A stretch of 64,000 nt of DNA from assembly GCF_006345805.1 (NCBI RefSeq), contig NC_042998.1, forward strand, positions 44,578,001 through 44,642,000, in the 5' to 3' direction. Position numbers and translations under genes: made by a program. Below, piece after piece: positions 1-64,000 of the stretch. The stretch comes from Octopus sinensis. Its lineage: Eukaryota. Positions within the stretch are counted from its first letter, which is position 1, and the number at the start of each line of letters is the position of its first letter. The notes under the pieces were generated by a model, which saw only the letters and a program-made list of their open reading frames with translations, was not told the DNA's origin and searched no databases.

Positions 1-36
<36 letters not shown>

Positions 37-95
37 GTATATATATGTATATATATGTATATATGTATATATATGTATATATATGTATATATATA

Positions 96-169
<74 letters not shown>
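1..169. repeat. (AT)n/(ATATGT)n microsatellite
   Basis: Read directly from the sequence. Confidence 0.95.
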
Positions 170-559
170 TCGTGAGAATTTTCTCATTACATGGAATTAA
201 TTAGCATGAAAACGTAAATTATCAACAATAACATGTATAGCAATGATTTCTATGATTAGGAATTGGCGACTGGAATTGGAAATTGGTTTATTTCCCTAAA
301 ACGTCTTCTTACAAGTCAATTAAAGATGTTTTCCATGGTTTATCTTTCGCTTTCTAATTTTATTTCCTTCCACTTCATGTTTGATTATCTACTCGCATGT
401 GTCAAGCTGATCCTACCTGAGAATTATGGTAAGGATACACTAGCCTGCGGGATTTATTCAATAATTAAATAATTACAATTTAATTCAAGTGCAGGTAACT
501 CAGATGATCTAACAACTGAATTTTGTCTTCGTCGAACGACGGAGAACCATGCATACATA

Positions 560-1775
560 CATACATATCTTATCAATCTGTACTAGCAAGATTTCATTGG
601 GAACAGTAGCATACCAGACTGGTTAGCTACGTCAGAGACAAAATTGATCTCAAAATGCAGAACCATCCAATTGCATGACAGAACTTAATGTATTAGATAC
701 ATACAGCACGTTTTAACCCTTTCCTCCAGGACCATTGTGAAACCAATAACACTAAAGGAGTCTGGGGACGTCCCAAGCAATCCTTAATCAACAAAACTGT
801 GCGAGAGCATAGGAGGAACCTAATTTCAATGTGGCTAGACTATAAGAAAACATTTGACTCTGTTCCCCACTTATTGATGCCAGAAGCCCTTCAACTTGCA
901 AAAATTCGAGCGAGAATAGTCAAATCCATAGCTGACCTATTTCACTATTTCATCGTGGGCCACTATCTTGAAATTAAACACAACGAGTGACTGTATTATC
1001 ACTGATAGAATACAATATCGCAAAGGCACATTCCAAGGAGACAAATTTTTTTGATATTATTTATACTTTCTGCAAATCCCTTGTCATTCATGTTAAGGAA
1101 GTCTGAAGGATATCTCACTGGTTTTCAAGGAAACAGAAATACCACAATTACACACTGTTTCTTTGAGAATGACTTAAAACTTTATGCAAAGAATATGATT
1201 GAGATGAAAAATAGCCTTGACCTAGTTAAGACATTCTTAAGGGATGTAGGGTTGATGTTTGGTCAGGATAAATATTGTTATATGGTTATGAAAAGGAGGA
1301 AACTATAAAGCAGACTAGTAACATCTCCATCAATGATTTAACTGCTTTCTCTGTATCTAACGAGGAATGTTACAGGTGGCTAGGGGTGGATGAAGATATA
1401 TCTTACAATGACACTTGTAACAAAACACATGTCACTAAAAAATATTACAGCCAAATTAAGGAAATTTGGACCTCAGAACTCTATGCATTCAATAAAATAG
1501 TGGCCCATAATGTGTTTGCAGTGCCAGTACTCATACCAACATTTGGGCGGCTTCATTGGACGCTTGATGAGATTTGACCCATTGATGTGAAAACCCGAAA
1601 AACACTAACAAACACACATAATTTCCACATAAACAGTGATGTAGACTGCCTCTACCTAAAACGAAAACAAAGCGGCAGAGGCTTAACATCGATCCAAAAT
1701 GACTTTGAATGTCGCCTCATATCCCTTCGACAACATCTTTTAAAACCAAGTGTCAAAGATCCTTCCCTTGACTAA
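560..1775 (+). mobile_element. Decayed R4/Dong-like non-LTR retrotransposon, RT domain fragment
   Basis: Frameshifted ORFs give successive RT motifs: NLISMWLDYKKTFDSVPH, RKGTFQGD, HCFFENDLKLYA (YMDDLKLY equivalent), YRWLGVDE, NKIVAHNVFAVPVL, SDVDCLYLKRKQSGRGL. Confidence 0.85.
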
Positions 1776-1796
1776 GTTTGCGTACAAAACCCATCA

Positions 1797-1865
1797 AGGC
1801 GGCGCTCCAGCATGGCCACAGTCGAATGACTGAAACAAGGAAAAGAATAGAATAATAAAAGAATA
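1797..1865 (+). mobile_element. Isolated 3' tail of SINE family B
   Basis: aaggcggcgctccagcatggccacagtcgaatgactgaaacaagg matches the tails of the fuller copies at 17729 and 26452. Confidence 0.75.
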
Positions 1866-1897
<32 letters not shown>

Positions 1898-2746
1898 GTG
1901 GCGATTAATATGTGATTCTAGCTACAGCGAGCCGACAGAATCCTTAGCACGCCGGGAAAATGCTTTCGTCCATCTTAACGTTCTGAATTTAAATTCTGTC
2001 GATATCGCAGAACGGGGGGCGATGAAATAAATACTCATTAAGTACTGGGTCCGATGCAACTGGCTTATCTCCTGCCCCGAACTTGCTGGCTGCCAAAATG
2101 TGAAAACTATGTAATACTGGTATTCGTCAGAGCCTTTCGTATTGTCATGGTTTTGCTATTTGCAAAAACTTTTGTTCAACGGTTGCCAAACCCTGGTTAC
2201 GTAACGAGAATTAAGAATTTATGATTTTTTCTCGGTAGGCTATAAATCTCTGTTTCGTAATGCGATCGTTTGGGTATGTTATTCATAACACACTTCTGTC
2301 GGAGTATTAGACGCAATTTGACCATACTAGTTAAAGCACTCAGAATGTAAAGAACCGGAAACAAAACCATTATGAATCATGTCCAATTCTTTAATAATCG
2401 TACCCATTCACCATTCTGAACTCTTCATCATATTATCGGTCTTGTAAGGACGAAAGGCAGCATCAGTCTCAGTATGATATGAGATCCAGATTTAATAAAC
2501 CGGAAGAAATACCGCAATGTGTTGTCTGACATTCTAACGATTATGCCAAAATCGCTTACTTTAAAAATAAAAATAATTAATGATTATCATGCTGAAGATT
2601 GCAATATAATCAAAAGATGAATGATGTCTAAGACAGAAAACCGCAAAGAATTAGAATTTGAAAAGAGGAAAAAAATGGAAACAATATTAATAGAAAATAC
2701 CAATATTGTTATATGAAAAAAAAGAAAGAAATAACAACAATGAAGA

Positions 2747-2748
2747 TA

Positions 2749-2790
<42 letters not shown>

Positions 2791-2800
2791 GCAATGATGA
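2747..2800. repeat. (GAT)n microsatellite
   Basis: Read directly from the sequence. Confidence 0.9.
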
Positions 2801-3481
2801 CGACAATGGCAACAACGAGAATAACAGTGATATTGAAGCTGACAAGAACGATGACGTGATAGAGGAGGAGATTCTTGCAAAGAAGCATGTTCCTCGTATT
2901 TATGATCATAATTTTGATGTTCACTAAAATGATCATTATAGACAGCAACGTAAATAATAATAACAACAGCAACAAGAACAACAGCAGCAGAGAAATCAGA
3001 AAGCTGTCGTGTCTTTATAAGATGATTACAAATTATGATTAAAATGAAGAAAAAAAAGAGGCGTCAGGAAAAGATACTGTACAACAAGATTTCTAGATCT
3101 ATACGTTCTTTGATTTTTAACTCACTACAATCGATAAAATAAAGCAACAGAGAAGACTGAGATCGAACGTGTAAACTACATCCTGCCAATCAAATTTGCT
3201 AGCCTCGTATCTAAATTAGAAAGAATTGTTTAAGGAAGCGAGCTGCAGAATCGTTTAGTTTCAGAATAAAATATTTTGTTGGTATTTGTTCCAGCTCTTT
3301 GAGTACTGAGTTCGAATACTTTGCCTTTTATCCCACAGTGGCAGATGAAACACTGTATCACTCAAGTACAATGGTCGATGGTATCGATTTACATTTGCCT
3401 TCGGAATTGCTGGTTTTGTCCCTCATCAGAAACTATTTTCTGTGGTTTTCGAAGTATATTGTTTCTTGAGTGTAAATTATT

Positions 3482-3887
3482 ATTCTTTTCTTCACTAGGC
3501 ACAAGGCCCGATTTATTTTTTTGGTGAGTGGGGGCGCAGTCGATTAGATCGACCCCAGTATGCAATTGGTACTTAATTTATCGACCCCGAAAGGATTAGA
3601 GGCAAAGTCGACCTCGGCGGAATTTGAACTCAGAACGTAAAGACAGACAAAATACTTATTTCTTTACTACCCACAAGAGGCTAAACACAGGGGACAAACA
3701 AGGACAGACAAACGGATTAAGTCGATTACATCGACTCCAGTGCGTAACTGGTACTTATTTAATCGACCCCGAAAGGATGAAAAGCAAAGTCGACCTCGGC
3801 GGAATTTGAACTAAGAACGTAACGGCAGACGAAATACGGCTACGCATTTCGCCCAGCGTGCTAACGTTTCTGCTAGCTCGCCGCCTT
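3482..3887 (-). mobile_element. Dimeric tRNA-derived SINE (family A)
   Basis: Two tandem monomers each contain a B-box-like gttc(a)aattccgccgaggtcgac on the minus strand. Same architecture as 13381-13860. Confidence 0.85.
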
Positions 3888-3957
3888 ACTATTATTATTA
3901 TCATTATTATAATTATTATTATGATTATTATTATTATTATTATTATTATTATGAAAA

Positions 3958-4140
3958 AGACGGCGAGCTGGCAGAATCTTTAGCACACTGGACGAGATGC
4001 TTAGCAGTATTTCGCAGAGGTTGACTTTGCTTTTCATCACCCCTCGGAGTCGATTAACCAAGTACCAGTGAAACACTGGGGTCGATGTAAGCGACTAGTC
4101 CTCTCCACAAGATTTTTGGCCTTGTGCCAATAGTAGAAAC
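3958..4140 (+). mobile_element. tRNA-derived SINE (family A), monomer
   Basis: Starts ggcgagctggcagaatctttagcac and ends ggccttgtgccaatagtagaaacgatt, with an internal deletion relative to other copies. Confidence 0.8.
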
Positions 4141-5118
4141 GATTATTATTATTAAATGATTAACGACCGCTCTTCCGGCTTTACGCTTTGTGCGCAAGTT
4201 CTACTGGGGTTGACGTTAACTTATTACTTTGCGGGGAGGTGTCGAGAAAATAGGTACCAGTGAGGCACTAGCACCCTCCCACAAAATTTCATATCTTATA
4301 TCTATAGTAGAAAGAGTTATGAATTCAATAGTTTTGCCTGATTTGATGCTACCCCGTTGTATCCACTCCGGTGTTTGTAAAGAGGATACACCAATGTGTT
4401 TTCATTATGTAGAACAATGTTTCGGGAATGTGAGTAATCTTAGCAGTTTTGCTCTTTTCTGTGGTTTTCGAAGTATAGTGTTTCATGAGTGTAAAATTAC
4501 CTGTGTTCTTTTTACTGCCATGCAGTGATATATAACTTATTGAGTGTGCGCTGTGTTATATGTGTCATATCGGTTGTCATTTGTATCGAATGTGAATTAT
4601 ATGAGTTTCTGTGGTATTTAATATGTAATAGAATATCGATTTTCGATTATGTAAGAGTAATGTGTTGTATTACGTAATTGGATGATGATTGTACGGAGTA
4701 TATATTTTGTGCGGGTTATGTTATATATTTAGATAATATTTGTGTTCAGTATGTTACGTGAGTTGTGTAGACTGCATGAACTCAGAATGGCGTCTCTCTG
4801 CTGTTGATTGTATCTTTTTTTTTTTTTTTAGCTTAATCATGTTCTTCGTTTAATCCTACTTGTTACCAATTGTTTTGTGGTTCTATATATATTTCCTTAC
4901 TCACATACAACTTCTTGCTATTTCAAGATCTCTGTACTTAAACAATTTCGCAACTTCTATCCAGTCGAATTTCGTTTTTATTATAATCAAAGTGAACCAA
5001 GGTGTCAACCAGAGTTCAAAAATTATCCTTCTAGTCCTTATATTGGGACTCTTTACATTAAATTCTTTGTCATTCCGAACAAGAATGTTCTAAACTTCAA
5101 ACAAGTGTTTGTAAAATA

Positions 5119-5514
5119 TCTTTATATATAAAAGTCAAGTTGTGTGTCTGTCTCCTACGATTTAGATTCCTAACTACTCCCACATTTTGCGGTGCAGTGT
5201 AACCAAAAGCGGGTATCTTATAGTCGTGATTCATATCGAGCCCTTCTGGGTATTAGCGCGCGTCTACGATGAGTCTACGATTTTAAAAAAATTTACCATA
5301 ATTTTTCCGTATTTTTAATGCATTTCCGCTCGGTTTATATAAGGGAAGTAACTCTCTAAAAATGTATTATTAAATCTCAGAACGTAAAAAGCTACAGTAA
5401 CACCCCCCCTTCGTGGTTAGCCATATTGAGAAGGCTATTATACTTTACATCTCTAAAAATGCTTATATAGTTATTTCCCTTACAAACCCGAGCAACGCCG
5501 GTTGATACTGCTAG
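5119..5514 (+). mobile_element. Non-autonomous Helitron
   Basis: Junctions are A|TC...CTAG|T with no TSD. A subterminal hairpin (cccgagcaacgccgg) lies about 10 nt before CTAG, and the 3' end is shared with 32654-33039. Confidence 0.85.
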
Positions 5515-5519
5515 TTATG

Positions 5520-7140
5520 TATATAACATGTTCATGTTTATGCTTCTCCGTTGCCATGTCGAAAGATCGATATTTCGCATATAGTTCAGTTGACCTGGCT
5601 ACAAGACTAAACCCAGTTTCTGTATATATTCGATCTTCGCATAATGCCGTAAATTGTTTCCTCGTACTGACTGCTTAATCTGCCCGTGCTGTTAATCTCT
5701 TCCTTTATATATTTTCTCTTTCCCGTGGCTAGAAACCCATTTGGTGTAGCTATTGTCACATCCTGTTTTTGTTTTGACTTAGGAGCTTTTAAGCCATTGT
5801 AGACTTTCGCTCCAACTCACTTACTTTCTGTAGAGTTTTGTAGGATAATGGGAAAGATTGCTGGCCTTATGGCAAAATTAGAAAGAAAACAAAAATATTT
5901 TTTTCTGGATAAGTACAAAGAAAAAATAGGGAAAACTTTAAAAGACCAAAAGACAAAATGAAAACAAAATTCCAAATCGTTAGGCTCCAATGTATTCTTG
6001 TGAGTGCCAGAGATGGCGGCATTGTTGAAGGGTTTTCACTTCGTATATGGGGATCTGATTTTGTTTTAGGGAGACCTATTGATGGTGTCCATTGTTGGAG
6101 TTCTAGTTTCTGCTAGTGGTGGTGGTGGTGGTTGTGGTGGTGATGGTGGTTGTGGTGGTGATGGTTGTTGTGATGGGGGTGATGGTGGTTGTTGTGATGG
6201 GGGTGATGGTGGTTGTTGTGATGGGGTGATGGTGGTTGTGGTTTGGTGGTGGTTTTGGTGGTGGTAGTGGTGGTGTTACTGCTGCTGCTGCTGTTGTTTT
6301 TGTTAAGCAACAAGACGGGTAAGGGTGATTAGGTGATGGTCTAGGGCTTAGGGGCGGGAAACCCCAGACCTTGGAAAAAAAAACTTTGGTCGTCTTGTTG
6401 TAGTGGAGGGCTCTTCGTTGATGCCCGACACCACTGGCAGGTGGCCCTAGAAGTCGCTGGAAATGGAGATCTCCAGGTCCAAATTCTTGAACGGCTGCTA
6501 CTGCTACTGCTGCAGGTGCTGGCGTTGATGCTACTGCTGGTCGTGGTCGTAGTCGTGGTGACACTATTGTTTTTCAGGTATCGGCAAAAGTATAGGGCCT
6601 TCCACTTTCGTTTTCTATTCAAGAAAAAAAAAACATCTTTAAATGCTTGATTGCACCACACACGAGGTACTTAGGCGTTTTCGCTGCGAGGAAGCTTCGC
6701 CTGATATTATGTCAGGTATGGTTTTTAATATGTCCTGTTAGCCTAATCAAAGAGCACTAATCTTTTCCCGAACCAATTTTGTTTTTTCATTTTTAATTCT
6801 AAAATATTTGTTTCATCTATCGATCGTAACATTTCCGCTTTTAGTCACCAGACGCATACTTCTGGTGGCACGTCTACCACTCTCTTCTTTCGCCACAAGC
6901 CTGCCTTTATAGGTTGGTACAAGCATGAAATCCTCATTCTTGCAGAGGTCGATGTAATGCCTCTTCGTTTCGACTGTGGGGAATATAACATCTACTGTGC
7001 CAAATAGATTTTTGTTGTCACGCAGATTACAAGCATCTTTCTACTCGTAGATCTTTCAGCAACTCGAATTTTTGAGCTTTTCTATGTATACATGGTAAGC
7101 TTACGTGCCTCTATATTTGCGTGTGATTAATTGTAACTTC
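5520..7140 (-). mobile_element. Heavily decayed L1/Tx1-like ORF1 region with low-complexity Pro/Thr-rich tract
   Basis: Minus-strand translation across frameshifts gives FGTVDVIFP, FMLVPTYKGR, RVVDVPPEV, QNWFG, TIPDII and PK(Y)LVCGAIKHLK (eroded CCHC knuckle, 6641-6675). Boundaries are uncertain. Confidence 0.45.
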
Positions 7141-7295
7141 TCTGTTTCTGAATATTATATAATTACTTCCTATATTCTATTATATTATATGTTTTTGTGG
7201 TTTCTGGTAGGAAGGCTTTAGTCTGCCTTTTGTTTTTGGTATATAAAATCAGATTTTGGGTGGTGTATTTTAAATGCAGTCATCATCATCATCAT

Positions 7296-7336
<41 letters not shown>

Positions 7337-7416
7337 CTATTATTATTATTATTATTATTATTATATTATTATTATTATTATATTATTATTATTATTATTA
7401 TTATATTATTATTATT

Positions 7417-8314
<898 letters not shown>

Positions 8315-8900
8315 GCTTGTACAGACCAGCTAGGTTCCTTACTGGCCGTTTGCAAAAATGAGACTATGATTTATTACTAGAACAGTTATAATATTAATGC
8401 GTATTACCTTATTTTATTTGCATTTAGATTTGCTTTAAATAATAGTCTGACGCGTCTACGAAATTTCTAATTAATCATGTCTTTCATTTATGCGTGCTGT
8501 ATGCTAATTCATCGATTCTTAAGTATTTGGATGTCTATATCTGATCTCATTCTCTTATCTCAGATTCTTTATCTAACATGATACTGTCCTTAATTCTTCT
8601 CTCTTGGAAATCGTTTTGGCGCATTTTACTAAGCTGAATCTCTTATTTATTACTATGGAAAGTCTGCGTACTGTCTGCTGTAATGTTTCCGGCTGTTTAT
8701 CATTTCCAACATGCAACTCCAGACCATCCATATACATTGGTGGTTAATTCTCCTACCGTTAATATTTGTATCCATATCCAGTTTTACTTAGCATGTTGGT
8801 CAAAGTTGTCAACATCAGGGGAAAAAAAAGGATTTGGGAGTGAGTTTTCCCCACAAATATTCCTTTTCTAACTAATGGAGATTTAGCTTTTAGATTACAG
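8315..8900 (-). mobile_element. Older decayed R4/Dong-like RT fragment
   Basis: Minus-strand translation across frameshifts gives LTNMLSKTGYGY, RINH, YMDGLEL (8723-8734), RFSLVKCAK and SKYLRIDE, which follows the order of the R4 RT core. Confidence 0.65.
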
Positions 8901-9017
8901 AGTGGGGAGCGCTAAGCTGTGATAAGTAAAATTATAATGTTATCAGTCCGAATATACTTGAGGCAGGTTCGAACTGGAGAACAAGCTACTCACTGCGTTT
9001 TGTCATGGAGAATATAT

Positions 9018-9471
9018 CTCGCTTGTTGACAAATGGCGTGTGTATATCAAGATCAGCTTGCAGCGTCACCTACCCAGATTGTGAGATGCTAGCATTTCAG
9101 AGTAGTTATCTCCTCTTCGGTCACAGATACCAAGCGGGATATATTTTCCGTGATAAAACGCAGTGAGTAGCATGTTCCACAATTCGAACGTGCTTTAAGC
9201 ATATTGGCACTGATAATAACATTACAATTTTACTACCGCTGCTTAGCGCCCCCCCTTCTCCAATTTACATACGGTGAGCCACCTTATAGCGCTACCGGTC
9301 ACCGTATGATGACTGGAAATGCATGAGAGAGTCAATCTCTTCAGTCAGCTCAGCGCCGTCTGCTTGGTGTCTGTGACCGAAGAGGAGATAACTACTCCAA
9401 AATGCTAGCATCTCACAGTCTGGGTTGATGGCGCTACGAGTTGATCTTTACACCATTTGTCAACAAACGGG
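9018..9471. mobile_element. MITE with ~115-bp terminal inverted repeats, probable TA TSD
   Basis: 9018-9135 is the reverse complement of 9362-9471 (ttgttgacaaatgg...gtgagatgctagcattt...agtagttatctcctcttcggtcacaga.accaagc). TA lies on both flanks. Confidence 0.85.
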
Positions 9472-9842
9472 TATAACATAAAAATTAGCTTTTAGAGTTT
9501 CCACTTTTGTCTGTATTGGCGAGACTGCTTGCCATGTTTCATATGTTTTCTTATTTTTGAAGCTATATTAATCAAGCTGTATCTCCAAGATTCGTGGGCA
9601 GGAGGAAAATATCCGTGAAAGTCTTTTGAATGTCAATTCGAATTCAAACCTTTCTCTTTCCTTAATCAGTCTGTGGCTATTGCTTTAGCGATCTTTATGG
9701 CTATATGGGCCTTGTAAGCATCCTCTCTGCTCGTCTGGAGACAGGTTCTTTTTTCTTCCGGACGTTTGTTTACTCTTTGCGACAATACCGATTTCAAGCT
9801 TTGGAACACGGCCAGGAATTCCGGGTTAAGAAGCACGGCCCT

Positions 9843-9985
9843 AAACTAGTAATTATCTTATCGACCCCAAAAAGACGAAAGGCAAAGTCGACCTCGGCAG
9901 AATTTGAATTCAGAACGTAAAGACGGATGTAACACCACTAAGCATTTCGCCCGGGGTAATAACGAATCTACCAGCTCACCGCCTA
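9843..9985 (-). mobile_element. SINE family A, 5' part
   Basis: aaaggcaaagtcgacctcggcagaatttgaattcagaacg...accagctcaccgcct. Confidence 0.75.
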
Positions 9986-10246
9986 ACACATTATGATAAT
10001 ATTGAAGGCACATCTTTGTAAGTCGTTTTGAGACATATTATGGTTCCACAGTTATAAGAACTTATGATTTTTCTAGATTTAAGAATTCAGATGGTTTTCC
10101 TTCGGGGAACCAGTCACGTGTTCTCTCTAGGCCTGCCAGTAAATCGTTAAACTTTTCGGGTGGGATCTTTTATTTATGCCTTTGTTACTTATGTTGGGGA
10201 TCCTATCATGTCCGATACTATTATTATCATCATCGTTATTATTATT

Positions 10247-10287
<41 letters not shown>

Positions 10288-10870
10288 TGCCTTTACACAG
10301 CTTCTGACGCTGGAAATGTACTACAATATCAGCTGTTCACTACCAGTGAACTAAGGTAACGCCTCTTATTTTTCGAGCACCTTCCCGAGTTTTCGGGCGG
10401 TTCCAAGCAGTGCTGTTTTCTGCAAGGGCTCCACCCCTATTGCAGCCCCTATTTGTTTCACGTACTTCTCGAGATTTTTGCTCCCTATTCCCAGAGCTCC
10501 AACAATTATTGGTACTGCTGCTACCTTTTTCATCGACCACAACTGCTTAACTTCCCAAGCTAACCTGTCATATCTCTCAACATTTCTTTCTTCCTTATCG
10601 CATACCTTGTTGTCAGTTGGGCATGCTATATCTATGATCCAGCATAGTTAGTTTTCTTTCTCAATTAAGACTATGTCTGGCTTCCCATTCTCTATCTCAT
10701 GGTCGCACTGAATCACAAATCCCATAGAATCTTTGCATTTCTATTTTCGACGATGCTTTCAGGTTTGTGGTCGTACCTTTTTTTTTTGCTTTGACAAGTC
10801 CATACATGTTGCAAAGTATCCAGTGGATGAACGTGGCTATATTGTCGTGGCGTCTCTTATATTCCTTCTG
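10288..10870 (-). mobile_element. R4/Dong-like LINE 3' end, second subfamily
   Basis: QKEYKRRHDNIATFIHW, KILWD, KPDIVLI, IIDIACP, PIIVGALG, LQKTALLGTARKLGKVLEK*. The 3' UTR has a hairpin gttcact-ggt-agtgaac. Flanked by (ATC/ATT)n and (ATT)n. Confidence 0.9.
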
Positions 10871-10893
10871 TATTATTATTATTATTATTATTA

Positions 10894-10947
<54 letters not shown>

Positions 10948-10985
10948 CATCATTATTATTAATATTATTATTATTATTATTGTTA

Positions 10986-11016
<31 letters not shown>

Positions 11017-11020
11017 TATC

Positions 11021-11073
<53 letters not shown>

Positions 11074-11096
11074 TATCATCATCATCATCATCATCA

Positions 11097-11150
<54 letters not shown>
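10871..11150. repeat. Long (ATT)n/(ATC)n compound microsatellite
   Basis: Read directly from the sequence. Confidence 0.95.
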
Positions 11151-11151
<1 letters not shown>

Positions 11152-11466
11152 GGCTCAGTGGTTAGAGCGTCGAGCTTACGATCGTGAGGTTGTGAGCTCG
11201 AATCCCGGACCGGGCTGCGTGTTGTGTTCTTGAGCAAGGCACTTTATTTCACGTTGCTCCAGTTCACTCAGCTGTAGAAATGAGTTGCGACGTCACTGGT
11301 GCCAAGCTGTATCGACTTTTGTCTTTCCCTTGGATAACACTGGTGGCGGAGGCTGGTATGCATGGGCGACTGCTGGTCTTCCATAAACAACCTTGCCCGG
11401 ACTTGTGTCTAAGAGGGTAACTTTCTAGGTGCAATCCCATGGTCATTCATGACCGAAGGGGGTCTT
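11150..11466 (+). mobile_element. tRNA-derived SINE (family C)
   Basis: A box tggctcagtggtta, B box gctcgaatccc, central domain gtgttcttgagcaaggcactttatttcacgttgctccagttcactcagctg, then an (ATT)n tail. Confidence 0.85.
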
Positions 11467-11540
11467 TATTATTATTATTATTATTATTTTATTATTATTA
11501 TTATTATTATTATTTATTATTATTATTATTATCATTATTA

Positions 11541-11737
11541 AAGCAACGAGCTGGTGGAATCGTTAGCACGCCGGGTACTTCGTCCGACTTTACGTTCTGT
11601 GTTCAAATGCCACCGGGATCGATTTGCCTTCCATGCTTTCGGGGTCAATAAATTAAGCACCAGTGAAATACTGGGGTCGATGTAATCGACTTACGCACTC
11701 TTCCAAACTTGCTTGTCTTGTACCAAAATCTAAAACC
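11541..11737 (+). mobile_element. SINE family A
   Basis: gagctggtggaatcgttagcacgccggg...gttcaaatgccacc...ggggtcgatgtaatcgact. Confidence 0.75.
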
Positions 11738-12361
11738 ATCATCATGATTATTATTGTTGTTGTTTTTGTTGCTATTTGTAATATTTATATTATAATAACA
11801 GTTTGTGTTTCTTCCTCGTGATAATTATCAAAACATCTAGCAGCGATAAAACGTGTAGGATGTTGTCACGTGCATCCCATTATATTGCCGCACCTTTATA
11901 TTAGAATGCTAAAAAAAGTATAATTCCTAAATTACATCCTACTTAATAGATTGGAATTTAATATTTAATCTACGAAATAACTGTGATCTAGTTATAGGCG
12001 TGAGATTTTGAAGCAGCTGTGATTTTCAATGAAGAAAGAAGCTTTGCGTAGGATATTAACAAAAAAATGTAAACATCGGTTTTATTGGCGTCTTGCTTTC
12101 TGTCAAAAGCGACAGCAAAGCCACCTAATTGGAAATGATTACTTAAATTACTACACGATGTATTATGGTAATATATTCTATTATAGTAATATATGTTAAA
12201 TCTCAAATAATATATATAAAAAAAAATCAGAATCAACATTATTCAGTCACGAAGATAATTGCTGTATAATGACATATTTCTGGGGGAGTAATGAAGGTAC
12301 TATACCATATAATTGCACTTGTGCGTACGTCTGTATATGTGTAGGTATATGTAGGAGTATG

Positions 12362-12362
<1 letters not shown>

Positions 12363-12415
<53 letters not shown>

Positions 12416-12527
12416 TATACATATGTATATGTAAATGCATATATTTGTATGTACATACAAATATATTAAATATACAAATACATGTGTATATACGTGTGAT
12501 TGTGTGTGCGTCTCTTTGTGTGTATGT

Positions 12528-12585
<58 letters not shown>

Positions 12586-12622
12586 CCGTGTGTGTGTGTG
12601 TGTGTATGTATGTGTGTGTGTG
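12363..12622. repeat. (AT)n and (GT)n microsatellite cluster
   Basis: Read directly from the sequence. Confidence 0.9.
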
Positions 12623-13380
12623 TAGTACTCAATAGTATGAAAGGTATTTATTCATATGAATTGATTCACTCAATCTTGGCATTGGTTGTTTGTCATACGT
12701 GAATCGCCGAGTAACCACATAATGGACTACATATGTATCGATCTGTCGATCTATCTATTTCCTTCTCGCTCTCTCTCCCTCCCTCTCCCTCTCCCTCTCT
12801 CTCTCTCTCTCCCCATATATATATAACTGTCTGTGTGTATGTGTGTGTGTAAATAACAAAAGTATTTTATAAGCTTAAAGCTTATAGCGATCACAGTGCA
12901 ATGACTAAAGAAAATAGCCCAATAATGAGGCACGTAAGCCCTCGACGGAGAAGAAATAGGTTTTCCCGTACGCGTGAGACTAGAATCCACGTCTCTTTGA
13001 TTTCGTGACAAGTGTGTTAACCATATGCACCAACGTACGTACCTACATAGTCTAGAAATGCGTGTGTGTTCCTGGATATGCTTGTATGAAAAATTAATGC
13101 GTAATACAAGGCGATGTCAATACAGATATGATATGAAATATCGAAAGTAACAATATTAAATTTATTGAAAGATTTAATTAGTCATCATATTTCGGTTCAG
13201 AAATTACGTGTCCATTCTGCCTACGTGCCGAAAGTTAGGCGTGATATTCGTATTAACATATTTACAGAATTTGGGGCAGCGGATGATGATCTCTGGCTTA
13301 CTAATATCTGTGACTGATCACATGTTCGAGTTGGAATTATGTCGATTTTTATGGTGAACAGTAACTATAATGAGTGGTTA

Positions 13381-13860
13381 ATTATTCCTTTCTACTCTAG
13401 GCGCAAGGCCTGAAATTTTATTTATTTATTATTTTATTTTTATTTTTTGTTTGGGGTGGGGGCAGTCGACTAGATCGACCCAAGTACACAAATGGTACTT
13501 AATTTGTTGACCCCTAAAGAATGAAAGGCTAAGTCGAACTCGGCGGAATTTGAACTCAGAACGTAAAGATAGACGAAATACCGCTAAGCATTTTGTGCTA
13601 ACGTTTCTTATTTCTTTACTGCCCTCAAGGGGCTAAACATAGAGGGGACAAACAAGGACAGACAAAGGGATTAAGTCGACTGCATCGACCCCAGTGCATA
13701 TAAAATACTATTGTTATGCATATATACTTAATTTAATCGACCTCGAAGGGATGAAAGGCAAAGTCGACCTCGGCGGAATTTGAACGCAGAACGTAACGGA
13801 AGACGAAATACCACTAAGTATTTCGCCCAGCGCGTTAACCTTTCTGCCAGTTCGCCGCTT
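13381..13860 (-). mobile_element. Dimeric SINE family A with an 11-bp TSD
   Basis: Two tandem monomers. taatgagtggt occurs at 13368-13378 and 13861-13871. Confidence 0.9.
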
Positions 13861-15867
13861 TAATGAGTGGTATTTATTATTCATAGTAGTCACTTTTATC
13901 GTGCACTTTTAATTCGTTGTTGTTGGTTTGGGTTGTTTTTGTTTTGTTTTTTGTTTTTTCAAAGTAGCTTACTTTTTATCCACAGGCTGCTGTTATTGCG
14001 ATCCATTGTTTAAGTAATAATTACGCTGTATGTATTCGTATTATTGAATGCTTTAGATGTCTTCTGAAAGATAATGCGCGCGCGCAGTAATGGCTGTGTA
14101 ATGGCCGAATTTTGCTGATTTCGTAATTGTTACATTGTCATCACTAGATGTCATATTCAACGAAAGTGTACCTGCAGTGTATCTACACGTAAGCTCATAC
14201 AACACCTATTCCTTGAAGTTAGCACACTTCAGTAAGGCTGTTAATAGGGCAAAGCCAGATAATAGGCTGCTCCACGCTGGACATCTCCGTCAATGTTTTT
14301 CTTCAGAAACGGTTACCCAACGAGAGAAACATATGCACGCTGGCCAACTGTTAGTTTGTCATATATCAGATCTACATACTCAAAACGAAACGAATGTTGC
14401 ATCGGAAGCACGGTTCGACGTCATGCTTCCTCCAAAATCATCTTGGAGATGCAAAAACATTAATCAGAACATTGTAGTTATCATTATAAATCAATGACAC
14501 TTTCGTTAGTAACTCAGTAACCTGCGGATTAAAGAAAATATTCTTATAAGGAGTGGAATTGAACCAGTGCGTGTGTCAATAATATTAGCATAATGACTCT
14601 CCCTAGAAACAACAAAAACAAATAAAATAAAATAAAATAAAATAAAATAAAAACACGCCAACAATAACAACCAGATGTAATTAAAGAATTGCTTCTGACT
14701 ATTATAAATAACCTCTCCTTATTGTCACCATACATAACAAAACTTGATCCAGCATAAACTACACGCAAAAGATCTTCACCATTAACACATAAAATTTCAG
14801 TATGATTTACAAGATTTCGATACGTCTTCAGCATTGTGACAATTAAAATCTCTAATTTGCTCTTGTTCTTTAAAGCCTTTCTAAAGAGATTCTGAACCCG
14901 ATACAGCTGGACAAATTAAATATTTCTAAGAAAACATTTCAGTAATTTTGTTATCGTTATTTTAAAATTTTATGGTCTATTTGCATCGCTATAGCCGTCT
15001 GTAAAACTAATTTCGTACATATTCTTCAATGTTTCGTGCAAACTACGACGCTCTTCTCTATTGTTGTGTGTAAGAGAGGAGGAAAGAGATATACAAAGAG
15101 AGACGCCGAGAGAAAGAGAGAGAGGTACATGCACGCACACACACAGGCAGACAGAGAGAGATGGGCAAAGCGTACTCCGTGTGTGTGTGTGTATGTGTGT
15201 GTGTGTGTGTTAGTGTGTGTCAATGTCTGTCTGTCTGTGTGCCTGTGTGTTCTTGCGCTTGTGGCTGCATATCTGCCTATATAATGCGGGCTAAAATCAA
15301 CCCACTTTGTACAGTATACACACACACACAAACACACACACAAACACACATACATACACATGCACACACACACACAAGTACACACACACATACAATCAGA
15401 TATGTATGTATTTTACGTCTGTTGAACACTACTCCAGCCATATATAATTGGCTATTATAATTATTATTGAGGAAAACAGAATCCGAGCAATAAAGTTAGG
15501 CCCTCTTACAATCATATGTAACACCTGACATCTTTTCCCTCAATCGATGCAATCATCCACACACTACATGTTCCTACTAAAAAATCCCCCAGTTCTACTA
15601 AGTAAACTATTTAATGCGAGGCCGTCAGTTTATTATATTTTGTTTTCTCTTAAGACATGATCCTTTCCGAACAGGAGCCAGATTATGCTGTTCCTAAATA
15701 GTTGTTCTAATGTATCCATCACCATATTCTGTGTTGTTACTTATGCTTTCAACAAGCTATATGCGAGAGGGAGAACTACAAGGTTACAGACGATTCATCC
15801 ATGTGCATTTCACACGCTTACACATCACAGGCACATACATCCACAGACAGACATACAGACAGACAGG

Positions 15868-15868
15868 C

Positions 15869-15964
<96 letters not shown>
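15868..15964. repeat. (ATAG)n microsatellite
   Basis: Read directly from the sequence. Confidence 0.95.
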
Positions 15965-15965
<1 letters not shown>

Positions 15966-16173
15966 TACACATATGCTAGACAAGCTTTGTTATGATGAAA
16001 TCTTTTGTCATTTTTCAAAAACACCTGGATATATTCTATTAAACAGAAAAAAACCCATAGAAATGCACGAACACAAAGGTTCAAACACACGCGATCACAC
16101 GCTCTCGTACAGCTATTGGTGCCACTTCCTTATATATAGACATATGTGTGCATTAATGCACGTATGTATGTGA

Positions 16174-16175
<2 letters not shown>

Positions 16176-16222
<47 letters not shown>

Positions 16223-16394
16223 TATGTATATATATATCTATATATATATATATATATATTTATATACATATATATGTATATATATATATACATATATATG
16301 TATATATATATATATATACATATATATGTATATATATATCTATATATATATATATTATATATATATATATATATTATATACATATATATGTATA

Positions 16395-16426
<32 letters not shown>

Positions 16427-16433
16427 CATCATA

Positions 16434-16473
<40 letters not shown>

Positions 16474-16590
16474 CATGTACATACACGCATATATATATAA
16501 TATATATATATATACACATATACACATGTATATATATATATATGCATATAAATACAGGTATAAATATATATACACACGCACACACATATA
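16176..16590. repeat. Long (TA)n-derived compound microsatellite
   Basis: Read directly from the sequence. Confidence 0.95.
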
Positions 16591-17289
16591 TAATCTGATA
16601 AATACATATATGTAAGTGTGTGCGAGCGTGTGTCTGTATGTGTGTGTATCTACACAAGCATTTGCATTGATACTATCACCTTCATACAGGCCATCACAAA
16701 AAGTATAGATTTTATTTACAGACATGATTCAAAAGCGCCATCTAGGCGTGGGAGTGGGGTTCACTTTACAAATAAACAACAATCTGTCACGTGTTTGGCA
16801 AGTAACCATTAGACCATAAGATAGCAAAGAGCCAAAATAATGTCTTTTCGATTTTGCGAGTTGGCCCGCCATACACACGAGTAAATATGAACATATTTAA
16901 GAAAAACTTATACGGCTTAAACTGAATGTGTTTGTGCGTCTACATACGCTTCTGCATGTGCGTGCGTGAGAGGGCTTCATTACGTCTGTAGATGTATATG
17001 AACATGTATATATATATACTGCATTGGGTATGATTAGTGAAATTTTGGTAGTAATGACTTATGTCCCTCTTAGTGTGAGGCATTTATGTGTAATAATGCC
17101 CTCTATATAATATAAATTAATATGTTCAAAAGAAAAAATTATTTTCGAATTTTTCTCTTATGAGGTTTTTCACGCTAACTACCAGATAATTTCTTGTTAA
17201 GATTCCTTATTAAGAAGTTATCCTTAATTGTTAAATTATATATATATATATATATATTATATATGAGTGTATATGTGTGTACATTCTTA

Positions 17290-17326
<37 letters not shown>

Positions 17327-17728
17327 ACTTCGTGTGTGTGTGTGTATGAATATATGTCATCCTTAGAACAGAAATTTGGATTAAATGCTTTCAACTGATG
17401 CCAGATGATAGTGTGCCCATGTGAAAATTGTAATTTGTTAAGTTTCAGTTGCCCATATACTGTATTGTAATGCAGCTCACACATTATATCGCGAATCCTC
17501 TCTGAGCCTATTGCTGTTTTCAATTGTGTCTTACTGCAGGCCGCTAATTGGTTTGTCTAACCAGGATCAGAATCATTTTCTGTATGCCGGTAACTTCCTT
17601 TTTTCTAGACTATTTAGAAATTTTAATTTTTATAAAGGAGCTTATTCATATCTTAAAAGGCTTCCTCTATCTACTTTTAAAGTGTATGTACGGTTCAACA
17701 AATTACATCGTAATACTTGTATACTCAT

Positions 17729-18123
17729 TTACTCTTTTATTTTGTTTCAGTCATTTGATTGTGGCCATGCTGGAGCACCGCCTTTAGTCGAGCAAATAGA
17801 CCCCAGAACTTATTCTTTGTAAGCCTAGTACTATCGGTCTCTTTTGCTGAACCGCTGGTTTACGGGGACGTAAACACACCAGCATCTGTTGTCAAGCGAT
17901 GTTGGGGACAAACACAGACACACAAATATATACACACACATACATATATTTATATACATATATATACGACAGGCTTCTTTCAGTTTCCATCTATCAAATC
18001 CACTCACAATGCTTTGGTCGGCTATAGTAGAAAACACTTGCCCAAGATGCCACACAGTGGGACTGGACCCGGAACCATGTGGTTGGTAAGCAAGCTACTT
18101 ACCACACAGTCACCCCTATGCCT
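17729..18123 (-). mobile_element. tRNA-derived SINE family B, full length
   Basis: Minus-strand head tggtaagtagcttgcttaccaaccacatggttccgggtccagtccc, an internal (GT)n/(AT)n tract, and tail ggcggtgctccagcatggccacaatcaaatgactgaaac. Confidence 0.9.
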
Positions 18124-18872
18124 ATCTATACTCTATATGTAATATATGTTGAGATGTTCTTGAAGTGCATCGATCAGTCCTATGGCAGGTTTTTTACCTA
18201 ACGATAATGCGCCTAACATAATTCCAAGTTAATCACGTCTTCGACTAATCAAAGACCATACTGCACAGTCAAACATGGAGTGTTTGACAAACAACCATGA
18301 TTTTCATGGGATGTCATTCTCTACATTCTCCATTACACAGTCCATTTCTATATGCCTAAGATTGTTATACCAGTCACATAGAGACGAACATGGAGATTCA
18401 GCCAGCATATAGTAGTTACACTTTGGTGGTTTGCATCTCAATAGAAATGTTTCTAACCAGTGAGGCTATTGATAATGCAGCTATTCCCTTGTATGAGATA
18501 TATTTTATATTTGTCATAGTCTAGTTTTTATGATTCTGCTGGAATATTTTTGAGGAGATGTATAGGGATAGCTTCGATTTGCTTAAAGTAGCAAGAAGCA
18601 GTAGCGGAATATGAAACCTGCTGTAGAAAATAAATAAAAAACTTTGTATCTTGCGTATCGAAGAAGCCTTCTATCTGAATAAATTTTGTTTCGTTGAGAA
18701 GATTGTTTCGCGTATTTTATAGTTTATTGTGGGTATTTTTGTGGAGAGGCTGCGAACGCAGATAGAAGTGGCTTAGTCCATGATGGATAAAATAAATTGT
18801 TTTACATTCTGTCTGCCAAATATGCTACCTGTGATTGTTTTAAATATATTTGTGTCGTTTTACTATCTTTGT

Positions 18873-19110
18873 GGAGGCGCGTGGCTTAGTGGTTAGGGTG
18901 TCAGCATCATGATCGTAAGATTGTGGTTTCGATTCTTGGACCGGGCAACACGTTGTGTTCTTGTGCAAAACACTTCATTTCACGTTGCTGGAAAAAATGA
19001 GTAATGCTGCGACGGACTGGGTTCCATCCAGCTTGGGAACGCATACGCCATTGAAATCGGGAAACTGGACCCATGAGCCTGGCTAGGCTTTAAAAGGACG
19101 TATTTATTTT
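18873..19110 (+). mobile_element. SINE family C
   Basis: tggcttagtggttagggtgtc...ggtttcgattc head. 3' half shared with 35733-35993. Confidence 0.8.
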
Positions 19111-21529
19111 TACTATCTTTGCTCTGTCATCTATTTGAGTTATGAATGCTGTATGTAAACCTTAGTGCTATTTTGTCATGCTTACTTCATAGTTATGCAA
19201 GTTATTGTCATACTTTGTGATATTTGATATTTTCTGGTGTTGCTGATGGGACGACTTTGAGTGGAACTGGTTAATACTGCTTTAAGTCTCCAGCTTCACA
19301 TAACTCACTTAAAAACTGTAAAACAAAGTTTCTAAGTGATATAGCTAATGTTTTTAAGTGATATAACTAATGTTGTGCTACATTGTAAAATATTTGAAAT
19401 GTCTATCATTAATCCTATCTCTGTATGTAGTTGTTTATATGTTTGTGAATATATTAGAAGGTGTATATTAATGGGTATATGTTTAAATATATGGATGAGA
19501 AGACAGATTACAATGTCTGAAAGTGTTATTCGTGAACACTACGTAGGTTTGGCACTCTGACAAGTAGTTTGCAAAATAATGTTTTGTGTTGTTTTTAATG
19601 CGATTTTATTACACAAGACCTCCCTCGTTTAATAATAAACACTGAAATATGAAAAGAAAACTCAATGAATCTGACTATTAATCATTAATCTATTTGTCAC
19701 CTCAACCATAGCAAATTGTTTTCATCTGTTACCGTAACACTTCCCTTCAAGCCGCAAGTATTAATTAAGACAAAACATTGTCAAAATTACCTACCCTACT
19801 ATGTATATTCTCTATCAAACTCTTACTATGTTTTACCTTGCTGAATGAAGCAGTAATTTTCTTGATAATCCTACTACTTTTAATTTTATGTGTAACTGTA
19901 CCAATTATAAAATATACCTCTATCAAGAAAATTGCACAATCTGATTTCAATACACGCGCACATTAAATTTATACAATGTATTTACCGCTAATCAATTTAA
20001 AATGTTTACCTCCAACTTACTCTTTTATAAACATTAATAGAATATCAGCAACTTCATTATCTTCTTATAAAGGAACTTTAAATAACATTTCAACACATCT
20101 TTGAAGACCTTGTATTTCGCTAAACAATGTAACTACAACATAACAGGTCGTGCCAACTTTGCAGCACTGAAAGATATGAAATTTTTATTTTCTAAGCAAG
20201 TATTACCAAACAAACACCTAATTAATCTGTCATTGCAACCACAGAACATTGTAGACTTTGAAAACTGTTCTAACTATCGATTTCTCCAATTGTTATTTCT
20301 AAGAGCTGATATACAATAATCTTTTTAATGCCTGGCTGTTCCTATTAAACACACTTCTGTATTTTCTAGATTCCTATATTACAATGTTACTTTAACGTGA
20401 CTAGCCTCTATATTACATTCCTGGAACGAGTCTCTATATATTTTTCTATATTACACTTCTGGTAATATATATGTACGTCGGTGAATTGGTAAAGTGTTGA
20501 GAGTGCCTGACGAAACATCTCGCAGTACTTATTCCGATTTCTTGCTTTCTGAGATCAAATCGGCCAAGAACAACTTTGCATTTCATCTTCCCGGGATCTA
20601 AAATAAAATCTAGATCCGTTACAGATGGAATTGCTAAATCATCGGACAAGATGCCTTGCGGTATTTGTTACATTTCGCATTCCACATCCTATCGTGGCCT
20701 ACATGGCAAATAAACTCTGTTGCCACCATTTCAGCCAGGTTTCAAATTTGAGGATGCCTTTCGGCTCCCAACCACCCATTAGTCTCATTTCTTTTGTTTG
20801 TTTTTGTGTGGATATGTCTACCAATACAAAAGCAAACAAAAGAAATAAGGATGGAGTGGAAAGCATTATTAATGTTTATGGTAGTTATAATTGAACGTAT
20901 GGGAGGCCAACTTTTTTATTATTTTGTTTGTTAAAAACGTGATGCCTCTTTATGCTAAATTTGTGAGTTGTTCAGTGGTTGCATGTAGTCTCTTGAATCT
21001 ATGTTCTGAGGGTTAGCGATCTCAAAGATTAAAATTCAGTGTATTGTACTGATTGCTAAATTGATTTAAGAGGATGTAGGATGATTTTTCCTGATTGAAA
21101 TGATACTGGGTTTACATCTTGCTATCGGATAATTTACTATGGTTGACATAATGTAGTAATCTCAGCATTTTAAGATCATGTTTGTTCAAGAAGATTGCTT
21201 CGCAACAATGAGATCTCGAGCTTGATCCCACAACAGAAATCTATTTTATCAAAACCTTGGGTCGACCGAAGCCCTGTGAGAGAAAATGGGTAGAGGTAAA
21301 CTAGGTAGTGGTAAACATTGGATAGATTGTATTTGTAATTCAAAAATCTATTCTTGATATCACACTGACTCCGCCTCAGGATCGTTTTAAGTATGTAAGT
21401 TTGTGCAGCATAATTGCTAATTGCTAATTGAACGAGATAGTTGCAAGAATAAATGAATGCTCAAGTTCGAAGAAGACGAATAAACATTTACTTTATTGTA
21501 TGTGTGCAGATTATTTGGAAGAAACCAAA

Positions 21530-21573
<44 letters not shown>

Positions 21574-21582
21574 TATATTATA

Positions 21583-21630
<48 letters not shown>

Positions 21631-21683
21631 TATATATATGATTAATAAGATAGACGGAAGATGGAATATACGAGAATGTTTAT

Positions 21684-21794
21684 TGATCATTACAATTGTT
21701 TCGACCCATCTAACAACGACCTCTCGCGGGTGGGATATTGAACAACTGGTTTAGGAGTATCTGTCGTTGTAGGTGTGTCTCTTCAGGTGATTAC
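21684..21794 (-). ncRNA. Candidate type I hammerhead ribozyme (Penelope pLTR-type), slightly degenerate
   Basis: Minus strand reads CUGAAGA (21786-21780), stem II gac/guc extended by acaacgac/gucguugu, GAAAC (21702-21698), minimal stem III AC-AAUU-GU, and cleavage triplet GUA. Stem I has 4 bp plus an A.C mismatch at its first pair. Confidence 0.6.
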
Positions 21795-21874
21795 AAGATG
21801 TACCTCGTTAAAAGAACGTCCGTTCAGCATGTTTTCTTCTCGGTATTATATAATGTGTGTGCGTGTGTTTCTGT

Positions 21875-21928
<54 letters not shown>

Positions 21929-22233
21929 CGTAAATGGCCCAAGCTCTAGCTCTATTCAGTTCTGAACGAAAGGAATGCGTTAAAAGCTTAGAAAGGAGCT
22001 AAGTCAACAATCGCTAAAAGTTATTTGTTTCATTGGCAAATTTCCAATATTTTTGGCTCCGCGTTTCGAAACCTTCATCTCTATCAAATTAACTCATTGG
22101 ATACAAAACCATTGACTCTGATTTGGGATCTCATATCACAATCCTTCCCATTCGTTGAATTACACACCCATTGCTCCAACCACTCCATTTTCAAACCCAG
22201 CGTGTGGTTGTGTGTGCGCGCACACATACATTC

Positions 22234-22322
<89 letters not shown>

Positions 22323-22526
22323 TATGTATATGTTAAATGTTCTAATATCTACACACCCTTGGTTTTTTTATCTCATGACGCAAAAAATTGTTATATACAC
22401 ACGCTGACATAGAATCAACGTTGAACCCCTTATTTACCAAATTACCGAATCTGGAACTTAAGTATGGTCTGTCTAGAGCGCTTATTCAGCATTACCTGAC
22501 ACCTTTGGGTCTCAATCACACTATTA

Positions 22527-22581
<55 letters not shown>

Positions 22582-22796
22582 CGAAGGGGTGCTAAATAGT
22601 TCTTGGTTTTGAGTAAAAGTAAATACAAGAGGATCAGTTAATTATGATTTTATTCAACATATTCCCCTCTCAGATTCACGCACTTAGTACAGCGGCCCTT
22701 CAGTTTTTGTAAGCCCTGTAAAAGAACTCGGAATGTTGGTTTCCAATCAGGTCTTTCGCGATACATTTAAGACCAGGAACCTTTCAGCCCGCCCTT
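22582..22796 (-). mobile_element. Mariner-derived MITE
   Basis: About 30-bp imperfect TIRs (cgaaggggtgctaaatagttcttggttt / caagggcgggctgaaaggttcctggtct), TA on the left and TG on the right. The interior retains a mariner C-terminus, KLKGRCTKCVNLRGEYVE*. Confidence 0.85.
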
Positions 22797-22842
22797 GTGT
22801 ATATACATGCATGTATATATACATACATTTATATACATATAC

Positions 22843-22897
<55 letters not shown>

Positions 22898-22904
22898 GTA
22901 TATA

Positions 22905-22942
<38 letters not shown>

Positions 22943-23549
22943 ATATATATATGTATAATATATATATATATATAAACACACGCGAACAAACTATAAAACT
23001 ATATATGCATGTATGTATCCTTTTACTGCAATCATTAATTTTTGTACTTCTTTCTATTGGATATCTTAGAAATGCAAATATTAATCATTCTATGTTGACT
23101 ACAGCTGTTCTTTCATATAACGAACAAATAAACGACTATTAGCATGTAAACATGTATTGGCTAATCCATCAAGCATTCTTATATATTGTGTTTTGGGCTA
23201 CATACGTTTCGATGTTTGTATGTCTAGTTGTTTATTCATACAGATTCATATGTGTTTACGTCTTAATGTAGACATACTGATAATTTAGTTCGCCGAAAGG
23301 CACGGTCACCACCACTAAACTGATATTTTATCATTGTTTATTTGATTGTATTATTTGAATTTTTTTTTTTTTTCGTTTTGGTTCTCATCCGTATGTTTAT
23401 AAAAAATCATTGTTTTTGAGGGTTGTTTGTTCGGTTTTTTTTTCATTCTTTCTCTCTGCATCATAAATCTTTCTTAATCAAAAGAGACAGCTCGGAATCA
23501 GATTTCTAATGAATTAAATTAAAATAAAGTAAAAAAAATATCCTATCGT

Positions 23550-23629
23550 CATCATCATCATCATCATCATCACCATTGCTGCTATCGCTGTTATTTTGAT
23601 TATTATTATTTTTGTTATTATTATTATTA

Positions 23630-23684
<55 letters not shown>

Positions 23685-24092
23685 AATTTTTATCATTGTT
23701 GTTACTGTTGCTACTTTTATCATCACCATCATAATCATCATCATCGTCATCATCATACTCATCATCATCATCAACAACAACAACAGCAACATCAACGTCG
23801 CTGCTACTGTTGTCATTTCGGGTTTACATTGTTATTATTACTACCTCTTTGTTGCGCTTATTGAAAAGAATGATGATGATGATGATGATGATGATGACGA
23901 TGATGATGACGATGATGATGATGATGATGATAACGATAACGATGATGAGAATGTGGATGATGGTAATAGTGATGAGGATCATCCACCATCATTTTCATCA
24001 TCATTTTCATCAACATCATCATTTTCATCATCATCATCATCATCACCATCCTCCTCATCCACCTCGCCATCATCATCATCATCATCATCATC
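23550..24092. repeat. Compound trinucleotide block (CAT/ATT/CAA/GAT)
   Basis: Read directly from the sequence. Confidence 0.9.
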
Positions 24093-26004
24093 AGGAATAC
24101 GAGCATGTTGTTGTTGCCTAGCCCCAAGCTATCTACGATAGAGCAAGATCTTTTGATCAAAAACGCCGTCCGTTTTGTTTTGATTTTCCTACTTAGCCTG
24201 TCAGAACGTCATTCATCGAATATGCCCTTCTGTTATCAAAAGTAGTCGTGTGATTTTGAAGGAGATTTTGCAACTACATCTCGCACTAGAGGTGACTATC
24301 TAGAAGCACTCAAATGGAGAAGATATTATCATTGGATGATTTATATTGTATGTTGGACAGCAGAATCGCTAAAGCTTTGAATAAAATCTCTTACGATATT
24401 TGTTCAAACTTTGTGAGTTCAAATCCGACCGAAGTCAAATTTACTTTTCATTCATTCAATGTATTTAACGTAATGCATCAGGCAATTACGAGGTTTTGTT
24501 TACTCGTCCCAAAATTTCTGGTCCTTCATGTGTGTTATAAAGGTTTCTAAATGTGGCATATTGTGATTATAAGACGTTCTTAGCCTTGCTGTTTATATAT
24601 CTATACCATTCGCACAATTGATCTTTTTTTAAATAACAGCAGACACACGTATGTTAACCACAGATATACATGCATCTACATGCATGCTCATCCCATCTAC
24701 ACCCGTGTGTGTGTGTGTGTGTGTGTTCTCGTTCCCTTTTTAATTTAGAATACATTTTGACCAACCACCTACTTGGTAGCAAGGTTGTGAAGAAAAGTAT
24801 CTCCTTTTAGCCATCATCCTTTAAATCTTAAGAATGTCTTGCAAATTCTTATAGTCCCAGTTACTGTGTTCCTTTCAAGTTTATGAATTAAGAATTTCCG
24901 TTCTCTCCCCATGATCCCAAATTCAACCGTATATTATTTTAGACGGATTAGTATATTTCCTGTTGCTCCAATAATAATAGGTTTGAATCTGAAGGTGTAA
25001 CTTAGGTACTGTATTTGCAAACAAATAAATAATTAAAAAATAATTAGCCGATGTTGGTCAATTTGTTTGTTGATGAAACATTTCTTCCTTTTCTGCTTAT
25101 TTAAATATATATATAATATATATATATATAGATAGATAGATAGATAGATAGGTATAGCAAAACGCACATATGCGTGCGTGCGTGTGTGTGTGTGTGCATG
25201 TGTGTGTGTGTGGTGTGCGTGCATATGTGTGTGCGTATGCGCGAGTGCATAGCTACAAAACAAGGAGGAGTAATGAAATGATCGCAGAGCAATGTGAGAT
25301 GAGGTGTTTCGCTCAAGAACAAAACGCACCACCCGATCTAGGAATTGAAACCACGATCTACCAATCTTGACTTCAGCAACCTAACCATGTACCCTCGCAT
25401 GTTCATATGCATATGCATATTTATAATTTTTGTTTGGTTACCTATCTCCATACCAAATTCTTAACTGTATGCATGTATTTCTATTTATGTGTCTAACAGT
25501 ATCTTTATCTCTATCCGTTTGGAAATATACCTTTCTCTCTTTCATAGGTTTCATTCACGAAAGCATTTATATATCGCAATATATATACATTCGTACAAGG
25601 TTCATTTGAAAATTAGAAGTTAATTAAAACTTGGGTGGTGTATTTTACTTCATAGTCAGCATTTATGATCAATTATTTAAGAAATTAAAAGATAAAAATG
25701 CAATTAGATAATTAAAGATACAATAATAATTATCAAACTAATTGATAAGAATTTAATAGAATTGGTTGATTACAGAAGTATTGGGTGATTGGTGTAGATG
25801 AAGGAACAAGAGAAGAATCTATTATTGCAAATACAGAAACGCAAGTAAAACTGAAAATTAGATAAACATTTATATCATTTTAGTGAACGTAAAAAGTTAT
25901 GTTGTAACTATTAAAATTTACAGCAAGTATAAGGTGATAATATTTTTGATGTATTTCCCTTGTCTCTATTTGGTAAAACGTTTATGCAGATGTTTACATA
26001 TGCG

Positions 26005-26159
26005 CAGATATGGCTTTATGGAAAGAAGTTTGCTTCCCAAACACACGGTTCTAAGTTCAGTCCCACTGCGTAGCACCTACACCAAGTGTCTTCTACTATA
26101 TCTTCGGATCGACCAAAACCTTCTGAGATTCGGTAGATAGAAACTGAAAGAAGCCTGTC

Positions 26160-26161
<2 letters not shown>
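26005..26161 (+). mobile_element. SINE family B, 5' part
   Basis: cacacggttctaagttcagtcccactgcgtagcacc...gaaactgaaagaagcctgtcg. Confidence 0.75.
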
Positions 26162-26241
<80 letters not shown>

Positions 26242-26451
26242 CATATATTGAGAATAATAAGGTAGTCAGGATGTCGGATAACAGTAGAAAGTGCTAAAAA
26301 TGTAAATAAAAATATATATAATCATCCAACATTCTGACTACCATGTTATTCTCAATATCATATCAAAATTTCTCTACATGTACGTCTGTGTGTTTGTGTG
26401 TGTGTGTGTATGTGCGTGCGTGTGTGTTTGTGTGTGTGTGTGTGTGTAATA

Positions 26452-26838
26452 GGCGCAGGAGTGGCTGTATAAGTAGCTTGCTTACTATCCACATGTTTCT
26501 AGGTTCAGTCCCACTGCGTGGCACCTTGGGCAAGTGTCTTCTACTATAGCTTCGGGCCGACCAAAGCCTTGTGAGTTGATTTGGTATACGGGAACTGAAA
26601 CAACCTGTCGTATATATGTGTATGTGTTTGTGTCTGTGTGTGTGTGTGTTTGCGTACCTGTTTGTGCCCCCACCTTCGCTTGACAATTGATGTCGGTGTG
26701 CTTACGTCCGCGTAACTTAGCGGTTCAGCAAAAGAGCCGATAGAATACATTTGGGGTCATTTTGTTCGACTAAAGGCGGTGCTCCAGCATGGTCACAATC
26801 TAATCACTGAAACAAATAAAAGAATAAAAGAATAAATG
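26452..26838 (+). mobile_element. SINE family B, near full length
   Basis: ggcgcaggagtggctgt...ggttcagtcccactgcgtggc...ggcggtgctccagcatggtcacaatctaatcactgaaac followed by (aataaaag)n. Confidence 0.9.
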
Positions 26839-27299
26839 AATATGCATGCATGTATGTATGTATGTATATATGTATGTGTCTGTGTTTGTCCCGACCACTG
26901 CTTTAAAAAAGGTGTTGGTGTTGTTACGTCCCCGTAACTTAGTTGTTAGTTAAAGAGACTTTAAAAAACTGAAAATACTGAGGTCGATTCATTCAGCTAA
27001 AAAATTCTTCTTGGCTATGCTGGAGCACAGCTGCACTCTAATAGCTGAAGCAAATAAAAGATAACCAACTAATCTAGTTTTCTTTTCTGGAAAATTTTTG
27101 ATTGAGGATCGATATAACTCCCGTGAATAACAGCAGGAGAAAACAAAAACTCTTGCTCAATATATCAATGCTTTATTGAGTCACTCTCTGTTGCGGAGAT
27201 AAAAACTAAAGTTGCTACAATTATCGAGAGATTGAAGGATGGAACGTCACTCATTCTACATTTGCGTTTCAATGATTTTACGTAGTCTCCGTCTTCTCT

Positions 27300-27680
27300 T
27301 TTACTTTTACTTTTACAACCTTTAGTCGAGCAAATCGACCCCAGGACTTATTGCTTGTAAGCCTAATACTTATTCTATCGGTTCCCTTTTGCCGAACCGC
27401 TAAGTTACGGCAACGTAAACACACCGGCATGGGTTTTCAATCGATGTTGGGGGAACAAACACAGGCACACAAACACAGACACACAAACATATACACACAC
27501 ACACACATATATATATACGACGGGTTTCTCTCAGTTTCCATCTACCAAATCCACTCACAAGCCTTTGGTCAGCCCGAGGCTATAGTAGAAGACACTTGCC
27601 CAAGATGCCACACATTAGGACTGAACCCGGAACCATGTGGTTCGTAAACATGCTACTTACCACACAGCCACTCCTACGCC
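27300..27680 (-). mobile_element. SINE family B
   Basis: Reverse complement of the 26452 copy, lacking the terminal stem-loop segment. Confidence 0.85.
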
Positions 27681-27793
27681 TACATGCTTATTTTCGGAAA
27701 ATATTTTCTCTAAACGCATAGTTATATTTTGGGACGGTCATTATTTTATTTTACCAAATAGGCACATGCACTATATATTCGTTCTTCACTTAC

Positions 27794-27891
27794 GATTTAT
27801 TATTGTTCTTGATTCAATGTCCTTTGTCTGGAAATCTTTCCTCACACAATCTGTGACCTCTTCAGCAATTCTACATCCCAGGCTTCTCCTC
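27794..27891 (-). CDS. Candidate 98-nt internal exon of an unidentified gene
   Basis: T-rich tract ending cataacag| and donor |gtaagt. One open frame (RRSLGCRIAEEVTDCVRKDFQTKDIESRTIIN). No recognisable homology. Confidence 0.3.
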
Positions 27892-29600
27892 CTGTTATGA
27901 TTTTCAGACAAAAGGCAATAAAAAAATAAGAACAATAATAAATCGGAAGTAAAGAATGAACATATAGCGCGTATGTTTATTTGGCAAAGAAAAATTACTA
28001 TCTTAAAATTATACAATATCTGTTTCAACACACGATATCACATCTTGCAAAACAAATACATAAACGCTTTCTTTAAAATCATTTTACGTAAATTTATTGT
28101 TTGGTTTGTGAGGAGACGTTTCAAATCTGAAAATTTATCCATTCTCTATTTGGGATTGTCTCACAATTTACAATCTATATTTCAATATTTTGAAATTAAC
28201 CTAGATTTCGTATTTTATAGAATAACAATATTTTGAGGATATTAATTTTTCGGCAAGGCAATTGGCGTCAGTCGGTTAACTTCGCATGAGGATTGATCAG
28301 TTTTAAGGCTTCAGACATAATTCGACAACAACGTATTGGTTCTGGATGTCGAAAAGAGATAAGGTGTTGATAATATCGATTTTTAAATGTGCTAGTCACA
28401 AGATCAATATAGTTTCTGTCTACACAAGCAGGTAAAGAGACTATGATTTAATATATCGGTAAGCACTTTGCATTCCAGGAGAAGAATTAATGATATAACA
28501 ATTACAGAAACATGGAAGGTTGCACACATTTGCATTTGTGGATGGTTTTTTTATGATTACTTCTGTTCATCATTCATAGTGAAGAGGAGAGCTTTACTAC
28601 TCAAGTATAGTTAACCTTCACTATTTGTATTGAATAGTTTGTAGAAACACGTTTATGTAGTAGGTCTTGAAAATGTTTTACCATATTAGAAGTGACATAT
28701 AATCTACAAAGCAGTGTTGAACTAGATATATCTTCTTTCTACTTATAGTTGTGTGTTGAGTGCTGTTTGAATTAAATTTCATATAAATATATGTGGGTAT
28801 GTATGTGTGGGTGTGCACGCGCGATTGTGTATATATGTTTGCACATACACACATGCATACATACATACATGCATATATATATATACATACATACTTACAG
28901 ATAGTGCATGCATACAGAAATATGGAGGTAGCTATAGCACTTAATTAATGCAGACATTAACATTGAGAAAGTCATCCCTGCATTAGTTACATTTCAGTCA
29001 TGATGTCGTGACCGAAACAAAGTAAAGTGTGATCTGTATACAGATAACCCCGAGGATATAAGTTATAGCGATATGGTGGAAAGGTTTGTTCTATCAAAGT
29101 TTGAAATATACTGGGAGAGCTTTTTTTTTAACAAGACCTCATTGAACTTCAAGCACAATACACTATATTAATTATCTAGGAGAAACCATAGAAATTATAC
29201 ACCATACGAGAAATCTTTTGCTCAGGAGATGTTAACTGAAATATTAGTGAAAATAATACGTCCTTGCAGCAACAATATGAAATCTGCACATCCTCCATCA
29301 CGAATATAGCTTCACTTTTATTTATGACTCCACTTACATATAACGAAACAATTATGTTAGAAGTTAATATATTCATGCGTTAGAGTAAAGCATTAGGAGA
29401 GTGTACAAAGCATAATATCAATTAATAGATGGCAAAAAACACATGACTTACGTAACCACTTCATTAGCTTATAGCTGTCTCTGCTATAAAAACATAGCAC
29501 TCATAGCTGACAGGTTCTACAGATTATAGCTTGCCTGAAACTTAAAATGAAGCGTATATTTATTTCGGAAAACAGTTCATTTTACGCTCTCTACTTTTAT

Positions 29601-29735
29601 AACATGGCGGCCACCCGGTGCGAAAATTTTTGCGCATGCGCACAAAGGGTTGCATTACCTCCTAGCCAAATGATTTTGCCCACGGAATATAAATTTTGGC
29701 GGGGAAAAAAGAAGTCGTATATTTTTGAGCGCGCC
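29601..29735. promoter_or_regulatory. Cluster of housekeeping-type TF motifs (YY1, NRF1, E2F-like)
   Basis: AACATGGCGGC at 29601-29611, TGCGCATGCGCA at 29631-29642, ttttggcggggaaaa at 29694-29708. Locally CpG-rich. Confidence 0.35.
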
Positions 29736-29983
29736 TCTTACATTAAGCAAATCATGCATATTTACACATGCAATAACCACCATGCTTGGATGTAGATATT
29801 CACATGCACGTCTTTATGTAGAAACATCAATGCATATATTCAAGCTTAGATACAAATATATACATTTGTATCTTTGCGTGTGTGTATGTCTATAGATAAA
29901 ATACCTATCTATCTACCTGCATACATAAATACAAAGATACATACATACACGGTAGGTAGGTAGGTAGGTAGGTAGGTAGGTAG

Positions 29984-30303
29984 GAGCACTCCGTCGGTTG
30001 CGACGACGAGGGTCCCAGCTGATACGATAACGGAACAGCTTGCTCGTGAAATTAACGTGCAAGTGGTGAGCAATCCACAGACACGAGTACCCCTAACGTA
30101 GTTCTCGGGGAGATTCAGCGTGACACAGAGTGTGACAAGGCTGGCCCTTTGAAATGCAGGTACTACTCACTTTTGCCAGCTGAGTGGACTGGAGCAACGT
30201 GAAATAAAGTGTCTTGCTCAAGGACACAACGCGCCGCCGGGAATTGAACTCACGACCTTACGATCATGAGCCGAATGCCCTAACCACTAAGCCACGCGCC
30301 TTC
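29984..30303 (-). mobile_element. SINE family C with a different 3' half
   Basis: Minus-strand head gtggcttagtggttagggcattcggctcatgatcgtaaggtcgtgagttcaattccc, central domain ttgagcaagacactttatttcacgttgctccagtccactcagctg. Flanked by (GTAG)n and (TACA)n. Confidence 0.9.
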
Positions 30304-31172
30304 ACACATACATACATACATACATACATACATACATACATACATACATACATACATACGGTGGCCAAACAGTCTGAAACGTAATAAAAGAAGATAAAAC
30401 AGCACCAAACGAAGTTGACAATAATGAGACTAAATGATCAAAAGATTATTTGTTGAACTTAAAAATTAAAACAGCCACCAAGTTAAAATACGATCGGTTT
30501 AGATAATGTTATGTGGAATCACAAGTAAAGGATATGCTCTGATCAGAGAATCGGCTGCTCTCTGAGATGCCTGTGTGGTCTGAGAAATACAGGAGAAAGT
30601 GGACATATGTGCACCATTGATAAGGAGTTTACAAAGCCGGTACTTAACATACGCTTTCACCTATATATACATCATTATTGGATCAACAGGAACGTATCAA
30701 CCCGCTAAGAGGAAAGTGTGGCTGAACTTGGTTTCTTAGGGAGAGAACTCAGATACTTAATTGACATGCTATAAATGTTCACGATATCTGGGACAATAAA
30801 AATCTGAAAGTCCTTAAGGTTTAAAGGATAGCGAACAAAACTAGATGCTTTCTTTACCAAGCAGCTGGCCGGTCAAAGCTAACTCTAAATAAAAAAGAGA
30901 TACATACATACATAATACATACAAACAGACAGACACACATACATACATGCATACATATATGCATACATACATGCACATGAGCATATATACATACGAGCAT
31001 ACCTACATACATACATTCATACATAAAGCAAAACATATAAATCAGCACATATGCATACATAAAAAGCATACAAACAAAAATACCCTGTTGTTGATGTTGA
31101 AATTCCAAAGTGACATGTATGTATGACATACATACATACATACATACATACATACATACATACATACATACA

Positions 31173-31203
<31 letters not shown>

Positions 31204-31370
31204 GTAAATAACACATGTACAAACATTACTCCGGTCAATGGTCTCTAAACTTCAAACGAAACTTCTTTGTCTCTGGGTTAGAAACCAGTTCATTTTCCGC
31301 TTCCATTGTGAGAAATTTGTAAAACATAACCAGAACACCTGTAGATTCTGCTACATTTTCTCTCGAATAT

Positions 31371-31563
<193 letters not shown>

Positions 31564-32554
31564 TGCATATGTGTATAATATGTATATGTATAAATATGTA
31601 TGTATACGCGCACACACATATGTGTGTGCATGTGTGTGCATGTGTGTGTATGTGCGCGAGTGCATGTTGACGCGTGTACATATGTGTCATGACGTCGTTA
31701 TATGTCATATATAAAGATAATTTCTATAAATTAAATGTTTGACATATTACCCTCGTCGATTAAGCTGACAGATTGGCATTTGACGTCGCCAGAAACATCC
31801 ATTCTCTTCCTGATAACCGTTTAATCCAATTCCGCTATATCACAAATAGAATTATACTTGTCGCCTTTATTTTTATTTTAGTTAATAGATTTTTATTCGC
31901 CTCTTTGCTTCACTAACAAAATGTCAATACTTTAAGTTCATCAAATCATTGATTTATTTTAGTTTAATACGTTTTATTTTTGCTCTTTTTCCGTTACCGT
32001 ATATTTATTTTTCGTTTTGTTTTCTTGGGTTAATATATATTTTTGTAACTGCTTTCTTTCTTTGTTGTTTTGTCATTTTTTGCTATTTTTTCTTAAAATA
32101 CTCATTGAGGAATTTTTGAAATTTTTCTCGATAGAAAATTTTGGTAAACCAAATATTGATATTATTTGATAAAATGCCGGGTGAATTTTTCAGATGACAT
32201 CACGTGTTGCATGTGTATATGCTTATTAACCTTGTGTGTGTGTTTATGAATCGAATACATTTTAAATGTTTGTATTTGTATGTATTTTTAGGACTATATC
32301 TTTACCTATGCAAAGCACTTGAATGATGTTTGCACATGTGTGTATATTACAAATCCAGTCTCTATGTGTATGAATATATAGTTGTGTATCAATATTATCT
32401 AATATTGACTTTTAGTAGTAGATTTTTTTATCGTCTATTGCGGTTATGCAATGCTGTCGGCACATCATCAACCAAAGAAAAGAAATGTTTGGTCCATTTC
32501 TACTTATTAATGAGTTTGCATCAATAATCAATTTAATATCATATCATATTAGAT

Positions 32555-32587
<33 letters not shown>

Positions 32588-32653
32588 TGCATGTGCTTTT
32601 GTGTGTGTGTATGTATGTATATCTGTGTGTGTGTGGGCGCGTATATATATATA

Positions 32654-33039
32654 CTAGCAGTATCGCCCGGCGTTGCTCAGGTTTGTAAGGGAAATAACTA
32701 TAAAGCATTTTTAGAGAGTTATAGCCAAAAAATAGCAAAAAAATGGAAAAAAATGATGGTAAATTTTTTTTTGAGATTTAAAAAAGGTGGAGTTGCGTCC
32801 CCTAGACAGTTTGTGGTTCGTGTTTCTGATTCTCGACCCCTTGTCGAATTTATCGATTTTTTTCAGAACTGGGCAACTTTTCAAAATTTTCGCTGCGTTA
32901 GTTTTGAATTACAACATTGGGCTATGTTTGTGTCAAGTTTCATCAGAATCGGTTGAAAACCGTGGTCAGGGTAAGGGTACAAGCAAACAGACACACAGAA
33001 ACACGCACAGACAAAATGCCGTTTATATAGAGAGAGAGA
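32654..33039 (-). mobile_element. Non-autonomous Helitron
   Basis: Minus strand reads A|TCtctc...tataaacggc...acaaacctgagcaacgccgggcgatactgCTAG|T. Confidence 0.85.
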
Positions 33040-33199
33040 TATATATATTTACATATATGTATATAAACATACATATACATGCATACATACATACATACAC
33101 ATAGCTATGTATATGTATATATATATATATTTCCTTTTTCTCCTCTTCATAGTTTTCTAGCTGTCTCTCTCCCTCCCTCTCTTTCTCTTTTTCTCTATC

Positions 33200-33709
33200 T
33201 CTCATTGCTTACACGTGACCATCGTCCATCTTTCTTTTCTTCACATAACCATCTTTGTTTTCCAGCACAAACATTCTAAGGACTGGACGGCTTTATCGCT
33301 CTCTTTTATCTTTTATCTTTTCAAAGAAAATATTTCTAAAAGCGTTCACTATCTTTCTCCTCGTTCTGGTCTAACGACCCTACATATTTGTGTTCGTTCG
33401 GTTTTTAAGTATCTCTCCACTATCCTGTTTTGTCTCCAAATTTGACTCTCCATAAAATCCAAAATTTATTTTGGAAGTTATGAGAGCAACTGTCTTCGAA
33501 GTCTCATATTCTCGTTGATTGCTCGAAACGCGGTGTGCATAAATCGGGGTGACAACTGATGAAGGAATTATTCTTTATGTTGCCTGTCTCGTTTCTCTAA
33601 TTGTTTCTTTCGTTGTCCGAAAAAAAGTTCGCTTTCCATGTTTTTGTTGTTTTTTATGTTCTCGTATTTCATTTTGTTCACATTTTTTACGTCATGTACC
33701 CATATATGC

Positions 33710-33761
<52 letters not shown>

Positions 33762-34400
33762 GCATATATGGGTACATGACGTAAAAAAATGTGAACAAAA
33801 TGATATACGAGAACATAAAAAAACAACAAAAACATGGAAAGCGAACTTCTTTTCGGACAACGAAAGAAACAATGGGGTGTATAATGTCGAAGACAGCCGT
33901 AGTTCTCACAATCATAATAGTAATAAGAACGCCGTTTTAATATCGGAAGCCAATCCCAATAGAATAAGGTTTTTATCTAGTAATTCCAAGATTAGAAATG
34001 CCATTTACCAATGCAGAGTTTATACTGGATCGGATGTTTACTCGTATATCGGAGCGTCATCATCAAAATTGGCCGTGAGAATATCGAACCACTTCACAAC
34101 TTTTCGCGATTTTAGAAAACAACACGCTACCGGACTAAGTAAACTAATCTGGCGTTTGAAGAACGCGAATTCAGCATTTAGACTGGAATGGTTGATTTTA
34201 TCGGTGGCTGTACCGTTTGATAGGGGCAAAAGAATCTGTAATCTCTGCAACTCTGAACTTTTTCACATTTTGTTCGCCCGAGGGCAGCTAGTTAACGGGA
34301 TTTTGCAACACTCTTTCAGATGTCCCCACTGGAGGCGACTGACATTTCTTGCATACAATTGAAGACTAAGATAATTAACACCTTGATGTCCTAAGAAAAG
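33200..34400 (+). mobile_element. Penelope-like element remnant (pLTR-like segment, palindrome, GIY-YIG endonuclease)
   Basis: GIY-YIG ORF plus an inverted duplication centred on (TA)n. Outer boundaries are approximate. Confidence 0.7.
33874..34362 (+). CDS. Penelope-type GIY-YIG endonuclease reading frame (no RT upstream, no clear start)
   Basis: NAIYQCRV...SYIGAS...RISNH...TGLSKLIWRLK...LEWLIL...CNLCNSE...CPH, open for about 160 codons. Confidence 0.8.
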   Translation, partial: GVYNVEDSRSSHNHNSNKNAVLISEANPNRIRFLSSNSKIRNAIYQCRVYTGSDVYSYIGASSSKLAVRISNHFTTFRDFRKQHATGLSKLIWRLKNANSAFRLEWLILSVAVPFDRGKRICNLCNSELFHILFARGQLVNGILQHSFRCPHWRRLTFLAYN

Positions 34401-35150
34401 AAAAAAATTGTTTGGAAGAAATTTGGGAAAAATTTTGAATTAAATTTGAAAGAGGAAATTACTCCCCTTTTAGCGTATGTTCTGCTACTTTTTTACAAAC
34501 AATATCAGGGATTATACTCCCCTTGTTTTTGACAAGTCATCTGTATATAAATTGGTCATAGACGAACACACAGACACAGCCGCTTGACCAGCAATGTCTA
34601 CAATACAATATATTTTCTCTCTAGCTGCTTCCTAACATACTGCCGCACATACATAGGCGCATACACACACACATACATGTAGGTAGTTCCTCACACCCAA
34701 ATAAGATAGCTGTCATTCTTAAAACAATTTGAACATTAACACTAGTTATACAGAATATATTCACACTCTTTGGGCTTTCTGTGATTCTTCCCCTACCTGA
34801 TTTCACCGTGGTTTGACCTAGGTTTATTCCAACGGGTTTTTTTCGTCGGCCTTCACCCACTCTGACGTCAGCGCATATTGAGAGACAGTGTTGTGCCATT
34901 TTCACCATGGGCTCCTAGGGAGCGTTTTGTTCGAAAAGCTTGCTGCGCATTTGTTTTGAGATTTTTAATTCCTGGATTTTCCTGAAGAGAAAGCTGCAGA
35001 ATGGTCTCCTTATTCAATCCGAATTTGGGAATTTGCAGCCTTTGAAACATGTGTAGAAAATAATAAAAAGGAATTTTGTAGAATCTTCGTTCGGCTCCAT
35101 TTCTTCCCTTCACTAAATATATATATATATATATATGTATGTATATATCC

Positions 35151-35295
<145 letters not shown>

Positions 35296-35732
35296 GATTT
35301 ATATTATTATATGATCAAATGCCATCTACTTCCAAGTAAGCTTGATCTATATATATATATATAGGCCGAGGTATGGATCTGTAGTTATGAAATTCGCTTG
35401 CATTGGCTTACTTTCCAAGTTAAGTTCCAACACGCGGCACCTTGGACAAGTGTGTTCAACCTTAGCCCCGAAGCCGACTAATGCATTCTGAGTGAATTTG
35501 GTGGACTCAAACTGTGTAGAAGCCGGTCACATATATGTATGCATATAATATAGATGTGTATGTGTGGGTTTGTGTATGTATGTATGTATGTATGTATGTA
35601 TGTATGCATATGCATGTTCTGCCGTTGAATTTACACAAACAAGAGAAAGACTCCGGGTTCGATTTCTGTTGAAGTATAAATTTATTATACTAAGCTGATG
35701 AAGGAACATTCATACAACCTTCAAATTACATT

Positions 35733-35993
35733 TTAAATAAATAAATGCGCCCTTTTTTAAAGTCTAGCCTGGCGCATGGGCCCGGTTTCCTGGTTTCAAT
35801 GGCATATGTGTTCCCCAGCTGGATGGGACACCAGTCCATCGCAGCGTTACTCATTTTTGCCAGCTGAGTGAACTGGAGCAAAGTGAAATGAAGTATTTTG
35901 CTCAAAAACACAACGCGTCGCCCAGTCCAGGAATCGAAACCACAATCTTACGATCATGAGACTGACACCTTAACCACCAAGCCACCTGCCTCC
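35733..35993 (-). mobile_element. SINE family C
   Basis: Reverse complement of the 18873-type copy, including the ccatccagctggggaacacatatgccattgaaacc tail. Confidence 0.85.
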
Positions 35994-36433
35994 ACAAATT
36001 ACATTATACTATCTAAAAAATAATAAGTTGGTTGGCCACTTTAGATAATGTAGTCATTGATAAATTATCAAGACGAAAAATATCGTTTCTAGAATGCTTT
36101 TGATCACAGTTCACTTTCTCTGCCAAGTGTAGCTAAACAGAACTGCATTAGACGTAACAGACGATCGACCGTACACATCACTCTAAGTATGACATAATAG
36201 CCTCATGCATTTCTAGATTGACAGTGAACCTGCTTCAATTATATATTCACTAGATTAATATGTCACCGAAACTTTTCAAACTAATTATTAGAGAAAATGA
36301 GATAATTAGTTTTTACCTGACGCAACGCAACAAACATGCAACACCCACACATATAAATATTATTCATTAAGAATTTCCAGACTTATCACAAGATATTACG
36401 AAGAAATTTCAGTTTTGGAGTAATCTTAACATC

Positions 36434-36516
<83 letters not shown>

Positions 36517-36743
36517 TATTACTAGCCGAATATTAGCTATATGATTTCATAGCAAACTTCTTAATGATGCATCCATGGTTACGGCCGTAACCGATGGTGG
36601 TGTGGCTATATGAGAATGTTCCTTAATTTTCGCTTATGCTGGATTAGTTTGAACCCTTTAAATCCTATATACATTTGTACACACACACACACACATATAT
36701 CTATATCTATATATATATATACATACACACACACACACACACG

Positions 36744-36814
<71 letters not shown>

Positions 36815-37577
36815 CACGATGAAGAAACAAATACGTCGTATAAATTACTCTGTGCGTATGTTTAGTCACTTTTTGTTTATCTTTACCGAAGTTTGTTGAC
36901 ATGTTAGAAATCAAAGTCATCCACCCGGTGAAATATGAAGAAGGGATTCATTGCTTTGAGTATCATTCATCTCAACTATCCATATTAATATTTGGTTTGG
37001 CTCCGTATATACTTTCTCTTATTTCCGTAGGTTGATTCCATAAAGTCTAGCAGTATGATAACTATGCAGCTGTTTACACCTCTAGACTTTCTTGCAATTG
37101 TTCCCAGTTAATGATTCATTGAGTGGTAAAGTTTCAGGAAAAACAGTTAAGGATGGTTGAATGAAATTTCAAGACATTGAACTAAGAGAACTTGTTAAAT
37201 TTATTTGTATTACCAAGTATGTTTTTTACAATTTCAAAACACATTTCGTTACACTTACAAGCACATCTTGTTACACTTCAGAACACATACCATGCAGTAT
37301 AACAATAACTCTCGCTCCTACAGAATTAATTCTACTAAATGCAAGCTTAAATCTCCAATCAGCGAAGAGAATATAGTGTGGTCGATTAAAGATGCAAATG
37401 TGTTAAACAATTTGCATTAAAAGGAGGCGATAGTTTTGGATTATAGTTAATGATTTGAAAATTACCATTTTTTTAATTACTAAAATATCATCGAAGTCGT
37501 CAAGGCTTCCTCATTCTTTTGCTCCTCTTCGTCATCATACACGCCTTCACACTAACATTTATGCAATATAGAAAGCC

Positions 37578-37765
37578 ACACAAGGTGGTGAGCTAGCACA
37601 TTCGTTAGCACTCCGGGCAAAATGCTTACTAGCCTTTCGTCCGGGGTTGAATTTGCCTCCCACCGTTTAGAGGTCACTAAAATGGTATCAGTTAAGCACT
37701 GGGCTCGATCTAATCGACCTATCCCTCCCCTGAAAGTGCTGGCTTTGTGCCAAAACTTGAAAGCA
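37578..37765 (+). mobile_element. SINE family A
   Basis: aaggtggtgagctagcacattcgttagcactccgggc...gggctcgatctaatcgacc...ggctttgtgccaaaac. Confidence 0.75.
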
Positions 37766-40536
37766 ATATAGAAACACACACATATACATTTACCTATAAC
37801 AGTACATATTTATGTGTGTGTGTGTGTATCTATATTCATATGCATGTGCACGCTTATATTAGTAGATGACTTCATCATCATCATCATCCTCATGAGGCTC
37901 CTTGTATACACTTGCTTACTCTTCTATATAATGCAGCCAAATATCCCTCAAATTACATTATACAGTCTCAAAAGGATATTTCTAAAAACGACATTTTGTA
38001 AATTGTAGTCTCTGATATACAAAAGGACAATTTGGTTACAATATGGAACGACTTTGATTATAGTTTTGCGACACAAAACAACTACAATAACAACAACGAC
38101 GACGACATAGTGCTGCACAACAACGGTAACATTATCAACATAGTTCTATTACTTTTATATAGTTAATATTATACGGAAATTATGAATCTACAATGTGGTG
38201 TTTCAAAAGGTACTGCCAAGAGCATGTGAGCACTGTCAGATGGATAAAGAGATGATCAATATTTTGCATCGATTAACATGCCACTTGAAGAGTTAAAAGT
38301 TAGAGTTTTAGGAATGTGTTATTAGGCTACCAAGAAGAAGAGGGAACAGAGAGAGCCAAGGAAATATCTATGCTATGAACATTAGTACGGGAGTGTATCC
38401 AAATGAAGATAATTAATGAATTGAATGGAATAAACGATATGATTGGGGGATACCAAAATCACAAGTTCTCAAGGGCTGCACAAGTCACCAGAGAGTGGAG
38501 TGTACAATTGTCGAGTGATATTGAACACACCAGAAGAACCATTATTTTTTAACAAAATACACCGTCTTTTAAGTTTCAAAATTAGTAACTGTGAACAAAA
38601 TTTAGTGAATTAACCAACTTTTAAATTCATAAATCTAAATGTTTATATTTTGAAATATTTTTACAATTAATAATTGCTTTTAATATAAGAATACAGCCGT
38701 TGCTATGGCGACGAAGATTTAACGGATGAAATCATCATTTGACTGGTATTTTATTCATCAATCCCAGAACAATGAAACGTAAGTTAACACGTGTGGGACT
38801 TGAAATCAGGGCCTAAATTTTCAGAAAAATTGCTGCAGGGCATTTCATCGGACACTCCTTATAGTTTTGTCATTCCTCTAATTCATTTTAAAAGTAACGA
38901 CTGACTGCTTATAAATTAATCATAGGGCAAGCATTATACTGGTGCTTTATTTTATCAACTGCAGAAGGATGAAAGCCAAGTTAACCTTGGTAGGATTTGA
39001 ACTCAGAATGACAACAGTTAGAATGAATTACATATGGCATTTTTTTTCAGTTCTCTGTTGATTTTTCCAATCTGACTCCCTTATCTTACATGCTATTACG
39101 AAATTCCAGTCAAAGATTTGATGTTGGATTTGATCATTTCATAGACGTGGTTTTAGTCGGGTTGGTATTGAAATTGTTATAGAGAAAAGCGTATTGCATG
39201 AAAGTAATACACCAAAACGACCCTTATAAATAGTGGAATGTGCTGCAATGTGTTTATTGAAGAGGGGTTTCGTAAGTTCAAAATTGCACTTAAGAAGTAC
39301 GTTGTGTGACGGGGCTAGGTTCATGTTTGATATAATTCACGTTCCCGTTTTATCATATTGAACTAATAATTTTTATTTTGGTAATCAAGTTACACTCGAC
39401 GAAAAGAATTAGACGTCTGCTTGGAAACTTTTATAGACAGCACTCAATAAAAAGTTGGATTTAAATAGTGAAGACGAATAAAGAATTCTGCCGCCTACAT
39501 TTGAAAGTTTGGATCATTTATAGAGAGACGAATAACCAGCGTATTCAGCACATATGGGAGGCGTTATGATTTTGGATTATTCAGTATATATATCTAAACT
39601 ATTGATTTTTGTGCTTTCAAATTTACATTACCAGGATTTCCTTTTCGTACATTATAAATAAACTGAATATTGCTGTGTAAGCCACCTACTTGTACATCTG
39701 TGTACATACGTATGTATATAGACACACACATTTATGAATATGTATTTATATGGGTAAATATATAAATATATGTGGGTTTTTTTTATACAGAATAAATGTT
39801 TGAGTGTGTATATATGCATGTATGAGTATGTATATATGTATAGGTGGAATCTGTTTTCCTGTAATAAATATCGGTATATACATAAGATATAGATAGACAA
39901 ACAGTTGTGTAACTTCAAATTCTGGTGACGTATTCACTCTGCAGACTGTTTAATTAGATGGGATACGCTTTACTAAGCATTCCACGCGCATGACTAATAT
40001 ACTTCCCGATTATTAACGTTGGTATATTTCTACTTTGATGTTAAAAGCATTCATGTTTCGCTATATTGTCTGTATATTTGAAGTAAATACGGAAATGATG
40101 GAGGGTTTTTTTTCCATTTATATAGTCTTCTCAAATACTAGATCATTCTGCTGAAGTTACAAAGTGATTTAAGTTAATATAATTTCCAAACTGAAGTTCC
40201 TAACTCTTCGAACTAGGTTTTAATGATGAACTGATGCATATTTTCTAATCACCTTTAAAGATAGTTTGGTAGATTTCTGAATGCTTCACTCTAATTTCTA
40301 CCATCAGGGAATATAATTTTTTAAAGTTTTAATACAATGCCAGCCATTTTGCAGGGTGGAGAAAAGTCGATTATATCGACCCCAGTTTTGGCTGGTATTT
40401 TGTTTTATCTATCCAGCGGGGACGAAAGGTAAATTTGATTTAAACGACATTTGGGCCAATGATAAATACACAAATACCGTAAATCAGTTTCGCGATACTC
40501 TTATATTCTACAATCTCTCAAGTTTAGCATCATTAA

Positions 40537-41351
40537 CCCTTTGTTAGTTACATGGGGTGTGTTGACACCCCAACTTTTTTTCAATGCTCGTAATTTCCAG
40601 TTGGCACCTTTTTTTTTAGCTCCCTTCCTCAACTCTTCTTAGTCAGAGTGTGTTGCAGGAGATGTGGCACGGTCGTGGCTCAGTTGCTTATGTAACACCA
40701 TATGCAAAATCATAGTCATTTACATTGCAATGAATAATCATATCTTTAGTTCAAGTTTTGGTTTAATGCGTATTGTAACGGAGATTGCCTTTTATGTTAT
40801 TTTTTTCAATATTAATATTCATCATAGACGTTTAAAAATCCCACTAAATGGTGTATTCTGTGGGTATTTTCAAAATAACTATGATCTGAATCAAAGATTT
40901 TCTTAGTTTTTCCTTCATTTCATAATTTATTTTATTGTACTGTGTTATCATCATAATCATCATCAATTAACGTCCGCTTTCCATGCTAGCATGGGTTGGA
41001 CGATTTGACTGAGGACTGGCGAACCAGATGGCTGCGCCAGGCTCCAATCTGATCTGGCAGAGTTTCTACAGCTGGATGCCTATCCTAACGCCAACCACTC
41101 CGAGAGTGTAGTGGGTATTTTTACATGCCACCGGCACGAGGGCTAGTCTGGCGGTACTGGCTACTGCCACGCTCGAAATGGTGTATTAATCAGCTACCAG
41201 GATTTCAAATTTCTAGGTAGTGATTGCAAATATATCCTGAACCTACAGAATTGAGTATATTCTACATAATACTAAAACTATAAACATTTTTGTGTTGAGG
41301 TGTATAAACACCCCATGTGACTAACCATGTTCGGAAAAATCAGGTGACTAA
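40537..41351. mobile_element. piggyBac-like MITE carrying a nested retroposon
   Basis: Left end TTAA|CCCT. 26-bp inverted repeat ttagttacatggggtgtgttgacacc / ggtgtataaacaccccatgtgactaa. The right terminus is eroded. Confidence 0.55.
40950..41195 (-). mobile_element. Retroposon 3' end with RTE-like (GAT)n tail
   Basis: Minus strand ends cgtccaacccatgctagcatggaaagcggacgttaattgatgatgat. The RTE assignment is from recall of RTE 3' ends. Confidence 0.6.
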
Positions 41352-41356
41352 TTACA

Positions 41357-41790
41357 ATTTTGGCACAAGCCCAGCAATATTTAGTGTAGCTGAAGTCGAT
41401 TATATCGATTCTAGTATTCAAATGGTACTTTTAGCAACCGCAAAATAAAGACGAAAGGACAAGCCGACCTCGGTGGCATTTGAATACAGATCGTAAAAAT
41501 GCGGAACAAATGCTACTAATCATGCTGTCCGGCGTGCTAACGATTATGGTAGCTCACTGCCATAAACATCTACTATATGTAGAAAGCATGAACGTTTGCT
41601 TTTAGGGGCTGAGGTTAGTCAATTACATAGACCCCGGTGCTCACTGATACTTTATTACATCGACCCTGAAAGGGATTAAAGGGAAAGTGGACCTCGGTGA
41701 CATTTGAATACAAACGTAAAAAACCCGGACGAAATGCTACTGAGCATGCTGTCCGGCTTGCTAAATGTTCTACCAACTCCCCACCTTAGA
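41357..41790 (-). mobile_element. Two tandem decayed SINE family A copies
   Basis: Repeated gacctcggtg.catttgaatac...aaatgctact.a.catgctgtccggc.tgcta. Confidence 0.7.
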
Positions 41791-42824
41791 CATCTACTAA
41801 TATAGTGCAATAAAAATAAATATATAAAAGAGTATAACTATTTCTCTTTAACTCCTGGGTATCAATAAGAATGTGAAACATTTTTGCAGATTCAGAAAGA
41901 GGAGAAATTTTCTAAATTACTAGAACTTGGGATAGATTACATTACAGTATTTGTTCCGACACTTGGTGTTATGAGTTCAAACCCTTCTATGAGGCCAAAT
42001 ATAAGTGTTATCCTTCCGCATTTGATTAAAGAAAAAAACTACCAGCCCATAGTAGTGGAGTGGCCTATCTGAAAGAAAGTTGTGTATTTTGCAGTTGTTG
42101 TTCCAGGTCATTGCTTTGTAAGTCCATATCCTGCTGCGGCATACGAGGGTGAGACCAATAATTTGTCATGCGGTTTAATAGCTTAACCTGGCATTTTTGG
42201 TGCCTTTAGCGGCATCTAATATGTTGCATGGATCTGGGTCGTGTTTTCGGTTTCAGAATACTTCACTCCCTTCCACTAGATATCGAGGCCATGTGAAGTG
42301 ACTTGGGCGGTGTTTTGTATACTGGTTAGAAATTTAGGTTGGTGAAATTTTGCCAACTTTCATTAAAGCTGTTTCCTGCAAGTGGGGCATATCTTCTAAT
42401 TTTTTTTTATTATCTTTAAAATATATCTACCGTTAAAGCTATATGAACGAATCAAATTCTTATAGAAGAACATTGATACAAATTAGAAGTGGATGATTTT
42501 TAACATTTTCGTACGTTCTTTCTGTTATCCATATCATAGATATTAGCATTAGTTTCATTTCCAACTTTGGTTAGTTTTGGGTTCCTTTTGAAAGATTTAT
42601 AATTTCTTGAATGATCCTACTTCAATTTGTCAGGTGAATATTTCTAGCCGGCGAGAGTTACATATAAAACCACCCTTAGCAGATGTTTTTCTTTCGTTAT
42701 ACGAATTATTGTTGCCATATATGACGAAGGACTATATCCAAAACGTTATACTTATACTCTATAATTTTTACCTGATGACTTATTGTTCTTCTTTGAACAT
42801 CAGCCTTATAGTATAAATTGTAAG

Positions 42825-43022
42825 CTAAAGCTGGATCATTAGCACTCCGGGCAAAACGCATAGAAGCGTCGTTACGTTGTGAGTTCAAATTTCGTCGAGG
42901 TCAACTTTACCTTTTCTTCATTCGGAGTCGATACAAGTGTCAGTGGGATACTTGGGTCGATGTAATTGACTTACCCCTCCCTTACCTGTTATTGCTGGCT
43001 TTGTGCCAAAATCTGGTACCAA
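42825..43022 (+). mobile_element. SINE family A
   Basis: cattagcactccgggcaaaacgc...gagttcaaatttcgtcgaggtcaac...gggtcgatgtaattgac. Confidence 0.75.
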
Positions 43023-43339
43023 TATTAACTTGTGATCTTTCTATTTGATTTCGTTTTGTATTGTTATTGATTTGCATTATTCGTAAAATGTTCTTCATAT
43101 GCATCCATATATAAAAGCCTATATTTAGTGATCAACTTCCTTCTTGTTGTCTTTGCTGCGCTGATAACTACGGATAACATCGAAACATGGTGTTTTAATG
43201 TCGCTTCTTAACACTATTCTTTGAGCCATTTGCACTCATGCAAAAGAAATATTTTCTTAAATTTTATTCTCCTACATGCTTCAGTCTTTTAGACTAAGTT
43301 CATGCTGGGGGATTTTGTCTTGAAAGGATTTTGTCGAAC

Positions 43340-43668
43340 GAATTGACTCCAGAACTTAATTGTTTTAAGCTAGCATATATTGGTGTCTTTTGCCGAAACA
43401 GTAAGTTATGGAGACATAAACAAACAAACTCCGGTTGTTAATCTATGAAAGAAAACAAACACAAACGCAAAAGCCCAAACACACAAACCTATATGTGTAT
43501 GTGTGTGACGTGCTTCTTTCAGTTTCCATCCACCAAATTCACTCACAAGTTTTTGATCGGTCCGGTGCTATAATAGAAAGAACTTGCTTAAGGTGCCATG
43601 CAGTGGGACTTCACCCGGAACCATGTCGTTAGAAAGCAAACTTCTTACTTCACAACCATGCCTGCACC
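43340..43668 (-). mobile_element. SINE family B, decayed
   Basis: cttctttcagtttccatccaccaaattcactcacaag...gtgccatgcagtgggacttcacccggaaccatg. Confidence 0.7.
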
Positions 43669-44205
43669 TCCACAGACTCACGTCTGAGTTACGAATCAAT
43701 GCTTTGATGATGTGTTCTTTTTTTCCCCCTCAAGCTGAGAAAATCTCACATCATTAAAATTTTCCTAATAGTATTCAATATATTTATACATGTACCGTTT
43801 GTTTTATTTGATTTATTTCTCACAGCTCAATTTCATATTTGTTTGTTATATAAATTGGTTGATTCTTACAGCGTTATCAGAAACATCGAAATGATTACAA
43901 ATTAGTTCAAGTGCACCAGAAAACTTTTGGCGCGGCTTACTTGCATACAGATTGTATTTATAACTATCCATTATAATGTTGTCACTTTAGTGCAAGAAGA
44001 ATCCATATATTGAATAAGAATCCATATAATAACCATAGTTATATTATTTTCCTTGCAATATGTTGGGTAAAAGGTAATTTATTAATTGAAGAGAAGAAAA
44101 AAAGCTAGTTGCCTTAGGAGTGTGACAGGGACGGTAAAATAAGTGAAAGACTATTGAGGAAAAAATTATTAATCGTATCGGAGTCAAGATTTATGAGTAT
44201 GAGTA

Positions 44206-44345
44206 TATGTATGTATGTATGTACGTATGTATGTATGTATGTATGTATGTATGTATGTATGTATGTATGTATGTATGTACGTATGTATGTATGTATGTAT
44301 GTATGTATGTATGTATGTATGTATGTATGTACGTATGTATGTATG

Positions 44346-44377
<32 letters not shown>

Positions 44378-44390
44378 TGTATGTATGTGT
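44206..44390. repeat. (TATG)n microsatellite
   Basis: Read directly from the sequence. Confidence 0.95.
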
Positions 44391-44894
44391 GTGTGTACGT
44401 ACGTTTGTATGTATATATGTATGTATGGATGGATGCATGCATCTATACATCTATGTAAATATATACGTGTGTATGTAAGCATGTAGGTATTCATGCATGT
44501 ATGTATGTATATATGTTTATATGTATGCATATATATGTGTATGTATGTGTACATGCATGCATGTATATATTATTACTAGGGGACAAACACTGATACAAAG
44601 ATACACACACTGACTTATGTGTGTGTGCGTATATATATATATATATATACAGAGAGAGAGAGAGAGAGAGAGGCAGGCAGACAGACAGACAGAGAAAGAG
44701 AAAGGGCGACAGAGTGAGTGAAAATCTCATTTCTGTAATTTAGCAAGAATATGTAATAGTCATTGTTATTTCACAAAATGTGCTTAGATTTAGTGATTAC
44801 TACTGACAAGATTATATCGTTGCTTACCCAAATTATGATATTCATAATACTTTATATGCATCTATCATCATTTTAGGTAGCGATTTTCTTCACT

Positions 44895-45222
44895 ACTTCA
44901 GGGAGTGACGACCCTGCTTGACACGAGTCCCGGGCTCAGCTGACTCTGGCTGACAGTACCCGGTATGGGCTCCTCTCCAGTGTTACGGAAAGGAGACAAC
45001 CTTCAAAGAAATCCGGAGTAGAGCCCCGTAGACGGTTTAACGTTCGACTCGACACTCTTCCGGCAGCTCCTGCAACCAACCTGGTGCCAAACGTAATGCT
45101 CTGCACTCCTCTGGACTACGTCAGCAACGTCGAGAGAGGAATCCTGATGATTGGGCTACCCAGGATTTTCTTGCATCTAGCCCAGGGCTGCGCAAGACTG
45201 GAGAGGAAACTGGAGAGGACAT
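44895..45222 (+). mobile_element. GC-rich non-coding repeat fragment, possibly the 5' UTR of an RTE-like LINE
   Basis: Sharp GC-rich island with no ORF. The family call is from recall only. Confidence 0.3.
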
Positions 45223-45774
45223 GAAATGTAAAAATGAGATTGGAATAGTTTATGCGCAACCTCATTGTCTCCCGAGACAAAATAATGCCAACAATCTATC
45301 ATCATTCAGTTATATCAATGCGTTACATACAAAGAAATGCTATTATAATGTTTTAGTGTCATTACTGATCTATTTAAATAACATTTATATTGTTATCCAC
45401 CAAAATTGTATAATCCCATAATAATTGGTAGGTTAAATACATTTATTAAGTTGACAGAAAAGTGACTATAGAATGGACCTGCTTATCCAGATGGAATGTT
45501 ATAGAGTAAGTGGAAAACGATTGGTAGAGTGACATGGAGAGATGCATTTTCTTTAGAACAAAAATGGGGATACCTTTAGATAGATATATGCAGGGATATT
45601 CAGATATATGTACATTAGTGCGGAATAAAAGAATACATATGCATAATGAACGTGTGGGAGTGAAAAATTATTGATTTGATATCATGCTATGAAGCGAGAG
45701 AAATCGTCAGTATGGATATGGATAACTATAGGTGGCAGTGTGTGTATACATATAGATAGATAGATAGATAGATA

Positions 45775-46857
45775 TGTTTCTTTATTAGCCACACAGGGCT
45801 GCACACAGATAGAACAAATTACAAGGTAGAGCTTTTCTTTTGAAGGTTTAAAAAAAAAAAAAAAAAGGAAGGGGGAGTTTCGATCAAAAGGGATCGTAAA
45901 AGGAGAGAAAGAGGACAAAAAAAGGGGGGGTTAAAAAAAAAAAAAAAATTGATCAATAGGGATCGTTATCACAGAAATGTCAATATGAAGTGTAAAGGGG
46001 AGGACAGGTGAGGTTTACCCGTGGAACGAAAAGCCTACGGAAAAGACAACGGTAACCTCGGTCAATGAAGTCACATTTTATATTCCTTTTTTTTTTTTTT
46101 TTTTTTTTTGCAAATAAGCAACTCTCTGTTTTCGATTTCTGGGTTCATAGGACTATGCTCAAGGTGGCTTCGTCATTCATACGTGCCATTCTTGCTACAT
46201 TCACCCATCTTTTTTTAAAACATTCGCTAGACAAAATTTGCCTCTCTACTCTCACTTTCCTTTTCAAGTGGTACTTGAAGAAGTTGATGAGAGATTGACC
46301 AGAGAGGAAAGTGTTTGTCTCCAATCCTTTCAGACGCGTCCACCAGATACATTCTTTCGCCATAGCCACAAGGATGATGAAAATAGCTCTTCCTTCCCGT
46401 TTGAAGGAAGGAGGCGTGACAATATTGACGATAGACTCAGCTGATAAACCGACTCGTCCCACACGTGACAGCAGTTGTTCGACATAAGCCCACAGGTCGG
46501 AAATTGTTGGACACTGAACGAGTGCGTGCAGAACGGTTTCGTCGCTCTGACCGCATCTCGGGCAGGTCGGCCCCGTGTTTCTCGAGCCGTGTCTGTAGAG
46601 CTTATCCCGAACGGGTAGTGCTTCTCGGTAGCACTGCCAGGCCAGGGATCTCTGGAAGTTGTCCATGGGCCCTGGCCCGAAAGTCGTCCCGAACAGGCGG
46701 GTCAGGTACTCCTCGTCGACGTCCAGGTTCGCCCCGAGCTCGTCGTCGTACCTCCCCTCCACTAAACCCCTATAGAATGCTTTGGTTGTGTTGAAGTCAC
46801 TTAAGGTCGACCCAGGACGGCAGAGTTGCTTGAGAGCAACGCGACACTCGCGGTGCC
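45775..46857 (-). mobile_element. 5'-truncated L1/Tx1-like LINE (ORF2 C-terminus and 3' UTR) inserted in (GATA)n
   Basis: About 237 open codons with a zf-RVT-like knuckle AWQCYREALPV...CPRCGQSDETVLHALVQC...LW, stop at 46145-46147. The 3' UTR ends aataaagaaaca. (ATAG)n lies at 45753-45774 and 46858-46948. Confidence 0.92.
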
Positions 46858-46949
<92 letters not shown>

Positions 46950-47764
46950 TGAGAGAGAGGGAGAGAGAGATGCACTGGTAGACAGTTAGAGAGATAGATA
47001 TTTCTATATATACACTATGAACATGCGCGCTTGCCTGTCTATGTGTGTGTGTATGCGTGTGTTACTGTCGAATAATTTTTTCCTGTTAGATAACATCAAT
47101 TAATGACTGGTGGGAACCAAGAACAGCAAAAATTAAGCTTACGAAGAGACTGGCAGACAAGCTGGTATCTCGCTGGTCTAATAAATTGGCAACGTGTCCT
47201 TTGAACAAAATGATTGCAAACTAAAGAGATAAAGAATTCTTCTGGTGTAAATTTTGACATGTTAATCTTTCTTCATACAAAGCGAGATAAATTTTTGCTA
47301 AACAAAACAAGAGAAAGAGGTCTTGTTAATTTATATTTTACACTATTGATTTTTTTTGTTTCCATTCGTTAATTTTGATCTATTCTTTATATAATTTGCA
47401 TTTTTTTTTGCTTTTTATTTCCATTAAACTATTTGGTATCGTTTATTATTTGTGTCTATTTGAATGTACGCTTAACTCTTTATCAAGAGAATACTAAGAA
47501 TATAATATGGTTATAAAACAATGGGAAACTATTGGTGATCCAGCAGTAATTTCAAAACCACTCACCTGATGACGTGCGAGTACACGGCTATTGCTGGATC
47601 ATATTTATATAATATTTATATAATATTTATATAACAGTATGTGAAACACACTGTTACAAATGCACAGAAACAATTGTTGTGATTTGGATTAAAGCCTGTT
47701 TGTACCATCTTCCTGTATTATAAATTATATATAAATGTTCATATATGTACATGCATATATATAT

Positions 47765-47845
<81 letters not shown>

Positions 47846-47851
47846 CTGTGT

Positions 47852-47882
<31 letters not shown>

Positions 47883-48087
47883 CACACGCCTGTGTGTATA
47901 GTATATAATGTGTTTTTATATAAATATATGAATGTAATATGTATATAAGTATACGTACATATTTACTTGTGTGTATGTATGTATGTACGTATGTATGTGT
48001 GTGCGTGTGTGTTTTTTTATATAGATATATGAATGTAACATGTATGTAAGTATACGTATAGATATACTTATGTGTATGCACAGTCAA

Positions 48088-48118
<31 letters not shown>

Positions 48119-49909
48119 AAATGTGTGCATGTATGTACGCACGTATGTATGAGTGTGTATGTGCGTGTATGTGTGTGTATGTGTGTGTCCGTACGTCTGT
48201 GCGTTCGTGCGTACTTAAATGGAAGAAATGACTGCTTCAATTTACACTGCAAACGAGCGAATGAGATTTTTACTTCCTGCTCAATAAACGATCCAGACAT
48301 GCTTGTTATCTCGTCCTACCCTGATAAACCTCGCACCTCCACGGTAGTATTGATTTTATGCTCTTTACTGCTGCGCTAAAATACCGTTCACCTGATCATT
48401 AAAAAAAAAAATGTGGTAACTTTGTTATTCCGTTCATTTCCTTTTGATCGTTTGACAGCGTAAAATCTCGAGTTTCTTTTTCCGTCCTTTCGTATTTATT
48501 CGTCTCTCTTTCTTCTTCGGACTTACTCTCTCTCTATTTCTGTCTCTGTCTGTCTGCCTGTCTCTTTCTTTCTTCCTCTTTCTATCGTTCGTTATTTCTC
48601 TCTCATCTGTTTCTCTTTCTCTCTTCTCTCTTATAAATAACCCAGAATAAGTCTCCCAGTCTTATTTTTTATCTTTCTCCTTATATTTGTCCATCACACA
48701 TTTTACACAGCAACATACTTTCTATCGATTCTCTTTCCATTTTCCGTCTTTTTTCTGCTCATATTAGTATTTCACTCTTTTTAGTTTAATTGCATATACC
48801 TTCATATCTCACTCGTCTCACTCTCTCTATAGCTTTTCCCCACCTTCACACTTTCACCTTCGTGAAATATTTCACTATTCCCTAATCTTTCACTGTGTAG
48901 CTTTCCAGTTCATTCTGCTTATTTTCTTCCACTCACCATCATTAATCTTTCGTTTCCTCTACTCTTTCTATCTTTCTATTAATATATCATCCAATGTATC
49001 TCTTCCTTTCTTTTTCCGTCTCTCCTTCTCTATTTCTCTCTCTCTCTCTCTCTTTCACTTACTTGAATCACGTATCCATATGAACATGCAAGCGCACATT
49101 TATAAACAGAAATATCAACCATGATGAGTTCATCTTAAATAAATGACACACACAATTTGCTAAATATTGAAAAATGTTCACTCCATAAAACTCATCGTTT
49201 TAGTTATGGACTTAATGTATTTTTCGCTATTTTAGACAAAAATGTTGTTCTTTTTATAATTGAAATTCACTAACTAAAGGTAGCATTTTTTTATTAATTT
49301 TATTTTAATCATTAGTTACTTTCATCTTACCGCACTACGCTTGATGGACACATTGAAATTAACCCCTAATTAGGCATAATGCTCCTGGATATGATATAAT
49401 AGAGAGATAATTGAGCAAGTAGTGCACTCCTCTAATAATTACACGATTTCCATATTTGAAAGATTGTATTTTTATCTGATCTGCAGGTTTATATTCTGCT
49501 CATAACAACGAAAACGCATATAATATTATATCTCAAAATTATATGCGATTCCATAACTGAGAGCTTATCTGCATTTTGTATATATTTGTCATAATAAACC
49601 TTTTGAAGTGTTGGAGCTTTACTGAGAGAAGTACGACGCTATAACAAAGCATTTACATGTTTTTAGCACCACGTCTAGAAATTACAAGTTCAAATACAGC
49701 TGGTTCGATTTCATCTTTAATCAGTCCAGAATGAGGTACCCGTAGTATACTAGCTTTAGATTAGCTGAATATCCGCCTACATTTGAAAACTTAGACTTAG
49801 GCATCAGAAGCGAGATAACTACTATTTTCTCAGTTAATGTGTGTGTGCGTGTGTGCGTGTATTTATGTATGTATGCGGATGTCTACGGGCACGTGTATAA
49901 GATATATAA

Positions 49910-50020
<111 letters not shown>

Positions 50021-50704
50021 TGAAGAAAGAGGGAGTGAGGTTGGTCAATATAGTCTTCATTTGATGTGTCGTAACCGTGATTGATAACACACATGATTAA
50101 AAGTGTTCGCGCCGTGACCATCAAGTCTTTGTTTAGCCCCAGATCAGCTCCAGTCAAGCAAGCCTAAGATCAAAGGAGTTTCGGTTGTGGTCATACCGTT
50201 TTTTGATTTGTTTTTGCTTTTTTTTTTATCCTTTCCTTTTATGACACTAGCTTGCTATTTATTTGTCGACTCATTCTATATTCACTACAACATTTGATTA
50301 TATACGTGAGAGAAAAATAACGTAGATAAATAAAACCCTCTAACGGTAATCATTGTTTAAAAAAAACTCATACTGTAATGTTACTGATAAAATCAAATAT
50401 CAATTTCTGTGTATTTCGAAGTTTTCTATCGGAAAACAGCAACATCTGTCAATGGTTTATTGACTGTATTGAATCTAGGTGAAGTGAGTGGTGTTATATC
50501 TGATAATGCGTAACTCTGCGGGATTAGCGATGTGGGGAAAATATACTAACTAGATACAGGAATCGAAAACCGATCACAGATCTGTTGGTGGGAACTTTTG
50601 AATATATGAAATACTTGAGACGTTGTTGAGTCGTTCTAATTTGATGCTTATACGTAAGACCTGGTGGTTTGATTCGAAATGTATATCTATATAGAGAGAG
50701 ATAC

Positions 50705-51117
50705 GGATCTTTTCAGCTTGAACGGCAGTTTTTCTAGCAGTGTCATATGAAATTGTCACCCATAATTATGACCCTAGTATCGATCTATTGCATTTCAATC
50801 TGTTTTAGGGTTAGGGTTAGGGGTGGGGGAAGGATATCTTTTTTCTTCACAAATGTAAATAAACTTAATTTGTTTCTTAAACGAGGGACATATTCATACG
50901 ACACAGATTGTTTTTTTACCTCAATGGACGTCATTGATTGGTTGAAATTGCAGAAATTGAAGAAAAAACAACAAATATCTTACAAACTATAGACTTTTCT
51001 CAATAAAACCAAGAGAAAAATATGTTTTATAAACACTTTCTACCAGTATACGAAGTTTAAAATTTTTTAGTTACCTAGAAATTATGTTAAAAACTGCCGT
51101 TCAAACCAAAAAGATCC
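50705..51117. mobile_element. MITE, probably Merlin superfamily
   Basis: 29-bp TIRs ggatcttttcagcttgaacggcagttttt / ggatctttttggtttgaacggcagttttt. Perfect 8-bp TSD agagatac at 50697-50704 and 51118-51125. TIRs start with GG. Confidence 0.9.
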
Positions 51118-52405
51118 AGAGATACTACAAAGAATGGTACGACCGCGAAACAACAACTGGTGCACGTATTAAAATTAATATATTTGGTTTAGACTTATCT
51201 GGCACTTCGAAAAGGGGATCACCTTTTCTCGACAAAGAAACCATAAAGAAAGAATGAATTCATGTCTGCTGTAGCTGGAAAAAAACCTCGATGCTTGAAT
51301 GTTATTGCTTAGATAAAAAAAAAAATTTGTTCTCAGATATATTCGTGTCATCTGAAGCTGAATAGATGTGAAAATCATCCGACGTGGAATGGAAGCTTAT
51401 ATGATTACCAACTGAATTCATTCCATTCCTTATTATCCTTCTGGCCAGTGTAAGACATAAGATTAATCCAATTATTTATATTCCGCCTGTATAAGAAAAT
51501 AAGGTTAATCCATTTATTTATATTCTGTTCCAAATGTAATGTATATATTCATTTGCATATTGCGTTGAACAGTTAAAATATGTCGGGCAAAAGGATGATA
51601 TATGCATGTCTTTATGAACCACACAAGCGAATGTGACTTGTTACTGTGAACATGCGTTAGCTAATTGTTTTAGATGGGAGCGTAGTTACAAGGAGGTTAC
51701 ACAACCATCTAAAACCCTCTTGGTTCTCCCACACATTTAGACAAAGGGATATCGAGGAAATAACAGATTGAAAGCAAGACAGAACTAATAAAGCATTGGG
51801 CTGGTAAACATTTTCATATATGCATATGAATAACATATATGTTATATGAATAACATTTTCATATATGCATATGAATAACATCTGCGTTCAACTCCATTTA
51901 TTTACTTATACTATACAAATTACTGCACATTAACCCGGAGTTTCTGAATAGGTCGCTACATCCTTGTTACTTGCGTGAATTTTGCTACCCTGGTAAGTGT
52001 TTATTGAATTTTCCGTGTTAACTGTAAACAAAGGATAATTCATTCATCCATTTATATATATATACACCCGCGCACACTTATATAAGAATGTATGCACGTA
52101 TGGGGGTGTGCGCGTGTGCATGCGTGTGTGTGTGTGTAATTTTCTTTTCCTCAATTGAAATAATGTTATTGACTCTCTGAGCATCGTAGCATATATGTTT
52201 AATATACATGCTTTGGATTGGTGAAGTGTCGCTTTAATAATTGACCTACATATAACCAATCATTTTTTCTTTAATTAATTGGTGAAACATTTACACCGCT
52301 GCTCGAACACTATGGTAGCCAGTATCCTACAAGAAGTGCTACTGCGGTGACCGCCTAGATTTTTCTTATCCCTTAAATATGTAACATGTGTATGCATAAA
52401 TATGT

Positions 52406-52510
<105 letters not shown>

Positions 52511-53017
52511 ATGCATGCATGTACGTATGTATGCATGTATTTATGTGTGTATTTATATATAAAGGATCTGTCTTTCATCGACTGAAGACGTACTTTTCAT
52601 AGTTCCCGTCAAGTCAGTAGCCAAAGAAGCATATTTCAACTCAAGCCAGCAGAAACTCTCCTTGTTTTTAGTCCCAGAACTTTTGAATTCTACAATTCTA
52701 CTATTCTACTCTTTTACTACCATCGGAGGATAAATTTATACAAATCTATATACAACCTGGAGAAAGAAATATAAACCAAAACTAAACCCAAGACTAGTTC
52801 TAAAACTAGTCCCGTCAGTACAATTCTTTTTTCTTGATCTGTATTAAACACACCGCTCATCCTGATTTGTACTAAATACACTGAACTCTCCTACACACAC
52901 TCAGATATAGCCACGCATTTCCGAATATATCGACTCAAACTTTTCAACGGTGTATTCACTATTATACATCAAGCCATCAATAACTGACGTACAGTGTATA
53001 ATACTGTCCCACTGAAT

Positions 53018-54222
53018 ATGGCCAATAATATTCAAAAACGCCACTGGGTTGAATATGAAATCACTGCACTAATAAACGCTTGGTACACTCACCACAACGA
53101 AGCTAATGTTTACAGTAAAATAGCTGAAAAATTAGCAAAACAATCCTTTCACAGATCTGTAAAACAGATCGAAAATAAAATTAAAGAGATTGTAAGAACA
53201 TTTCCTATTTTCCACACGCACATGGCAACACTAGAAGCCATCCTTGTCAATGAATGTAGTGCACCAAATGACCCAACCCCAACAGGTCAGGGGTCACTTC
53301 AATGACCCGATAGCCAGCAACAAACATCTGACCTAATTCCGCCCATTCCACCCAACACTACCTTGGCAAGCCAGAACTCACTATCACAACAGCCTGCTTC
53401 TGCTACCACATTGGAACCAGTACCTGACCCGATTCCACCCAGCCCTACTGTTGCAAGTCAAGTTTCACTGCTTCTACAGCAACAACAACAACAACAACAA
53501 CACTCTGCTACTGCTACTACAGCCAGAATAGAAAAACCACTACTACACTCACATAAAACACCCTGCCGTTACTATTCTCAAGGCAACTGTAGATTTGGCC
53601 CCAGCGGCACCAACAACAAGGGACGCTGTGCTTTTTTCCATACTACCTTATGTCGTAGACTTGTTAAGGGCACCTGTCCATATGGTATAACGGGAAAAAA
53701 TTGCCCTCACCTCCACCCCAAATACTGTCCTAAATACAGAGTCCATGGTCCTGATCCCAAATATGGATGCACAAAAGGCAATGGATGCACCTTCTTCCAT
53801 CCTAAACTGTGCCAAACTTCTGTGTCACTAAGGATGTGCCTGAACCCAGAATGCAACCACCACCATCTGAAGGGCACAAAACGATCGCAAAATAAATATA
53901 AACAGCAACAGAGGAGATCTACGACAACAACAAAAACAAAATACAACCACGTTTCTCCTCCTACAATCAAACAACGTAGACAGAACCATGAAAAAACCAT
54001 AACACCAACATGAATTATGTATCCTCTGACCAAGTGGCAAATCAAAGAGGTAACTCTTTTTTTCTGACTTACCTAGAAAATATGAAGGCCGACCTAAGCC
54101 AGGAGATCCAACGAGCTATCAGCAACCACCTTGGCAGATCACAAGGACCACACACCCACTACCAACAAGAAAATCATACACACACAGCTCCATACAAGAA
54201 CTACCCACATTATTACCACTGA
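53018..54222 (+). pseudogene. LINE ORF1: Myb/SANT-like trihelix domain, Q/P/T-rich linker, four CCCH zinc fingers, helical C-terminus
   Basis: ORFs 52994-53305 and 53363-54013 are in the same frame, separated only by TGA at 53303. A probable frameshift leads into 54010-54222 (FFLTYLENMKADLSQEI). Confidence 0.8.
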
Positions 54223-54247
54223 ACAACATAAAACATAACTTAGAACA

Positions 54248-56389
54248 ATGCAAACATCAAACTTCCCTTACCTCGAAATTCCTGTTAAATGTACGTGGCA
54301 TCAACTCATCAATTATTGCCCAGAAATGGAAGATCCTATATATAGAGAGTTGGCTTGCCGAAACGGCACTTTGCTTCCCTTTCTTTATCCTTACCGAGAC
54401 TCACCTGAACAACACCCATATGGACGCTGAGGTGAAAATAAAAGATGTCACCATTGTTCGTGAGGATCGCACAGACCGAAATAAGGGAGGGACAGCCATC
54501 TTTATCCATGACTCCTTTTCACTTGATGCCAAGGACATATTTTCCAATGGCTATTGTGAATCTGTATCACTATTAAGCTAGGCCAAGGACATAATCAATG
54601 TTGGTCTTTACAGGCCTCCCCAAGCACCTCTAAAGTGCTGTCTCACCCATTGGGCCATTGATTGATGATAACGGCATTCCCCAACACGATGCTAAAGAAA
54701 TGGCAGAAATACTGCAGAAACAATACTGCTCTGTCTTCAGTGTTCCCACTGATATTGACGTAAGAGAAGCGAACGAAGTTGACTCCCAACATAAAATCTC
54801 AGACATAACATTCACTGTCACTGACATCATAGCAGCAATAAATGAGGTCAAATACTACTCTGCTGTAGGCCCTGATAGATTCCCCGCTAGTCTCCTGAAG
54901 GAATGTAGACACCAACTTGCAGTCCCTCTGACCAACCTCTAGAGAAATTCGTAGGACGCAGGTTATATACCGAAACAGTTTCTATCCCAGTCAGTCATCC
55001 CGGTTTTCAAACAGGGAAACAGATCCCTCGCACTCAACTATCGCCCAATCTCACTCACCTCCCACATCATTAAAGTGTTTGAAAGAGTGTTAAGATCAAA
55101 GATAGCTGACTTCCTGGAGACCCACAAACTCCTAAATGCAAATCAGCATGGCTTTCGCTGTGGCAGGGACTGTCTAACACAGCTCTTACACCACATTGAA
55201 GATATACTCAAAGCCTTGGGAACAGGTTCGAACTCTGATGTCATATATCTTGACTTCAGTAAAGCGTTCGACGGGGTAGACCATAATACCCTACTCTCAA
55301 AATTGGCAAATGTTGGAATCCGTGGAAAAGTTCTACACTGGATTAAGTATTTCCTGGCGAATAGAACACAACATGTTGTAGTTGATGGAGTCCACTCAAG
55401 CCCAGCAAAAGTCACCAGCGTTGTCCCCCAGGGGACTGTCTTGGGTCCGCTACTCTTCATAATTTACATAAACGACCTTTCCAGTGTCGTACATTACTGC
55501 AAAGTGAAAATATTTGCTGATGACACTAAGCTCAAACAAATCGTCAATGAAGAAACAGACCGAACTCAACTCCAGTCTGATCTATATGCTGTGAGTCAAT
55601 GGGCGGACAGAAACAAAACGCAACTGAACGAGGGAAAATTTGAGCTGATGCATTTTGGAAGAAATTCCTCACTAAAACAGCCATACACTCTTCCTTCAGG
55701 GGAACCGCTCACAGCCGCTAACAATATCAGAGACCTGGGTGTAATTGTTGATGACGATCTCAGTTGGAGTGCACACATCAACAAGAAGGTTGATATAGCT
55801 CGTAGGATGAGCTCCTGGATCTTAAGAACTTTCCGGTCCAGAGAACAAGGTGTCACTTTTCTCCTCCTTTGTACGGTCACACCTCGAATACTGCTGCCCC
55901 CTGTGGTCTCCCCATACAAGACAAAATATCTCGAGGATTGAATCACCCCAGAGGGCACTCACTAAACGAATTGAAGGTATGGCTGCTCTCAATTATTGGG
56001 ATCGCCTTAAAACCTTGAAACTCTACTCTCTCCAGCGTCGCCGTGAGCGGTACATCATTTGTACGATGTGGAGAATATACCGCCAACTTTGCCCAAACGA
56101 CCTGAACATTAGCTTCAAGGTTCATCCAAGACTGGGACCACGGGCCATACGTCCCCTGTCCAATTCAAGATCACAGCATACATGTACACTGCAACATAAT
56201 TTATTTTCCTCAACAGGCCCTGCCCTATTTAACATTGTCCCGAAAGAGATCAAAGAGGAAAAGGATCCCATCAACTTTAAACGGAGTCTGGATAGATTCC
56301 TTCAAAGAAAACCAGATAAACCACCCATAATTGGATACAACTCCCCCAACAAAAACTCACTACTTGAATGGACCATAAACAAAACTTGA
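54248..56389 (+). pseudogene. LINE ORF2: partial APE endonuclease and reverse transcriptase
   Basis: APE motifs LNVRG (54285), LTETHL, REDR..NKGGTA and YRPP (54609), then a deletion near 54645. RT motifs NYRPISLTS, NQHGFR, YLDFSKAFD, VPQGTVLGPLLF, FADD (55513-55524), RSHLEYCCPLWSP, LYSLQRRRER. Stops at 54940 and 54952, frameshift near 55865. Confidence 0.95.
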
Positions 56390-57785
56390 CTTAAACAGGA
56401 TTCAAATAATCCTATCAGGTGGTGCTATTAAGTTAGACATGGCCTGGACCAATCTTTGGTCGAAACATATCTAAGTTTATCTAAGTTTATATATACACAC
56501 ACACATATACTGAGACACAGAGATTGGTTCACGCTCAGAAGGCATTGAATTTGTCTAACTGAGCCTTTAGCAGGAGATAGAGGATACAGTGAAATGAAAT
56601 CAAAACTGGAGCCAGATGATAGGGGGTCTAACTAAACATCGATGCCTTCATCCTTAATGTGATCGGGAGTGAATGACTTATTTGATTTATGCTGGAATGC
56701 CCGTCTGCGAAAACATTCAAGTTTATATCTAACACGTTTTGATCTGTTGTTTCTGATTGAAATTGTGATACGTGTTTACCGATGTATGCAGCAATATTGA
56801 AAAATAAAAAGACCTTCTACATATTTCTTATGCTTCGTATTTAAAATCTAATGTTTTCTTCTACGTATGAGAACACAAATAGTCTATTATTTCATACAGA
56901 AACAGCTATATATTATTTTTGTATATATATATATGCATGCACATATATACAGAGATTTTCTGTGTTCTTTCACTGACGCTTGCCTCAATGCCTTCTTGTT
57001 TTAATGGAAATAAAACGATAGCGGGTCTGTACTGATTACTCTGATGTCGATGCCTCATATGGCTTTTCTTTAATACTGGAAACTACAATACCTTCTGACA
57101 TAAAATCAGAAACACTGAATATCGATTTATGATTATGATTTTTCTTTTTTTTTTTGTTAATTTCTGATATGCAAAAGACGTTTGAAAAGATTCGTGAGGG
57201 CAGAAAGCTATTTAGTTCAAGAAATGGAATAACAAAATAATAAAACTCCTCTTTGTATTCCTTCTCTCACTCAATCTATTTGCCTCCTTTCTCTCCATCT
57301 TTCTCCCGCTATTCCTTTCTTTCTCTTTATCATAGATAAAGAAAGAGAGATCTATCTATCTATATATCTGTCTGTCTATCTATGTATCTCACACTTTGTC
57401 CTGCTAGCTACCTATCTTTTTCCTCGCAATCTCACATGAAGATATATCGATCCAACAAACAGAACATATACACATTTTCTTTCCTTTGTATAAACTCACT
57501 GTTTCTCTCTTTATACTTATATAAATTTCGTTTCTCGTTTTCCTCCTCTTACTCCTTCTCCTCCATTCTCTTTGAATTATTTATTAGGTCAAACAGTACC
57601 CCGGTCCAATCAATCTTATCGCAACTCCTCAATACAAAATGTTAAGTATTTCTGATCTCCAAATGCAATTCCAATCAGAATAACATAGTACTCAAACACA
57701 CACACACACAAACACACATTCGAGGACGTGCATATCTACTCATATATATGTATCTATAGATAAAGATAGGGAGGCAGGGAGGTAC

Positions 57786-57821
57786 ATATTATGTATATAT
57801 AATATATATATATATATATAC

Positions 57822-57867
<46 letters not shown>

Positions 57868-57972
57868 CATATATATACTTATGTATATGTACATATATGT
57901 ATGTATATATACATAAATACATATATTTATATATATATATATATCCATATGTATATATATATATCCATATGT

Positions 57973-58036
<64 letters not shown>

Positions 58037-58364
58037 TATATATATGCATATATATGCATATGTATATGCATATGTATATGTATATGAATATATATGTCTG
58101 AATAATATTCCTTTGCATAGGCACACAAGAACATAAACCCTCACATACGAACACACATACAGACGCACATACACGCACGCACACACACCCTCACATACAT
58201 GTATACATATATATATATATATGCATATATATATGCATATATATATATATATATATATGCATATATATATGCACATATATATATATATTATATGCATGTA
58301 TATATAAACTCTCGTATATTCCATCTTCCGTCTTTCATTTTCCCCTCATATGTATTTATATATA

Positions 58365-58395
<31 letters not shown>

Positions 58396-58430
58396 CATAA
58401 TCATATGTATATATATATATATATATAGCT
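57786..58430. repeat. Long (TA)n/(CATA)n compound microsatellite region
   Basis: Read directly from the sequence. Confidence 0.9.
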
Positions 58431-60202
58431 ATCATTTGTTGTTAATGAAAATGAAGAGAGACCCTTTTAATGTACATAATAGATTATTGACATAATCTTG
58501 GCGTCGATCAATTAGCTTTGATTTAAGAGGTTTCTGTGTAAATGAAAGGTCACTTGAAAACCAGTGAAAACTTTTCGATAAAGCAGCGCTCTCGCTGAAT
58601 TTCTAACTTAATTAATAACTAAGATGATTGATGCAGGACGCTACTTTTCTTATTATTAAGAAATTATAATGGTATCGGCTGCTTAGTAGAGTAAAATGAT
58701 CAATTGTGCAATAAAAATAGCGATTGCACTTGATGGTGCTTTTCTGAAAGCGTTGTACTATAAGGTAGGTCATGGCAAAAAAAATGATAACTGAAAATTT
58801 GCACTAATTTTATTGCTGTCAGAACTCTGAAATTTTAATAAAAACCACTTTTCATAAATTTGCAGTAGAAAAACAGAAAATAAGCTTCGTTTCCCCCAAC
58901 TTACCAGCCAAAAGCCTTGTCGTTATAGTTGATGCTGTTATCTGCTTATCGTGATATGATCGCGCACTTATCCACTTAGACCTCTGACTTTCTTCAGTCT
59001 GTCTCTCTCTTTCTCTTTCTCTCTCTCTCTCTTTCTCTTTCTCTCTCTCTTCCACTCCCTCTCTTTCTCTCACTCAATCTCTCTCTCTCTCATACACACT
59101 CACATGAAACTACATAACTGACACTTCATTATCATCTTCCTGCTCTTCTTCTCCTTCTTCTTCGCCTCTTCCTCTTCCGTCTTTGCTTTCCTCTTCTTCT
59201 GCATCTACTTCCTTTTCGTCATCTTCAAACGACCGAAACGAAGACGTGTTTTACTATGCCGCGTCAGAAACGTCTGTCCTCCCCCCCACTCCGACAATCC
59301 GTGATCGGCTTCCACTTTCACGTTAAATGTCTCTACCTCTGCCAATAACTTCAGTGTAGGTAAGTAGCCTTCCTCCTATATGGAGGTCTCCAGAATATAA
59401 AATCTTACATACTCTGGTATTCAGCATCATAACAGTGAACAGAAGACGATACTCAGTGTTTAGCAACATTAACAGAGATGCGTAGAATGTGTCCATAAAC
59501 CGTTTTTGACTTGTGATCATTCCTTGAAAGGCTCGGCATAAAAAGTGTGACAGTGTCAAATATCCAGAATGTTATATTGAGAATACTCGCTAGTTTACGC
59601 GATTGCATCGGGATCGGTTGTTAACCAGTGATACAAATTATATGAACGATCAAACTGTAGAATGAGATAAGTAATTTAATTTTGAAATTAGTCTATAGTT
59701 GCCTGATATATTCGTTGAGACAATACAGTAGCCAAATGGCAAAATAAGTTACGTCTAGCGCCACCATTTCAATGGCTTATATAAGAGAAAGATGGGACAG
59801 ATTCTTTGTTTATATTTGTTACGTTCCCTTGACACAATGCATAAAATATTAGCGATCTTCAGTATTCTGTTTCTGAACCGTTTCAAGCATCATTTGAATC
59901 TGATGTGAACTTAAGACAGAGTTTTAAAAATAGTCCCTTTATGGTCTTACTGTCAATGTTCTTGAATAGAGTAAATTAATTAAATTAAACATACTATCTA
60001 GAAATGTAAATAAAATCACAGTCTGTAAAATTTTCGATTTCTTTTGAAACGGAAGCAGCTAAGTGGAAAACAATGCTTCTAGCTTAATAGAATTGATTTC
60101 TTACAGAGACGAGAAAGTTCTGAACGCAGTAATTATAAACGTTACAAAACTTACTATATGGTTTCAGATCACCAAACCAGCGAGGAATACTAATAATAAT
60201 AC

Positions 60203-60265
<63 letters not shown>

Positions 60266-60482
60266 TAAATATATTCAAACAAATACTTAACAAAAATACC
60301 AGGACTTACAAACACACATAATATACAGAAAATTGCACTACTAGGCACTGCCCACATCCTACGCAGAACACTTTCAATACAGTAACCATCAGAGCATCAC
60401 AACAAATCACAACACATACCCAAGGTACACAGAGCTGCGCTCGGTAGTGAAGTGAAAGCACGTTATAAAAATAAAACTACTG
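60266..60482 (+). mobile_element. Short 5'-truncated copy of the 7417-8205 R4/Dong subfamily
   Basis: About 14 mismatches in about 218 nt versus the reverse complement of 7417-7640 (counted by eye). (TAA)n lies on both sides. Confidence 0.92.
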
Positions 60483-60486
60483 AATG

Positions 60487-60540
<54 letters not shown>

Positions 60541-60563
60541 TAATAATAATAATAATAATAAAT

Positions 60564-61117
60564 GCCCTGATGCAGTACCAGGCAGAGGCTCTCATGGCTT
60601 CTGATCTTAACTGATTGGAAGTGTTATCATGTTCATTGTTCTGTCTTGGTATAAAAAATGGGCTACAGCAAATATTCTGCTCAATACCACAGATTTGCTT
60701 GTCAGTTGTTTGACCTTAACCAGTTGAGCATGTCCCTTAGTGGCTGACGATATGTGCATCTCTGATCACGAGCAGAAGTAGTGGGGGAGCATCATAGCCA
60801 TATGTTGAGAGGGATTCTTTGGGGTTTGAATAATTCACCTCTGGAGATATGGGTGGGTTTTTCAACATCCTTAAACAACCCTTATTCAGGGACCGTTTGA
60901 GCGGGATGGGCTACTCAACCTGAAGAAAATTCTAACTGGGCCCCACCTGCAAGGTCATGTGCAGTTTATCTTGATATGAGATCACCATGTCGCGCACATA
61001 TGGTTGTGATGCATGTGCCTGGTGTATCCTTATCAGACGGGTAGTCATGATGGGTATATTGGGCTTCGTATATTTTACCCCAGTGTCACTTTGATGGCAT
61101 GAACTGCTCTCTCACTC
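60564..61117. mobile_element. Unclassified 554-bp non-coding unit between (AAT)n tracts
   Basis: Sharp boundaries, higher GC than its flanks, no ORF, TIR or clear A/B box. Confidence 0.5.
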
Positions 61118-61170
61118 AATAATAATAATAATAATTACTATTATTATTATTATCATAATTATTATTATCA

Positions 61171-62243
61171 TTTTCTCTTTATCACAAGTTTTATTGGAGC
61201 TCCTGGAGTCTTGTATCCGTGGTGGCCTTACTACATGCGGCCTATCGTACCATGCTACTCGTTCTTTTCAGCTATCTAATACTTTCCTGATTATTCTGGC
61301 CGTGCCACTGACGCAAACCTTTCGTAACACTTCTACTGGGCACTCGATTCCAATTTCCTTTATATTCCTTTCGATGCCTTCTGATACTGTTCCCAAAGAC
61401 CCAACAATAATTAGCACTATCTTCACCTTCTTCATTTTCCATAGCCGGGCTATTTCGTACTTAAGAGCCTGGTATCTATCTTTCCGTCTTCCTTTTTGAC
61501 TATTCGTGTGTGTCAAAGGGGCATGCAAAATCAATTATATAGCATATTTGGTGCACATTGTCCACCACTAGTAGGTCCGGCCTGTTATGCTCTAGCACCT
61601 AATCTGTTTGGATTGGGAAGTTCCAGAGGATTTTGCTAGTCTCCGATTCTGTCACTCTCTGCGGTTTGTGCTCATACCATGTCTTGCCTCTCTCTAGCCC
61701 TCACGTTTCGCTACTTAGACCTGTCGCCACCACTTGTAGTAATTTGGGACAAGTTTAGGGCATTCGTTCATGCTATGAGTAATGGTTTCATTCACTCTAT
61801 TGTAGATGCGGCACATCGGAGACACTTGCTCATCCCTCAGGTTGTAATCCCATGCAGAATAGGGTTTATTCTCTGTTGTTGGCTATTCGTGATCGGAATT
61901 CGTTAGCACTCACAACTCCATCGACGGTAAATCTGTCTGCATTGGCAGTATACTGTAGCAGGTCATGTTCACTATTTACAAAAATCCTCTGTCAAGTTTC
62001 GCTTTCAGTTCTGATGCATTCCCGTGTGATTACCAGGCCTTGTCAGCCTTTACTCTTCATCATGTACAGCCTCTGTACGTTCCTCTTAGGGCGGAAGTCA
62101 CCTTGGAATATCATCGTATTTCGGATAGTGCAATCGAGTTGGTCAATTTCCGCTTCGTGTCCATTTCAGAATGGGTGCACTATAGCAAACTACAGCAACA
62201 GCCCATATTTTTATGGCAGTCACAATGTCCCTTGTACTGAGTT
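61171..62243 (-). mobile_element. R4/Dong-like LINE 3' portion, third subfamily, decayed
   Basis: IVTAIKIWAVAVVCYSAPILKWT, RPKRNVQRLYM, CRI(Y)NRVNETITHSMNEC, ILWNFPIQTD, HNRPDLLVVD, LIIVGSLG, GTARIIRKVLDS*. Flanked by (ATT)n and (GTT/ATC)n. Confidence 0.88.
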
Positions 62244-62278
62244 TTGACTATTATCATCATTATTATTGTTGCTGCTGC

Positions 62279-62327
<49 letters not shown>

Positions 62328-64000
62328 ATCATCATCATCAGCAGCAGCAGCATCATCATTATTATTATTATTATTATTATTATTTCAGATAAGAAATTAT
62401 CACATTTATTATTATTATTGCTATCGTCACCGTTATTATCAATATTATCATTATGATCTTCAGTGTTTCCAGTACTGATGTTATTATTTTCGACAACGGT
62501 TACTCGAGCAACAAAACGTTTCTTGATGTATACTTAAAAGGATAAGAATGAAAGAATGAAAGCATTAGATCAACAATATATACATACTTTCATGTCTTGC
62601 AATAATAATAACGACAAACGCTGAAAAGGGGAATTCTGGAATCTTTAAACGTTAGGAGCAACCATGAAAATCTCTTCGGAGCAGTAATTGTTATGAATGG
62701 ACAAAATAAAAAGTAAATAAATAAATAAATAAATAAAAGTTGTTTTTTTTTTGTTATTCAAATACAAACAGTTGAGAGAAATATATCACGCAATTTACAA
62801 GTTTCAACAACGCAAAATAACACTTATATTCTGAGTATTTGTTGCAAATTAAAGATGAAAAAACATCAGTGCTTCTCATTGTAATATGATTTTCCTATAC
62901 CTGAATATGAGAAATATAATGAAAGTATATATTGATATTTCCTTTTCTATATTCTTACTATTAACCATTGTAATAAAATACATAAAAGTATACAAAAGCG
63001 TCTTTAATTCATTTTATCGAATTTATCATGCATACAAAGCTGAATTTCCAGTTCTGTCGATAGTGTCCATCGACTGATAACTGTGTAGTGTAGACGGTCT
63101 CTTTGCATTCATCTCGGTATTGAATCTCTAGTTAATACGCTTAAAACTATATACCGAGTCAACTCTATAAATGACCAAGGTGACATTTAGAGAGCTGATG
63201 CATGGGAAGGATTTCAACACTGCTGCATCATTGTGTAATTGATTATTATTTTGTTAGCGTCCAATGCTGATTTTAAATATCAGCCAATACCCCAAAGGTA
63301 TAACTCATAAAAATAAACATTTTAATGTAAGTAGCCTAAGGCACATTACGTTAAGAGCCACGTGTGCACACACATACGCATTGTACACACGCATACATAC
63401 ATGTGAGTGTATCTGTGTGCGTGCTTCGACAAAACAACTTTGTTTTTCGTGTAAAACGTAATAAAGTGAACGATACACATGAACGGAGAATCACGTAAAG
63501 CATTGTTTATTTTTGTAACTATTATAACCAGGCAGCTTCTGGGTCTTTAGCGTTTTGAGTTTGAATCCTGCAGAGGTCAAATTTGCCTTTTATCCCTTGG
63601 GATCGATAAAACAAAGCACCATTTTAGTACTGAAGGCGATGTTATCAACTAACCACTCTCCGCAAAATTACTGGCCTTTTACCAAAATTAAAAATTATGA
63701 TTAGCAGGTGGCCAACAAGCCGAGTCTTTAGAGGTGCTGGATCGAATGCTTTGTGGCTTTGTTCCTGTTCTTTATGTTATAAGTTCATATTCCATCGAAG
63801 TAAAGTTTTCGCTTCTTCTGTCTGGACTCGACTAAGTAACAGTCAAAAGTGTTGAATTCACAGAATGGATAGAACATTGAACATTCTTGTTGTTGTTTTT
63901 GTGTGAAGTTTCTTCCAGCTTTTTGTGGTGGCAACGTCTGTGGCGACATTTGTGCCAGCTGTGTTGGTTCCAACCTTTCTCTCGGACAACAACCGATATG

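What the first reader, a model, noticed from the sequence alone, without database searches (positions are those of the whole stretch)
53018..54222. LINE ORF1 with a Myb/SANT-like trihelix domain fused to four tandem CCCH zinc fingers
The N-terminus (about 53033-53205, W-x3-E-x3-LI-x2-W...Y-x2-IA-x2-L-x4-F-x-RS-x2-QI-x2-KIK) fits the trihelix/Myb_DNA-bind_4 pattern familiar from Harbinger accessory proteins. It is followed by C-x7-C-x12-C-x3-H, C-x7-C-x8-C-x3-H, C-x13-C-x5-C-x3-H and C-x8-C-x4-C-x3-H (53564-53866). Commonly described CR1/L2 ORF1 types use RRM, PHD, esterase or CCHC modules. A DNA-binding trihelix plus an RNA-binding CCCH array is an architecture I do not recognise as described. 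It might tether the element RNA to chromatin or autoregulate the element (inference). The two ORFs are in one frame split by a single TGA, plausibly CGA>TGA decay.
Basis: partly seen in the sequence, partly recalled or inferred. Interest (0 to 1): 0.78.

Follow-up and report, generated by a model that had tools for sequence, protein, structure and literature searches.

The report
Dead LINE with Myb-plus-CCCH ORF1
This is a decayed copy of a jumping gene (a LINE) whose first protein joins a Myb/SANT-like DNA-binding domain to a zinc-finger RNA-binding module; the zinc-finger module is common in related elements, but there it comes with a PHD finger, so the Myb part is an unusual swap seen so far only in this one copy.

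Summary
Window 53018-54222 (+) is the ORF1 region of a dead APE/RT LINE spanning about 52562-56485. Residues 8-63 hit Pfam Myb_DNA-bind_4 above its curated cut-off (38.1 bits against 27). Four CCCH motifs with exactly the stated spacings follow in the same frame after one TGA.

- **CCCH module:** fingers 2-4 are a strongly conserved unit. It matches 1625 protein clusters, its Cys/His ligands are 90% or more conserved in 150 sequences, and AlphaFold pLDDT is 95-98. On contigs it lies directly upstream of an APE+RT ORF2, so it is a widespread LINE ORF1 module. Pfam has no dedicated model for it, and the ORF1 typology I could read does not list it.
- **Relatives:** in almost all long relatives the N-terminal partner is a PHD finger. 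None of the 149 carries a Myb domain.
- **Myb part:** the Myb-for-PHD swap rests on this single decayed copy. The three closest relatives are cut by contig ends before that point. One of them shares sequence upstream of the TGA and has its own stop at the same or the adjacent codon. A true fusion, a separate upstream ORF and stop-codon readthrough therefore all remain open.

Verdict: a new variant of a known kind, of moderate interest.

The parts
52552..52561 (+). Candidate 5' target-site duplication, TTTATATATA, inside an (AT)n(TG)n(TATG)n microsatellite
   Evidence: The same 10-mer occurs at 56486-56495. A match of 10 bp or more is seen in about 3.5% of control window pairs, so this is suggestive only.
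52562..53017 (+). Putative 5' UTR of the LINE, containing an 8-bp tandem ATTCTACT x4 at 52687-52719
   Evidence: The C>G strand skew (-0.33) typical of the element starts here and is absent from the upstream flank. All three frames carry stops.
53018..53305 (+). ORF1 N-terminal part: ATG, Myb/SANT-like (Myb_DNA-bind_4) domain at aa 8-63 (53039-53206), a fourth helix to aa 80, then TGA at 53303-53305
   Evidence: Pfam PF13837 at E 2.2e-9, 38.1 bits against cut-off 27. AlphaFold predicts helices 2-25, 28-42, 48-61 and 65-80 at pLDDT about 70. L004 shares 53261-53297 at 81% identity.
53306..53563 (+). Low-complexity P/S/T/Q-rich linker, open in the ORF1 frame
   Evidence: 85 codons without a stop in frame 0, against 2 and 4 stops in the other frames. 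It is homologous to the linkers of L001 and L004. AlphaFold predicts it disordered.
53564..53641 (+). CCCH finger 1 (C-x7-C-x12-C-x3-H), specific to this subfamily and probably a partial duplicate of finger 2
   Evidence: Present in the window and P0001, and partly deleted in P0004. pLDDT is below 50. 104 of 150 relatives have 3 fingers and 8 have 4.
53651..53866 (+). Conserved three-finger CCCH core: fingers 2-4 at 53651-53716, 53726-53800 and 53810-53866
   Evidence: All twelve ligand residues are at least 90% conserved in 150 sequences. pLDDT is 95-98. 596 protein clusters match at E<=1e-10.
53867..54013 (+). Basic, variable-length region ending at TGA 54011-54013. A frameshift lies somewhere within about 53990-54050.
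   Evidence: Relatives read through this region into the C-terminal helix.
54010..54222 (+). ORF1 C-terminal part in the +1 frame: amphipathic helix NSFFLTYLENMKADLSQEIQRAISNHL plus tail, stop TGA at 54220-54222
   Evidence: Conserved with P0001, P0003 and P0004. An F of the FLxxL motif is at least 90% conserved in the 92 long relatives.
54223..54639 (+). Start of ORF2: N-terminal about 130 aa of the AP endonuclease, with TAG at 54579-54581. Homology to relatives stops at 54639, where about 280 codons are deleted.
   Evidence: Frame translation. blastn to L001 and L003 ends at 54639. The homologous L001 protein hits Exo_endo_phos_2 at 7.6e-16.
54640..56389 (+). Rest of ORF2: linker, reverse transcriptase and C-terminal domain. 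Stops at 54940-54942 and 54952-54954, a frameshift near 55850-55865, and stop TGA at 56387-56389.
   Evidence: RVT_1 at E 2.4e-25. The RT is 49% identical to ORF2 of L006/L007 and 43% to that of L010.
56390..56485 (+). 3' UTR ending in the 10-bp tandem repeat TATCTAAGTT x2.3 (56468-56490)
56486..56495 (+). Candidate 3' copy of the target-site duplication TTTATATATA, followed by (CA)n

Best explanation
**What it is.** Window 52562-56485 holds one decayed, about 3.9-kb copy of an APE-type LINE of the CR1/L2-like ('Jockey superfamily') kind. The intact element would be about 4.8 kb.

**ORF1 protein layout, in order:**
1. A Myb/SANT-like three-helix domain.
2. A disordered P/S/T/Q-rich linker.
3. 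Four CCCH zinc fingers. The last three form the conserved core of a very large ORF1 family.
4. A basic stretch.
5. A short amphipathic helix.

**Proposed mechanism (inferred, not shown).** The CCCH core and the basic stretch bind the element's own RNA. They take the role that RRM/CCHC modules play in other LINE ORF1 proteins. The C-terminal helix drives multimerisation. The N-terminal module ties the ribonucleoprotein to chromatin or target DNA. In relatives this N-terminal module is a PHD finger (a reader of histone tails), sometimes with a chromo-like domain. In this lineage it has been exchanged for a Myb/SANT-like DNA-binding domain, which fits the known modular, shuffled evolution of ORF1.

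**State of this copy.** It cannot be functional:
- TGA at 53303.
- A frameshift somewhere in about 53990-54050.
- TAG at 54579.
- Loss of about 280 codons of the endonuclease at 54639.
- Stops at 54940 and 54952.
- A frameshift near 55850-55865.
For: **Shown**
- Pfam Myb_DNA-bind_4 scores above its cut-off.
- The CCCH spacings and ligand conservation hold up.
- AlphaFold pLDDT is 95-98 for fingers 2-4.
- 1625 related protein clusters match only the CCCH core.
- In L001, L002, L006-L008 and L010 the CCCH protein sits immediately 5' of an ORF2 with Exo_endo_phos_2 and/or RVT_1.
- The window RT is 43-49% identical to the ORF2 of PHD+CCCH elements.
- PHD-like C4HC3 patterns occur in 56 of 67 long relatives, and Pfam finds PHD in 21 of 92. 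The family profile matches solved PHD fingers.

**Evidence that the Myb part belongs to the element**
- It shares the reading frame with the rest of ORF1, apart from one stop.
- The A>T and C>G strand skew is continuous from 52563 to 56386 and absent from the upstream flank.
- The linker is open only in the ORF1 frame.
- A copy about 30% diverged (L004) is collinear with the window back to 53261, upstream of the TGA and 55 bp after the Pfam match.
- A candidate 10-bp target-site duplication brackets the whole unit.

**From established knowledge:** tandem CCCH fingers bind single-stranded RNA, and LINE ORF1 proteins are RNA-binding chaperones.
Against: - No second copy of the Myb part was found in any collection I could search.
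- None of the 149 relatives has a Myb domain.
- The three closest relatives (L001, L003, L004) are cut by contig ends before the Myb position, so Myb and CCCH are seen together in one decayed copy only.
- L001 and L004 have an ATG about 15 codons before the first Cys, and their CCCH frame is -1 relative to the linker frame.
- L004 has a stop next to the window's TGA.
- Foldseek gave no significant match for either model.
- The candidate duplication is low-complexity sequence with a background rate of about 3.5%.
- No function was tested.
Confidence: 0.6

Rival explanations
1. Three-ORF or readthrough element. The stop after codon 95 is ancestral. The Myb/SANT-like protein is then a separate small upstream ORF ('ORF0'). 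The CCCH protein starts at its own ATG just before finger 1. Alternatively, leaky termination at CAA-TGA-C produces both a short Myb protein and a Myb-CCCH fusion.
For: - The window has CAA TGA C and L004 has CAA TAA C at the same or the adjacent codon, although the two copies are only about 70-80% identical.
- L001 and L004 both have an ATG about 15 codons before the first Cys. The prokaryote-style gene caller started P0001 and P0004 there.
- The linker stays open after the stop in the window and in L004, as readthrough would predict.
- From general knowledge: A at -1 and -2 and C at +4 favour readthrough.
Against: - Only two sequences bear on the stop.
- Both stops are one transition away from CGA or CAA in a Gln-rich tract, so independent decay is plausible.
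- MAFFT places the two stops one codon apart, not at the same codon.
- In intact PHD-type relatives the N-terminal module is fused to the CCCH core in a single ORF of 371-654 aa.
- The window itself has ATA, not ATG, before finger 1.
Confidence: 0.25
2. One-off chimera. The Myb-coding DNA is not part of the LINE family. It was joined to a 5'-truncated copy at this locus, by 5' transduction, by template switching, or by simple adjacency to an older fragment such as a Harbinger Myb-like gene or a host MSANTD-type exon. On this reading the shared reading frame is luck.
For: - All 149 relatives lack the domain.
- No homologue of the Myb part exists in 5.8 billion protein clusters or in the contig collections.
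- Myb_DNA-bind_4 is typical of Harbinger accessory proteins and host genes (general knowledge).
- A chance in-frame junction has a probability of 1 in 3.
Against: - L004 homology runs upstream of the stop to 53261, so any junction must fall within 53207-53260.
- The strand skew continues through the 5' UTR and the Myb part.
- No transposase ORF, terminal repeat or other long ORF lies nearby.
- The candidate duplication encloses the Myb part.
- The Myb ORF has its own ATG preceded by stops, and 95 open codons.
Confidence: 0.12
3. The Myb call is a false positive. Residues 1-80 would be a diverged or degenerate form of the helical region that precedes the PHD finger in relatives, and the PHD finger was lost by deletion.
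For: - MAFFT placed window C80, and the stop at position 96, on columns that are Cys in 85/86 and 89/102 sequences.
- An HMM of the relatives' N-termini gives a nominal E of 0.006 with Z=1.
- Foldseek does not confirm a Myb fold.
Against: - The HMM score is only 2.6 bits.
- hhalign gives P of 0.08 (local) and 0.65 (global), with probability below 1%.
- The Pfam hit is 11 bits above the curated cut-off.
- None of the 92 long relatives hits any Myb family at E<=0.01.
Confidence: 0.05

Closest known systems
PHD-type ('Type III') ORF1 of CR1/L2-lineage LINEs (Kapitonov & Jurka 2003; Khazina & Weichenrieder 2009; Metcalfe & Casane 2014, PMC4120745)
   Same: - ORF1 sits upstream of an APE+RT ORF2.
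- An N-terminal chromatin-type module is followed by a disordered linker.
- The evolution is modular and shuffled.
- The relatives found here (for example P0006, P0020 and P0013) carry a PHD finger in that position, and their ORF2 is 43-49% identical to the window's RT.
   Different: - The window has no PHD finger. A Myb_DNA-bind_4-like domain occupies its place.
- The published typology does not mention the CCCH core, which here is the most conserved part of the protein.
- I could not test whether the published Type III elements contain it.
R2 retrotransposon N-terminal zinc-finger plus Myb DNA-binding module (PMC11204384)
   Same: A non-LTR retrotransposon protein carries an N-terminal Myb-type helical DNA-binding domain. 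In R2 this domain positions the element on its target DNA. That is the best precedent for a DNA-tethering role.
   Different: - R2 has a single ORF with a restriction-like endonuclease and C2H2-type fingers.
- R2's Myb is a classical c-Myb-type motif in the RT-bearing protein.
- Here the domain is of the Myb_DNA-bind_4/trihelix type and lies in ORF1 of an APE-type element, next to CCCH fingers.
Myb/SANT-like accessory proteins of PIF/Harbinger transposons and host MSANTD/trihelix factors (Pfam PF13837)
   Same: Same Pfam family for residues 8-63, with the pattern W...E...LI...W / Y..IA..L....F.RS..QI..KIK.
   Different: - No DDE transposase or terminal inverted repeats lie nearby.
- The domain lies in the frame and transcription unit of a LINE.
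- No close homologue identifies a donor.
Tandem CCCH RNA-binding proteins (CPSF30, RBM22, ZAP, TIS11d)
   Same: Several consecutive C-x-C-x-C-x3-H fingers. The best, though non-significant, structural and sequence matches are to CPSF30 and RBM22 fingers.
   Different: - The spacings are non-canonical (x7/x8, x13/x5, x8/x4).
- The Pfam zf-CCCH models stay below their cut-offs.
- The three fingers are predicted as a single high-confidence unit with no significant match in the PDB.

Membership tests
APE-type non-LTR retrotransposon (LINE), CR1/L2-like | Reverse transcriptase domain | tested here: met
   RVT_1 at E 2.4e-25 for 55075-55941.
APE-type non-LTR retrotransposon (LINE), CR1/L2-like | AP endonuclease at the N-terminus of ORF2 | tested here: met
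   Only the first about 130 aa remain in the window (54249-54639). They are collinear with L001 and L003, whose full domain hits Exo_endo_phos_2 at 7.6e-16. The remnant alone gives no Pfam hit.
APE-type non-LTR retrotransposon (LINE), CR1/L2-like | ORF1 immediately upstream of ORF2 on the same strand | tested here: met
   Window. L001, L002 and L006-L010.
APE-type non-LTR retrotransposon (LINE), CR1/L2-like | 3' end with a short tandem repeat rather than a poly(A) tail | tested here: met
   TATCTAAGTT x2.3 at 56468-56490, with no A-tail.
APE-type non-LTR retrotransposon (LINE), CR1/L2-like | Placement of the RT within the CR1, L2 or another named clade by phylogeny with reference elements | not tested
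   No labelled reference RT set was available. Supplements either lacked clade labels or were not held. The clade name is an inference from RT motifs and the 3' end.
Myb_DNA-bind_4 / trihelix (Pfam PF13837) | Profile score above the curated gathering threshold | tested here: met
   38.1 bits against 27, E 2.2e-9, model positions 2-67 of 89.
Myb_DNA-bind_4 / trihelix (Pfam PF13837) | Three-helix Myb/SANT fold | tested here: inconclusive
   AlphaFold predicts helices 2-25, 28-42 and 48-61 plus a fourth, at pLDDT about 70 from a single sequence. Foldseek against the PDB finds nothing significant.
Myb_DNA-bind_4 / trihelix (Pfam PF13837) | Binds DNA | not testable with these tools
   Needs EMSA or SELEX.
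Tandem CCCH zinc-finger proteins | Cys3His ligand sets conserved among homologues | tested here: met
   All 12 ligands of fingers 2-4 are at least 90% conserved in 150 sequences. pLDDT is 95-98.
Tandem CCCH zinc-finger proteins | Match to curated zf-CCCH profiles above threshold | tested here: not met
   The best hit is zf-CCCH_4 at 19.1 bits against 24.6. It is partial and covers finger 1 only. Hits among relatives are similarly weak.
Tandem CCCH zinc-finger proteins | Binds zinc and single-stranded RNA | not testable with these tools
   Inferred from the family only.
PHD-type (Type III) LINE ORF1 | PHD finger (C4HC3) in ORF1 | tested here: not met
   There is no PHD hit or pattern in the window's ORF1. 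It is present in 56 of 67 long relatives. The window element is related to this type through its CCCH core and RT, but lacks the defining domain.
PIF/Harbinger Myb-like accessory gene | Association with a DDE (Harbinger) transposase and terminal inverted repeats | tested here: not met
   No other long ORF lies within 50-60 kb, and none of that kind occurs anywhere in the window. I ran no dedicated scan for inverted repeats.

The most novel reading that the evidence does not exclude
An APE-type LINE lineage, apparently in a mollusc or cephalopod-like genome, replaced the histone-reading PHD finger of its ORF1 with a sequence-reading Myb/SANT-like domain and spread in that form. Translation may pass through a conserved leaky stop (CAA-TRA-C), giving both a free Myb protein and a Myb-CCCH fusion. 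If so, the N-terminal module of this ORF1 family would be an exchangeable chromatin/DNA-targeting head on a constant CCCH RNA-binding body. The three-finger CCCH body would itself be an unrecognised major ORF1 type.
Probability: 0.2. Interest if true: 0.7.

Novelty: new variant of a known kind. Interest (0 to 1): 0.45.

Why it matters
ORF1 proteins of CR1/L2-like LINEs are poorly understood. The survey I read states that the role of their PHD finger has not been studied functionally (PMC4120745).

Two points follow from this work:
- **A missed module.** A compact three-finger CCCH unit is the conserved core of more than 1600 ORF1 protein clusters. No Pfam model captures it, and the five-type ORF1 scheme does not list it. 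It is worth a family definition and a biochemical test as the RNA-binding part of these proteins.
- **A clue to the N-terminal module.** The N-terminal position takes different chromatin or DNA-binding heads: PHD, a chromo-like domain, and here Myb/SANT-like. That points to a tethering or targeting role, which can be tested by swapping heads.

The weak point is that the Myb variant rests on one dead copy. Its standing as a family feature needs the source genome.

Tried and rejected
**Searches for more copies of the Myb part**
- Other copies in the window: none (blastn and tblastn).
- Homologues of the Myb part: none in the 5.8-billion-cluster protein collection, IMG/VR, JGI metagenomes or GTDB genomes. 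An exact look-up of the 95-aa product found nothing.
- Loci of the close CCCH subfamily in JGI metagenomes, viral contigs and GTDB genomes: none.
- Cluster look-ups gave no names and no longer contigs.

**Searches that returned little**
- A profile search with the 150-sequence alignment against the word-indexed collection returned only 2 proteins. The likely cause is that low-complexity words filled the candidate list, so that search was wasted.

**Structure and homology tests**
- Foldseek of the full ORF1 model gave only non-significant CPSF30 finger matches. Foldseek of the Myb-only model gave nothing.
- phmmer of the Myb part against PDB sequences gave only chance helical matches.
- I tested whether residues 1-110 are a degenerate form of the relatives' helical+PHD region, as the MAFFT columns suggested. 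I rejected it: hmmsearch gives 2.6 bits, and hhalign gives P 0.08-0.65.

**Clade and literature**
- Clade assignment from paper supplements failed. Either no clade-labelled RT sequences were present or the files were not held.
- Literature searches for Myb/SANT or CCCH in LINE ORF1 found nothing relevant. Khazina & Weichenrieder 2009 is not held.
Full report
**1. The observation**

An ATG at 53018 opens 95 codons that end at TGA 53303-53305. The same frame then runs on to TGA 54011-54013.

Residues 8-63 hit Pfam Myb_DNA-bind_4 (PF13837) at E 2.2e-9 and 38.1 bits, against a curated cut-off of 27. The hit survives when the joined 331-aa sequence is scanned.

The four Cys/His motifs have exactly the stated spacings and span 53564-53866. 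Generic zf-CCCH Pfam models touch only finger 1, weakly and below their cut-offs. Homology nevertheless shows the motifs are real (section 3).

**2. The element around it**

*Downstream.* The first about 130 residues of an AP endonuclease follow (54249-54639, TAG at 54579). Homology to relatives then stops at 54639 and resumes in the linker between the endonuclease and the RT, which implies a loss of about 280 codons. Next come the reverse transcriptase (RVT_1, E 2.4e-25), stops at 54940 and 54952, a frameshift near 55850-55865, and the ORF2 stop at 56387-56389. The 3' UTR ends in TATCTAAGTT x2.3.

*ORF1 C-terminus.* ORF1 also continues past 54013. After a frameshift it reads NSFFLTYLENMKADLSQEIQ... 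to TGA at 54220-54222, and relatives conserve this stretch.

*Upstream.* 52562-53017 looks like a 5' UTR.

*Boundaries.* A 10-bp TTTATATATA occurs at 52552-52561 and again at 56486-56495. It could be a target-site duplication, but 3.5% of control window pairs share such a match.

*Overall.* The element sits in a microsatellite, is about 3.9 kb long and is dead. The window holds no other copy.

**3. The CCCH module is a widespread LINE ORF1 core**

An exhaustive HMMER search found 1625 protein clusters at E<=1e-3 and 596 at E<=1e-10. All of them match only residues about 209-300, which are fingers 2-4.

In a 150-sequence alignment, all twelve ligands are at least 90% conserved:
- C212, C220, C229, H233
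- C237, C251, C257, H261
- C265, C274, C279, H283

With that alignment, AlphaFold gives pLDDT 95-98 for this stretch. The linker and finger 1 are low. Foldseek finds only non-significant CPSF30 finger matches.

On contigs the protein is followed within about 15 nt by an ORF2 with Exo_endo_phos_2 and/or RVT_1. This holds for L001, L002, L006-L008 and L010, and some of these copies are intact. The window's RT is 49% identical to ORF2 of L006/L007 and 43% to that of L010, so ORF1 and ORF2 tell the same story.

All hits come from ENA or Logan assemblies and carry no names.

**4. What relatives carry where the window has Myb**

- 56 of 67 long relatives have a C4HC3 PHD-like pattern N-terminal to the CCCH core.
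- Pfam finds PHD in 21 of 92 and PHD_4 in 11 of 92. No Myb family appears at E<=0.01.
- The family profile matches solved PHD fingers such as MTF2, MLL and KAT6A.
- phmmer with the window's Myb part finds nothing among the 149 relatives.

Some relatives add a 2A-like peptide, a chromo-like segment or an OTU-like protease. The N-terminus is therefore the variable part, and the CCCH core plus the C-terminal helix is the constant part.

I tested whether the window's N-terminus is a degenerate form of the relatives' helical+PHD region, and found no support.

**5. Does the Myb part belong to the LINE?**

The closest relatives are L001/P0001, L003/P0003 and L004/P0004, at about 69% DNA identity. All three are cut by contig ends before the Myb position. 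The evidence is therefore indirect:
- The Myb part shares the ORF1 frame.
- The 95-codon frame is open, which has a chance probability of about 0.002 from the composition.
- The A>T and C>G skew runs continuously from the 5' UTR to the end of ORF2 and is absent from the upstream flank.
- The linker is open only in the ORF1 frame.
- L004 is collinear with the window back to 53261. That is upstream of the TGA and only 55 bp after the Pfam match: APNDPTPTGQGS in the window against ALTDPMATGQVS in L004.

Against this, no other copy of the Myb part exists in any collection I could search.

I put the probability that the Myb part is a genuine component of this LINE subfamily at about 0.85. That figure combines the fusion reading and the separate-ORF reading. 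I put a one-off chimera at about 0.12.

**6. Fusion or separate ORF?**

L004 has TAA where the window has CAA-TGA. The two stops fall at the same codon if a 3-nt gap is allowed, and at adjacent codons in the MAFFT alignment. L001 and L004 both have an ATG about 15 codons before the first Cys, and in both the CCCH frame is -1 relative to the linker frame. The window has ATA at that site and stays in frame.

Two readings fit these facts:
- The stop and the ATG are ancestral. The Myb protein is then a separate small ORF, perhaps with readthrough.
- Each is independent decay in a Gln-rich, repeat-rich tract where stops and indels arise easily.

Intact PHD-type relatives encode their N-terminal module and the CCCH core in one ORF, which favours a fusion by analogy. 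Three decayed copies cannot settle the matter.

**7. How it most likely works (inference)**

The CCCH core and the basic stretch bind the element's RNA. This is the usual job of ORF1 proteins, and tandem CCCH fingers are single-stranded-RNA binders in CPSF30, ZAP and TIS11d (established knowledge). The amphipathic helix FLxxLExMKxDL drives multimerisation. The N-terminal head binds chromatin or DNA and brings the particle to its integration site. The head is PHD in most relatives and Myb/SANT-like here. R2's N-terminal zinc-finger and Myb module, which positions R2 on its target, is the precedent (PMC11204384). Nothing here tests binding.

**8. Comparison with what is known, and novelty**

The ORF1 survey of CR1, L2 and Jockey lineages lists RRM, CCHC, PHD, esterase, Tnp22/coiled coil and zf/lz. 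It stresses domain shuffling and notes that the PHD finger has not been studied functionally (PMC4120745). It mentions neither Myb/SANT nor CCCH, and my text searches found no such report.

The element fails the defining feature of the PHD type because it has no PHD finger. Through its CCCH core and RT it is nevertheless clearly a relative of that type.

I rate it a new variant of a known kind. Interest is moderate. ORF1 modularity is expected, and the Myb variant rests on one dead copy. The unclassified, very common CCCH core and the exchangeable N-terminal head are still useful leads.

Noticed in passing
Relatives P0020, P0048, P0059, P0075, P0079, P0088, P0093, P0094, P0112 (aa 73-130); L010 523-2274 for P0020: Nine of 150 CCCH-type ORF1 relatives carry a 2A-like ribosome-skipping motif (G[GI][VI]E.[NH]PGP) upstream of their PHD finger, inside ORF1. 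Odon et al. 2013 (PMC3708506) found such motifs mostly at the N-terminus of ORF2, and in ORF1 in only one element (L2A-1_NVe).
   Followed up: partly
Relative P0032 (654 aa) and relative P0096 (471 aa): P0032 has an OTU-like cysteine protease hit (PF02338, E 5e-4) N-terminal to its PHD+CCCH part. By eye, P0096 starts with a chromo-barrel-like segment (KVHYIGWRSSFDERIP) before its PHD finger. These are further examples of exchangeable N-terminal heads in this ORF1 family.
   Followed up: no
window 54190-54222 and the C-termini of P0001, P0003 and P0004: The three closest relatives end in QCCH or QCCQ directly before the stop. The window reads HYYH, with both Cys codons changed to Tyr by G>A. 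This may be a small conserved C-terminal Cys/His motif of the subfamily. Its role is unknown.
   Followed up: no
window 52410-52560 and 56495-56515: The element is flanked by (AT)n(TG)n(TATG)n upstream and (CA)n downstream, so it was inserted into a compound microsatellite. I could not judge whether this reflects a target preference.
   Followed up: no
window 7514-8355 (-) and 46145-46975 (-): Two other retroelement remnants. Their ORFs carry the zf-RVT domain (PF13966): E 6.5e-6 (27.2 bits, just under the 27.5 cut-off) and E 3.2e-8 (34.5 bits). They are unrelated in sequence to the element studied.
   Followed up: partly
window 33601-34362 (+): A 253-aa ORF contains a segment that by eye resembles a GIY-YIG-type motif (VYSYIGASSSKLAVRISNH) and a Cys pair near its end, as in Penelope-like elements. 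Pfam gave no hit.
   Followed up: partly
window 54223-54300: The endonuclease frame of ORF2 has no ATG near its start, either in the window or in L001. The only nearby ATG (54248) is in another frame. How ORF2 of this subfamily starts translation is unclear. It could be by reinitiation or a non-AUG start, or decay may have removed the ATG in both copies.
   Followed up: no
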